A DNA stretch of 63,690 bases, the filler included, from Dicyema japonicum (Eukaryota > Animalia > Dicyemida): NCBI GenBank assembly GCA_011109175.1. It is 13 parts of 13 records of this genome, joined end to end, with 100 filler letters (N's around TTAATTAATTAA, not from the genome) between each part and the next. Parts side by side here need not be neighbours in the genome. Positions count along the whole stretch, not along the records: positions 59,015 to 62,110 come from RDEW01000347.1; 12 more parts are not named here. One strand, written 5' to 3'. Positions 1 to 63,690 of the stretch are shown piece by piece. The number at the start of each line of letters is the position of its first letter. Position 1 is the stretch's first letter. The notes under the pieces were generated by a model. That model was given only the letters and a program-made list of their open reading frames with translations, was not told where the DNA came from and ran no database searches. The position numbers were made by a program, and so were the translations under genes.

Positions 1-94
1 ACATCTTGACGATATATTACGTTTAGCAACTAGTCAGATTAATGAGTAAAATAAATTCACTTCTTTGTAATCATTTTTAACTAATAAATCTGCA

Positions 95-400
95 AGCGTT
101 GCCCTGGAACGGTTCGTTCCAAGCAAAACAGATAGTTTGTGCGTTACCGTTCACGATTGCAAACGAAACGAGATCCTCTGTCTCAGCCAAGAGGATTCTC
201 GTATATCCTTATTTTTGCGACCGATAATGATTTTTTTCTCGTTTGGCAGGATTGCATACAAAAATAAATTATGGCCTGCGAAGACAAAAAATCCTGCCGA
301 CCCCTGTCTTAGACAGTTGTGCGATCTGAATACTTCTGTTGGTCGGTGTTCCAGTCTGTAAAGCCCATTGTCAGAGTGCTGTGAAAGTAGATACATTTAC
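95..400 (-). mobile_element. CRE-like 3' fragment, interrupted by a hAT terminus
   Basis: RESSWLRQRIS, then AIVNGNAQ in a shifted frame; homologous to the RETRWLKERLSLAVVRGN end of the full element. Confidence 0.65.
262..306. mobile_element. hAT (Charlie/Buster-type) terminal inverted repeat
   Basis: Reverse complement reads CAGGGGTCGGCAGGATTTTTTG...GGCCA. Flank gtcTAaga fits an NNNTANNN target. Confidence 0.6.
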
Positions 401-959
401 ATAAGACTGACGAATTTAGTTTGATCACGTGATCAACAATGAGCCTCAGCAAATCCAAATCAAGTGAATTTCAAACCTAAACGTGACAATTTTACTAGTG
501 CGATATAAACTAAGTCCGCTGGTTCTCTGGAATGACTGACCTGTATCCTATAACTGATGGACGATTAAGGAGACCCAATGCCTATCCAACAGGTCATGTG
601 CTCTGACTCGACACTTTTCTCCAGACATTTGAAGTCGATTGGATGTCCTCAGGTGTAAAAAAATAAGAGACCCTTTTGGATTTTTCCTTGATTTTGCAGT
701 TTGTTGAAGAGACTATGAGATTCTTCTCCGTCCAGGGTGGGAATGAGGTTTTGGTTTTTACTTGACTGGAGATTTTTTTGTTGAAGCGTTATTGATTGCT
801 GGCTAACTATTTTAAATATCTAAAAGAGAGGAAATTATTTTGAACAGTGGTGGTGCAATTAATAATAGAATAGAATGCTCATAGAATTTGTGATATAGTC
901 ATGAAAAATGAAATGAAGAACTAAAACCGGGAAATTGGTAAACAAAAGATAGCAGGACA

Positions 960-1240
960 ATTTTCTCGCATTTATCTGCTCTTTTGGTACTTTCTGGTTT
1001 TTTTAATCAAGCATACAAGTGATGACTTGCTTAAACGTGGCCTCACTCTTTTTTGTATTACAAAGAAGACTCTGTAATTGTTTTCCTTGATTAGATCTTT
1101 GAGACTTTTTTGGGAAAAAGTCTATGTCTGAATTTTGAGGGTTGACACGAGGTATAGGATGTCTCTTTTGGAATACAACGAGTAATGAAAAGTGCCTTTT
1201 CTTTGATCCACATATTCTCGGCTCTCTACGACTGTACAAA
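960..1240 (-). mobile_element. Degenerate R4/Dong-like RLE LINE fragment (zinc-knuckle region)
   Basis: Broken frames resemble C..ET..H....C...RH. Weak. Confidence 0.35.
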
Positions 1241-1740
1241 AAACATATTGTACAAAAAATATTTATTCAGTTTTCTCCTCTGAAACTCGGTGATCGTCGT
1301 TCCTAGTAGATGTTTTTTTATGCTCCCAAATCTCTCAGGTCGCCCAATTTGCCTGTTTGTCTCCTGGGCTTCACGGGGATGGACACTCAGATGTAAAATT
1401 TATCACTTCTGAGCTGCAAGTATTATTGGACGAGTGAATAAACTAAAATATAAAATCTAACTTTAACCGAGCAAATGATTCAAAATGGCACCAATTCGGC
1501 AGATTTGCTTATCGAGAAAATTAAGGAAATGCAGACTTTTCCGTATGTTTCTCCACATCGATGTTGGTCTCGTCAAATTACATTGCAAGAAGATTTTGGT
1601 GTCTGTCCTGGGATGGTTGGATTTATTGGACGAAAAACTTTGTCCTGATTTAGTAATAATTTCTTTAAGTTTACTCAAAATATAAAAAGATGAGTCATAA
1701 AAATTAGAAATAATTTTCTCAAGCTTAATGACAAGGATTT

Positions 1741-1840
1741 NNNNNNNNNNNNNNNNNNNNNNNNNNNNNNNNNNNNNNNNNNNNTTAATTAATTAANNNN
1801 NNNNNNNNNNNNNNNNNNNNNNNNNNNNNNNNNNNNNNNN
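1741..1840. other. Artificial contig linker (N44-TTAATTAATTAA-N44). Similar linkers start near 7165, 16508, 20109, 25085, 30112, 32146, 34227, 52240, 54452, 58915, 62111; a plain 150-N gap is at 27977-28126
   Basis: Identical 100-bp structure each time; the 12-mer gives stops in all six frames. Confidence 0.97.
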
Positions 1841-2089
1841 CACGGCAGAAATCCGCGAAATTTACCTGACGAATCACTGTTCTAGCAGAACAAAAAGTAT
1901 TGAGGCTGAAAATAAAGAATGCTAAGACAGATGAGAAAGCAAAAGAATCACGAATATTGAAAGGAAGAACTCTTACAAAAATTACTTTTCAGAGACAATC
2001 GAAGCAATTAAGAAGTTTAATCCGGACGATCCGCTGGACCAGACAACATCTCCGCAGCACTACTGAAGTTTGGTCCAATGAAGTTAGCT

Positions 2090-3240
2090 GAAACAAACAC
2101 ACATATAATCAATAGTCCATTTGTGGAAGACTATTTGCTTGATATTGGTGAAGGGTGGTTGATTTCACTACATAAACCGAGTGAGCCCAGAGGGGTTTAT
2201 GCATTCTGAGACCTATAATTTTACTAAAGACTCTTCGAAGAACTTTATCCATAACTATATAAAAGTTGGATTTGGGGGTCTTGGAATCCGTCGTACATTG
2301 GACGTCTCACTTCCTGCACATCTGTTCACTCACGGCCTGCGAACCTTTGGTCAGGAGGATTCTACACTCCCTAGCAGAATTCTCAATTGACCAAGACATA
2401 ATCCACGCACGAGAAGCCTGGAATCCCACCGACCTCCCCCTGCCTCCTTCACAAGACTGCCAGCGAAACCTGGACAATTTATTATCATATTATGTTGGAA
2501 ATCATTTGGACTCCTACTGGAATCAGCCAATCAGTACCGACGCGCCTGTTTGCCTTCGGGGGCTTCCCCCGAAAGCGGAGCTTGGCTAAACGCCATCCCC
2601 AATTGAGTTCGGGCACCTTTCTGGATGATGAATGCGTTAGAAGTGGTATCTCTCTACGGCTGTGACTAAAAGTATGTGTACCTCACCCGTGCCGATGTGG
2701 CATCCTGATAGACTACTATGGCCTGCACCCTCTCGCCTGCAAGAGGAGCGCTAGCAGATCTCCAAGGCACAAGGCTCTGAATGAGATTATCAAGCGGGCT
2801 ATGGATGCTGCTGGATACTCGGTCATTCTTGTACCGATCGGGTTATGCAGAAGTGACGGGAAACGACCGGACCATATTTCCCTTTGAGGCCGGGAAACCA
2901 CTTATTGAGACGTGACATGTACAGACACGTTCGCCCCTAACAATCTTCACGAGTGCGCTTCAAGAGCCTGCTCTGCAGCCGTTAAGGCGCAAAAGGCCAA
3001 ACTCGAAAAATACGTCGATTTTCCCGATAATGTCAAATTTGTTTACCTTTCTATGAAGACTACCGGATCCTACTCCCCTCTACACTCGAGTTTTTCGTAC
3101 GTCTCAGAAACCGGATCACCTCATGCACTTGAGATCTCCGTGAACCCTGGTAGCTATTTGAGCGAATTTCGCTCGCAATTCTGAAAGAGAACAGCCACGC
3201 AGTGAGGGTGGCAACTAACTAATGTTTTAACCAATAAAAT
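2090..3240 (+). mobile_element. CRE-like 3' third (post-RT domain plus RLE), frameshifted
   Basis: GFGGLGIRRTLDVSLPA, AWLNAIP, FLDDECVR, HPLACK, PFEAGKPL, DVTCTDTFAP. Confidence 0.85.
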
Positions 3241-4429
3241 TTAGTCATAAAAAAAGCTGTACGAAATAAAAGACAAAGTGAATGGAGCTACACCATAGTG
3301 GATCAAAAGTACGTCATCTGTTCAACTTTCCAGCTAACTAGTCACTCCATAACCACTAATATTGGTTTTCAATTAATAGCCAAAAAATTATGTTTCAGCA
3401 GCTTCTCAGTATATATCGGGAGCGCTGGTATTATGGGAGTCTACTGATTCACTATACAACCTCCCTTCCTCGTTCCTACTAGAGTATAACCTTTCAGGAA
3501 ATCGCAGCTGCTAAGGCCTATAACTGTTGAGATTTCAGTTGAGATGGAGTTTGATGATTGTTCACCCAACCGATTAAAAAACTCCAGAGTAATGCTAAAA
3601 AAATACCACATTTAGGTATTATATAAAACTAACTTTTTATTTTTATAGAAAAAAGGACCAAAAAAAGTAAGGAAGGCAGGGTAAGCCGAACGATGGCAAT
3701 TCCAAGACGTTCGAGGACCAAAGGGAAAATTTACATATATTTCACATACCATTCGTCATTTGTACTTATCCTTGGAATAGATCCAACGGTTCCTGCAATG
3801 TAATTGAAGCGTATTTCAAGTCTACCCGAAAATATCAAAGACGATGGAGTACACTATACTCGTTGAAATCCAAGAAGACCGATAAATTTAAAAATAAAGC
3901 TAGAAGAATAAGATAATTTAAACACTTTCTGAAAATTGGATCTCGAAATGAGGCTTCTCATGAAAAAATTTGTCTGTTCTCATGAAAAAATTCACGTGAC
4001 GAGCAGATCATAATTTTTATGTTGCGTTTGTGAATACTAATAGCAATCATCACATTTCGTTAATTAAATTAACTATTGGTGTTCTTGGGTTAATAATAAT
4101 AATTAGTGGATATTTGGTTTGGGATCTTAAAAAATTACTGACAGATCTATGGGAGCGTCCGAGCTTGTTAGTTAATTTATGTTTGCCGCTGGTTTCCTTC
4201 ACTCGAAGGGACTGGGGGGAATGTATATGACACATAATTAGTTCCAAAAGTTCGTGCATCCGAAGTTTCCTTAGTTCTCATATTGTCCATCCACATATAA
4301 AGAAATGGACAGGGAGATATAGCCATTTTAAAAATGAAGACATCACTCTCATATTAGAGGTACATCACCACCTCAACTTTACTATTAATTAACAAATAGT
4401 CTATCCAGTCAGAGGTTTTACAATAATGA

Positions 4430-4650
4430 ACATTGTCGTTAACCCAAATCATCTTCATCCGGGATCGACTTTCCGGGGAAGACCACGAATTACTCTACCA
4501 ACCTTTCTACATCAAGACCTAACTTCGATTGGGAAAGGGTTGACGTCGGCAGATGATCTTGAGCACCTGATGGACCTATCGAGGAACAGAGGGAACTGGA
4601 ACTCACATGTAGAGAAAATGTCATTAACAATGAACAAAGATTTTTAAATG
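4430..4650 (+). mobile_element. RTE-like LINE 3' end
   Basis: RGRPRITLPTFLHQDL...DLEHLMDLSRNRGNW is a typical RTE-type ORF terminus. Confidence 0.5.
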
Positions 4651-5399
4651 CCTTAAATGGACAAAAAAAACTTATTTAAGTTTTAATAAAATAAAATTTA
4701 TCTTTGCTTTAATAATACTTGCTTTGTAATTTCTTATTGAAGAAATTAGAGAAACTCCATGTTTATTCTTTTCATAGTTTCCTCTTCCGCAAGGGAGAAT
4801 AGACTAAGTTTTTCCAAATTTTAAACTTGAACAAGGAGAATAGACTAAGTTTTTCCAAATTTTAAACTAGAACGAAAAAGTCTGTTGGCGATGTTACTTC
4901 AGTGAAAGTTCAATATTTGGTGGGACACTTTTCTTTTCGTTTTGTCTTCACAAGAATCGTTCTGCTTTCACTCTTATATGGATGCGAGAATCTCTCCCAG
5001 GAAAAAGAAAATTAAGACCAAAACGACTCCCTATTACGTTTGTTATCCGGATGTGATCCAACGCGAAGTTAAACGAAGACAAGAAAAACTAATATGAAGA
5101 AAAGATTTGTGACTTTCCTATGATCTGCCTTCATATGTCAAAATTATCGAGGAATGACTGGTTCATGAATGACCCATGAAAATCCAGGCCCTTCGAGCTG
5201 AACTCATGTTATTTCAACTTCCCTCACATTTAACCTTACTTGGTGTTTAGCTTATGAGACAATGCCTTGGGTACGAATTCTTCCTTTATCTAAGTTCTCT
5301 TTCTATGCTCTGTGCTTTCTTCTCGTTCAATTAGCTTCGTATCTTGTGATCCATTTGTCTTAGGAGACGCCTAGTGGCAATACAATATCAAAAATGATC

Positions 5400-5950
5400 A
5401 TTTGCACATAATTATTCTGGAGGAGTTCCTACACGTGTGATTATGGATGGATTTGTCTCTCTGTGACTGTAGTGGGGACTTAATAAATCTATGATCAATG
5501 TTCGTCAAGTGGTCAGTTAGTCTGATGTTGGGATGCTTCAAATCCCATGTAGCCAAAAAATTGACAGACCTTCTATGATAATCAATCAGATACTGCATGT
5601 ATCGGATGATGTGATTTTAATTAACCTTCGTAATCACGAAAAGGGGAGGGTCGATAATATAAAAATTGACAATTGGAACATCTAAAGTATGAAGGTCGCT
5701 AAGGAAGAGGTTGAACGGTGTTTGAGACAATAAGGATCCTTGTGGAACTCCGTATTAGAGGTATCGAGATTTTGACTTTTCTTTGAGTTGTTGTTAGATT
5801 TTGTCAACTATGACTTGATATTATGGCGTATAGACGTTCTGAAATTTTTTAACTCGAATTTGGATAGTCTTGATCCTTGAGATGTGTTTTATGTCCGATA
5901 TCACATAAAACCTCCTAAGATTGTTGGGATTTATGCCTGGTATGTTGCGC
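5400..5950 (-). mobile_element. Degenerate APE-LINE fragment (RT and endonuclease pieces)
   Basis: YGVPQGSLL..PFNLFLSDL on the minus strand; WDLKHP resembles the APE GDFN.HHP.W region. Confidence 0.55.
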
Positions 5951-7299
5951 TTTTGAGTGTGGAAGAAACTTCTTGAGGCTCTTTGTCTATTTTCATATGG
6001 TAAAAAGCGGGTTTCGCGTGGATTTTCTCAGAAAAATTTCCCAGGGTTTTTTGTTATGTACTGCAATGTTCCACGTGAATTTTTTATTAGTTCTGAATTC
6101 TTCACTAATTTCAGTAGACTGACATTCAAGGTTTTTTAATTCGTCATCCTCTTTTATGAGGACCAGACTTTCGTGTTAGAAATACGAAAGCTGTGACTTA
6201 CCCATCTGAGTAATATCTCATGTTTGGGTGGAAGTAAAGTAATATTTTTTTAATAAGTTATGTTCCTAGGAGGAGGGCCGGAGTGCTCGTGAGAAGTTGA
6301 CAATGATCCTTTCTGTATAAATTAATCACTGTTTTCTTGGAATTCTTACGACGATTGGGTTATGATGACATTTAAATTAGTCGAGTAACATTTTGTGTTT
6401 ATTTATTTAACCTCACAAATGCAAAGAAAAAAGTCATTAGGCTAATTAAGGGATCTCTGTATTCCTTATGAATGTATTTGAGAGCAATGCATCGCCGGTG
6501 TTCCTTATTGTCCCCACCGCTGACCGGTAACCACCTTATTCCTCTCAATAGAGTTTACAGAGGTGTGGACCTACTGAGAAGTTGGGGGATTGTACAGATT
6601 TCACTGCTGACCGGTAACATAGGTATGAATGCTCGCTGAAGAGTTGGAGAAAATAGACTCCATTCTTTTTGATTACTGATGAAATCAGTAAAGGAAGAAG
6701 AGGCATCCAGAGTGACCAATTTACGGGTCCGATTTGAGGGAGTTGAGTTCCTTTACATTAAAAAATGAAAGACTGAAAGTCTAGGATCATATGTATGCTG
6801 TACAGTCGGTTATATAGGTTATCGTGAATTACTGTGACAGTCAGCACAGGCACTAAATAATTCTGTATCTGATTCATTTGCAAGCCCGTAAGTCAGAATG
6901 AACAGTATTGATTATTTTAACAACTCACATTTTTATAACTAACCCACTTGTAACAAGTCTTCTGAAGTAATCTGCTCTCAGACCCAAGCAATCCAAAAAT
7001 AGTCCCCGAAAATTTTGTCAAATGTTTTTTCTATGACATAATTGACTTCTCTCTGAAACCTGGTGCCTTATAAACTAAATCTGTTTAATGCAAATTAACT
7101 AAATGACTAAAAGGTAATCGATATCTTTATAATGTTTTGAATTTATTATTATTAATACAACATTNNNNNNNNNNNNNNNNNNNNNNNNNNNNNNNNNNNN
7201 NNNNNNNNTTAATTAATTAANNNNNNNNNNNNNNNNNNNNNNNNNNNNNNNNNNNNNNNNNNNNCGTTACGCGCCGCCCATGTGACATATTATTATATG

Positions 7300-9180
7300 C
7301 ACACAAAAACACTTATCAGAGAAAGAAATAAATTAAAGAAACAAAATGAATTATCAAATGACGATTTCCAAAAAAATGAAATTCTTGAATATACAAATTA
7401 AACAAGTTATTCAGTCTAGAATCAAGAAGCGATGGACATCACTTATTGATTCTCTATGGCCAAATACATCCGAGACGCTGATATGGACGAAAATTAAATA
7501 TTTGAGACGTTGCAATGAAGGCTCTGAGAAAGTCCTCCGCGGACAAGGATGTAGCAACATCGACCCAAATATTTTAATGAAGCACTATGTCGCGATCAGC
7601 CATAAAAAATTTCTCGAAGGAACGCAGAGTCTACAAGAAGAAGTTGTATCCATCATATGATTTGATTGTCTTTACTCCACAAGAAGTTCGAAACGCAATC
7701 ATGGATGCCAAAAACTCCCGTTCCCGAGGTGCTAAAAATGTCTCGATGATGGAACTGAAACACCTTGGTGAAAAAGCAACCAAATTCCTATCATACGTTT
7801 ATACTATATCTGTGAACAATAATATGCTACCTTCTATATGGAAGAAATCTATAATTCTGCCAATTCGGAAGCCAAACAAACCTGCAAACGATCTCTCTTC
7901 TTATCGTCCAATTGCAATACTATGTGCAGTGTCCCGAATTTTAGAAAAATTAATCTTAACACGAATCAAAAATATTGTACCAAATCGAGTATTCCAGCAT
8001 GGATTCCGTGAAAACCATTCTACTACGACTCACCTAACAAAATTAACTCAATATATATCCGATGGATTTTCCTATCCAAAACCACATAAAAGGACCATAG
8101 TGGCTTCTACTACGACTCACTTAACAAAATTAACTCAATATATTTCTGATGGATTCTCTTATCCAAAACCACATAAAAAGACCATAATGGCTTCAATAGA
8201 CTTGAAGAAAGCATTCGACTCCGTTTCCCGGACGCTGCTTATAGATAAAAATTTCTAACACTCTTATAAATCCAAACATTAAAAGATGGCTGTCGAACTT
8301 TTTAAGTGGAAGAAGAAGACAATTGATGTCAGACAACAGAAAATATAAATCCCGTTTATTGCCGAATGGTGTTCCTCAAAGTTCACCTCTCTCCCCCCTG
8401 CTCTTCAACCTGTCCACCAATGACCTTCCCACCAATGACGATCCCAATACATTAATATTTTCATACGCAGATGACATTGTTCTTTCAACGAGAGACTCTA
8501 ACTATGAGGAGGCAGGGATAAAACTTCAAAGTTATATTAGTATGTTGGAACATTGGCTCACATCAAATCGACGGGAAGTTTCTACAGGAAAGTCGTTTAT
8601 AACAATTTTCTCTACATATAGAAGATCATTATACTCTCCCAAAATCAAATTGTTTAGATATGAATAAGTTTCCAACAATACTAGGATTAAAGTTGGATAC
8701 TCTCCTGACATTCGGCCAACATGTCGATGACGTTATTACCAAAGTCAGGAGGAGGACCAACATATTGAAAATTTTGTCCCGATCACCAATCGGGCACAAC
8801 ACCTTCTTACTACAGAAAATTTGCAATCAATACATACTGCCAGTAATCGAATATGCATGTCCCTCTTGGAGCTCGATGATTTCTGAATCGTCGTCTCAAA
8901 AATTAGAAGCCGCGCAACTTGCTGCCTTAAAAATAATAAATAAGAAAACTGTGGATAACGTATTGAATGTTAAAGAACACCTAAGGTGGAGAGTGAAGTC
9001 ATTTCTACAGTGGACAACAAAAACCGGCTGTCCGCTTTCACTCTCTATATCTGACTATTTAGTAAATGCGGGAAATCTATGGAGAATGAAAACGTCCCCG
9101 TTTCTACCAAATCTGTTGGATCTTCGCGGACCCCGAACGATAGCCAGAACTCGGAAAACCGGGAACACTTAGTTAGTAGT
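7300..9180 (+). mobile_element. Jockey/I-like LINE ORF2 3' portion (RT plus C-terminus), frameshifted, with an internal 87-bp duplication
   Basis: WKKSIILPIRKPNK, SSYRPIAIL, QHGFRENHST, IDLKKAFDSV, GVPQSSPLSP, SYADD, ILGLKLD, EYACPSW. Ends GNT-TAG. Confidence 0.92.
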
Positions 9181-9615
9181 TAACTTTTAACTTTTTCTAA
9201 TCCGGTGATCTTGGGGTAAAAAAAACAAGTGACCCTTGTGGGTTGGTTCGATGAGAACCTTCTTGAAGAAGGAGAGATTTTGCGGATTATTCCATGTTAT
9301 TTGAGCGAATCTCACTCGCTATCCGGAAAGGAAATAGCCACGCAGTCAGGGTAGCCGCTATATACAACCGTTTACTCGCTTTTCTTTGTGGTTAATAAAT
9401 CAATAATGAAATTAAAAGTAATTAAATATAAATAAAATAATAATAACAAGTAAATTAACTAATTAAACGTATTTTGATCCAGATTGTTGGTAATCTCTTT
9501 TCTTTACTCGCTTTTCTTTGTGGTTAATAAATCAATAATGAAATTAAAAGTAATTAAATAGAAATAAAATAATAATAACGAGTAAATTAACTAATTAAGC
9601 GTATTTTGATCCAGA

Positions 9616-10560
9616 TTGTTGGTAATCTCTTTTCTTCTCTTAGAAGAAGAGCGACGAATCGGGGCTTTTGTCGACAGAGTTCGGACATGGTGCGATAGGA
9701 GAGGGATGAAACTATCCACAGAAAAATCCAGTTACTTGCGAATATGCAGGCTGGATCGACACCAGANGTTTAAAAGAGGAGTGCCGCAGGGGTCTATTCT
9801 AAGCCCTCTATTATTCAACATATTTATGGAAGACTTTCCTTCTCCACAAGACGTTAGGACCAAGCTGATGATATATGCGGATGACATCTTAATCCTAGAC
9901 TCATCTCTGAAGTCCTACATCTCTGAGCGACGAATCGGGGCTTTTGTCGACAAAGTCCAGGTTTGGTGCGATAAGAGAGGGATGAAACTATCCACAGAAA
10001 AATCCAGTTACTTGCGAATATGCAGGCTGGGTCGGCACCAGAGAAAGTCCTATACGCTACGGATACCTAGAGTCTCTAGCCTGTACTACCTGGGGATTGC
10101 AGTGGATGGAAGAGGATCGTATCGGAAGGACATCGAGGAGCGGAGGAAGAAGGCCGTTCAAGCGATGTTCTGCACCAGAAAACTAATGTTGGATGTCGAT
10201 ACAATGCTCTTTATCTTCCGAATTGTGATTCTTCCAAGACTGATTTACGGATGCGAGGGATGGTTTTATACTCCCTCGAGAGAAAGGATTCTCGCTCGCC
10301 TGGAGAAAACAAGGCGAGCGGCGATAAAAATATCTCTGGGGAGGAAATTGCATGAAAGCCTAACTGAGGAAGAGAATAACCTTGTCAGGCCAGTAAAGAT
10401 AGATATCCAAGTATGGTTGGGTAACCAGCTTTACAATACGTAGTAAAGCTGGACGACTAAAATGGAGATGGGATACGTGTGAAGTGTCCAGGCCGCAAAG
10501 GCGGACACGATTAAAAATCCTTTTAACTAACTCCTTACTTACTTTGGAATAAATTTGATT
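9616..10560 (+). mobile_element. LINE RT C-terminal half with intact 3' UTR hairpin and (TACT)/(GATT)-type tail
   Basis: GVPQGSILSPLLFNIFM, IYADD, YLGI, LIYGCEGW. 3' end GTGTCCAGGCCGCAAAGGCGGACAC is shared with the copy at 54110-54451. Confidence 0.88.
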
Positions 10561-11085
10561 TGGGACGATTGCTTCAGTAGAAAAAATTTTAAGTCTGGAG
10601 AGTTAAAGATTTTAACTTCAGTAGAAATTAATCACTTTGCACCAAGGAGTGGGGACAAGCTCGGAGTTTTTGTGATGCCTCAGAATCTAAGCAAAAATTG
10701 TGAGCACCCATATGTGGAGCAAGATATTGGAAGCGACCATCTTCCACAAACTTTGGAAATAAGGACGGAGCCTATATCTGCTGAAAGAACTTTTGTTGGC
10801 TACAACCTTAATAATGTCAACTGGGTTGATTTCGATTATTTTATACGGGTGAAACTGGGAAATGTCTGTGATCTATTGATCTTGGACTCCTCAGATATTG
10901 ATTACTTGGATTACAAAATTAGGACTTTGATATTGTGTTATTTGGACGAATATGGAAGTAAAAAATTCCGTATGCCGCATGGATGCTCATCAATGAGCTT
11001 TAAGAAGATTCCCTCCATCGAGAGAAAAAATCACTTTAAAGTAAACTCAAAAGATGTTAAAACATTACCGACTCGGAAAAGCTAA
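10555..11085 (+). mobile_element. LINE APE endonuclease C-terminus and linker
   Basis: DIGSDHLP catalytic motif followed by YNLNNVNW. Confidence 0.75.
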
Positions 11086-11154
11086 AGGTTCAGATCAGCT
11101 TAGTGAAAAATGAATTAATGGAAATATCCAAACGAAAACAGGAAAATAAATGGA

Positions 11155-11330
11155 NCGAATCATCGGGAGCCGTTGGTCCAATGACGGCTGAGTTCTTGCA
11201 AGAACTCGGAGAATTGCTTGCTAGAAAGAAAAGGGATCAACGAGAAGGGTTATGGTTAAGACAAAAGATTGGAATAGCCATACTCCGAGTGAACTCGTTC
11301 GCAATCCACGCAGCAGGCTTCCTCAACTGA
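11155..11330 (+). mobile_element. CRE-like 3' terminal fragment
   Basis: ESSGAVGP..EFLQELG..WLRQKIGIAILRVNSFAI. Confidence 0.8.
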
Positions 11331-11966
11331 CATTTGTTTAATTGTTAAAGTTTTTTTACCTAAAAAAAATTGAGACATACAAAATCACTAAAGCTATTTT
11401 TAATTTATTAACCCCGAATACACCGAGAAAGAAGTTAAAGTAAACAACTAATTAAATGTATCCAGTTTCCACTTCTACAGATAGAGTCCATCCAAAATCA
11501 GCATAAAGGGTAAGACGTCCATGGTTGCTAGTTAAATGTTGTTCTTAAAAGAGTTACAAGAAAATTATATTATGTAGTAAACAGGCCCGTGCAAATGTTA
11601 CCTCCAGGGTCAAGTAATTTATAAGATAACAAAAATGTTACTTTTATTTGATAATTTTTATTATTTTAAAAAGCTTTTTTATGCTTTTTAAATTTTAGCT
11701 CAACTAATCATTTTTTTATTTTTCTATTTTATACATTAAAAATGAGATTTTTCCACTTTTTATTTTTTAACGAAAATTAACCCGTGCATATGTTACCACC
11801 AATTTTAAAAAAAAACAGGTTGCCCATAGGCTTCATGTTACCCATGTGACATATTAAGATGACAATATGATTCTATTTGTGTTGCTAATAATAATATTTC
11901 TATCGGCAAAAGATAGAAAATTACTCAAAATTACAAAATAAATTACAAAGAAAACTTAAACAAATA

Positions 11967-14122
11967 TCAGCAGCTCAATGAAAAATTTTCAACCCGCTCA
12001 ACAAGCTCAGAGGGAGTTACAAGCATATCAAATTGTTCCTGAAATAACTAAACCCACAATTCACCTCCAATTTACGAGTCACATTGGCCAGTTCTTTGGA
12101 ACTCATTCGGAGAACAGACAAAAGGACATTCCCATCAATGAAATCTGAGAACTTGTAAGGGTATAAATAATATTTCGGAAACCCAGAATATTCTTTTCTA
12201 AATCTAAGAATCAGGACACGTGACCACCTTTCATAGTAAATATTTCCCACATTACTGAGTGTAGACAACACAGAAGACTGAACCGCGGTATAAAAATCAG
12301 CAAGGGACTCATCCTCAATGGTTTTAATCGACCCAACACATCCTGACAGTGTCCCGAAAATAATCTTAGAATCGTCGTAGAACTTGGTCAAATATCCAGG
12401 TATCATAATATTGAGGGAATCAGCCAAATAATAACAAGAAAGAATGTTTAATCTATCCGCGTCGGGCTTATTTTCGTACAAAATCAAGTTATTGTTGGAA
12501 TCAAACGCTAAAAACAAATTATCCCTCACAAATTCAATATTTACGATAGTCCTCACCGAGACATCTCGATTCACCTGAATTCTGAAAAGAATATTACCTC
12601 AACGATAGAGGAGGAAACTTCGTCAAATCTCAACAAGGCTATGGACTCCAAAAAATCTCCAACAAGGATTAGATCCTCAAACACCTTCATAACGGTGCAG
12701 GACACGTATTTATTAAGAGAGCACACAAGAGTAATACCACACTGAGACACAGAAAACAGCTCAATCTAAATTACAAAGAAAATCGTACTCTCCCATTAAT
12801 AGAGGCTACAAGCATGTCTCGGTACTGTTGAAGACAATATGGCACTCCGCTCACATTAATTTCATATGACTTTGAAATTTCCCCACTTTCCCGTTTAAAT
12901 ATGACGATCTTGCCATTTTCACTATCAAGAAAATCATTCTCATCTTCCCCTGTAATTCCAACTCCATATAATATGCCACATGGAAAGTTCAGAACAACAA
13001 CAGAGGTGATATAGAATGCAAAATTATGAGAATAGAGCACTCCAGTAGTAATACATAATTACCTTCATATGTATCTCCATCTAGTGCTAAAAATGAAGAA
13101 AAGGGGGAAGATTCAGTTAAATTTGGAGAAATAGAATTATCTTGGGCTAAAGGAAAGGATTCGTGAGAATTCGTGCAAAATCTGGACCCACGTTTTAAAA
13201 TATCAAGAGCAGTTGTAGCAAGTAGAATAAGGTTGTTTTCTGGGCAATATTTGATTCGTCTACTTTAAATTAAAATATAACCTCGGTGTTTCACTCAGTG
13301 GAATATGCTTGCAGTAGATCCTCTGTCCGACTTCAAACTTTCCCACAATGAGGTATTCCCCATTCGAAATTAAATGACTGAGATTAAAAACCAAGCAAAC
13401 CAATCTTGGAAATGGGAAGAATTGTAATTTACGATGTATTGCATCCTGTTGGGATTGACAGGCCAAATCATTAGATTATCGTTGGAAAAGCGAATTTCAG
13501 CTGACGAGGATGAGCAAGCTAGGACAACAAAATCTCCCTCAGCCATGATCTTACACAAAGAGATGGAAGATTGCGACAGAACATGCTCACGTGGATATCT
13601 GAGGAGTTCTGGGGTAATCTGTCAACATATACCAGTGATTGTGTCATATTCAAGATGGAAAATGCGACCATCCACAGTCGAACATAAAAGTCGCTGAGAA
13701 TTCCAAGACGATAGTAAGACCAGACTCAATATAGAGGCAAATTCTACAAATAATCAAAAACACACAACCCTGATCAACCACCACAGTAGAAATAAACTCA
13801 AATTGAGTTAGTTTGTAGACATAAACACCACAGTCGTTCCAAAAGGAGACAAAGAATATATCTCCAGCCAAGCACAGAGCAGATATTTCACCTTTGAAAT
13901 TATGAGAACTGTATCAATAAATATACATTCAAACTCAATCAGCTGAATTTCCCCATTATTTAAGGTCAAATAGTAACCGGAGCAGGCTGAAGAACACAAA
14001 ATACGGGTAGTGTCAGAGGAAACAACAGAAATGGGAATGTTAGGAGACCACCTTTTGACAGTACTGGACACTGTCTCAATAATAAGAACCTCCACTTCAT
14101 TAATCTAATCGTAGAAATAGTC
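11967..14122 (-). CDS. DDB1: DNA damage-binding protein 1, C-terminal ~60%, 9 micro-introns (22-26 nt); 5' part cut at the single-n join at 14123
   Basis: Hand-spliced product gives LALDGDTYEVLYSHNF, MLVASINGRIELF, LILVGDFLESIALL, RDVSVRTIVNIEFVRDNLFLAFDSNNNL, IFGTLSGCVG, FIDGNVLLSVL, ending ELVERVENFSLSC-TGA. These are collinear with DDB1 motifs (ASINSTVRL, ILVGDLMRS, LFGTVNGMIG, FIDGDLIESFL). No internal stops after splicing. Confidence 0.87.
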
Positions 14123-14249
14123 NTTTGTCTTACCGAATATCTTATATTTGTTTCTATAAAGATTCAATACATCTAATTAATGGACCATCAATTATTCTAA
14201 TCGCAATCTATCCATCAATCTTTTTATTGTTTAACAGTGAAGATATCTA

Positions 14250-14900
14250 TCCATTCATTCGCACTTTTGTTTCCAAAAAAGCGAAAATCGATCCTCTCCA
14301 GTTTAGCATTCAAAATAATGTTACTAAGTGTAACCAGATTACACGTAATCATTAAACAACACTTATTTTTCAGCTTCAAAGTGGAAGATTCGACGGACCT
14401 TCACGTTTGTATAAGCCGACTCTATAGAGCATAGAAGAGTGTCCAGAATGGTTTGAAGCTTGTTTAACGACTTTCTTCAAGGCCATCATTTGGGAGATTT
14501 TCCTACGGAGATTGGGTGCAGGCCAAATCTGTCAAACTAGTCTTCACATCGACATGGATATAACAAACCGACTTTTAATCCGAGTAGTAATGAGATCTCA
14601 ATACGATCGCATTCATCATCCAGAAAAGGTACACAAAACTACATTAGGAATGGAGTTGTGCCAAGTTGCGCTCTCGGAAGTTGCCCTCGACAACAAACAA
14701 GCAATGGGCGTTGGTTTCATCCAGAAAAGGTACACAAAACTACATTAGGAATGGAGTTGTGCCAAGTTGCGCTCTCGGAAGTTGCCCTCGACAACAAACA
14801 AGCAATGGGCGTTGGTTAGATGTGCAATTTCGGACAGATACTTTTCAAATTTCTTCACTTTTGGATCGAACAAGATTTTGTATATAGTGAATCGATCAAA
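14250..14900 (-). mobile_element. CRE-like RLE-region fragment with ~99-bp tandem duplication
   Basis: HNSIPNVVLC.FLDDECDRIEISLLLGL..YPCRC..GLHPIS on the minus strand. Confidence 0.7.
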
Positions 14901-15889
14901 CCTTTTTTTAAACCTCCGTGTTTACAACTTTGTGAATGTTGCGTAAATTCCGTGTCATTTCGTTCGTGCTCGCGAGAAAGAAGACATAGACTTCCATCTA
15001 TCATCAAGAAAAAGTCAATAAATAACAGAAAAAGATTTTAAATCTTAAATAAAACTCAAACAGAATCAGCAAATCAATTCCGAAGAATTATAATTAAAAG
15101 ACAAGCAATTTTTTTTCTTTTATAGAATAAATCAATAAGATTGATTATTCAATCGACTTTATCTACCGTAAAATTTTTTGTGTCTTTTTACCGATCTAAT
15201 TGAGAACTATCTACCAGCCGTTCAAAATATAATCGTACATTCTTAGCAAGTCTAACTTTGATTGATTTGTCCGCGTGGCGCCAACGTTAGTGTGATTCTA
15301 TGTGGCTACATGAATTAAAGATTTCTTTTTAACGATCTAATTGAGAACTATCTACCAGCCGTTCAAAATATAATCGTACATTTTTAGCAAGTCTAACTTT
15401 GATTGATTTGTCCGCGTGGCGCCAACGTTAGTGTGATTCTATGTGGCTACATGAATTAAAGATTTTTTGTTGTTTCTTCAGTTTCTCCTCTTCTATTTGG
15501 CTCTAGGAAGGTTCTAATGCTACTGTGGGTCATGTGGTTCACCATCTGTGGTGGCTCCAGATTTGATCCCAAATTATATCCAAAAAGGACCATTAGTCGA
15601 CAACTATCCAGAGGAATTCCCCTTCGACGGCACCTCCTTCAAATCCTAGCATGCAAAAACTGCTGAGGAAGCCTGGGATCACCTGAATTTTTCATTCTGC
15701 CTATGACGGTGTTTTTGGTTAATAAATTTAAAATTAAAAAAAAGCTATCGAGATGCGCTCGAAGCCGATATTTTGTCATTTTTTTATTAATTTGAAGATA
15801 ATGTTCCTGGCATTATTGAAAACACAGAAAATTTTGTAGCGTGTGGCTCAATGTTACAACTACAATAATTTTTTGTAAAATTGACGAGT

Positions 15890-16210
15890 TTTGGATAACC
15901 ACTTGCAAACCAGAATGATCTTGGCTTTGAGTGTAGTCAGACGTATCAGCTTCATGAGGAAACGATACGATTTCCCACCAGATGTTTCAACTACTATGGG
16001 CAGAAACGTAAATCGGTCAACCAATGCCTTGTAGATTTTTCCATAGCCTTCATAGCATTTTCCGCGGAATACAACATATCTACCGTACTCCCAACAATGC
16101 GGGATGGATAAAGCAGACCGATACTTGTGGATTCATAAAAAATGGCTATCTTCCTCGAACGGAGAGATTGTGATTCCAGCCGGTGGTTTTCCATCTCATC
16201 CGTCCAATCT
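15890..16210 (-). mobile_element. CRE-like 3' fragment
   Basis: DGKPPAGITISPFE, AENAMKAMEK, RFTFLPIVVETSGG. Confidence 0.75.
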
Positions 16211-16394
16211 GAGAGTTTTTTTATTAAAAGTTAAAAAAATATAATTTCAATTATTAAAAGGATGAGATGTTAAGTAATCGTGTTTCGTAATGACTCTAAC
16301 TATTTACATTACATCCCACGTGAGAGGATAACTAAACTGGTAAAATAATAATAGCCTTTTCACGAGAACCATAATATTTATAGCTCCGCATAGG

Positions 16395-16461
16395 CAGCAG
16401 TGAGAATCGAACTCGTAACCTAAGTCACTTTAGCCCGACACCTAACCACTATGCCACCCGT
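16395..16461 (-). mobile_element. tRNA-derived SINE, head only
   Basis: GGTGGCATAGTGGTTAG (A box) and GAGTTCGATTCTC (B box); near-identical to 49290-49360. Confidence 0.7.
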
Positions 16462-16639
16462 AAAATAAATAACAACAAATAAGTATGTTCGAGCATAAAA
16501 TTTTTAGNNNNNNNNNNNNNNNNNNNNNNNNNNNNNNNNNNNNNNNNNNNNTTAATTAATTAANNNNNNNNNNNNNNNNNNNNNNNNNNNNNNNNNNNNN
16601 NNNNNNNCATATATTGCATAAATTTGTATTCTAGTCATC

Positions 16640-16960
16640 AAGGGTTTCAACGTCCCCAAGAAGTTTATTTTTCATGAACAGTCCTGATGCTTGAGTACCT
16701 TTCTAATAATCGTTGTAGTTCACCTCCAGATTTCTTTGTACAATCTTTCCGAATAACATTGAATCCAGGAAAAATAGGCATAGAGTCCTTCGGAGTCATT
16801 TTAGACTCTTGAATTAGTGTTATGTCATTTTTGATTTTTTAGATGTTTGTTCTGAGCTCCAAGATTTTATCCTTGATTCCATTCTCGTTGAGCTGGATCA
16901 CTGAAATCCTCCTTTTGTTTTCGAGGGTCGCACACTCCGGTAAGCTAATACCGATCCAGA
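16640..16960 (-). mobile_element. LINE ORF2 start (APE N-terminus)
   Basis: ISVIQLNENGIKDKILEL...ITLIQESKM...FPGFNVIRKD. Confidence 0.75.
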
Positions 16961-17149
16961 AATTCGCCGACAGGGGTGACATTACTCTCCAGTGGAGGAT
17001 AGCAAATGGTCCTTTTCTGGAGTGCGTTACGCCCACTCTGAGCGCCTCCATTTCTTTTCTGTCTGGTAAACCACATGACACCACGTTTTAATTCATAATA
17101 TCAGATGTTTGATATTTAAAATTATATTTATTTTGCTTTTTATTAATCC

Positions 17150-18175
17150 AACATGGTTTCAGGAGAGACCAGTTTACATCAACAATCCTTACCTCATTGA
17201 ACCAGTCCATTATTGAAGGCTTTTCTACAAAACCACATCTAAAATCTGTTTTATGCTTCCTCGACTTACAAAAGGCCTTCGATTCTGTATTCAGAAAAAT
17301 TCTTACTCAAAAAATATTTAGACTATACATCAACTCGAACATAAAATTATGGCATTCAAATTTCCTCAGCGAAAGAAGAGGGCGTGTGTGCTTGGATGGA
17401 ATTCGATCAGTCTCAAGATTACTTCCAAATGGAGTTCCCTAAGGCTCTTTCTGTCTCCTGCCTATTCAACTTATACCTTTCCGACATTCCAACTAAGTTC
17501 TGGAAGACTTGCAAAAAATATAAGAACTCTTGTTACAAATTCAAACTTGGCTACACCAAAACCGGATGAACATATCTCCCGGAAAATCCTCCACCACTCT
17601 ATTTACCTCGGACAAAAGGCTCAGAAGATGTACCGTGGATCTATTCCTGGACAACGAAAAATCTTTTCTACGATGAACCCTAAATTTCTGGGGGTCACTT
17701 TTGATACCCACATGTGTTTTTCTTCCCACATTGAGAAGACCATTGGAACTTGTCAGAGTAAAATTGGTTTAATCAAAACCATATTTGGTGGAATAAAAAG
17801 CCAAGCAATTTATCGACCGACTATCAGTTATGCCTGTGCAGCATAGGGAATTAATCTATCGTGGACCAACTGTCTTAAAGTTGATAACACTCTATGTCGA
17901 GCTGCGACTACCATAATGCATATCGCAAAGCTGAACAATATTCTACCCAGTCCCTTTGACCACCTTATCAAGCAAAACGGCAAGAGTTTTTTAACCCTCA
18001 TGCAGGACCTGTAGTCGACAGACCGTCCTGTGTCAAGCAGTTTCCAGAAGCACATCACCCCAGTTGGTCTTCTCACGAATACTGTCCTCCGCCCGTATCG
18101 TGACTTTGTTAGGTCAAATGTCCAACATCGGGAGAAGCTCAGAAAGCTCATCAGGATTGTCGGGATCACTTAATT
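17150..18175 (+). mobile_element. Degenerate Jockey/I-like LINE 3' kilobase, ending GIT-stop
   Basis: LDLQKAFDSV, SRLLPNGVP, PKFLGVTFD, IYRPTISYA. Terminus IVGIT-TAA. Confidence 0.85.
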
Positions 18176-18472
18176 AATTCCAAGAGATTAACTATTGGTG
18201 TTTTTTTTTGTGAAGATCACCGAACCGGACCTACGCCTCAGGAAGCCTTATGAGACTAGACTTCAGATCACGGGAAGGTGGTCCTGAAAATGAAGGCAGC
18301 CATCCTGTACGTTCATGCGCGGGCACGAAAAAAGAACATCGGACAAAAATGAGGTCTCTGTTAGAATGCATCGGGATCACGTGATAATTAGTTTGGTTTT
18401 ACCGTGGTTTTGGGTTAAATAAATAAAAATAAAACAATAAGTAAAATTAATTCCTTAATATGCCCGTCAAAT

Positions 18473-19000
18473 TCAATCTTCTCTTCTTGGGCCAACCCCT
18501 ATAGTCTTTATAAGCTTGTTCAGGTCGCTGCATACCCCACATTCAGAGACTACCCTAGGTTGACATTCCCTGCCGTCTTCCTCGTCAACAGGCATCGATA
18601 CTCTATGCCTCTCCTCAGCTTGCATACTATCCAAAAACTTCCGTAACACTAGCGTCTGTATATGAGCTTTGACCCTCTCCTCTACCTTGAGGGCATCCAG
18701 GTACCTTTGAAGAATCTGGAGACAATTCCATCCCAAGTGATAACCACAGGGATTATTTTCACCTTTTCGAAATGGATATTCTCAAGTTCGTTCGCCAGTA
18801 GGTCATACTTGTGAAACTTTTCTACCTTGACCTGCTTGAGGCAGTTTTGGGAAGTAATCTCAATTTCAACAAGAGTAATCGTATTTTTTGTCTTATCGTA
18901 AACGAAAATGTCGGGTTTGTTATTCGTTACAGCTGTATCCGTACTGATTCGTATCTACACGAATCTCCACAAATTTATTTGCGACACAGATTATAACTGA
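18473..19000 (-). mobile_element. R4/Dong-like RLE non-LTR retrotransposon 3' end
   Basis: TNNKPDIFVYDK...ITLVEIEIT...EKFHKYDLLANEL...IIPVVITWDGIV...KAHIQTLVLRKFLDSM (PD-(D/E)xK nuclease). Confidence 0.8.
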
Positions 19001-19655
19001 TGGGTCTTCAGTTTCTTAGTTTTTCTTATTCCATATTGACGGAAGAGATTTAGGTGTAATTATCTAACCACTTCATTATGTAATAGAGAATGGGTTTAAA
19101 GATTCAGGACTCCTTCGTAGAAAAGCTAAAGCTGTCGTATCTCTAATTTATGAAAGTTTTTGGCTGAGAAATACTCCCGAAGTACATTGGTTTCCAATTT
19201 TGATATTAGAATTGCAAATATCAATGCGAGAGGGAATGCCTTTTTAAACTCTACAAAACAATACGAGTAGCTATTAAGATGATCGAAAGCATTTGGAAGA
19301 ATTTCTCGAATTTCACTTCGGAGGAGACTTAAAAGTAATAGGCTATTGGAGAAGATTCTAAACATTAAAAAAGGATTAATGGGTGATATAACATAACATT
19401 CATCAATTTTTTCCTGTTTGAATTAACTTTGTATCAGTGTTCCCGATTTTCAGAATTTATTATGATTACACCCAATTTTCTCGAATCCGCCTTCAAATCT
19501 CCTAAACATGTAATTTATAAAAAATCCAAATTGACGAAGATTCGAAATGAATTGATCACTTTTTTCAACCAAAAATATTTTTTAAACAACGTCACTTGAA
19601 TGTAAAAAATAAAAAAAACACAAAAACATGATTTATCGACAAAAATATGAATTTA

Positions 19656-19978
19656 TCAATCATTACGAAAATCGTCACGTAATAATCTTATGTATTCTTC
19701 TAATTCCCTCGATTGTCTTAAGTTTTCTTCCTAAAATATAATGGAAAAATACATAATCCCTGTGAAGATCTGCTAAACGTCCATAGTAGCTTTCTTTACT
19801 ATAAAAAGCATATACCCGTTAGCTCTAAGTTACTTGTGTCAACAACTTCCAATAAAAAGTTTACTTCTCTAATGTCCATTTGTATTTCAAGAATATATTG
19901 AGTTATATGCTGATATTCGTCTTCCGATTTCCTTAGTTCATCGTTATTATTCTCATCGTGATGGTTTGACGAGTTCAT
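19656..19978 (-). CDS. Orphan 92-aa acidic, coiled-coil-like protein; 3 exons (introns 19794-19815 and 19731-19752, both 22 nt)
   Basis: ATG 19978; GT-AG introns of the same size class as those in conserved genes restore an open frame MNSSNHHDENNNDELRKSEDEYQHITQYILEIQMDIREVNFLLEVVDTSNLELTESYYGRLADLHRDYEENLRQSRELEEYIRLLRDDFRND-TGA, with AT-rich flanks. No homology recognised. Confidence 0.6.
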
Positions 19979-20599
19979 CCTTATTTAAGTTACTAAATGT
20001 TACGTTTAATTATTGCTCATAATTGTATTGTGATTAATTTATATAATTATTTATTATTTTTTATTTTAATATAAATATAATTTTGCAACGACTTTAAGTG
20101 GGGAAAGCNNNNNNNNNNNNNNNNNNNNNNNNNNNNNNNNNNNNNNNNNNNNTTAATTAATTAANNNNNNNNNNNNNNNNNNNNNNNNNNNNNNNNNNNN
20201 NNNNNNNNTCGAAGACTGATTATGTTTGGCACGTGTGTGCTGAAGGTCATGAGGGTGTCAAATGTTCCTCTCAGAATTTTAACTTGTTGCTTGTGTGGGA
20301 GAGTAGTTTCAATTTGTTCGTAGCTGTCGTAACATACATTGAAAAAATAAGGCATGGCAAACCTAAGTAAAATGTGATTATCTTTCTACAAAAAATAATC
20401 TAAAAATTTTAAATGGGATTTATTGTGGAAAAGTCATGACAACATTAGGTAAAATGACATAATATTTTGTGGCATGACCCTTGTAAGAATCACTGCTTTT
20501 AAACGATTTTTATTTCATCAAGCTCCGGGTATTTTAATTTTTTACGAGTTTTTAGTTTAGGATTTCTGTTCTTGAACTGAAATAAAAGCGATCCTGCAT

Positions 20600-20943
20600 T
20601 CATTTACATTGCATTGACTGTCCTTGAGATTCTCTTTTAAAAAATAGAAGAAAATATGTTGCATACCGTCTGACATGAAACTGATTTATTTGTTTCTGTA
20701 TACCACAATATTTCCACTTTTTGAGCAATTGAAAGTCTGGTGTAGTCTCCAACAGAAACATTCCACACATGCTTGCTTTAAATTATTTAAATTTTTAAAA
20801 ATATTTAAAAAAATAAAAATAATTTTTAAAAATGTTGGCAAATTTCATAATTGGCAAATATCATTGAAAAATAAAAAAATCGATAAAATGGCAAATTTCA
20901 GAATTGGCAAATTTAAGAGTGGCATATTTGAAAGAGTTTACTG
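20600..20943 (-). mobile_element. pogo/Tigger-like element 5' end: TIR, TGGCAAATTT subterminal repeats, HTH start
   Basis: TA|CAGTAAACTC terminus at 20943; five TGGCA(A/T)AT repeats; RLSIAQKVEILWY resembles the psq-type HTH. Confidence 0.6.
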
Positions 20944-21649
20944 TATGTATATTAACCCTTTACTCATTTAAAGTGAGGGAAACCTACGGGTAACAAAAAA
21001 GTAACAACCAAAGTCTAGTATTTGTGTGAATACTGGAACGAACCAATCTATGGATCAGTTACAATATCTTGGAGTATGTATTAATTCAAATGGTTCTTTC
21101 AAAGATCATATTAAGAAAGACGTAGAAAAGGTACCGAGATGTTGAAATCGCTTCTACGATTTCACCTGAGTCCGGAAACTTTCCATATTTTTATCTCCTT
21201 GTATAGAACCATTCCTGATGTATGGCTTCCAAGGATGGTTCAAAATGATTAGAAAAGTATTCTTGTGGAGCCTCTCGATAGATTGAAAAGATATGCTATT
21301 ATATCTTGAGCGCTGAGTACTATCAGACCATCATTTTGGATAAACTTCTAGTTAGAGTCTAGTTGAAGCGTTCGAATTCCCTGGCTTTGTGGATTGTTCG
21401 GTCTTCCGTTAATTTCAGAGACTTAATTTTTTGCATATCTTAGAAATATGGATATTTTCGAATTCAGCCTTGTTATCAGATTGCTGACTAAATTTAGTGG
21501 TTTTTATAACCTTGTTTAAAAATAAAGTCAGCATATAAAGCTAGTGTGATTTAAAGTACTGATTGCAATTTTTAAGAAACCCCGAGGACACTGAGAAAGT
21601 AAAATCAAACTATAGGTTATAACTTTTTTGTTTTGATAATAAGAGAGAA

Positions 21650-22005
21650 CACGGATTCATCTCTCCAGTATTGGACGAATGCTTGCTTCGAAGAGTTGCG
21701 AGCCCAGCGAGGGACACTGCATAAGCTGAGGCTTGAAATTCCGGTTATCAGTGGGAACGCCTTCGAAATCCAGGCCTCTTAACTAAATATCTTGATTTTT
21801 TTTAATATTTCATTTTCAAAAATTAAAAAATTTAAAGTGATAATTTTTTTTAAATACTATATTTTGTGTTTTATTTTTAACAGAAAGAGAATTTATTTTT
21901 AAAATTATAAATAACTATGACGACAGAATGGCGAAGGCGTTACCTCTGATAATTGCCATTTCGAGCCTCTGCCTCAACCAGAGCCTCTTCCGTGGCTCAC
22001 ACCTT
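21650..22005. mobile_element. Two convergent CRE-like 3' tips (+ 21650-21785, - 21915-22005)
   Basis: Minus copy reads WLRQRLEMAIIRGNAFAILSS. Plus copy has ISGNAFEIQAS. Confidence 0.65.
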
Positions 22006-22289
22006 GTGTTTTATAAATGCTATAATGCTATTTTAAGTGCTATATTTTAAATCTTAACTGCTATAAAAAATTACCCTTGTTATAAGTCAATCAGTATTTT
22101 CATCATGCCTCTATGATCCTCCGTTAATTGGATCTATAAATTTCAATTCACAGCATTCGGTAAATTCACAATCAGTGTTCCGTATTACTTGGGTTTTGGA
22201 GTGTTTATATGTCGACGATAAAAAAAAGAGACGTTTCCGTTCCGGCAACAGCTCCTCCTTCCAACAACGATAATTTCAGCCTCTTCGGC

Positions 22290-22520
22290 TTTCACCAGTA
22301 ATGCAGTTCATCATGCCTTTTCTGAATGGATCTGGCATTCATCAGCATTATTTTTACATTTCTTGCTTTCAACAACTTTTCAGGTGGCCTAGCTTCTTCA
22401 GGATGAGTGCCGATTGTTTGGAATGCTAACTTGTTACGGACTCTTGTTCTACAAAGTATCGAATACGCCTGTGCTGCATGGATAGCCCCGTTATCACTAT
22501 CGGATTTTTTTACAATCAAT
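22290..22520 (-). mobile_element. LINE ORF2 start (APE N-terminus)
   Basis: NVKIMLMNARSIQKRHDEL. Confidence 0.6.
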
Positions 22521-22529
22521 GTCCATTAA

Positions 22530-22840
22530 TTTAAGTCACAATTGCACGAGGGTTTCACAGCGAGCACCGATGAATATATGAACAGGAAGAAGTACCACGG
22601 CATCGTGGACCGCTTCGTTTTCCAGCTGATCTCTGTTGAGATGTCTTGCGTTATTGGCCCGAGCACGTCTGATTTCATCAAGTCAATCGTACGGCTTGCG
22701 GGGAAGCGGAAGGACGAACCTAGAATGACGCAATGGTTTTTTCAGAACATTGGGTTCGCAATGATGAGAGGTAACTCCCATTGCGCGCTATGCCTGCAGG
22801 ACATAATGGAGACCTGTCATAACAACTTTACCTAAAGTAG
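22530..22840 (+). mobile_element. CRE-like 3' fragment
   Basis: KKYHGIVDRFVFQLISVEMS...WFFQNIGFAMMRGNSHC. Same subfamily as 27050-27170 and 60295-60540. Confidence 0.8.
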
Positions 22841-24099
22841 CTAGTAATTTTTCCCCATATGTTGCAACTCGTTATAAAGCGTTTGATGAAATTTTGTGGA
22901 CAACTTTTCCTAATTTATTCTTTGTAGATATGTCTATTAAACCATTATTTCCCTCTTAAATTGTCATTTCATCCTGTTTGTGACAATTTAGTCGAGATAT
23001 TTAGAGAATAATCCACTGGATTTTCAGTCATCAGAAGGGCAACCAGAAAATTGCATTTTCAAAATAAAATTGCAAATGAAAAAATAACTAGGAAAATAAA
23101 ACTGAGTTTTAAAACTGCCACAATGCGGGGTCAGAATGTACTTTGCTTTGCTCAAAATCTCTGCAAAAATATGAGAATACTTACAGAAATAACCAGGTCG
23201 CTGGAAGAGGACGTAAAAAATTTTGGAAACCGGAGTCACCCAATGGTTGGCCACTCTTTCCTTTCTTCTCACATTTTCTTGAATCCATCGTGCAGTTTAA
23301 GACAAATCATTTTTTGCAAGGTTCCTTTAATATGTATGACAAGGGTTTTAAGCCATGTTTGAATATTGCTTGTTATTTGATCATTAAATTCATGTTAAAG
23401 AGATATATTATTTATTAGAGACCATTAATCACTAAAAATGTAGATATTGAGTTTGTCTCTCTCTGCTTAGAGCGTTGAGGATGTCTTAAAGAAATCTGGA
23501 TGCTATCGGGACGCATTGGTCTCCATCATATTGTCTGCATATGTCAAAATCACGGTGTTATCAGAAATAGATTCAATAGAATGGGGGTGATGTTATGCAC
23601 GCCATTTGGTAGAAATTTTGTGACAAACTTAATAATCTACGATACACTCATATTCGCAGTCCATCTTTTGATTTGTTCGGAATATCTGAGACAAAGAAGA
23701 GTTATCAAAATATCGTCATAATAGGATTGTAGCTTAAAACCAATATTTATTGAGCTCCTATTGATAAATTCAGAAACGAATAATCAACCCGTGATACAGG
23801 ACTGAAATATTTTCTATGATAGGTATATCTCAGGTCCAAGGTCTCCAACCAGCTTGTTCGATAACCCAAAAAATTAGAAAACAAATAGGAAAAGTCCATG
23901 ATGACTCATCATTTGGGTGAGTTTTGTCAATATTGTCAATAATTCACATATTTTTTAAAATTGTTTTAAACTTTAAAAATGTATTTTTAATCAAAAATAT
24001 TATATAAATCGAAAGTTATAGAGTCAAAAAGTATAAGTTAAAAAAAAAGTTAAAAAGCGACGGTGACAAGTGAGAACCTTATGGCACGGTGTTTTTAAG

Positions 24100-25020
24100 A
24101 AATTTGAGACCGATTGAGAGGATTTTGTTACCACTTTTTCTCTTCTTCCTTTTTGCTGAATTCAAAATTGTTTCTCTTCTCAGGGTTTGTGATCTTTGAG
24201 AGAGTCATCCACATGATTGACAAAGTCTCTGCTTGTTAAACGCGGAGTTGATTTTTCTCCATTTGTCCACTTCCTTTTTCTTAGAGTTTTTCCAGCACTC
24301 GAGTTCGGTATATAATTTCTGGCGATGGCCCTTGGATGCTTTTGGGTCGATTACGTTCATTCATAATCTTCTTCCTTTTGTGCTCAAAACGTTTAATGTA
24401 GGATTTGATTGATCTTCCTCTGATTGCCTTCTGGATCTTGCTTTTAACATGGGAAACTGCATTATCGAGTGAGTCGAAACGTGCTGTATCGAAATCTGCC
24501 AAGTTTATGTCCACGTTGAGCAAAATCTTTCCAATTAACGATTCTGAAATCCAGGAAATGTTTCGTCTTCTTTCATAAATGAAAGTGCCCTTCATCCAGG
24601 GTCAAATAAGGTGAAGTAGTGTTGCCATAAGCTCTTAAGATCTTCTTTTCCTCTGGCATCCGCAGTTTGGCTTTTGTATTAGATCGGATGTTAACATCGA
24701 GGTCTCCACATATCGAAAATGTTGGTATTGACGTAGCACATCCAGGGAGAAGGTAGACTCCTTTGGATAGGATCTGGTAAGGGGAATGTACATGCTAGAG
24801 TTGCAATATTTCCCATGTTTATTCGAATGCGATATTGTGTGTCCGATCTCTCTTCTGATGAGAGTATTGACTCCTCCACGACCAAACTGGCAATCCTTTC
24901 AGATAACAGTGTATCACGGAAGTGTTGGAGTGGGGAGTGTGTCAGTTCCCTCATTCTGTGATTGTGCTTCACACAGGCTCGATGCAACATCAACAAAATC
25001 GTTTCTAAATTGACGTTTTT
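24100..25020 (-). mobile_element. LINE APE endonuclease plus linker, degenerate
   Basis: IFICGDLDVNI/HP motif, LDEG.TFIYE, and a downstream W..F linker in broken frames. Confidence 0.6.
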
Positions 25021-27049
25021 TCATGATGAAAATCATTTTGGTTGTGATGAGAGATCCTATATCAAATAAAGCCGCTGGGGGGGGNNNNNNNNNNNNNNNN
25101 NNNNNNNNNNNNNNNNNNNNNNNNNNNNTTAATTAATTAANNNNNNNNNNNNNNNNNNNNNNNNNNNNNNNNNNNNNNNNNNNNAAGATCACTTATGTTT
25201 GGGAGACTTTTCAAGAAGTCGTTGATTCGCTTGATTGATTATTAATTTACTAATGGAGTTTATTCTATTAATGGAAATTTTTTTGGGAGTGGTTTATCTA
25301 TGAGAATGTGGATATTAGATTATTTTAGTGTAGGAATAGAGAGATTGGAGAGGGTGGACATGTAACTGCTTGAGAGAAGTGTGGTTGGGAACACAACGAA
25401 GGTGTAGAGCCTTTAGAGATAGTAGTATAATGGTTGTTTCTTTTTCCCCTTAATAGTGATGATTCTACACCGCCTACCATTGTCCTTCAAACGTAGAGAA
25501 TGTATGTCAGTGGACGCTTGGATAGTAGACAATTTGAGGCTATTCTTAATGGAGAACGGTTAAAGAGGGTGGGGCTTAATACCTATTCTTGTGGAACTAA
25601 CTCCTTTGTAACGAACTTGATCGACAACCTTTATGGCATGCATAGAGGTCTTTCTGAGAGTCTCTTGCAGATTGAGACTCTCTTGCATATTCGGAGTGGA
25701 TTTGTTAATAACAATGTGTGATATTATCTTATATAATCGACTGCGATTTAGTGGACGAGGATTACTCTAATAGAATGGCACAATTGTATTTACTTTTTTA
25801 GTATTTTGGAAATAACGATATCGCCCAGCACCTTGCTGGCTTTGTCTAGTTCGTCGAGAAAACCGTTGATTTCTATAGATTAATCACGCGTAATGGTTAG
25901 CACATTTCGACATGGCATAAGAGCCACACGCTTTTTTCGTATTTTCTTAAATTGATCGTCCGAGATGACGACTAGAAATTAACTATTTTGGTATACTCGA
26001 TTTCCCTTTAGTAAAAAAGTATTCAATCCATGAGCTGTTGTATTCTATCGTAACAGGGTGGATGTTATGAGCGATTTAGGTAGGACGATTAACCCCTTTT
26101 TGTCAACAAGTGGTCTGATTGAAAGTATTTTGGATTTCAAGTGAGATGATCAACCATAAAGTTTTAATACTCCCTGTAATTTCTTTTATGACAGGGTTTG
26201 GCTCTTAAAGTCAAAATATTCAATCTAGCTTTTTTTAGAACCTTGGGTTTGTGATACTAATAAGTAACTGTCATTGCGTCCTCAATTCCTGCAAGTCACA
26301 GTGGATTGTCTCATTAAGATGGGTAAATATAGAAACTATATTTGTAAAGTCACCACAATTTCTATTCTCTGAAAAAAATAAACTGAATGTGTCTATGTTC
26401 AGATGTTGAGAAAATCAACACTACGTAACACTAAATAACATAATCAAATTGCGCTTATAAATAGAACATTTCGATTGACAAATTTACTAACGATCATGAC
26501 TGAGAAAGTAATTTTTTAAATATATTTATAAGAAAATAAAGTTTTAAAATATTTATAAAGTTAAAATATGCATAATTTTGATTAAATATCTGTATTTCAT
26601 GTAAGGTATTTTGTTTTAAGAGCACGATTTTAGTCCACATATCAACTAGTATCTTACAGCTTTTAAATTATAGCTACAATTTCCCGTACAAATATTTTGT
26701 CAGTTGGACTAATCTTATATCATTTACTGATTTTATATGTATTGGTCCAAAATTAAATGAGGGGTTCCTGGGTGAAGCTCGTACCTTTTCTCCGTATTTC
26801 CCTCAAACATTCTAAGAATACTTTTTGATGATGTTTGTTTCTATTTAAAACAATCGTAACTCCTTACTGTATGGCTATTTCTCTACGCAGGATGTGTTCA
26901 CGAAGACAGTCCAAACGTGCGGGAATTTAACCACTTATTGTAACAGCTCTTTTATAAATGGTCTCAACTATATTAATCTCTATGCTCCTACATTTTCAAG
27001 CAAACATCTCTATTTTTTGTAAACAAAATCTCATGAAAGATAAAGGTCT

Positions 27050-27520
27050 CCATATGACATGCATGCATTGAGTATGCAATAGGGTGTTACCCCTCATGAT
27101 AGCAAGTTTAATATTTTCGAAGAGCCATGAAGTAATTCTAAGCTCTCCTTCTAGCAATTATACTTCCTCGCCAATTCATCGTTTAACCATAATATTTCAT
27201 AATGAAAAATAGCAATAGTATGTTGTTATTCACAGACAATTTATCTCAAAAAAATAACATAATTTCGCAAAATTAATAATTAAGGATTCCAGATTTAGAT
27301 TCTCCAATAAATGAAGAAGCCATAACTACATAACTATTTCCTCTCAAAATAGCTAACAAAATTCGATGAATAGTTAGTGACGTTTACGAAGGTCGTCCGA
27401 ACTCGCAGTAATCTGACCACCAAGTCGATTCAGAAACTCTACTGTTGAGGGTTTCCACAGCGACTAGAATTAACTGTACTCTATCATGTAATTCAGCATA
27501 CTTTTTTGACATTGCGGCCT
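27050..27520 (-). mobile_element. Two CRE-like 3' tips (27050-27170, 27310-27520)
   Basis: WLFENIKLAIMRGN; KKYAELHDRVQLILVAVETL...LAILRGNSYVV. Confidence 0.7.
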
Positions 27521-27652
27521 TCATATCTATCTGTTATTATTAAAATAAAAAAAAGTCAATTTATTTTTTAATTTTAAATTTTTTAAGGTTATACGTTACC
27601 AATCCACTTTGGATAGATAGCTCTCTTCATCTAGATTCTATATGGGATAATT

Positions 27653-27760
27653 GCCGGGCCGGGTGGCGCAGTGTGACGGTTGCCGGGCAAGATGCCTGAA
27701 CTTCACTGCGGAACCGGATTGTATATAATACACCCAAGAAAAAGAAAACAAAGAGAACAG
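27653..27760 (+). mobile_element. Internally deleted copy of the tRNA-derived SINE
   Basis: Head CCGGGTGGCGCAGTG and tail TCACTGCGGAACCGGATT..CCCAAGAAAAAGAAAA match both ends of 49154-49360. Confidence 0.6.
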
Positions 27761-29439
27761 CATTCCTTGATCCTCCCTCGATTATCTACTATAACTGTTC
27801 TTTGCTTAAAATAAAGTGTCTTCTACCTGAGGGGAGCTATAACTGATATGGCTTATCGGAAAGTGCAAGTATTATTATGAGACATCCAGATTGCTACTTC
27901 AAGATTGCAACAAAATCTGGACTTTCTTAACGAATGGTTGCTGAAGATCCCCCTGTCTACCAGCACTGAGAAGTCCNNNNNNNNNNNNNNNNNNNNNNNN
28001 NNNNNNNNNNNNNNNNNNNNNNNNNNNNNNNNNNNNNNNNNNNNNNNNNNNNNNNNNNNNNNNNNNNNNNNNNNNNNNNNNNNNNNNNNNNNNNNNNNNN
28101 NNNNNNNNNNNNNNNNNNNNNNNNNNGATTATTTGAGATGACAGTCAACAACGATTTTGTGGTGATATGATCGATATTTTCCAATTGGGAGGTAATTTTG
28201 TATTGATAACAAAATTATGAAAAACTATCTGCTCACATCGCTCATTACTAACTAATTCCAGTGGAGAAAGCTTAATTGTTTTTTTCACTCATAGAACACG
28301 CTATGCCTGCTGTCAGCTTAGTATTTTATTAAATAGACACAACTCTTTTGAACTGACAGACACAAGACACACAACTCTACTGGGAAGAGCAAAAAGGACA
28401 CAGACGAACTTATTTTATGAATAAGACTATAGAAGCAAGAAAGTCAAAACTAACAAAAAATTGAACGAGGTTTAACCACTAAAAAGATTAAGAATCCGCA
28501 TAGACATCATCATCGTCAATGATGACAGTCTTCATCCCTAAAATTTAGAGAATAACGATAACCTTTAAAACTCTCGACTGGCACGTGTGATACATTAGTA
28601 ATCCAATCTTCAGATTCATCTTGACGTTTCCTACTTATACGAACTCTAATGCGTTTTGGAACATTTCTGAGTGGTAAAAATGAGTTACTTTATTCCATTC
28701 TTCCACAAAAAATTATTAAGCTCAACGTCAATTTTGACATTGTCGACGCACATGCACTTCTTCGCAAATTTTTCGATAACCTTCACTGCAAGTGGGGCAC
28801 GAGATTTCGATTTTCTTAATTATTAAAAATGAGAAGAATACTTTCCGTGTAGATGTCTATTCAAGTGAATTGTATAATCCCGACAAGCAGAAACCATCGG
28901 TTTCCTGGTTCTAGTAACGTCCTCCATTCCTGACTAACAAAATTAACTAACAAACCACGTTTATTAAAATAATTTAAAAATAATTAATTTATATTTTATA
29001 TTAATATTATAAATAACAATATTTATACGTTTTAACAATTTTTGTACTAAAATAATTTAATTTAGTTTCTGACACTTCCAAGTTTAATTTTCAAGTAAGA
29101 AATTTCTAGCTAGAGGTCAACTATTGTTTCTGGATCTTTTTTTCCAGACCAACTTATTAATTTTATTTAAAGGATTTTCGCAGATTTGCCTTCCTCACTT
29201 TAAAGAAAGATTTATGGAAGCGCCTGGCAGTTGTGGCTTGTGTTTGAAGTCAATTGACACCTTGTTGGTGAGGTTCCATTAGTTCCATGAATCTACGATG
29301 CCCCCTGGATTGACTAGTAACAAATCACTACGGAACCGAAGAAATTAAGAAAATTACCAATCCCTTAGACCTTTATAATTTTTTTTTTAACATAAATCAA
29401 TTTTAGAAAAATAATTAGTTAATTTATCCCCAGTAAATC

Positions 29440-29960
29440 ATATTTAAAACTGCCATCCATCCAAAGTGGACCCCGCCGACATTATCGATGTTGCGTTGCC
29501 TCTCACGATTGCAACAGAGATCAACTGGAGTAGCNTATATAAATTGCTAATTATTTTTTTGTTTTTAAATTATTATAAAAAATATTTATCAATATTAAAG
29601 TTAATATTTTTCACGTGGCTTGTTGTGAGTTGTAGCAAAAAGTATAAATACAATTTATTTAAATCAGAAAACCACATTTACAGTAAATCATACTTAAAAC
29701 TGCCATCCAAAGTGGACCCCGCCGACATTATCGACGTTGCGTTGCTTCTCACGATTGCAACAGAGATCAACTGGAGAGGCCACCGGGTCTCACGTGCGTC
29801 GTGGCTTTTTAGTATAGCTAAGCGTCCAAGTTTCTTTGGGAAGCGAAGAGATTTTCCACTTATTCCTCCAGTTGTCTCGACCACAATCGGATAAAACGTG
29901 AATCGGTTGCGTAGCGTTTCGTACTTCTCCATTGCCATCATCGTTTTTGCCGCGAAATAC
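29440..29960 (-). mobile_element. CRE-like 3' fragment with duplicated tip
   Basis: EKYETLRNRFTFYPIVVETTGG...RETRWPLQLISVAIVRSNATSI. A further tip of the same subfamily is at 37790-37865. Confidence 0.85.
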
Positions 29961-30239
29961 AGTGTGTCTACCGCTTGATTGAATATATTTGACTTTTAGA
30001 AACTATCCATATCAATATTAGATTTATTTTTATTAATTTTGGATAGCAATAATAAAGGAACCTCGCAAAATTAATATTATCGAATATTATTCCTATTTGG
30101 CGCTCGTCCCANNNNNNNNNNNNNNNNNNNNNNNNNNNNNNNNNNNNNNNNNNNNTTAATTAATTAANNNNNNNNNNNNNNNNNNNNNNNNNNNNNNNNN
30201 NNNNNNNNNNNTTATTGTGTCATTGCTTAATGGGATGGT

Positions 30240-30900
30240 CTTCAGTATGTTTGAAGAATCCTTTTGTAAAATTTCGTGAATAAATGAATCTAATAACTCT
30301 CTCTGCTATCGAATGAGGATTACCTACAAATTAAAATAAATAGAATAACCAGTTTTTGCAATTTTCTCGACAAAAATTAAATAGTCCAAAAAGATTTTGA
30401 AATATAATTTTATTAAAAAGAGAAGTTAAAGTGTTTTTATTTTCATAATTTTTTTAATTAAAAAAAAGTTCTGTATTTTTCAATTAAGTTTGGATGTTCA
30501 CGCTTTAAATGTTCAATTAAGCGCGATGGCTTCATTGGCAAATTGCAAGCAAAGCGATTTATGTGGATCCTGAGGATTTTTAATAAATCCTAAAGAAATA
30601 TATTCCTTTTTATAGGTTCTAACTTTTTTGAACAAGACTCATCACGAAATATTCGAGATCACGCTAATAACTTTAGATGAAATATAATATAAATGTTATA
30701 GTTTTAATATAATCGATTATTTATCTGTCTTTTATTTTTCATGACAATAAACTCCTCGATCACGTTAATAACTTTAAATGAAATATAATATAAATGTTAT
30801 AGTTTTAATATAATCGATTATTTATCTGTTTTTTATTTTTCATGACAATAAACTCCTCGAGGACCATCGCCCCCCTGACAAAAAAATTCGAGAACCACTG
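30240..30900 (-). mobile_element. hAT Charlie/Buster element 5' end: TIR plus BED-finger transposase start
   Basis: TIR CAGTGGTTCTCGAA at 30900 with flank atcTAaat; KVRTYKKEYISLGFI...EHLKREHP. Confidence 0.75.
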
Positions 30901-33900
30901 ATCTAAATCACTTTGGACAAATAAATTATATAGTTTGCTGTTACTTACCATTTATGGTGCAAGACATATGAAGTGGGTACTGTGGTATCCAAATGTGCTT
31001 ATTATTATTAAGGCACTTTCACGAAGGCCATAATGTTTATAGCCCCCCATGTGCAACACTCATATTAACAGTATTTATAGTTAGTCTCTTCCTTCTTCCT
31101 CTGTAAATTATTAATTCTAACAATNTATAGTTTGCTGTTACTTACCATTTATGGTTCAAGACATATGAAGTGGGTACTGTGGTATCCAAATGTGCTTATT
31201 ATTATTAAGGCACTTTCACGAAGGCCATAATGTTTATAGCCCCCCATGTGCAACACTCATATTAACAGTATTTATAGTTAGTCTCTTCCATCTTCCTCTG
31301 TAAATTATTAATTCTAACAATTTTAGTCTAAACGAATGCTTGTGACTAAACCAGTAATTACGCCTACTTATGGGCAGAGACTGATACATTATAGATCTTT
31401 AGTCATTCCTTGGTAATTTTGCAGTATAATTAACAGATTCTTGTTTTAATTGATTTTTTTAGAATTTTGGTGGAGTTGAAAGTACCGTTAGCAAATCTGA
31501 ATCCAGAATGGATTTTTTTGCATAATTGGATCTCCAATTATTATAAAAGAAAGGGAGTTAGCATTTTGCAGTATAATTAACAGATTCTTGTTTTAATTGA
31601 TTTTTTTAGAATTTTGGTGGAATTGAAAGTACCGTTAGCAAATCTGAATCCTGAATGGAATTTTTTGCATAATTGGATTTCCAATTATTATAAAAGAAAG
31701 GGAGTTAGCACGAAATATGTTCTATTTTAACACTGCTTCACGGATCCAAGGCAATTACCTTTGAGAATGGCGATTCTGACCCTCAGCATAAGCCAGATAC
31801 TAAATTAAAAAATTTAAAATATCATTTTTTTAATCAATTTTATTGCTAAAAAAAGTTTGGTCAACCACTTTTTTTGAATTTTTAAATAAAATGAAAAAAA
31901 CTCTACATTCAATCAATCATTTTGATGGGATGTTAGTTTGCACGAAATCAAAATCTCTAAAATAATAAGGAAAAATTAATAATTTTAGAAATGTAATTTT
32001 TATAAACAATTATTAATATTTTTAAAACCTCGCAGCTCTGAACTGTGACATTGAATAAATAAAATTCTACAGTTCTTTAGCATTCTGATGCGTCCTGCGT
32101 TTATACTAAAAATAAAAATAGTAGATTAGAAAGCGCAGTGGTTAGNNNNNNNNNNNNNNNNNNNNNNNNNNNNNNNNNNNNNNNNNNNNTTAATTAATTA
32201 ANNNNNNNNNNNNNNNNNNNNNNNNNNNNNNNNNNNNNNNNNNNNAATATCTTTTTCCCAGGTTGAGAGGTTGCATAGGTGTACTCTTCATCGGAAATCT
32301 TCATTCCGTTTTGTGTTCAAATAGCATGCTTTTGAGAGTCCTTTTTTGTGGATAGAATCGACTGTGAATTTTTTTAATTTATTTAACCAAAAATACCCAG
32401 AATGAAAAAATTCAGGTGATCCCGGCCTCCCTCAGCAGTCTTCGCATGCTCGGACTTGAAGGAAGCCTTTTGTTTATCAATTCTACAGCGGAATGTTAGA
32501 GAATCAGGAAGATCTTGAACATGCTATTTTTGCTACTAAAAACCACGTAGACCATGGCTTAATCCCAGGATTCAAAGTTCTGACTTTCTCTATAATTTTT
32601 TAAATTGCNGTCTTTGCATGCTCGGACTTGAAGGAAGCCTTTTGTTTATCAATTCTACAGCGGAATGTTAGAGAATCAGGAAGATCTTGAACATGCTATT
32701 TTTGCTACTAAAAACCACGTAGACCATGGCTTAATCCCAGGATTCGAAGTTCTGACTTTCTCTATAATTTTTTAAATTGCTGGATATTTTGTTATTCGCA
32801 ATGACCGTGGTGGTCTTCTAAACATTCTGAATAGCGGATTATCTTTTACTGATATAAGCTCGTAAATCACTTCTCTTTCTGGATAACTCTTTTAAACATA
32901 GATATCCCCCGCAAGGAAAATGCTCAACTTCCTACACCAAAAACTATCAACCCTTTTTATATTGAAGAAATAAATCATATGTGACAGCCTCAACTCAAAA
33001 CATCAACAGTAGCTTACCTCGTAGTCTTCTGACAGCGGTGTGGACTATTGAAATTACTTTACCTTGTTTTCTTGAATAATCCTAAAGTCCACACTATCCA
33101 CATTAAGCACCAACGACGCCCGCACATTTCCAGATATATCAATATGCTCCCTCTTGTTAGGGGGACTTATTACATTAAAAGTTAATTATGGTCTTTCACA
33201 AGATCACAAAACATCCTAACGTAAGAGGATTTCGACGAGGCACACGCAGTTGTTGGAAGTCAGAAAATTCAAGAATAAAAGATCTCCTTTTATTAATTTA
33301 AACCCGAGAATCACCAACAAATTAGGATGGAAAACACAGCCGTAGGTGATCCAGGAGTCCATTGGCATCCATTTCGCCTTTCAGTGTTCATCCTTAAATC
33401 TGACGCACTTATTGTACGCTTGTGTTACTTTTGGAAACTATGGAAGTGCCATTATGGTTCCCGTTCTCTTCAAAAGACCTCACTCTCAAAGATCGTATGG
33501 CTTACCTAATCGACAGACACACACAAAAACGTATTTTTTTCTATACAGAAGATAACGGATATGATTTTTTTCGTAGCTTTTCGTGTGCGTAATAATAATG
33601 ATTAAGCACTACCGCGTTGCCACAAGCACGTAAGATGCCTAGGGTTTCGCTCGTGCAGAACACACACTATTTAAGTAAGAACAGTTATTATAACTAATCT
33701 TAGAGGGAGAGAGTTCAAGTTCTTCCGAAATACGTAACATAAAAAAACTAAAATAATTCTTTTAATTCAAATTAAAAAAGTTCGTAAGGTAGTTCTAATA
33801 TGAGGGTTGGATTCTTTTCCAGGTTTTCTTATCATTTATATATTCCTTGGTCTCTAGGCCGGGATGACGCAGTGTTATAAGTTCCGGACAAAATCCTGAT

Positions 33901-34326
33901 GGTTTCGGGTTGGAGGTGGAACAAGGTAGTGATGAGTTATTAGCTGCCGAACGCCCTCCCAATGTAAATAGCAGGGGACTTGATTTATGTGACACATGTT
34001 CTTATGTAGATGTTGCCGATCTTTTCAGAAATTCCAAAAACAACAAAATACAACTACGTGAATTGGTTTGACAGCTAAAGGTCGCATTTTCATGGCCACC
34101 GATTTTTTCGACAGAAAATATCTATGATAAATTAGCTCAACTTTCACAAACTCCTCTCTTTTAATTAGTATTAACCTTCAAAGAAGAAGTGACTACTTAG
34201 GAAATAACTCAAACACAAAATCTATCNNNNNNNNNNNNNNNNNNNNNNNNNNNNNNNNNNNNNNNNNNNNTTAATTAATTAANNNNNNNNNNNNNNNNNN
34301 NNNNNNNNNNNNNNNNNNNNNNNNNN

Positions 34327-34510
34327 TACGAATAGAGGAAGTCGTGTACGTGGATGATTTGGATTTCATATCCGAGGATAAAGAAGCTATCTCACATTCA
34401 AATAAAATGCTGGTACTTGGGTCTGTTCGATTGCGGAATCGATGGATCTCGATACGTTTCACAAAAGACAGCTAAGAGTGTTATTTGACATGCAGTGGTC
34501 TGCCGACCCC
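34327..34510 (+). mobile_element. RTE-like RT fragments abutting the SLC35A exon
   Basis: VYVDDLDFI (YADD motif) and FHKRQLRVLFDMQW. Confidence 0.6.
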
Positions 34511-34513
34511 CAG

Positions 34514-34740
34514 GATTGTGATAGTCCTTCAGGCTGTCGGAGGACTTCTTGTTGCCTCGGTTATGAAGTATGCCGACAATATTCTGAAGGGATTTGCGGC
34601 TGGATGTGCCATAATTTTGTCAACCTTTGGATCCGTTCTTATTTTCGGATTTGAACCCAATTCTCTGTTTTTTTGGAATGCTGTTTGTGGGTCTTTCAAC
34701 ATTTATCTATTCGAATTATCCCCATAATGCTTCTAAATAG
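34514..34740 (+). CDS. SLC35A-family nucleotide-sugar transporter, C-terminal fragment; one frameshift in a T7 run
   Basis: IVIVLQAVGGLLVASVMKYADNILKGFAAGCAIILSTFGSVLIFGF matches the SLC35A signature GGLxVAxVxKYADNILKGF. A shifted frame continues FFGMLFVGLSTFIYSNYPHNASK-TAG. Upstream exons are absent. Confidence 0.8.
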
Positions 34741-35584
34741 TCCATTACTTTCGTTTCAAAGATCCCTTGACTTTGGTTTATTCAATTTCAATAAATCTTT
34801 AAAATTGATAACTATTCTATTGATTCTAGACAAAATGTTTCATTGATTTAAAACATGGACATCTGTTGAGTTGAGTATTGATCTCCCTGCCATGATGGAC
34901 GTTCTCTCTCGCACAATAGCTTTTAAGATCAACTGGAGTGGCCAGGCTATGAATGTAGTCAAGCTCCCCTCGCTTATTAAAATAGACTTAATTGCTTACT
35001 AAAATTTAAATGGCTAATTATGGGATTTTAGAAGACCACGTGACTGATTGTTTGTGTAATCACTAGGGCAACCGGAAAGTTGCTCTTAAAAATGTAAAAA
35101 ATTGATTTTAAAAGTCAACTAAATTGATCTAAAAAAATAAAAAGTTGCCCTAAGATGAAAGAAATTTATTTATTAAAACACAACATTAAATAATATTTAA
35201 CATTTTCAGGTAGGAAATTTCTATCTTTCGTTAAAATTATATGAAGAATTGAAAATGATCTCTCTACTTCACACGATGTTGCCGGGCAATCCAGTAATAA
35301 TGAGTGATCAAATGGAGAAATCTGTAGTTTAGATGACTCCATTATTTATAAAATGTCGTTTCTTAACATCCGTTTGCTTATGTAGTCTCCAATTTTACAG
35401 GAATTTTCTTTAAAATCAGTTTTTTTCAAAAAAATGTTATGCTTTTGAAATAGTAAATTTATTAGATTCAATTTCCTTTTTTTTAAACAAAAAAATTTTT
35501 TTAACAGTTAAACAAATGTCAGTTGAGGAAGCTTTCTAAAAAATTTAATAGAAAATTTAATAGAATTTCCTTTAAAATATCTGT

Positions 35585-35810
35585 CAATAAATGTCCCGCC
35601 TTATGTTTTTTTACACAGCGTCAAAAAATGCTTGGATGACGACTGATATTTTTGATATATGGTTACAAAAAATAAACTTTGAAATGGTCAAAAAAACAGA
35701 AAAATTTTGATTCTTATTGATAATGCACCGTGCCACAATAATTGCATTTGTAGGAAAAGCTTGGAGTCGAGTAACAACAACAACGATTGTCAATTGTTGG
35801 ATGAAAATAA
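35585..35810 (+). mobile_element. pogo/Tigger (CENP-B-like) DDE transposase remnant
   Basis: SKNAWMTTDIFDIWL...RKILILIDNAPCH...AWSRVTTTTIVNCW. Confidence 0.85.
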
Positions 35811-35914
35811 ACAAACAGAAAACGTGTTCGTGAAGTTAATTCAAAAAAACATCTGAATTAATTGATAAACATGTTTCAGGGTTAATGGAACTTGAAATAA
35901 ACGGAATTGAGTAA

Positions 35915-36895
35915 TTAGGTGATCCCAGCCTCCAACAACATCCGAACTCTCTTCGTCTGGTCTTCTGCTGCATTCCGGAAACGCCTTTTCTTCCTTCTGC
36001 ATAGGAATTCAATGGTGTGCACTTTTTTTATAACCGATCGAAATTCCTCTGTATGGGCCACCTTTTCCTTGAATGGGTTTCCCAGTTCCTTGCAAAAACG
36101 TAGGAAACCCTGGCCATTTCTTACCGTCTCCTCCTCTGAGAGCAGATGTGGAGTCTGATTGTATGTGCCTCATGATCTTAGAGAATTCACACGTTCCACT
36201 CTTGTAAAAGGAATGGCGAATCTCCAGGCAGAACAGGCATATTCAATCGTCGGCGCAATAACTTGGAGATATACTTTGCTGATACAAGCTGTAGGAGGGA
36301 AGGGGCTCTTCTTTACGATGGATTTTAGGACGTTCCATTTTCGAAGACCTTTGGTTAACACCTCTTCCGTGTGACTGTTAGACGTCATCAGAGAGTCGAA
36401 AGTTATTCCAAGGATCGTCTGGATTCGTGTATAAGGGATGGGAATGTTTCCGAGGAATATTTCAAGTCCACCTTTAAATCTTCTGTCCGTAGTCAGTCAC
36501 AGACCTGGTTGAGGTGTGACTGACCCACCGCCACGGCCCTGGAGAGAGATTTGTCCCTTGCAGCGATAATCAAGTCGTCCGCATAAGACAAAAACATGGT
36601 GTCCTTATCATTAATAGTAGGTAAATCGTGTAGAAATAAGTTAAATAAGAGAGGAGACAGAGGGGAGCCTTGCGGGACCCCATTGGGGAGTAGTCTTGAT
36701 TTTGAAGTGGTTTTGTGAATCCGGACCCTTCCGCGTCGCCCAGTTAAGAAATTTTCCAGCCATAGCTTGATGTTCGGATGTAAGTTGGAATTAAAAATCT
36801 TTTGCGTTAGGGGTTTCCTCGGAACAGAATCAAAAGCCTTTTGTATATCGATGGATACTAAGGCCGAAATTTTACATTTAGCGTCCACTTAAAAG
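35915..36895 (-). mobile_element. Jockey/I-like LINE 3' kilobase ending AGIT-stop
   Basis: IDIQKAFDSV, GVPQGSPLSPLLFN, SYADD, ILGITFD, EYACSAW, MLLEAGIT-TAA. Confidence 0.92.
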
Positions 36896-37039
36896 ATCCA
36901 TTACGAAAATAAAGATCTGCAGTAATAGAGAGTTACCCTATAATATTCTCCCCTTTATTTTCGCTTCTCCCATTTTTTCTGATTAAGTTTTAGTATGACC
37001 TTGAACTTAAATTAAAATTTATTATTAGACAAAAACAGA

Positions 37040-37300
37040 TCAAACATCAGCGCCGAGAGACAGTGAGAATTGCCGCGAACGATAGCTATTTCGAGACGTT
37101 CACGGAACAACGCCGCTACTGAAGATCTCCCAGCCTTGACGAGATTGCGCTTCCAATCTCTGAGAACACCTCTTGTGACAGTTCTGGTACACGCGAAGTC
37201 TCAAAGGCAATCGGGACGAAGGGGAAACGGTCTTCAGAATATTTATTCAGCTTCCTCCGTTAGGCATAATCAGCAGCAAGACAGCGCGAGTTTGTAGTGG
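37040..37300 (-). mobile_element. CRE-like 3' fragment
   Basis: KYSEDRFPFVPIAFETS...FRERLEIAIVRGNSHCL. Confidence 0.8.
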
Positions 37301-38150
37301 AAATCATGTTCGTCGAGGAAAAGGTATCAAAGCATGGTTATATCCCACACAGAGATCGTCATCCCGTCTGGTCTTCTCCCATCCCGATCAAGTCCAACAA
37401 GTTCAATGATGAAATTGAACTTTCCACGTAATAAGTTTTCAAAAAAATCACAATCCAACATGAAATCAAGAGTTGCCAAGGATGAGATATACTGATAATC
37501 ATGATTGAGGATTTCTTCAGCCTTAACCTTCTACGTGGAAACCGGAATATCTCCATTCTACTAGTTAACGCATGAACTTGTTGTTTACTCTCTTGGCTCA
37601 TCTTCGGATTCCTGAGCAGTTTCAAACCACCTTCTCAAGCTGTCAGGGTTACTTGACAGATCTCCTATAGTGAATTCGTTCGAAGGTTGAGGGGGTTATG
37701 TACCTGTATTCCACGATATGTCCACCTCGCTTCATGATGGGTGGCCTAGTTTTCCTTCTTATGAACATGATGAGTAGAAAGACCTGTGGCTTCTCCAGTT
37801 AATCTCTGTTGCAATCGTGAGAAGCAACGCAACGTCGATAATGTCGGCGGGATCCACTTTGGATGGTTAACTGTGTTAATTTAATTACATTATTCTCAGC
37901 ATAATAAAATTAAAAATATTTTTAAAAAGAAATCCAAAACGATAATATCATATTTCGGCTAATATTTCTAAAATAGTTAATTCCTAATTTAAATAAGCAA
38001 CGTCATGGAAATAATACAGATTTGGAAATTAATTAACATTTTATTACCAGATCACAATAAATTTAAATAAAATTAACCAAAAAAATTAAATTAAAATATA
38101 ATCATTATATTAAAATTTAAACCAACCAATTAAATACTAATTATTTTTAA

Positions 38151-39304
38151 ATGTGTTCTAATGTCTCTCTTTCGAGTAATTATTTCAATATAACTCACAG
38201 TTTGCCCCAAATTGACAGAAGTTCTGGAGAATACCCCGACTAATGTGCGACTAATAAAGATAGCATTCGAGAAAGGCATTGAATGGTTTCATTTTAGAAC
38301 AAATGGTGCTAAGCAAGTCCTTATGCTGCAATAAGTCCTTCGAGGCTGACTGGGATGACATGATTATGCCTGAATGCAAAGAGAATGTTCCCTTGTTTAA
38401 TATTATACCGCCTTGATAGCTCCAAGGAAGGAATTTACGAATATGTGTTCCTTAGTTGGATCCCTGATTCGGTATTGGCTATGTAATGAGGCAGACACGG
38501 AACAAAATGATCCTGTCCATCGCTCAAGGTCATCTTCTAAGAGTCTTTGGCCGAGATAGGGTCACGAAAATCATATCCTCAGCTTCCTCACTGGTAATCC
38601 TTGCTTTCATTGAATCAGGGAGACGTTTCTTTTTCGTCATACCAATCCTCCTTGAACATCAAGGCCGAAGACGCCATGACCATGGAAGAACGGGTCTCTA
38701 TGGAGTTGAAGCAACAAGAGGTTTTTTGTTCTTTCCACTATCAGAGAGCCGAGCCAAAGGTATCGAGGAGCACACTGAAAGGTGTGGTTCTTCCATTCGA
38801 CTCCCAGGCATCTTCAGAGCTGAAGAAGGTCCTCGAAGGAAATGGGAACCTTCTCTGTTTGAACGTAAATCCAAAAACTGAGGAAATTTGCTTTATATGC
38901 CGGCAGAACATTTCCATTGAAAAACTTTGTGGGTTGAAAATTGGTTGTGGCTTCTTTCTCTACAGATATGAGCACGTGAATGAGAATGAGAAAACGACTT
39001 CTTACAGTTTTATCAATTTGTGAGCTTAGTTTTTGTTTATGTGATCCCTGGGTACGGCGCGTCAATAAAAGAGAGGACGATGTATGCGTCGTCCAAGGCG
39101 GGAATTTTAAGTTATTTTAATTCACTGAATTTGGGGAAATTATATACTGTATGGCTTAGAACTGACTTTTAGACTGAGCTGGAATCCATTTCTTATTTTA
39201 CAAAGGAGTTTTTGATCAATTTGCTTTACCCCAAGAAGGTTTCTGCTTTCACGTATCACGAAAAACCATCTGGTCCCAAAAATAGGGGTCCGAGAAGATT
39301 ATAG
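38151..39304 (+). CDS. TWF1: Twinfilin (two ADF-H domains), 6 introns of 22-25 nt including one GC-AG; one +1 frameshift near 38393
   Basis: Spliced product contains VRLIKIAFEKEQMVL, ILYRLDS..YVFLSWIPDS, TRNKM, LKGVVLPFD, FVYVIPGYGASIKERTMYASSK and the tail KPSGPKNRGPRRL. Introns: 38176-38200, 38276-38297, 38472-38494, 38594-38618, 39007-39029, 39149-39172. Paralogue number is nominal. Confidence 0.9.
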
Positions 39305-39639
39305 TAGGATTTTATTTTCTAAAGCTAATGGAATAAGGATTATTATTATCTGATTACAGAATTTATTTATTTTTTGCTGCTAGAATGGATTAGCTGTCTC
39401 CATAGGTAACTGGTTAAGTGATCGTAAGTTGAGGTGGTGACCTACCTCCTAGCCAACCTATAAATATACTGATTATCTCACGAATATACTTTTGATCACT
39501 CTACACGTTGCCTGTAAGCAAAACAATCGGTTTCTAAATTATCACAAGAAATATGATGTCTAATATCTGAAATATGATTATCCCGCCCACGTGGGCATTA
39601 GCCTGTCCTGAAGTTCTTTAGCTTTGATTTGATATCATG

Positions 39640-40310
39640 ATCTCACTAATTTTAACACTAAATTATATGAAAGGTTAACCATCTTTCTGATTCCCATGAT
39701 CTTGAAAGCCTCCATTATTCATGTCTGCGAATGATATTGAAAGCATTGTGGCTGTCCAGCTTAACTATTATCGGATTCTAAGTGTCTGGTGTACTTATGA
39801 AGTTTAGGATTGAGTAAATTATCCATTCACATTAGTGAGGAATCCCAGCTCAGAGCTGAGTTGGGCTCAGTTTGGGGCATAGAGTTTTGTAGGCTGCCCT
39901 CGGGCGGCAATATTTGATTTCAGGTATTGAGTACATTGCCTATAGCGATGGGTATTGAGTACATTGCTTAATTTGCCTTTAGGCTTTATAAGGTGATTAA
40001 TTTTAATGGAAACTCGAGTTCACTGGAATATTCGGAAATCTCTGCCTGAAGAATCTGGTCATTGAGAGCCTTCATACAATTGATTAGGATGTTTCTTCAT
40101 ATCAGTTGACAGTAACAGAGATAAGGCCCTTAATATGGCTAAATTACAGATAAGATCTAAGCATGGTCTAAGCAGCACTGCTGGTTTCTGGGAATGGTGA
40201 GGTGGAAGTGTCAATTGTGGAATGTCCTTCCCCAGTTCAATAAGATATGAACCGAGGACAAAGGTGCAAAGCAGAAAAGGCGAATCCAAAAATTTTAAGT
40301 ATTGTCTTCA
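39640..40310 (-). mobile_element. Degenerate LINE RT
   Basis: LLLSTDMKK (RT domain 3) and downstream broken RT motifs. Confidence 0.5.
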
Positions 40311-40499
40311 ATTGGAATGGTGATTAGTAGGGCGATTATTTTTGACTGATGTTGACCAAAAAATTGACTTTAATGAAAAAATTTATCTAGAAAAAATTTT
40401 TTAAATATAAAAATAACTAAGGAGATTCTTCAAAATAACTAAGGAGTCTTCTACAGTAAAGTAAGTTTTTCCTGTCATCTTCATCGATCTATAAACCAA

Positions 40500-43400
40500 T
40501 ATTGACAAATATTTTATTTTATTATAAGGAAAAAGAATAGTTAATTTTAATTATTCAGCTGTTGGGAGATGCATAAGCTATTCCCACGGACAACAGCCAA
40601 CGAGAGCCTCTCCTTGAGCCATCTCGTCTCACGAAGATCACCAGTTTTGTCGGATAGTAGTTTTCCAAGATGATTCAGGAACTTCAGCGTTTTAGGGCCA
40701 AAGTTCCCAGAAGTTTCAATCGCGACAGGTGCGAAAATGTACCTGTCGCTGATATCCGAATACTTAGCATTTTTCATTTCCTCTGCTTGAGAAGAAGGTC
40801 TGCCCGGTGAATTATTTTTTTTGCTTGGGGCGAAAGAGCAGACACAGGTCACATCCCATACAAGGTTTCGCCCTCGCTCGAAAGGAAAGGAGGTCATGCC
40901 GTCAAGGGCGTCTTCGTTGTCAAATAGACCAGTCGGTTCGATCCGGCAACGGAATCCAGCCGATTCTAATGCCCTCCTAATGATACCGTTCATTGCCGAA
41001 TGTCGAGAAGATCTGCCAATTCCGCTCCGGCATGAGAGGAGGTGGAGACCCAGTTCGTCCGATAGACAGCCACATTTGCACTTCGATTTGGTGGAAACAG
41101 GCAATCCGAGGTGTAGACATACAGCTGTACGAAGGGAGTCATCATCCAACAATCCACTAACTTCTTGACATGGGTAAACCCCAAGCCAAGATCCATCAAC
41201 CGCCTCCCTCGAATTTTGGAAACAGTCCAGGCGATGTCCAGAGAGCCGGCTGACTAGGTTGGATGCCAGAGCATTCCATCTATGGATCATCCAAGACGAT
41301 TGTTGGTCTGGATTACGCGGCTCGCTAAGCCCTTCACTCCGCCACACGTCCATGTATTCAACCAAGTCATTGGACAGTTTCCGAGATGGAAACTTTGAAA
41401 GAATTGAGTCCACTTGGTTTTTGCATGAAAGTTTTGAGGCAAAATACGCCGGGCCAGCAATTTGGCAGGGAGTAGTAAGACCGATTCCACCCAATGATAT
41501 CGGTAATTGAGTTTGTATCCATCCAGGGGTGTCAAGGGAAACGTTAAGTACGAATTCAGTACATCTTTTGAGGCAATCAGAGTATTCCATTAAAAGGGAA
41601 TCACACTTATAACATGGTGCAGTCCTTAGTAAATAGTTTAATCTTGGAATGGACAAGTAGTTTCTCAATAGGAAGAGGGCAATATGGTTGTCAACATGCC
41701 GCAAACGGGTCTCAAAAGTACCGAGCTCTATCGTCCTTTCTTTAAACACGTCCACAATTCGGTCTTCGAATATAGGAGAACCAAGGAACAGAGACTCCCC
41801 AACTGGAACCGATTCATAATTTTCGAGAGTGTATTTAAACTGGTCATTGTAGAAAGTAGTCAGATCGGGACTCAAATTGATCTTGATTAATTCACATTTG
41901 GCCTTGTTGACAGAAAGGCCAATCGCTTCGAATTCAGATATCAAACGACGCACGTCCTCCAAAACTGTATCTGGATGTCCACCAATGATTCCGTCATCCA
42001 AATACCATAAATTTAAAGGTGATTTTAAGCATGCGGCTACTCCCTGGATCCCCAAAGCAAAGAGAAGAGGTCCAAGTGGGTCGCCTTGTTGAACACCAGT
42101 TCGTGATTTAATGATGGCATCGTGGAAAACCAATGATGATGGATTAGAATATGAAAGGCGAACAATCTCCCAAATATGTGGTAAATTTTTTTGGCATAAC
42201 TCCAATAAATGATCTCTCCTTATGGAATTAAATGCGTTCTTAAGATCTACTTTGCAGACAACAACGTCCTCTTTGCATTCGGACGACGACGTGAAAAAAC
42301 TCCTCACTGCGTGGACACAAGCCTCTGCACCGCCACGAACTCCAACGCCCATCTGTATAGGACTGAAAATAGGAAGTAATCTTTGAACCCCAGAAAAGCA
42401 AGCGACTTTAGCTGCAAGTCTCCTGAACACGTTTCCAATAGCAATCGGTCTGACACCGCCGTCAGGCTTTCGGAGAGCAACAAGATTAGCAGAAAATAAC
42501 ATATCTCGACCGAAAGGAGACAAACATCCAGAAAGAATTTTGTTGATCAGTTCGCAAATAACATTCGAAAGATCCTTTCCGACAGATCCCATCATTGGAG
42601 CTGTGAGATCACGTAGGTGACCGGGTCTCAAGCCATCAATACCACCTCCACTACTAGGACGAAATGAACGCAGGGAGGTGATTATATCTTCGTTAGAGGC
42701 GAGCAAGGAAAGGTTTTATAGTTCTTAAGTCTTCGGGGGATCCGGGGTGTTTTTCTCGTAAAGACATGAGCGTTTCAGGGGTGTTTTTAAGTGTCCCAGG
42801 ATCACAAACTAATAGCCGTACAGCATCACGAATATCGCCTTCCATAAGTTTCATCCTGATTAGTTTCTTTATTAAGCGAAGCTCCTCCGTTTAAGGACGC
42901 TTTGAACTCCGGGGTGCAATTTGAGTTGATTTTAAAGCAGTAAGTGACATTTTATGTTCATTTAGAAACAGTCTAACACTCTTTTTGATATTCGTTGCGA
43001 GAGAAGTGGATGCTTCCGTTGGTCTTCTGATCCCAAGAGTGAGTGACGGGAAAAGGAAAAATTTGACCCATTCCGAAGAAACGGCGTCAGGCTTCAAAAC
43101 ATCCTTGATGGTGGAGATCAGAGCCTCGGCAACAGCAGTTCTCGCACCTTTGGGAATCTTCACAGGAATGGTCACGTCCGAGCGCGTTCGAGAGATCAGT
43201 TTCAGAGCTTCATCAGGATCTGCTACGAGAGTAGGATCAAACGGTTCAATGCAAGCAATTCCAAGGCACGAGCGGCAGTGCCATACCCCAAGAGCACGGA
43301 TAGAGGCCTGAGAGAGCTTCAAACATCCGAGGTGAAAGAAGACTCCACAGGCAGAACAAGAAATTCCAAACTTTCTCAAGTTGCTCATGTTGCAGGCAGA

Positions 43401-43635
43401 GCAATTAGACGATGACTTTTCGAGTAACATTCCACTGAATCAACAATAGGCGAAAATCAAGAATAGGGGAATAATCTCAATAGGCGAAAATCAAGAATAG
43501 GAGAATAATCTCAATAGGCGAAAATAGTCAATAATAGAAAGTCAAAAATAGGAAAATAATCACAATAGGCGAAAAACAACAACACACAACGACAACACGT
43601 TTTATCCGACCGACAACACGAACGACAACACGTTT
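40500..43635 (-). mobile_element. Near-full-length CRE-like non-LTR retrotransposon: single ORF 43430-40547 (PHD finger, RT, restriction-like endonuclease); one in-frame TAA (42891) and one frameshift (~42710)
   Basis: RT motifs GGIRPIAIG-like (DGGVRPIAIG), VDLKNAFN, GVQQGDPLG, WYLDD. RLE CxC..HLLSC..RH, D/ExK region and AVVRGN terminus. N-terminal C4HC3 (CSAC..CSAC..FHLGC..WHCRSC). The conserved EGDIRDAVR..EKHP segment lies in frame just after the TAA. Confidence 0.92.
43444..43633 (-). repeat. Tandem monomers in the CRE 5' UTR: 34-bp unit x2 plus two degenerate copies, then short GACAACACG repeats
   Basis: Plus strand CAATAGGCGAAAATCAAGAATAGG(G/A)GAATAATCT is repeated. CAATAGGCGAAAA occurs four times and GACAACACG three times. 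Confidence 0.9.
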
Positions 43636-44039
43636 AATTTTACATTTTTGGTGTAAAATTAAAAAAATTATTTTTTAACAAATTCATTAATAAATTTTTC
43701 TAAATTTTCTAAAGGTTAATTGGACCAGAACACAAAATCCAGCACATTGAAAATCTCTTAATAAAATTACAACGGAAAATCTTGAAGGAAACTAGTTTAC
43801 AGAGCTGCTCTCTATTCCATACACTATCGAAATATCTACAATCAAACAGAAATTTTGAGACAATGCCATGTCCAATGAAAAAAATCTGTTCAGGATTTTC
43901 GACCCCACTGACTTGTCCTCTCCCTTGTCGGTATGTGATCACTTAGTTAGTTGAGAACATTTTGTTTCTTTCTTTATGACCCATTGATCCTGGAAAAAAT
44001 AATAATAAATTTTCTGACTTATAAAAATCTCCTCATAGA

Positions 44040-45300
44040 TTAATACAGGTCCACCTCCGTACAAAGACTACATATTCCCACTGGACAGATGAAATCCCTG
44101 TTATACAACTAAAAAAGTTTTGGACCTGAGGGAATCAGGACGCTTACAAAGATCGATAATTGGTCGCGTTTTTATATGGAAAACGCGATCCCCTCACTAT
44201 GGAAACTCGCCTACATTTGCCCAATGTTAAAAATGGGAAAAACAAAAAACGGACCGGTATTATTGCTATCTTAAATGNTTCCAACTTTTCAGATACGGAT
44301 GTAAAAGAAGCACTGCTAAATACAAAGACTACATATTCCCACTGGCCAGATGAAATCCCTGTTATAAACTGAAAAATCTTGGACCTGAGGGAATCAGGAC
44401 GCTTACAAAGATCTATAATTGGTCTTTAAATGGAAAACGCGATCCCCTCACTATGGAAACTCGCCTACATTTGCCCAATGTTAAAAATGGGAAAAACAAA
44501 AAACGGACCGGTATTATTGCTATCTTAAATGTCGAAAATTATGGAATTACTAGTTCTTTAGATCAGAGGAACAATCCCAGAAAAACCATTCTAACACGGA
44601 TTAAAATCCCTTAACTCAACGGAAAAATCACCTAATATTCCTGTGTTATTTTATTCGCTCAGAGTTCACCAAACCTAGGCAAAAAAAGACAATTCTATTC
44701 TGTAGAAATTCTCAAGGTATTCGACTCCATCCTAAAAAAAGACTCTCCACGAAACTCTTATCAGACGGATATTCCTGAGAATTTCAAACTCTGGCTGGTG
44801 AATGTCATCGATGAAAGAAAAAAACTAGTCTGTTTAGGAAATCTACGGTTGAATTCACGTTTAATTCCGAAATGGAATACCCCAAAGATCTCTTCTGTCC
44901 CCTATACACTTCAACCTTTTCATGAATGATATCCTGACTCTGGAGCATGAGGATGACCTTTTACTGAATTATCCAGATGATATTGTTATTGCATACAGGA
45001 CCAATACGTTATGGTCACCACGGAGAGAAAACAATTATTTGTAATCTGCTTAATCTTCTGGTTAAATCAATACGGTCTGTCGATCAGCCCTGAAAAATCG
45101 GTTACGTCTCTCCTTACCTCTGATAAGATTATATCAAACAGGACAGTGTGGATGTAGAAGCAGATGGAAGCAAGTAACTATTTCAAAAATGGCAGAAAAT
45201 CCAGGGAGTAGTATTCGACACCTATATGACATAATTGCGCCACGTGGAAATTGTTTGAAACAAATTTGAAAAGAAAATCAACCTCTTGAAAGGGATCTTG
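44040..45300 (+). mobile_element. Degenerate APE-LINE RT region with duplicated 5' part
   Basis: PDEIPV..LKNLG, KVFDSI, NYPDDIVI in broken frames. Confidence 0.65.
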
Positions 45301-45765
45301 TCTCTACTCCATACTTGCAATTGCTCTTCTTTATTGAGGATATAAGTCAATCATTAGACTTTTTGAGTGTCTTCAAATCCACCACTAATGGGACTTAAGG
45401 ATCGTTTTGTTAAAGGCACGTGCAATCATCGACTATTTTACATGAGGAATTCTGATGAGTTTTTTTTGAGCAGACATGACCACATCAGTGGGCCACATGA
45501 GTTTGTCAACATACTTTACCGCATCACTGTTTCTTGTTAAGAGAAAAGATTGGAATGTCAATTTGCAGCGACATTAGATTGTGCATCAGATTCTTGTGTT
45601 CCGAACAACCCAGGGACCACAAATTCTACGTTTTAAATAATTTCTCTGTCGAGTACTTCGTACTTGGTCCATTGGAAATGTTTGCGCTAAATTTAATTTA
45701 TTAGTAATATTATTAATAAAGAGATCACTGAATATGAATTTACTTTATTGCGCATTAATATAATT

Positions 45766-48021
45766 CTAAATTATAAAAATAACAACATTATAATATGTCC
45801 GGAAAATTTCAGCATAATAATGAATTTCCTTCATATTGGATAGTAAACAAATATTCTCAATTTTCATAAGAATGTTATGAGAAATAAAAATTACCACATA
45901 TTCAGGTCCTATTATATACATAAGGAATATCGATTACTTCTTGCTAGAATAGCACATTCCCTCACAGCCCAAAGCCAAATTCGGTCATCTGTGTTTGCAT
46001 CCAATAAATTTATCGTGGACTTTATTGACCTTAAGATAGAATATAGGAAACAATACCTATCGTATTTATCGCAAACTACACGAGGAAGATATTTTATTGC
46101 CTTAACAATAGAATCTAGAATGGGTTGGCATGGATTCAAGTCGCTAAAATCAGAATTCAAAAATATAGGGAAAATAGCATTTGGATCAATTAATATCTGG
46201 CAGATACATCTCAAAACGGAAAAGTTAATAGAATAATCGCGTGGATTATACATATTTCTATTTAATAATCAACAATATTACATTATAACATTTAATAGAC
46301 CATATTCCCATATTAAATGTTTGGAGTTAGAGCATTTAGCTATATTTTCCACGATTTTAATGATTGGAATTAATGTATATTTGTAATCAATTGGAGATAA
46401 GCAACATTTTTCGAGAAAAATATAAATATGATAAATTCCATAATTATCAATAAACAAATTTAAATTCTTTTCATTTTCGTCTAACATAATAGTTTTAGAT
46501 ACCTAGAAGAAAACATAACAAATCAAATTTTGTAGTATCAAAAAAGTCTTCTGTTTTGAATTGTTCTACACATAACTAAAAATATATTGTCATAAACATT
46601 GACAAGTCCTTCAAAATTGCCAACATAGGCTAGTAGATCGGTACTCACATTTTTCATGAAATAGTTATAATTACGGAAAGGTGAATCTAACCTTGAATGA
46701 AGTTTTATAAACAAAAATGACAGTGCAGGAAGCTAAAATAAGAAGTAACAAACAAAAATAGAGATGTTCCAAGGTTTAAAATCGCCTAAAAACTGAATAA
46801 AACTCTAAAATTAAGATATCAAATTCTAAACTGAATGTGTATAAGATTCATTTATAACATCTAAATAAATATCAAAAATATTCCTATGTATGAGATACAT
46901 GATACATAATATTTGAATTCGATCCGATTCTGACCATTTTGTATAGAGTATTACTGAAATTTATATTAAAATGCGTGTATCGACGTATAAACTAAATTTA
47001 AATTATATAATACTTTCCAAAATTGTTTTAATAATTTATTTTCAAAATTAAAATCAACATAATCAATCTTTTGCATAACATAGATAAATAGATTTTCTTT
47101 ATTATCGAAGTGTTGCAAAGACGATATAAGTTTTTTTATAATTGATTGAGGATCATTCTATATTCTTTTATAAAATATACAGAATCGCTTATATTTTTAC
47201 TGAAATGTAAAATTTTCTTTTGATGAAGTTTTTTAAATCCCTTTTTTCTGATTAGTCTAGAATTATTACATTCAAAACTTTTTTAACTTTTTAAATACTT
47301 TTCTTTTAATAAAATATCCAGATAAATTCACACAAGTAAGATTCTTGGCTTTTTTGAAAAGTGAAAAAAAATTACAGTCGTATCCTCTTAAATTTCCATC
47401 ACTTGTATGTATAAAATGTCTACATTTCATATAAATTAACCTTAAAGACTTCGGACTGTTAATACTTGCAGCAAATTCTGTAAAATCAGTAATTAAGACA
47501 TTGTGAAAATTTAAACGTTCCAGTTTATCAATTATTTTTAGTGTACTATTATAAATAGTCGTCGTTCTATTGTCTCCAAATAGATTGAGAGTGCGTAGTT
47601 TTCCAAATCCAGTCATAAATAGTTGATGTAGCAAATCTGGGTCATCATAACGCAACAGTGTGAATGATTTGACCGCATTCGGGGAATCTGCGAGAAAAGG
47701 ATTCTTTTCTGATGAAAAAATCTTGCTTATTGTAATATTTGATAAATTTGGATAAACTCGAATCATATTAACAACGTCATTTATATCAACTTCTTCACGA
47801 GTCAATTCAAGGCAAAAAATGTCTTTTCGTACTTTATTCGAAAGCCCATGTAAAATTGGATCTTGATAAAGTGCAGGACATAAAATAAAATATTTTAATT
47901 CAGTAAAAATTCTTTTGGATAACATTTTTTTAGTCTTGTCGTTTAATTTTATAAATTTTTGTTTCTTAAAGTATTTTCGAATATTATTAATACATAAAGC
48001 ATATAATGAAGGTGTTTCCAT
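45766..48021 (-). CDS. ZYG11/ZER1-family CRL2 substrate receptor (BC-box, LRR, ARM); central exons uncertain, possible frameshifts
   Basis: N-terminal PSLYALC BC-box-like motif and LRR-like segments. LDENEKNLNLFIDNYGIYHIYIFLEK..IVENIAK aligns to TDETP..CRHFIENQGL..LLNNIAE. LRSIKSTINLL...IWLWAVRE aligns to YRSF.P...LL...VQLWAVWA. Micro-introns of 23, 24 and 29 nt join exons. Confidence 0.68.
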
Positions 48022-48149
48022 TTTATAACTTGAAAATATTTTAATGACCTTGATATGAATTATATTAATTTTATTTATTTGAATTTTATAAATATTTATT
48101 TTTTTATAAAAATAAATACGTCTCTTTTATTTGAAATTGAATTTATTAT

Positions 48150-48970
48150 TCAAAAACCGGGGTCAACAAGGAGATCCCTTCTGACCCCTCTTATTTTTTC
48201 ATGAATAATTGATGATATTGTGAGATCAATTAATCCACAGCTAAATCGTTAGTATCTCGACGTTGCCACAATTAGAGGATCATTCAAAAAACGTACAATT
48301 CATTACTTAAAGCGTTACTTGCTTTAAAACACTTGTGCTCGGACATCAATCTTAACAAATCAAAGCTAATAAATCTCTCATATCCAAGCACCGGCTTTCT
48401 CCCTATCGACGTTGCCACAATTAGAGGATCATTCAAAAAACGTACAATTCATTACTTAAAGCGTTACCTGCTTTAAAACACTTGGGCTCGGACATCAATC
48501 TTAACAAATCAAAGCTAATAAATCTCTCATATCCAAGCACCGGCTTTCTCCCTATCAAGGAGTCTTTTAACGAACTGCTTTCTGGGATCCCGACTGTGCA
48601 AGTTGATAAATTATATTTTCTCGGATGCCCACTCAGCGAAAAAAATCTCAAGAACCATCTACTTTCCAAAAATGAAGAATTAACACGCCTCGCGAACAGC
48701 TTGTCATGTATCGACACACATCTTTTTTCCTGATAAGAAACAACATCGGACTACCCAAGCTTTATGTCTACTTTTATGTTTACCCTGCTACAAACAATAC
48801 AACAGTAAACTTTCTATTGACAAATCTCTCAAACAATTCACTAATTAACGTCCGCTTCAACGAATATGGTTGGAAGCAATGTAAGCTTCCTTCCGAATTT
48901 TGGAGTGTCGGTGTAAGATTGCCGCTGATGGTTGCGTATCCGGCATATCTATCGTCTTTCCCAAGCTGAA
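48150..48970 (+). mobile_element. CRE-like RT fragment with tandem duplication
   Basis: TGVNKEIP/GDPS..LF, YLDVATIRG, LYFLGCPL, IGLPKL, FWSVGVRLP. Confidence 0.75.
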
Positions 48971-49153
48971 GCCATTTGACACGTCGATTCCTTTATCACA
49001 TTACTAGAATTTGACTAAACTTGTCAGAAATGCAACGACTCCGGCCGTGGTATTAGAGCAGTGGTATTAGCTCCGCATAGGCAGGACACACACTTTATTT
49101 AAGTAAAGAACAGTTAATTTTAACTAATCGTAGAACAAGGGAATGATGTTCAC

Positions 49154-49360
49154 TTCTTTTTTCTTTTTCTTGTCTGGGTTTTTTTTGAAAATCCAGTTCC
49201 GCACTGAGAGTCTACTGATGACGGCGTCACTCGTTAAGCTTTTTTAGCATCGTAGATGCGTGTAACCTTCCACCAGGTGAAAAGAAGCAAGAATTGAACG
49301 AGAATCGAACCCGTAACCTAAGTCACTTTAGCCCGACAGCTAACCTCTATGCCACCCGGG
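49154..49360 (-). mobile_element. Apparently full-length tRNA-derived SINE (~205 bp) with A-rich tail
   Basis: A box TGGCATAGAGG, D-arm GGCA/TGTC, T-arm ACGGG[TTCGATT]CTCGT. No acceptor-stem pairing, so not a tRNA. Unique body and AAGAAAAAGAAAAAAG tail. Confidence 0.75.
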
Positions 49361-49739
49361 TACACCAAAACACCTAACCACTATGCACTGTAAAAATAAT
49401 CTGATAAAATAGATTCGATAGAATTCGTCAAAAATTAATCAAAATATTAAGTCGATGTGCTTGCTGTGAGGACCAATTATTCAGTCTTGCATCTTCCTGG
49501 TGAACTCAATGAGTTGATGAACGTTAAGCAGCTGTCATATTGTGATCAAGCATGGGGATACCATTAATAAGTAAATGGAATGCGAATCCCAAAAAGAAGA
49601 TATCCGTACATAGGGACAGTCTTCTTAGAATTTTCGCTATAACTTCGAATTAAGCATCACGTCCATTCATATTCGCAGTTTTGGGAACCCCTCCAGTGCA
49701 GTAGGAAAATATATATACTTTCAAACCTACAACTAATCA

Positions 49740-50080
49740 CAAAATGATGACACTACTAAAGAAGATTTTCATAATAGACATGATTTGTTATCAAGAAAAT
49801 CATATTTGTTGTATTATCGCTCTACTTCTGGCCTATCGACTGTCAACTTTTTCAACTCGTCAGATTTGTCTATTTCTACTACATTCCTTCATTTTAATTG
49901 AACTTTGTGGAATTCCCTTTCTTAGCAAAAAATTGTGACTGAGCATCGTGAAATAGTCCCCAATTGTGAGAGTTTTTGATTTCAGTGGAAGTGATCGTTT
50001 GGTGTAATTTTTAGACAGCCGGTGATTATTCTGATAGCAGATTTTTAGTCATTAGTATTTTTTGACTTTTGTTATTGATA
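49740..50080 (-). mobile_element. Jockey/I-like LINE C-terminal fragment
   Basis: SAIRIITGCLKITPNDHFH. Confidence 0.55.
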
Positions 50081-51408
50081 AACGAAAAAAATAACAGAGG
50101 ATGCCTGATTCACGTGATCAAGAAACAATCCGACCCCAACGACCTTGGGTAGGATCAAGGGAGAACCATCGAACCAAGCTGAGAGCTTGGATTAAATTTG
50201 TCTGATCACTTAGTTTGTTTTTTTTCAGCATAACGCTGCTCTTAGAATAAAAATATTATAATCGCACTAAGTCTTTATACTCCGTTTTTAATTGCAACAT
50301 AAACTTCAAAGGGATTGCTTTTACACTAAATAGGCAACCTTACGCTCAGATTTGGAAAAATGCAAAAAAGAGTTCATAGAGGATCAGCTCTCAAAAATGG
50401 AAAATAATGGTGGGATTTTCTGGGCGAGAGTGCTAGTATCAGAAGATCAAGTTCGAAGGGAACCTCGTTCATTTATTAATTGTTAGTGGATTCAGAAATT
50501 ATCGAATGTGGCTTTTGAATAATAACACAGTTTGGCTTTGACGATATATGTGTAGAATTACTGACTCAGCTAAAAATATCAATGTCAATCGTTGATATTT
50601 TTAGAAGCAATCAGTATTTTATGGAAATGTCACAGAGTTTGGCTTTGACGATATTTGTGTAGAATTACTGACTCAGCTAAAAATATCAATGTCAATCGTT
50701 GATATTTTTAGAAGCAATCATTATTTTATGGAAATGTCACAGATTCAGAAAAGTGATGTACATTCTGGGAGTTGACTTTCAAAACTTTTGACTTGAAATA
50801 AATAACTGTTCTCAAGGACGTTTTTGTCAAAAATTGCCTTACTATTATACGACTTTTGACGTCACTCGTATGAGGGTTATGCTTGTTGGAGTTCTTTTAA
50901 TTACTTTTTACTTTTTAACTAAGGATTAATTTTAAAACTTATGTCAACAAGATCGGTAGCAATGTAATGGAATTCCGCGGTTTGATTGCAAACTTCAAAG
51001 TGGACATTGGGGTTGTTCAATAGTCAAAGCTTTCTAAATCACCCCCCACTCTTTTTTCTCAAAGATTCGTTGTATAACAAAAGAACCTTGTAAAAGGATC
51101 TGATAGAGGACTCAATTACCAGGAGTTAAATTGCATCCAAAAATGTTGAAACAGTGGTGTCCTCTATGTGGGGGATAATAATTTAGAAAAGATATCTATT
51201 GTCTATTCACGTCGAGACGTTACATATGGTTATTCTCTTTGTGTGTCATCGTGTTCAAAAAGTGTAATAACTATGCGATGGCGGACTGGCTGTTATACCG
51301 CGAAACGAGAACATGAAACACTTTATTGAAGTCTACACTAAGTTTCTATAGTATCACTCATTGATTTGGATTATTTATGTGCTCGATCGTTTCTCAGATA
51401 CCATAAGA

Positions 51409-51720
51409 CAGGGGCTCTCAAACTCAAATCAATGCATGGGCCATTTTTTAGATTAATTAATTTTTTAACTTATAAATTTACAAAAGAAAAGTTAATTTTT
51501 TAATAAAGCTTGCAATATTGCTGGATATTCAAATTTATAAAAGTTGGTTCAGAGATCTCATGATTGTATTTCATTACCAAAAACAAATTAATTTCTCGTC
51601 TCAAAGCAAAAAATATTTTCAGTACATTTTCTCGAATCAACCATCTCACTTTGTTACAACAATTCTCCAGATTCACTATCCATAATTGACAAGAAAGAAT
51701 TTGCCCATGTTTCAAAGATC
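51409..51720 (-). mobile_element. hAT deletion derivative: TIR plus transposase fragment
   Basis: CAGGGGCTCTCAAACTCAAA at 51409, flank ccaTAaga; VRWLIRENVLKIFFALRREINLFL resembles EVRWLSRGKVL.RFF.LREEI. Confidence 0.75.
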
Positions 51721-52014
51721 TTCCACCGATACGTTACACATTTAACGACACATTTATAAAATCATTAATAATTTATTCAAGTCCGATTTAATAAAAAGGA
51801 TTTTAGTTTTTGTGCTTTTTCGTATCGCAATTGTCCACATGAAAGTCATAGTCATCTTAATGGTTAAACTCGTAAGACCTTCTTATTTTAACTCTTTTCT
51901 TATTCCAGTTGTATTCATACAGATCATGCATTGAAATATTTGATTCAAATCTATAATAAATTACAAATTTAAAATTCACGCGTGGTCTTTGGTCTTGTGA
52001 GTAATTGTATCATC

Positions 52015-52239
52015 ATGGAGCGTTGTTCATACAATGGAGCAACACACATTACACCCAAAAGACTCGACACTACATGCTCTACATGCGGTTTTGGCAATTC
52101 ACGCAAATATGGACTTTTCTGCTTGTCTCGCCGTTAATTTTTCCACCTCGGATGCATAAAGATGTCTCAGCGGGCTGCGTGCTCGCTCTGCCTGTGGAAC
52201 TGCAGTGTCTGCATGGGAACTGGTTTGAAAACCCAGAGG
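52015..52239 (+). mobile_element. 5' end of a second PHD-CRE copy (PHD finger, one stop), truncated by gap
   Basis: CSTCGFGNSRKYGLFCLSRR*FFHLGCIKMSQ..LWNCSVCMG is clearly homologous to the PHD at 43430-43270. Confidence 0.75.
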
Positions 52240-53529
52240 NNNNNNNNNNNNNNNNNNNNNNNNNNNNNNNNNNNNNNNNNNNNTTAATTAATTAANNNNN
52301 NNNNNNNNNNNNNNNNNNNNNNNNNNNNNNNNNNNNNNNCAAAAAGTGCGGGCAACTTTTCTGCCATAAAACCTGATTGTCTATGTATGGAGCAATCAGA
52401 TGAACTTCAAAGTTGATGATTTTTAAATATTGAATATACGGAAAATGAAACATTTATTGTAATTGAAAATTCTTTAGATTTGAAGAATAGTGAACAAGAA
52501 CCTGAAAAAAATAAAACCTGTAGAAAAAACGGATATTGCAGTTGGATTAACTGCATAATTGGAGAAGGTGATGTTAGTGTTCTTATAAGACACGTCAAAA
52601 TGAAACATTTATTGTAATTGAAAATTCTTTAGATTTGAAGAATAGTGAACAAAAACCTGAAAAAAATAAAACCTGTAGAAAAAACGGATATTGCAGTTGC
52701 ATTAACTGCATATTTGGAGAAGGTGATGTTAGTGTTCTTATAAGACACGTCTTTGTACTGTTGGGAGTTGCACTGTTTGTACAGGGAAGCAAATCCGTTT
52801 CCATTTTGTCGGATAAGGTCTTAAAGTGATCAGGGGATTAGTTTACTCAAGAACTCAATGTCGCTGATTTTTTGTTTGTTCGTACAGGACATATTGATTC
52901 CCCATGACGCACATCCATAGCTGATAGATACCTCAATGTTTGTACAATGATTTCAACGCTGGGAAAAAAGTCTTAATACCACCAAATGAGTCTAATGCCT
53001 CCACTCCTGTTGGTAGAAAAAACCGGATGGTTTCAAGTGTTAATAAATAAATTGAATAACTCTCAGGATAGTCACCTTGTGTGATGTATTAAGCAACGCT
53101 TAAAGTAATGTCACCATTTTCTACAATGGTTTCTTCCATACTTGTCGCCTTTGGTTATCTTTGAGCTACCGGCCAGGCATTGGACGTCTTCTGAGTCAGA
53201 TGGATCCTGCGACGTATCATAAAAAATGAAAATACTTGCACCAAGTTGGTAGCAGTGTATGAATCAAACTCATAGTTAAATCGCGACACAACGACAGCAT
53301 TAACACTTTCTGACTTTGGTTTTTGATTTCAAGAAACCATTAAAACAGCAATGACGTGAAATTTTTTGGCTGAGAAATTTAACTATCCATAAATCATATT
53401 TTATATGTCACCATTCCAATATTACACAGGGTTATTAGTCAATATAAAAAATTAATAACAAATTTAAAAAATTTATTTGGTTGAGGTGGTGACGACATCT
53501 CTATTGCACAAATGTCTGAAACGCACTTA

Positions 53530-53890
53530 AAGCGCTTGAAGGAGCTTAAAAATACATCTGTCAGTGTAAGAGGGATCAGCAAAGAGTGAAAAAGAAACTT
53601 GTTATGTTCTGATCTGGTGAGATAAGGTTCAGACTTGGGATGCCTACAAGAGACAAAAGTATAGGCTGGAATGGACGAGGTACATAGAGACTATAGACTC
53701 ATTTGACTACCATCGTCATCAAAACACAATGGACAGGGATTTGCTGTGCACAAGAAACTTGTTCGTGGGAGTCGTCGGTGTTAGAGTGTTAACGACAGAA
53801 TTAGCATACTGCAAATACAGGGATGGGGTCAAACGTACTTCGAAGGCACTTATCTCAATTATAAATGTTTATGCACCCCACATTGGAGGG
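53530..53890 (+). mobile_element. RTE-type APE endonuclease remnant
   Basis: LGCLQETK, GQGFAVHK, VNDRISILQ, IINVYAPH. Confidence 0.75.
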
Positions 53891-54109
53891 TACGCTAATA
53901 ATTTCGGATTTATTAAACTTTATTCTAAAAATTAAAGAATAATGAATTATTTATTTAAATATTTAAAAATAATAATATACCGGGAAATTACAACTAAGCT
54001 GTTGTGTCGATAATGCGTACTGAATGTTTTCCAGTAAGTACAAGATGAGATCCATTAGAAACCACGTTTAGAATGTGAGTTGATCCTTCCAATCAATCAA
54101 TCAAATCAA

Positions 54110-54451
54110 ATTTATTCCAAAGTAAGTAAGTAAGGAGTTATTTTTTAGGATATTTAAACGTGTCCGCCTATGCGGCCTGAACACTTCTGATGTATCCACA
54201 CTCCATTTAGTTATCTTTTATCGTCGGATCCCATCGATTCTTTTTTCTATGATGTTTTTGACAGGAGTTAGAATCATGTCTTCTTCAGTGCTTAGAGCAT
54301 CCCAGAGCCATTTTCCTAAAGTCAACTTTATTGCCGATCTTCTGGTTTTTTCCATGAGAAACATTATTCTTTCTCTTTGTCAAGAAAAAAACCATGCTTC
54401 GCATCCATATAGCAGTTCCGGTAGGATGATCCTCATGAAGATGAACATGAA
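54110..54451 (-). mobile_element. LINE 3' end, same family as 9616-10560
   Basis: LLYGCEAWFFL..EKTRRSAIK..LGKWL; 3' UTR GGCCGCATAGGCGGACAC...ACTCCTTACTTAC..GGAATAAATTTGATTTG. Confidence 0.85.
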
Positions 54452-54551
54452 NNNNNNNNNNNNNNNNNNNNNNNNNNNNNNNNNNNNNNNNNNNNTTAAT
54501 TAATTAANNNNNNNNNNNNNNNNNNNNNNNNNNNNNNNNNNNNNNNNNNNN

Positions 54552-56067
54552 GTGGGAGATGTGATACGATTGAGTTTCTCAGACTTTGGTGTACGTACAT
54601 GTCTTGTAAAACTGGGAAAACAAATAAAATTATTGGAAGGGAATAATTCCAACACAAAGGGGGTAATTAACTGTCGTACATGTATGCGAGATATTAGAGA
54701 ATTCAAGTTCAATTTTGATGACTTTTCTACAGAATTGGATATTTTGATTGTTTTATCTTTTTTTATTTTAGACTTGCGCCTTATCAGCTGTTTATGTGTT
54801 TGTCCCCGGAAGAGTCATTGTTGTACGTCTTCGGAGTAAAAACTGTCTCGGGATTATCCTTAATAAACCTATATATAAAAATATTGGCAGCTATCAGGTC
54901 ACATGCATGGTATTTCCACCACCAAACGACAAGCTTACTTCTCCTCCAATGTTTAATGGCTATGTGAGATATTTTACAAGTAATTCTCTTATTGCAATGT
55001 CGTATATTGATGTTGAGAACATTATTTGGATTAGTGACTGTGTTATTGATATAAACGGTAATGTAATTATGAAGAATTTCCGTAAAAGGTTAAAGTGTGG
55101 TTATTTTAGAGGATCAAACTCTCCTGAGGTTATGGAAATTAGGGATAGTTTGTACAAATATGCAGAGAATTGTGGGTTTTATATTCCATTTTTGAATAAA
55201 CTCAAGCGTGACAACATGTTGAAAAGGAATATTCAGAACATAAAGAGGATATTGACTGAATTTAATAAATTTAAATGTTCAGAATGTATTCATTTTGGGA
55301 GTCATGTATTATTATATTTGTTATACAGTTTAAATCAATCATTAAGGTTATGAAGAATGAGGAAGAATTAGAGAAGGTTAAGGGGGAGTACAAACAACAG
55401 GAAGAATCACTATATTCTGAGTACAACTGCAGATTAAATGTACTTTGTTTTATCAGTTTAGGTTCTCAAGTCTTTGAATTATGTTAGTCAAACTGGAGTT
55501 GTTGAGTTGAAGGGGAATTTTGCTAGAATTCTCAATCACATGGAATTATTTTTGACAGAATTGGCTGTTCATGGTGTACTCTCTTTACTAGAACCCCCCG
55601 ATTTAGTGGCTGTCATGTCGGTGGTTATATATGAAGGTAAAATTAAACGAGCCCCAGGAATATTTTCTATGAAATTCGAACAAGTTGTTTTATTTGTAAA
55701 TTGTAGGCTTTGGTAAAAATGTATGAATTGGCTGATAAAATTGATGTTTTGCAGAATAATGTTATTGACCAATTTGAATTTATTTCCCCCAAACTTAATG
55801 ATGGCTTGGCTGCTGTTACTTATAGCTGGGCCTTGGGTGTGGTAGTCATCATTTTTATTCTTTTAGCCATTTTCGCAAGTCATGAAAGAGACTACAGAGG
55901 ATGAAGGGGTAGTGGTCAGGTGTATACAGAGAGTGCATGAAACTCTACTTGACTATCATAGTGCTTGTCGTTCTGTTGGAGATTTTTCATTATCTGCAAG
56001 AATTCTAGAGGCATCAAGGATAATAAATCGTGATATTGTATTTACTGGTTCTCTTTATGTTGAATAA
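54552..56067 (+). CDS. SKI2: Ski2/SKIV2L DExH RNA helicase, C-terminal part (arch plus DSHCT), 5 introns of 22-25 nt; 5' end lost in gap
   Basis: EYNCRLNVLKSLNYVSQTGVVELKGNFARI, ELFLTEL, LNDGLAAVTYSWALGVPFSQV, EGVVVRCIQRVHE, INRDIVFTGSLYVE-TAA. The RCIQR motif favours SKI2 over MTR4. Introns: 54750-54771, 55306-55328, 55440-55461, 55684-55706, 55842-55866. Confidence 0.9.
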
Positions 56068-57244
56068 ATTTTCTTACCTTTTATGTAGTTTCATTATGTG
56101 GAGATGAACTGGTTGACTAATCAAACACATTACGGAATTTATCTGCAAGAATTCTAGAGGCATCAAGGATAATAAATCGTGATATTGTATTTACTGGTTC
56201 TCTTTATGTTGAATAAATTTTCTTACCTTTTATGTAGTTTCATTATGTGGAGATGAACTGGTTGACTAATCAAACACATTACGGAATAACATAGGTAGTA
56301 GATATAACACTATCCAATCTCATTGACTCCCCGTGATCACAAGTCCCATCAGAGTTATTGAAACGTCAATAAACATAATCCTTTATGGATTTGAAAAATA
56401 TAATTTGGGACATGTTTGCATGCTTTATTGACTTTCCTTTGTAGACACACTATCTTTAACCAAACTCAACTAAGTCATGAAAATTTTTTATCATAAACAA
56501 AATCTTAAAATGGAAACCGAATTCCACGTAACGAAGGTCGAAGTCATTTGTGCCTTTGATGCTTTTAGCCGCAGCACTGGGGATATTNTATCCAATCTCA
56601 TTGACTCCCCGTGATCACAAGTCCCATCAGAGTTATTGAAACGTCAATAAACATAATCTTTTATGGATTTGAAAAATATAATTTGGGACATGTTTGCATG
56701 CTTTATTGACTTTCCTTTGTAGACAACACACTATCTTTAACCAAACTCAACTAAGTATTTATCATAAACAAAATCTTAAAATGGAAACCGAATTCCACGT
56801 GACGAAGGTCGAAGTCATCTGTGCCTTTGATGCTTTTAGCCGCAGCACTGGCGATATTGATGGACTTTGTCCTTGTCGCATCAAGGATCTCATGATACGA
56901 TCGATGCTGGACGAAATCTGTTATCCGTCGTCTAAAAATTGTAAATGGGGATGTTCCCAAATATGCTAGAGATATCTTCATGCGTTTAACAAGCCTGAAT
57001 TGATTGTCGTCAGAAATTACTTTTGGCATATATGTTCAAAAATTGCGAAAAAACAGCAAGGGAAGCCATTTGACTACTCATTTTCTCCCTGACATCTCAG
57101 CTGAGATCCCAAAGTTTTTGTCTCTCGCGCATTAAGAGGTTTTAGGCCTCGCGAAAAAAACTATATTTAGCAGAACATCAGTAATGGTTAACCTTATATT
57201 CTCAGTTAACATAATTTTCCATTAATAGAGAATACAAAAATAAT

Positions 57245-57778
57245 TTAAAGTAATTTCAAATGTCCCGTATATTTATCAATCCAAAACGAAGGAGCTATAA
57301 ATAATATAAAAAGACAAACCAGGACCAATTTCCAAAACTGTGAAGGTACCACTCTTCACTTGTGTCCGACCAGCATCACAAATCAACGACCTAATAAGAC
57401 CACCGTTCGTCACAGATTTATTCAATTCAATTAGTTCCTCTTCACTCGTCACTTTCAACACAATCTTAGGTTGGCCGTTTAGTTTCCATTCCTTAAACAA
57501 GTTTTGGTGATGCTAATACGATTTCATTGCGCACTCAACTGCAGCATGTCCCACCTGGGCAGATATTTTGCCCCTTTCCATTTTGAGATCAGTCCTTACT
57601 ACGATCACCATTTTGTATTGATTATGATCATCCTAAATGACTTGATAATAAACATTACTGTGTTAAAACTGCGGTGAGATATTCTCACCTTTCGCAATAT
57701 TAATGAGGTCAAAATACCAATGAGGAATGAACCTGCTGCTATCGAACAAGACTGAGCCGACACAAAACTAAACTGCAT
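57245..57778 (-). CDS. PTRH2: Peptidyl-tRNA hydrolase 2 (Bit1) with N-terminal TM anchor; in-frame TAG at 57513-57515 (pseudogene, error or readthrough)
   Basis: [65 protein letters not shown] at the conserved end. Introns 57633-57658 (26 nt) and 57295-57319 (25 nt). Confidence 0.9.
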
Positions 57779-58019
57779 GTGAATTTAAATTAAATTTATT
57801 AAAATTTGTTTAAATAATTAATTGTTTTTTAAAAACCATATTTAGTTAATAAAATTAATATTCACTTTTGCGGAAATAAAGTATTCAACTTTATAAGTCG
57901 TCTACTGCGTGCTTGTGTTGGATCGAGTGAAGACCACCGAGCCAAACTGAGAGCCCTATTGAAATTCGCCGGGATCACATAATTTCTTGTTTTTGTTTTT
58001 AACTGTGGTCTTTGGAGAT

Positions 58020-58914
58020 AAATTTCAATTTCAAGTCACTCACAACTCAATAAGCGACCATAATGCGATCCTTTTGAAGATCAAGAGAGAAACGTCAACT
58101 AGGAGGAGGTCCTCATAGAAATTCAACTAAAATCTCGCAAACTGGAGACTTTACCGTACACTTACTGACAACCTACTGCAATACCTGGATGGCATTACTT
58201 CCACGGACAAAGTAGTCGCTTATGTAAATCGCACTATCTTGGATGCGAGATCACTATCTGTACTTAAACACCACCTTAACTACGTCAGGGGATATGGCAG
58301 GTCGGCATTAACCAAGGAAAGAAACGAACTCAAAAAGTCTGGCCGATTAACTACTGAGGATAAGTTTAGACTGAAGGCTTTGGATAATGACTTAAAAAAC
58401 AGGGAGGTAAAAACACAAATATCAAGATGGAAGCATGTGTTCTCCTCTTTGAATAGAAATAGACCTACTACTCAAATTTGGAAGACAATCCGAGACGCCT
58501 CAAGAGAGGATGAAAGATCGTCCAAGGTGGATCACAGCCAAAAGGACTTAAACAACAATAATAAAATACTATGTGAAAATATCCTATAAAGACCATAAGA
58601 AGTCGGATGTATCCTCGAAATATCTCAGTAAACCGAAAAGGGAACCAGATATGATTCACTTCACTGAAAATGACGTGAGAAATGTATTGAAAGCCATCCA
58701 TAAGAAGTCGGATGTATCCTCGAAATATCTCAGTAAACCGAAAAAGGAACCAGATATGATTCACTTCACTGAAAATGACGTGAGAAATGTATTGAAAGCC
58801 ATTAAAACAACCTAGCGGACCGGATAAGATCACAATGATCCTCTTAAAGAATATGGGAGACTATGGAATCGCTGCATTAACGAGGATATTCAACCACTCC
58901 ATTAACAAAAATTC
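58020..58914 (+). mobile_element. APE-LINE fragment: endonuclease end, linker and RT start, with ~100-bp duplication
   Basis: SDHNAILL, WKHVFSSL..TTQIWKTI, FTENDVRNVLKAIK..GPDKI. Confidence 0.75.
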
Positions 58915-59249
58915 NNNNNNNNNNNNNNNNNNNNNNNNNNNNNNNNNNNNNNNNNNNNTTAATTAATTAANNNNNNNNNNNNNNNNNNNNNNNNNNNNNN
59001 NNNNNNNNNNNNNNACACAGGAATATAGATTGACAAAGAGTTACATAAACGATTTTTGAAATTTGAAATATTTAATTTAACTCATTTTAAAATTATAAAT
59101 ACTTTTGAAAATTTATTGGGATATTAAAATAAGGAATAATAATATGAAAACTAAAATTACTTTATTCCTTTTGATTTTAAAAGCATTCTTTTGGCTATAA
59201 TATTTTAGCAATATAGTTAGATTTTTGGAGGAAGCACATTATAAAAAAT

Positions 59250-59393
59250 TTACTTACCTGGTCGTGATTTACTGTTATCATTTAGACAGTTTATCTATTG
59301 GATTGCCGCCTATTGCACTGCAGGTCGCTTTCCAGTACGGACCGTTCCATACGGGCTGTCCTACGGCATATTTTTTCAGTGTGCTTTTGCACT
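59250..59393 (+). ncRNA. U1: U1 spliceosomal snRNA (divergent, ~144 nt)
   Basis: ACTTACCTGG at 59252-59261. Closing helix GTCGT/ACGGC. SL1 GAT-ACTGT[TATCATTTAG]ACAGT-ATC. SL2 TATTGGA..CCT[ATTGCACTGC]AGG..TCCAGTA with the U1A loop. SL3 GGAC-CGT[TCCAT]ACG-GTCC. Sm-like ATATTTTTTCAG. SL4 GTGC[TTTT]GCAC. Order and spacing match U1. Confidence 0.88.
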
Positions 59394-59559
59394 TTTATAA
59401 TTTTTCAATAATAATAGATTTTTTTTAATAAAGTGCACCTGATTTTGCTCGACTGTAGTTTTTGAGATATGTCTCGGAGATTTACTTGGTGACCTTTTAA
59501 ATAATTGACCCGATCTGACGTACTAGGACCCGTAAGGTCTTCCTGTGTGCCGAGAGTTC

Positions 59560-60712
59560 AGCTTAGAAAGACATTATGAAACTAACCATCGAATGTTTTA
59601 CAAAAATAGAGCAAGCCAATGTAGCTTCTGTTACTGCGAACTATGAACTCAGCCGAATGGTCCCAATGGGTGACAAATCTTACATTGAAGGAGATTTATA
59701 AGACATTGATGGTAAGAAATCTGATATTGTTTGCCCATGGAATACACAGTTATGTCAGAACATTCCATTAACCAGGAACACTTCTGCTGGACAGATTGAT
59801 TATCACAGGATGATTTGAAACAACGGTTGAAGACTACATCATCTAAATTTGTGAACACCTTTTTTTGCTATTGATGATACCGTTGACATCACTGAAGTAG
59901 CACAGCTTGCAGTTTTTAGCAGTGTCTATGACAGGGCAGTGATACATTTCAGTCAGAACGAGTGATTTTATAATCTTTTAAAAATNCCGCCCCCCTTCAT
60001 CAGAGTCTCTTGTGATCCACAGTTGAGTTTACTATTTAGATAATAATTTTTATTTAGACACTGCTGCTGGACAGATTGATGATCACAGGATGATTTGAAA
60101 CGACGGTTGAAGACTACATCATCTAAATTTGTGAACACCTTTCTTTTGCTATTGATGATACCGTTGACATCACTGAAGTAGCACAGCTTGCAGTTTTTAT
60201 CAGTGCCTATGACAGGGCAGTGATACATTTCAGTCAGAACGAGTGATTTTATAATCTTTTAAAAATAATATCAATTGCTTTTTCCAGAAAGTTGGTCTCT
60301 CGATTATGAGAGGTAACTCCCATCGCGTGCTCAATGCCTGCAGGCCATAATGGAGAGCTGTAATAACAACTTTACTTTAATAATAAATTGTTATATTTGG
60401 CTTAGTGTCATCGTAATATAGTCGTTGTGGTAGGATTACGAATTATTAAATACACTGTCTCTCGATTATGAGAGGTAACTCCCATCGCGTGCTCAATGCC
60501 TGCAGGCCATAATGGAGACCTGTCATAACAACTTTACTTTAATAATAAGTTGTTATATTTGGCTTAGTGTCATCGTAATATAGTTGTTGTAGTAGGATTG
60601 CGAATTATTAAATACGCTTCAATAAGATTACGGTGTTTTTCAGATTTATTAGTGTGGCCCGCTTGTATGCTCAAATTATCTTATGCGGCTCCTGGAGCCT
60701 TTTGAGTTTGAN
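59560..60712 (+). mobile_element. hAT Charlie/Buster (GTF2IRD2/EPM2AIP1-type) transposase remnant with terminal repeat at 60640-60712; CRE tips inserted at 60295-60540
   Basis: ERHYETNH, EGDFI, IPLTRNT, SFAIDDTVDITEVAQLAVFI (FSLALDESTDI..AQL.IFI motif); end GTGGCCCGC...TTTGAGTTTGA. Confidence 0.8.
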
Positions 60713-61147
60713 AATTTTTTAAATATATTTATACCAATATTATGATCCACGTTCAAACCTAATCTCATTTGACAACATGATCATATTTTATTGAAAACTT
60801 TTATAACAAATTACTGAATTTATTTTGGCGAATTCATATATCATTTCCCTTCTTTTTACCAGAAGAATTTATATTAATAACTTTACTGTTGTTATTCAGT
60901 GTCGGTATGCTTTATGTTATTACAAATAGAAAGGAATGATGTTAGTGAGGTCGGTCAAATTGCATTCAACGATTTTTTGCCGAAATCTCTTAAGAGATCT
61001 GCGATGAGAATTGAAATTATAAGAAATTTTATTGGAGTTATTGAACGTGAGAAACTAATGAAAAATACTTTCTTTTACGAAGTAAACTCATCTTTTCGAA
61101 CTGTGCCTGATTTAGTTATCAGATATTGTCTGGGTAATGTCATTTAA
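60713..61147 (+). CDS. Nuclear hormone receptor ligand-binding domain, C-terminal half; 25-nt intron 60905-60929; one frameshift in a T run near 60787
   Basis: QYYDPRSNLISFDN resembles the LBD beta-turn (RYD..TDS..FAN). FLPEEFILITLLLLFSVERNDV resembles the helix 8-9 motif (L..EE..LL.A..LFS.DR.GL). A helix 10-12-like tail follows. The fragment starts at a single-n join. Confidence 0.55.
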
Positions 61148-63690
61148 CAGGACGTGAGAAACTAATGAAAAATACTTTCTTTTACGAAGTAAACTCATCT
61201 TTTCGAACTGTGCCTGATTTAGTTATCAGATATTGTCTTGGTAATGTCATTTAACAGGACTTTTATTTTGTAAATTTTAAATTTCTTAAATAAGACATTT
61301 TATTATTGCAACAGGCATAGTCTAAACGAAATATACCCGAATGATAGATAAAACGACAAAGTGGTAGTGGGACAGGATATAAAGTAAGGAGGAGCTGATG
61401 GTTACAAGTCAGTTAACTACGGTAGTTTGTCAATGAGAAAGTCCATGAAAATTATTACAATACTAGACACCTGCAGAGGGCCTGTCGGGAGCTTCGATTA
61501 TTTGACAAACGACGTTAGATTCTTCTGAGACTTCCACAGCCCACACTTGTAGGGCATGTGTTCTCAATTCTGTTGACCGACTGCTATGCTGTTCTTCTGA
61601 TTCTTCATTAATCATTGTTTTGCATGTATTCTCAATTCAGTTAAACAAAAAAAATTTTAAATTAAAATATGTACATTTATCTACGAGTTATGGTGGCACA
61701 AACATACAACATTGAGCTTTAATGGGTACATAGATTAGTCTCCCACAAATAACTATTGAAAAGTCCTCCATATCATTCAATTATACTCCATTTCTGTTTG
61801 CCCTCATCAACGTCAGTATGACCCAAAAACTCCTAATCAAAGGGAATACAATCCCCACTAACATGAATACACATATATTAAAAATCATCACAAATTTATT
61901 TGATTCCAATTTGATCGACAGGAATTGCTTGTATTTAATGGGAGTATTGTGGTGGAGAGTATTTGACAATAACAAGCTGACACGTGTATTGGTTAGACAG
62001 TCTTGTAGTTTGTCATAATAATTTGTCAGCATTTCTGTGAGGTTGTCAATTATAGATAGACCGCCATTGATGGAATGTCAGTGGAGGGAGTATCCTCACA
62101 TAATACAACANNNNNNNNNNNNNNNNNNNNNNNNNNNNNNNNNNNNNNNNNNNNTTAATTAATTAANNNNNNNNNNNNNNNNNNNNNNNNNNNNNNNNNN
62201 NNNNNNNNNNACAGGATTTGTCAAAATTATATCGTAAACTAAAATTTCGGCTGTGTAAATTAAGGCTGCACCATTTTTTTAAATAGGGATGTGGCTTATC
62301 AAAAGCTTGAATCGCAAAGTTACTTCTTCCGGTGTGATTATGGTCCCTCTTTAAAATCCAGGGTTAACACAAAATCAATGACTTTTTCCTTATTCGCAAT
62401 TTTTAATTGTACATTCATAATCCATTACTGTCTTTATTTTTCAAAATGTTAATTCTTCAAGTAAAATACAAATAGACTTTTCTATATACTGGTAGTTTGG
62501 ATGAAAATGTTAAAAGTCAGTAAATTAGTTTTCAGAGTAAAAAATCTTCTTTCTAAGATCTCCCACTATGTCTTTCAGATGTATGGCTGATCTCATCTGA
62601 AGGGCACTGATTTCATCTGATTAATCAGTGAATTCTGAATATAGATTGTATGCTTTCTTCAATAGAGATCATAGGATTCTCAGTTTCTTGATAATTGGAT
62701 GGTTCTACAAGTCATTTAAGTTAGTTTCGGCACTTTTAAGTTCGCTACGTGAGTCCTTGAATCTTGTTCTAAAGAATAAAGTGATAATCGGAACTTTGAT
62801 AATTTCTCTTTTATATTACTTATTAGATTACATTATTATTTGACCACGTGGTGTCATGTGGCTACTTGATTGATGATTTCTCTTCCCTTAAGTGGCGACA
62901 TCAAATCCACCTGACTCAGAGACACTCATTACATCTCCATTCTGCTACTTAAATGTTATTAAAATAATTGAAATAAACAGATTTAGTTCTCTCAGCCACA
63001 TAGAATTGACATTGTTCGGAGGAAAGTTCACTTTCTCTGGGAATGAAGTATTATTATTTATATTGCAAAATACAGTGTAATCTTACAGTTAAGTGTCCCA
63101 AATTCGTCTGTTTTCTTCATTAAAAAAACTTATTTATTAAATGTCAAAATTGGTTAACAATAGTAGAATTATCAAAATAATATATGAAATTCACATCACA
63201 GATAAATTAGCATATCAAGCTGAAATATGAATAATGTGATCTCGATAACTTAAAGAACAAAATCGACCACCTTCACTCAAAGACCTGTCCATATGGTGCA
63301 TATTACTTATTCGAACTATAAAAATCTCAGTTAAACACTATTTTAGATAATTGAATTTTTCGATCACTAACAAAATCGACCACCTTCACTCAAAGACCTG
63401 TCCATATGGTGCATATTACTTATTCGAACTATAAAAATCTCAGTTAAACACTATTTTAGATAATTGAATTTTTCGATCACTTAACATTAATTACTGATAC
63501 CTAATGTCAAATCGATCACCAAAATCTTATTTGAACATTTATATAAAAATCAAAATTTCACTTTTACTAATTTGGGGACTTGCCCAGAAATTTCCGTCCC
63601 CAATCGGTTTCCTCTACAAGGATCAAAGTAGGCACTTCCATTCGGCAGTGGTTGCGGGAACTGAGATCACCTAACTAGTTAACATTTTTT

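Follow-up and report, generated by a model that had tools for sequence, protein, structure and literature searches.

The window, a stretch of 63,690 nucleotides joined from 13 records of the Dicyema japonicum assembly GCA_011109175.1, contains a real and unusually compact U1 snRNA gene at positions 59250-59395, within the piece at 59015-62110 that comes from RDEW01000347.1. The predicted RNA of approximately 145 nt would pair with 5' splice sites through its ACUUACCUG 5' end, would carry recognisable U1-70K and U1A loops on SL1 and SL2, respectively, and would have an Sm region, rich in U, that separates helix H from a short hairpin at the 3' end. Nearly all of its loss in size falls in that hairpin, SL4. 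We consider it likely that the gene is not only real but also functional and typical of its lineage, and it is probably a member of a small multi-copy U1 family in a fast-evolving eukaryote. We infer that the gene is expressed and that its RNA enters a U1 snRNP which serves in the recognition of 5' splice sites.

When the piece at 59015-62110 was scanned with Rfam covariance models under permissive settings, U1 (RF00003) was the sole match, with a score of 48.5 bits and an E-value of 2.1e-10 on the plus strand, spanning model positions 1-166. This search, by which the earlier note had proposed to check its U1 assignment, thus gave a significant match even though the score lies under the Rfam gathering score for RF00003 (69.5). 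The missing bits were mostly accounted for by SL4 columns that the alignment skipped, 15 in all, and by the AT-rich stems. By our own linear scaling of the E-value, the match would still be significant across 10^8-10^9 bases. The unconstrained minimum free energy (MFE) fold contained the four-way junction and the 3' hairpin at -42.3 kcal/mol (z -3.3), and 0 of 200 shuffles were as stable. Both the model alignment and this fold agree with the earlier statement that all of the U1 elements fold in order, and every motif quoted with it was found in its place when read directly from the sequence. The three-motif pattern ACTTACCTG..ATCANNNAG..ATTGCAC occurred once in the piece, compared to 0 expected from 100 shuffles. 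A chance resemblance in AT-rich DNA could be argued from the sub-threshold score only, and it is in effect refuted by the E-value, the three-motif pattern and the stability of the fold. The features of the gene are collected in Table 1.

Table 1. Coordinates of the U1 snRNA gene and its parts, counted along the window.
Feature	Position	Strand	Remarks
U1 snRNA gene	59250..59395	+	Predicted length ~143-146 nt; RF00003 full model and fold z -3.3
5' splice-site-pairing ACUUACCUG	59252..59260	+	Identical to Rfam consensus positions 3-11; unpaired in MFE fold
Helix H, 5' strand GUCGU	59261..59265	+	5 bp with 59363-59367; agrees with model helix
SL1, 3 + 5-6 bp, UU/UU internal loop, loop UAUCAUUUAG at 59276-59285	59266..59295	+	Model and fold
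SL2, loop AUUGCACUGC at 59312-59321 (U1A site)	59296..59337	+	Model and fold
SL3, 8 bp as two blocks	59339..59361	+	Model and fold
Helix H, 3' strand ACGGC	59363..59367	+	MFE fold
Single-stranded Sm region AUAUUUUUUCAGU	59368..59380	+	Six-U run then C-A, not G-G/G-A
SL4, GUGC/GCAC at 59381-84/59389-92, UUUU loop	59381..59392	+	4 bp in assembled copy
Read-contig differences, 59391 A>G (most) and 59393 T>A (all)	59391..59393	+	Keep or add SL4 pairs

The end of the RNA that would pair with splice sites is conserved, as had been proposed, and exact: ACUUACCUGG was found at 59252-59261 and includes the complete ACUUACCUG. SL1, SL2 and SL3 form a four-way junction closed by helix H, both in the model alignment and in the MFE fold. 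The AUUGCAC of the U1A site is also exact (59312-59318), in keeping with the earlier description of this loop as near-canonical, and AUUGCACU in the SL2 loop is the same as in the consensus and in a metagenomic U1, L001, that is described below. The hallmarks of a pseudogene were not seen, since the gene showed no truncation, no uncompensated stem mutations and no damaged functional motifs. The single-stranded motifs have been kept while the diverged stems still pair, which argues that U1 is a constrained RNA and not a decaying copy. Between the window and L001, three of the five upper SL1 pairs and four of the six SL3 pairs were changed on both sides and were still paired, in a comparison of two sequences only; in the MAFFT alignment of these two sequences, the consensus fold was reliable for SL1 and SL3 only.

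The loop of SL1 was found to be unlike that of human U1, as the earlier note had pointed out: CGA is replaced by UUU and G28 by U (U..UUU in the window versus G..CGA in human). Seven of the ten positions of UAUCAUUUAG agree with GAUCRYGARR, the U1-70K loop motif (PMC5499648), and positions 1, 7 and 8 differ. In the human complex, C31 and A32 are stacked on the two RNP phenylalanines of U1-70K, Asp177 is bonded by U30, A29-A36 is the loop-closing pair, A35-G38 are stacked, loop 3 of the protein holds C33 and G34 mainly through stacking and phosphate contacts, and G28 is flipped out (PMC4383343). By the human numbering, A29, U30, C31, A32, A36 and G37 are retained in UAUCAUUUAG; the changes are at G28, G34 and A35, together with C33 to U, at which the pyrimidine is preserved. 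The proposal that binding of U1-70K had eroded was not supported, since the bases that are stacked on the RNP phenylalanines, that bond Asp177 and that form the A29-A36 pair are all retained. Judging by sequence, we read the loop as altered, not eroded, and the change would most likely be a lineage variant to which U1-70K still binds.

When JGI metagenome contigs were searched for U1s with the exact AUCAUUUAG loop, one contig, L001, was found; the same pattern gave no matches in the genome-contig and viral-contig collections. The L001 U1 (Ga0066842_10020227, 88-248) scored 80.1 bits and is identical to the Dicyema U1 in its 5' end, in the AUCAUUUAG of the SL1 loop and in AUUGCACU. In contrast, it has a long SL4 with a UUCU loop, a AAUUUCUGG Sm site and a GC-rich sequence, and belongs to another, unrelated eukaryote. 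Since AUCAUUUAG is also found in this otherwise standard U1 with its full-size SL4, the change in the SL1 loop is not tied to tiny introns, contrary to what had been suggested. In the L001 contig, the U1 lies approximately 590 nt upstream of the start of a eukaryotic 18S rRNA gene (840-1197) on the same strand, which suggests that, in that organism, U1 and the rDNA unit are linked.

In the Sm region, AUUUUUUCAG was found at 59370-59379. When the nonamer was taken from the model alignment, it read A-U-U-U-U-U-U-C-A (AUUUUUUCA) against AAUUUgUGg, and when the register was shifted by one base it read UAUUUUU followed by UC. Of the A-U(4-6)-G-purine form, the A and six U are in place and the trailing purines are absent in both registers. 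The site had previously been described as C-ended, and in the model alignment there are indeed no purines directly after the U-run. The first seven bases of the human AAUUUGUGG correspond one-to-one with the seven Sm proteins, and G132 and G133 occupy the extra pockets SmD1-SmD2 and SmF-SmE (PMC4383343). It is plausible that the U-rich heptad of the window would be compatible with seven Sm proteins in either register. In the Sm sites of microsporidian U1, deviations occur at positions 6, 8 and 9 (PMC5499648). The U-run followed by C-A-G bears a loose resemblance, which we mention as a lead only, to the U7-type site AAUUUGUCUAG, by which Lsm10/Lsm11 are recruited instead of SmD1/SmD2 (PMC12360213).

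The 3' terminal SL4 is present, with 4-7 bp and no G-C-rich lower stem, and it is short in every version. In the assembled copy the stem has 4 bp (-5.4 kcal/mol), compared to 6-7 bp (59378/9-59394/5; -8.0 kcal/mol) in the version supported by reads, so that the assembled copy carries the weakest version. The earlier account of a 4-bp SL4 was right about the UUUU loop and about the miniature stem of the assembled copy, but most copies have 6-7 bp. The 4-bp stem is a property of the assembled copy, because all of the read contigs have A instead of T at 59393, with G instead of A at 59391 in most. SL4 of the window consists of one short stem with a loop-closing C-G, followed by G-C, U-A or U-G, and G-C. 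Changes in the loop and bulge of SL4 are tolerated, and the SL4s of fly, worm and fission yeast work (PMC4233244). The UBL tail of SF3A1 reads the GCG/CGC upper stem, and swapped pairs strongly reduce binding (PMC8833184). Because both a lower stem and the GCG/CGC block are missing from SL4 of the window, a contact of the human type with SF3A1 would be unlikely. With the loss in size concentrated in SL4, bridging between U1 and U2 through SL4 would probably be weakened, lost or done differently. The claim that such bridging was lost owing to tiny introns, put at ~23 nt in the earlier note, is plausible for SL4 and unsupported for the 70K loop, and we hold it to be doubtful; the remodelled spliceosome of the earlier note is a reasonable hypothesis, not a finding.

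Four sequencing runs from one sample were aligned to 59015-62110 as contigs, and were treated as DNA because the whole piece was covered, including the upstream flank of 18% GC. The piece was found to be multi-copy sequence, with up to 1,477 contigs at 80-100% identity and with sharp repeat boundaries in the contigs near 60280, 60463-8, 60521 and 60711. The summed depth (X2) was 17,307-20,726 over the U1 body, compared to 7,536-9,978 in the bins of the 5' flank, 6,708 in the 3' flank and 3,662 for the contigs reaching 59393. The U1 body was therefore approximately two- to threefold deeper than the adjacent flank bins and approximately sixfold deeper than the contigs reaching 59393, and this excess indicates that the body is common to several loci with different flanks. 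Among the base differences listed, none that was well supported fell within 59055-59390 (266 lower-ranked ones, for the whole piece, lie beyond those listed). Position 59326 may be variable, given a unitig break at 59325/59327. At 59054 and 59393, the window departs from all of the read contigs of the sample. Approximately 10 differences were seen in one contig, nine of them listed (59391-59484); none lies 5' of 59391, and the part of the U1 body that this contig covers (59327-59390) is free of them. The assembled piece may derive from a different isolate, or copies may have been combined in it as a mosaic.

Two of these observations count against a functional, lineage-typical gene: the assembled copy mismatches all of the read contigs at 59393, so that it could represent a minor variant or contain errors of assembly, and it lies in a multi-copy repeat setting, where snRNA pseudogenes also occur. 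The gene could then be a variant or pseudogene copy, that is, a non-functional or minor U1-like lineage among repeats, with a working and more canonical U1 elsewhere. This would agree with the model score under the gathering threshold, with the non-consensus 3' end of the Sm site, with the inter-copy variation to which 59393 and the break at 59325/59327 point, and with flanking DNA that is repeat-rich and without coding signal; many U1 variants and pseudogenes are, moreover, common in animal genomes, according to two reports (PMC10870369, PMC10645366). However, the U1 is full length, all of its stems are paired, its functional loops are intact and its stem differences are compensated. The variants at 59391 and 59393 leave SL4 paired, and a comparison of the copies shows higher conservation and abundance for the body than for the 3' flank. 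Within the 3.1 kb of 59015-62110, no other U1 of a more canonical kind was found. We consider a variant or pseudogene copy unlikely, and a functional member of a small U1 family is the reading that we prefer.

The piece around the gene has a GC content of 33.9% and consists largely of repeats. No credible coding frame was found in it under the standard, ciliate or euplotid codes; a ciliate reading was not supported, TGA is frequent, and a tRNA-derived SINE was rejected, as no tRNA was found in the piece. A search for homologues of the open frame across the U1 gene, that is, for U1 copies mis-called as proteins, found none, and the translations of five ORFs of the piece had no exact database match. 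A degenerate second U1 was considered downstream (TTTACTTGGTGACC near 59479), and its local alignment was no better than those of shuffles. At 60295-60618, a 162-nt unit is present as a tandem pair with 96% identity, and both copies have a short hairpin (CTCTCGATTATGAGAG). No other sequence of the piece was as abundant in the reads, where its summed depth was up to 57,283 (X2) with many loose ends at 60280, 60352, 60463-8, 60521, 60541 and 60711; it had no Rfam or tRNA match and resembles a repeat family of the dispersed or satellite type. At 61045-61260, a 107-nt unit is likewise duplicated in tandem with 99% identity, and a duplication of approximately 208 nt (59778-59985 and 60058-60266) was found with 96-98% identity, a spacing of 280 nt and a 1-nt indel between the blocks.

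The consensus of the 3' box of animal snRNA genes is GTTT-N0-3-AAARNNAGA. An exact match to it, GTTTTACAAAAATAGA, was found at 59595-59610, where approximately 0.05 chance matches would be expected by a rough estimate. At 200 nt downstream of U1, the match is too distant to act for that gene, and it adjoins a repeat boundary at 59592 that was seen in read joints. Another small RNA between U1 and 59595 was looked for, and the interval gave no Rfam match and no fold signal (z +0.9). On the 5' side, TATAAAAAA at 59240-59251 abuts U1, and the canonical +1 base is U (59250). The nearest purine upstream of 59250 is A at 59248, and a start at that base would give a leader two bases beyond the usual AUACUUACC. 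Approximately 30-55 nt upstream of U1, there is a second TATA-like stretch, CTATAATATTTTAGCAATATAG. No promoter element could be assigned in the upstream flank.

If the sequence were a U1-derived mobile repeat, or had come from the host or a contaminant, its features would be uninformative on the splicing of tiny introns. The hundreds to 1,477 contigs with sharp repeat boundaries fit such an origin, as do the runs, which resemble a mix of parasite and host (28 million contigs and 2.2 Gb in X2). Cephalopod contamination has been stated for the 2019 assembly of Dicyema sp., which is highly fragmented, with an N50 of 942 bp, a largest contig of approximately 20 kb and uneven coverage (PMC6543705). 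In contrast to a high-copy SINE, however, the depth excess of the U1 body is just approximately two- to sixfold, and nothing is missing from the U1, which has an Sm site and a terminal hairpin of its own and ends without a tail. From a host, given the general conservation of U1 in animals, a canonical U1 would be expected. In addition, the GC content and repeat richness of the piece fit the published D. japonicum genome (36.7% GC, 49% repeats). Together with the large, fragmented run, they suit a dicyemid better than the myxozoan Henneguya, which has 29% GC, and transposable elements are described as relatively few in myxozoans generally. A mobile or foreign origin is very improbable.

Among animals, introns of 22-27 bp have been described in myxobolid myxozoans and in Dicyema, and a 2026 survey of such ultra-short introns, which covered U2 and U2AF and not U1, treated the recognition and splicing of animal introns of 20-27 nt as an open question (PMC13644364). 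According to the same survey, the 5' splice-site signal in these animals is reduced to GTa (PMC13644364). No description of the U1 of dicyemids or myxozoans was found in the literature searched. If the gene encodes the working U1 of such an organism, its 5' end would be fully canonical despite a minimal splice-site signal, and the part that has shrunk would be the module that bridges to U2 in human. This would direct attention to the UBL tail of SF3A1, loop 3 of U1-70K and the pockets of the Sm proteins that take up the trailing purines. As a variant copy only, the gene would be ordinary. We advance only tentatively, and without expecting it to be the likelier outcome, the further reading that an animal-like parasite with introns of approximately 22-27 nt uses this gene for its working U1. 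In that lineage, the SL4-SF3A1 bridge would have been given up, because introns so short leave no room for the U1 and U2 snRNPs side by side, and the 3' contacts of the Sm site would have co-evolved. If this is true, an animal would have arrived by convergence at the outcome in the chlorarachniophyte nucleomorph.

When compared with canonical U1 (RF00003; 164 nt in human), the U1 of the window shares ACUUACCUG, helix H, the four-way junction of SL1-SL3, the AUUGCAC loop, the AUCA..AG frame of the SL1 loop, the GCAUA before the U-rich Sm region and a terminal hairpin. In contrast, it is approximately 20 nt shorter and below the gathering threshold, its SL4 has 4-7 bp with UUUU whereas the canonical one is a two-part G-C-rich stem with UUCG, and its Sm nonamer is AUUUUUUCA versus AAUUUGUGG in human.

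Reduced U1s have been described in several lineages. The U1 of the Bigelowiella natans nucleomorph is expressed and has 102 nt with a highly shortened SL IV; the introns there have 18-23 nt and no 5' consensus, yet the 5' motif of U1 is conserved, and the parallel between small snRNAs with a short SL IV and very short introns has already been drawn for this nucleomorph (PMC6461891). It is far smaller than the U1 of the window and has no apparent U1A site, whereas the latter has retained SL1-SL3 in full, with U1A and 70K loops that are near-canonical. The genome setting also differs, since the B. natans nucleomorph is gene-dense and the genome of the window U1 is repeat-rich. In microsporidia, which have very short introns and a reduced spliceosome, the U1 of Encephalitozoon and Nosema has been validated by RACE; as in the window, the cloverleaf and ACUUACC are kept and positions 8 and 9 of the Sm site deviate (PMC5499648). 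In contrast, their SL1 and SL2 loops have no recognisable 70K and U1A motifs and SL3 is shortened, whereas in the window these loops are largely kept and it is SL4 that is shortened. SL IV is absent from the U1s of the Guillardia theta nucleomorph and Giardia lamblia (Hudson et al. 2012, as relayed in PMC6461891). The G. theta U1 has no apparent 70K site either, whereas the U1 of the window retains a short SL4 and a 70K-like loop.

The U1 of the window shows the pattern of these reduced U1s: the cloverleaf and the 5' end are kept, SL4 is shortened and the 3' end of the Sm site is changed. For nucleomorphs, microsporidia and Giardia, a short or absent SL4, SL1 loops that diverge and changes at positions 8-9 of the Sm site have all been published previously. 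The reduced U1 of genomes with tiny introns, or of otherwise reduced genomes, is a grade and not a clade, and the U1 of the window is a milder form of it than the U1s of nucleomorphs, microsporidia and Giardia.
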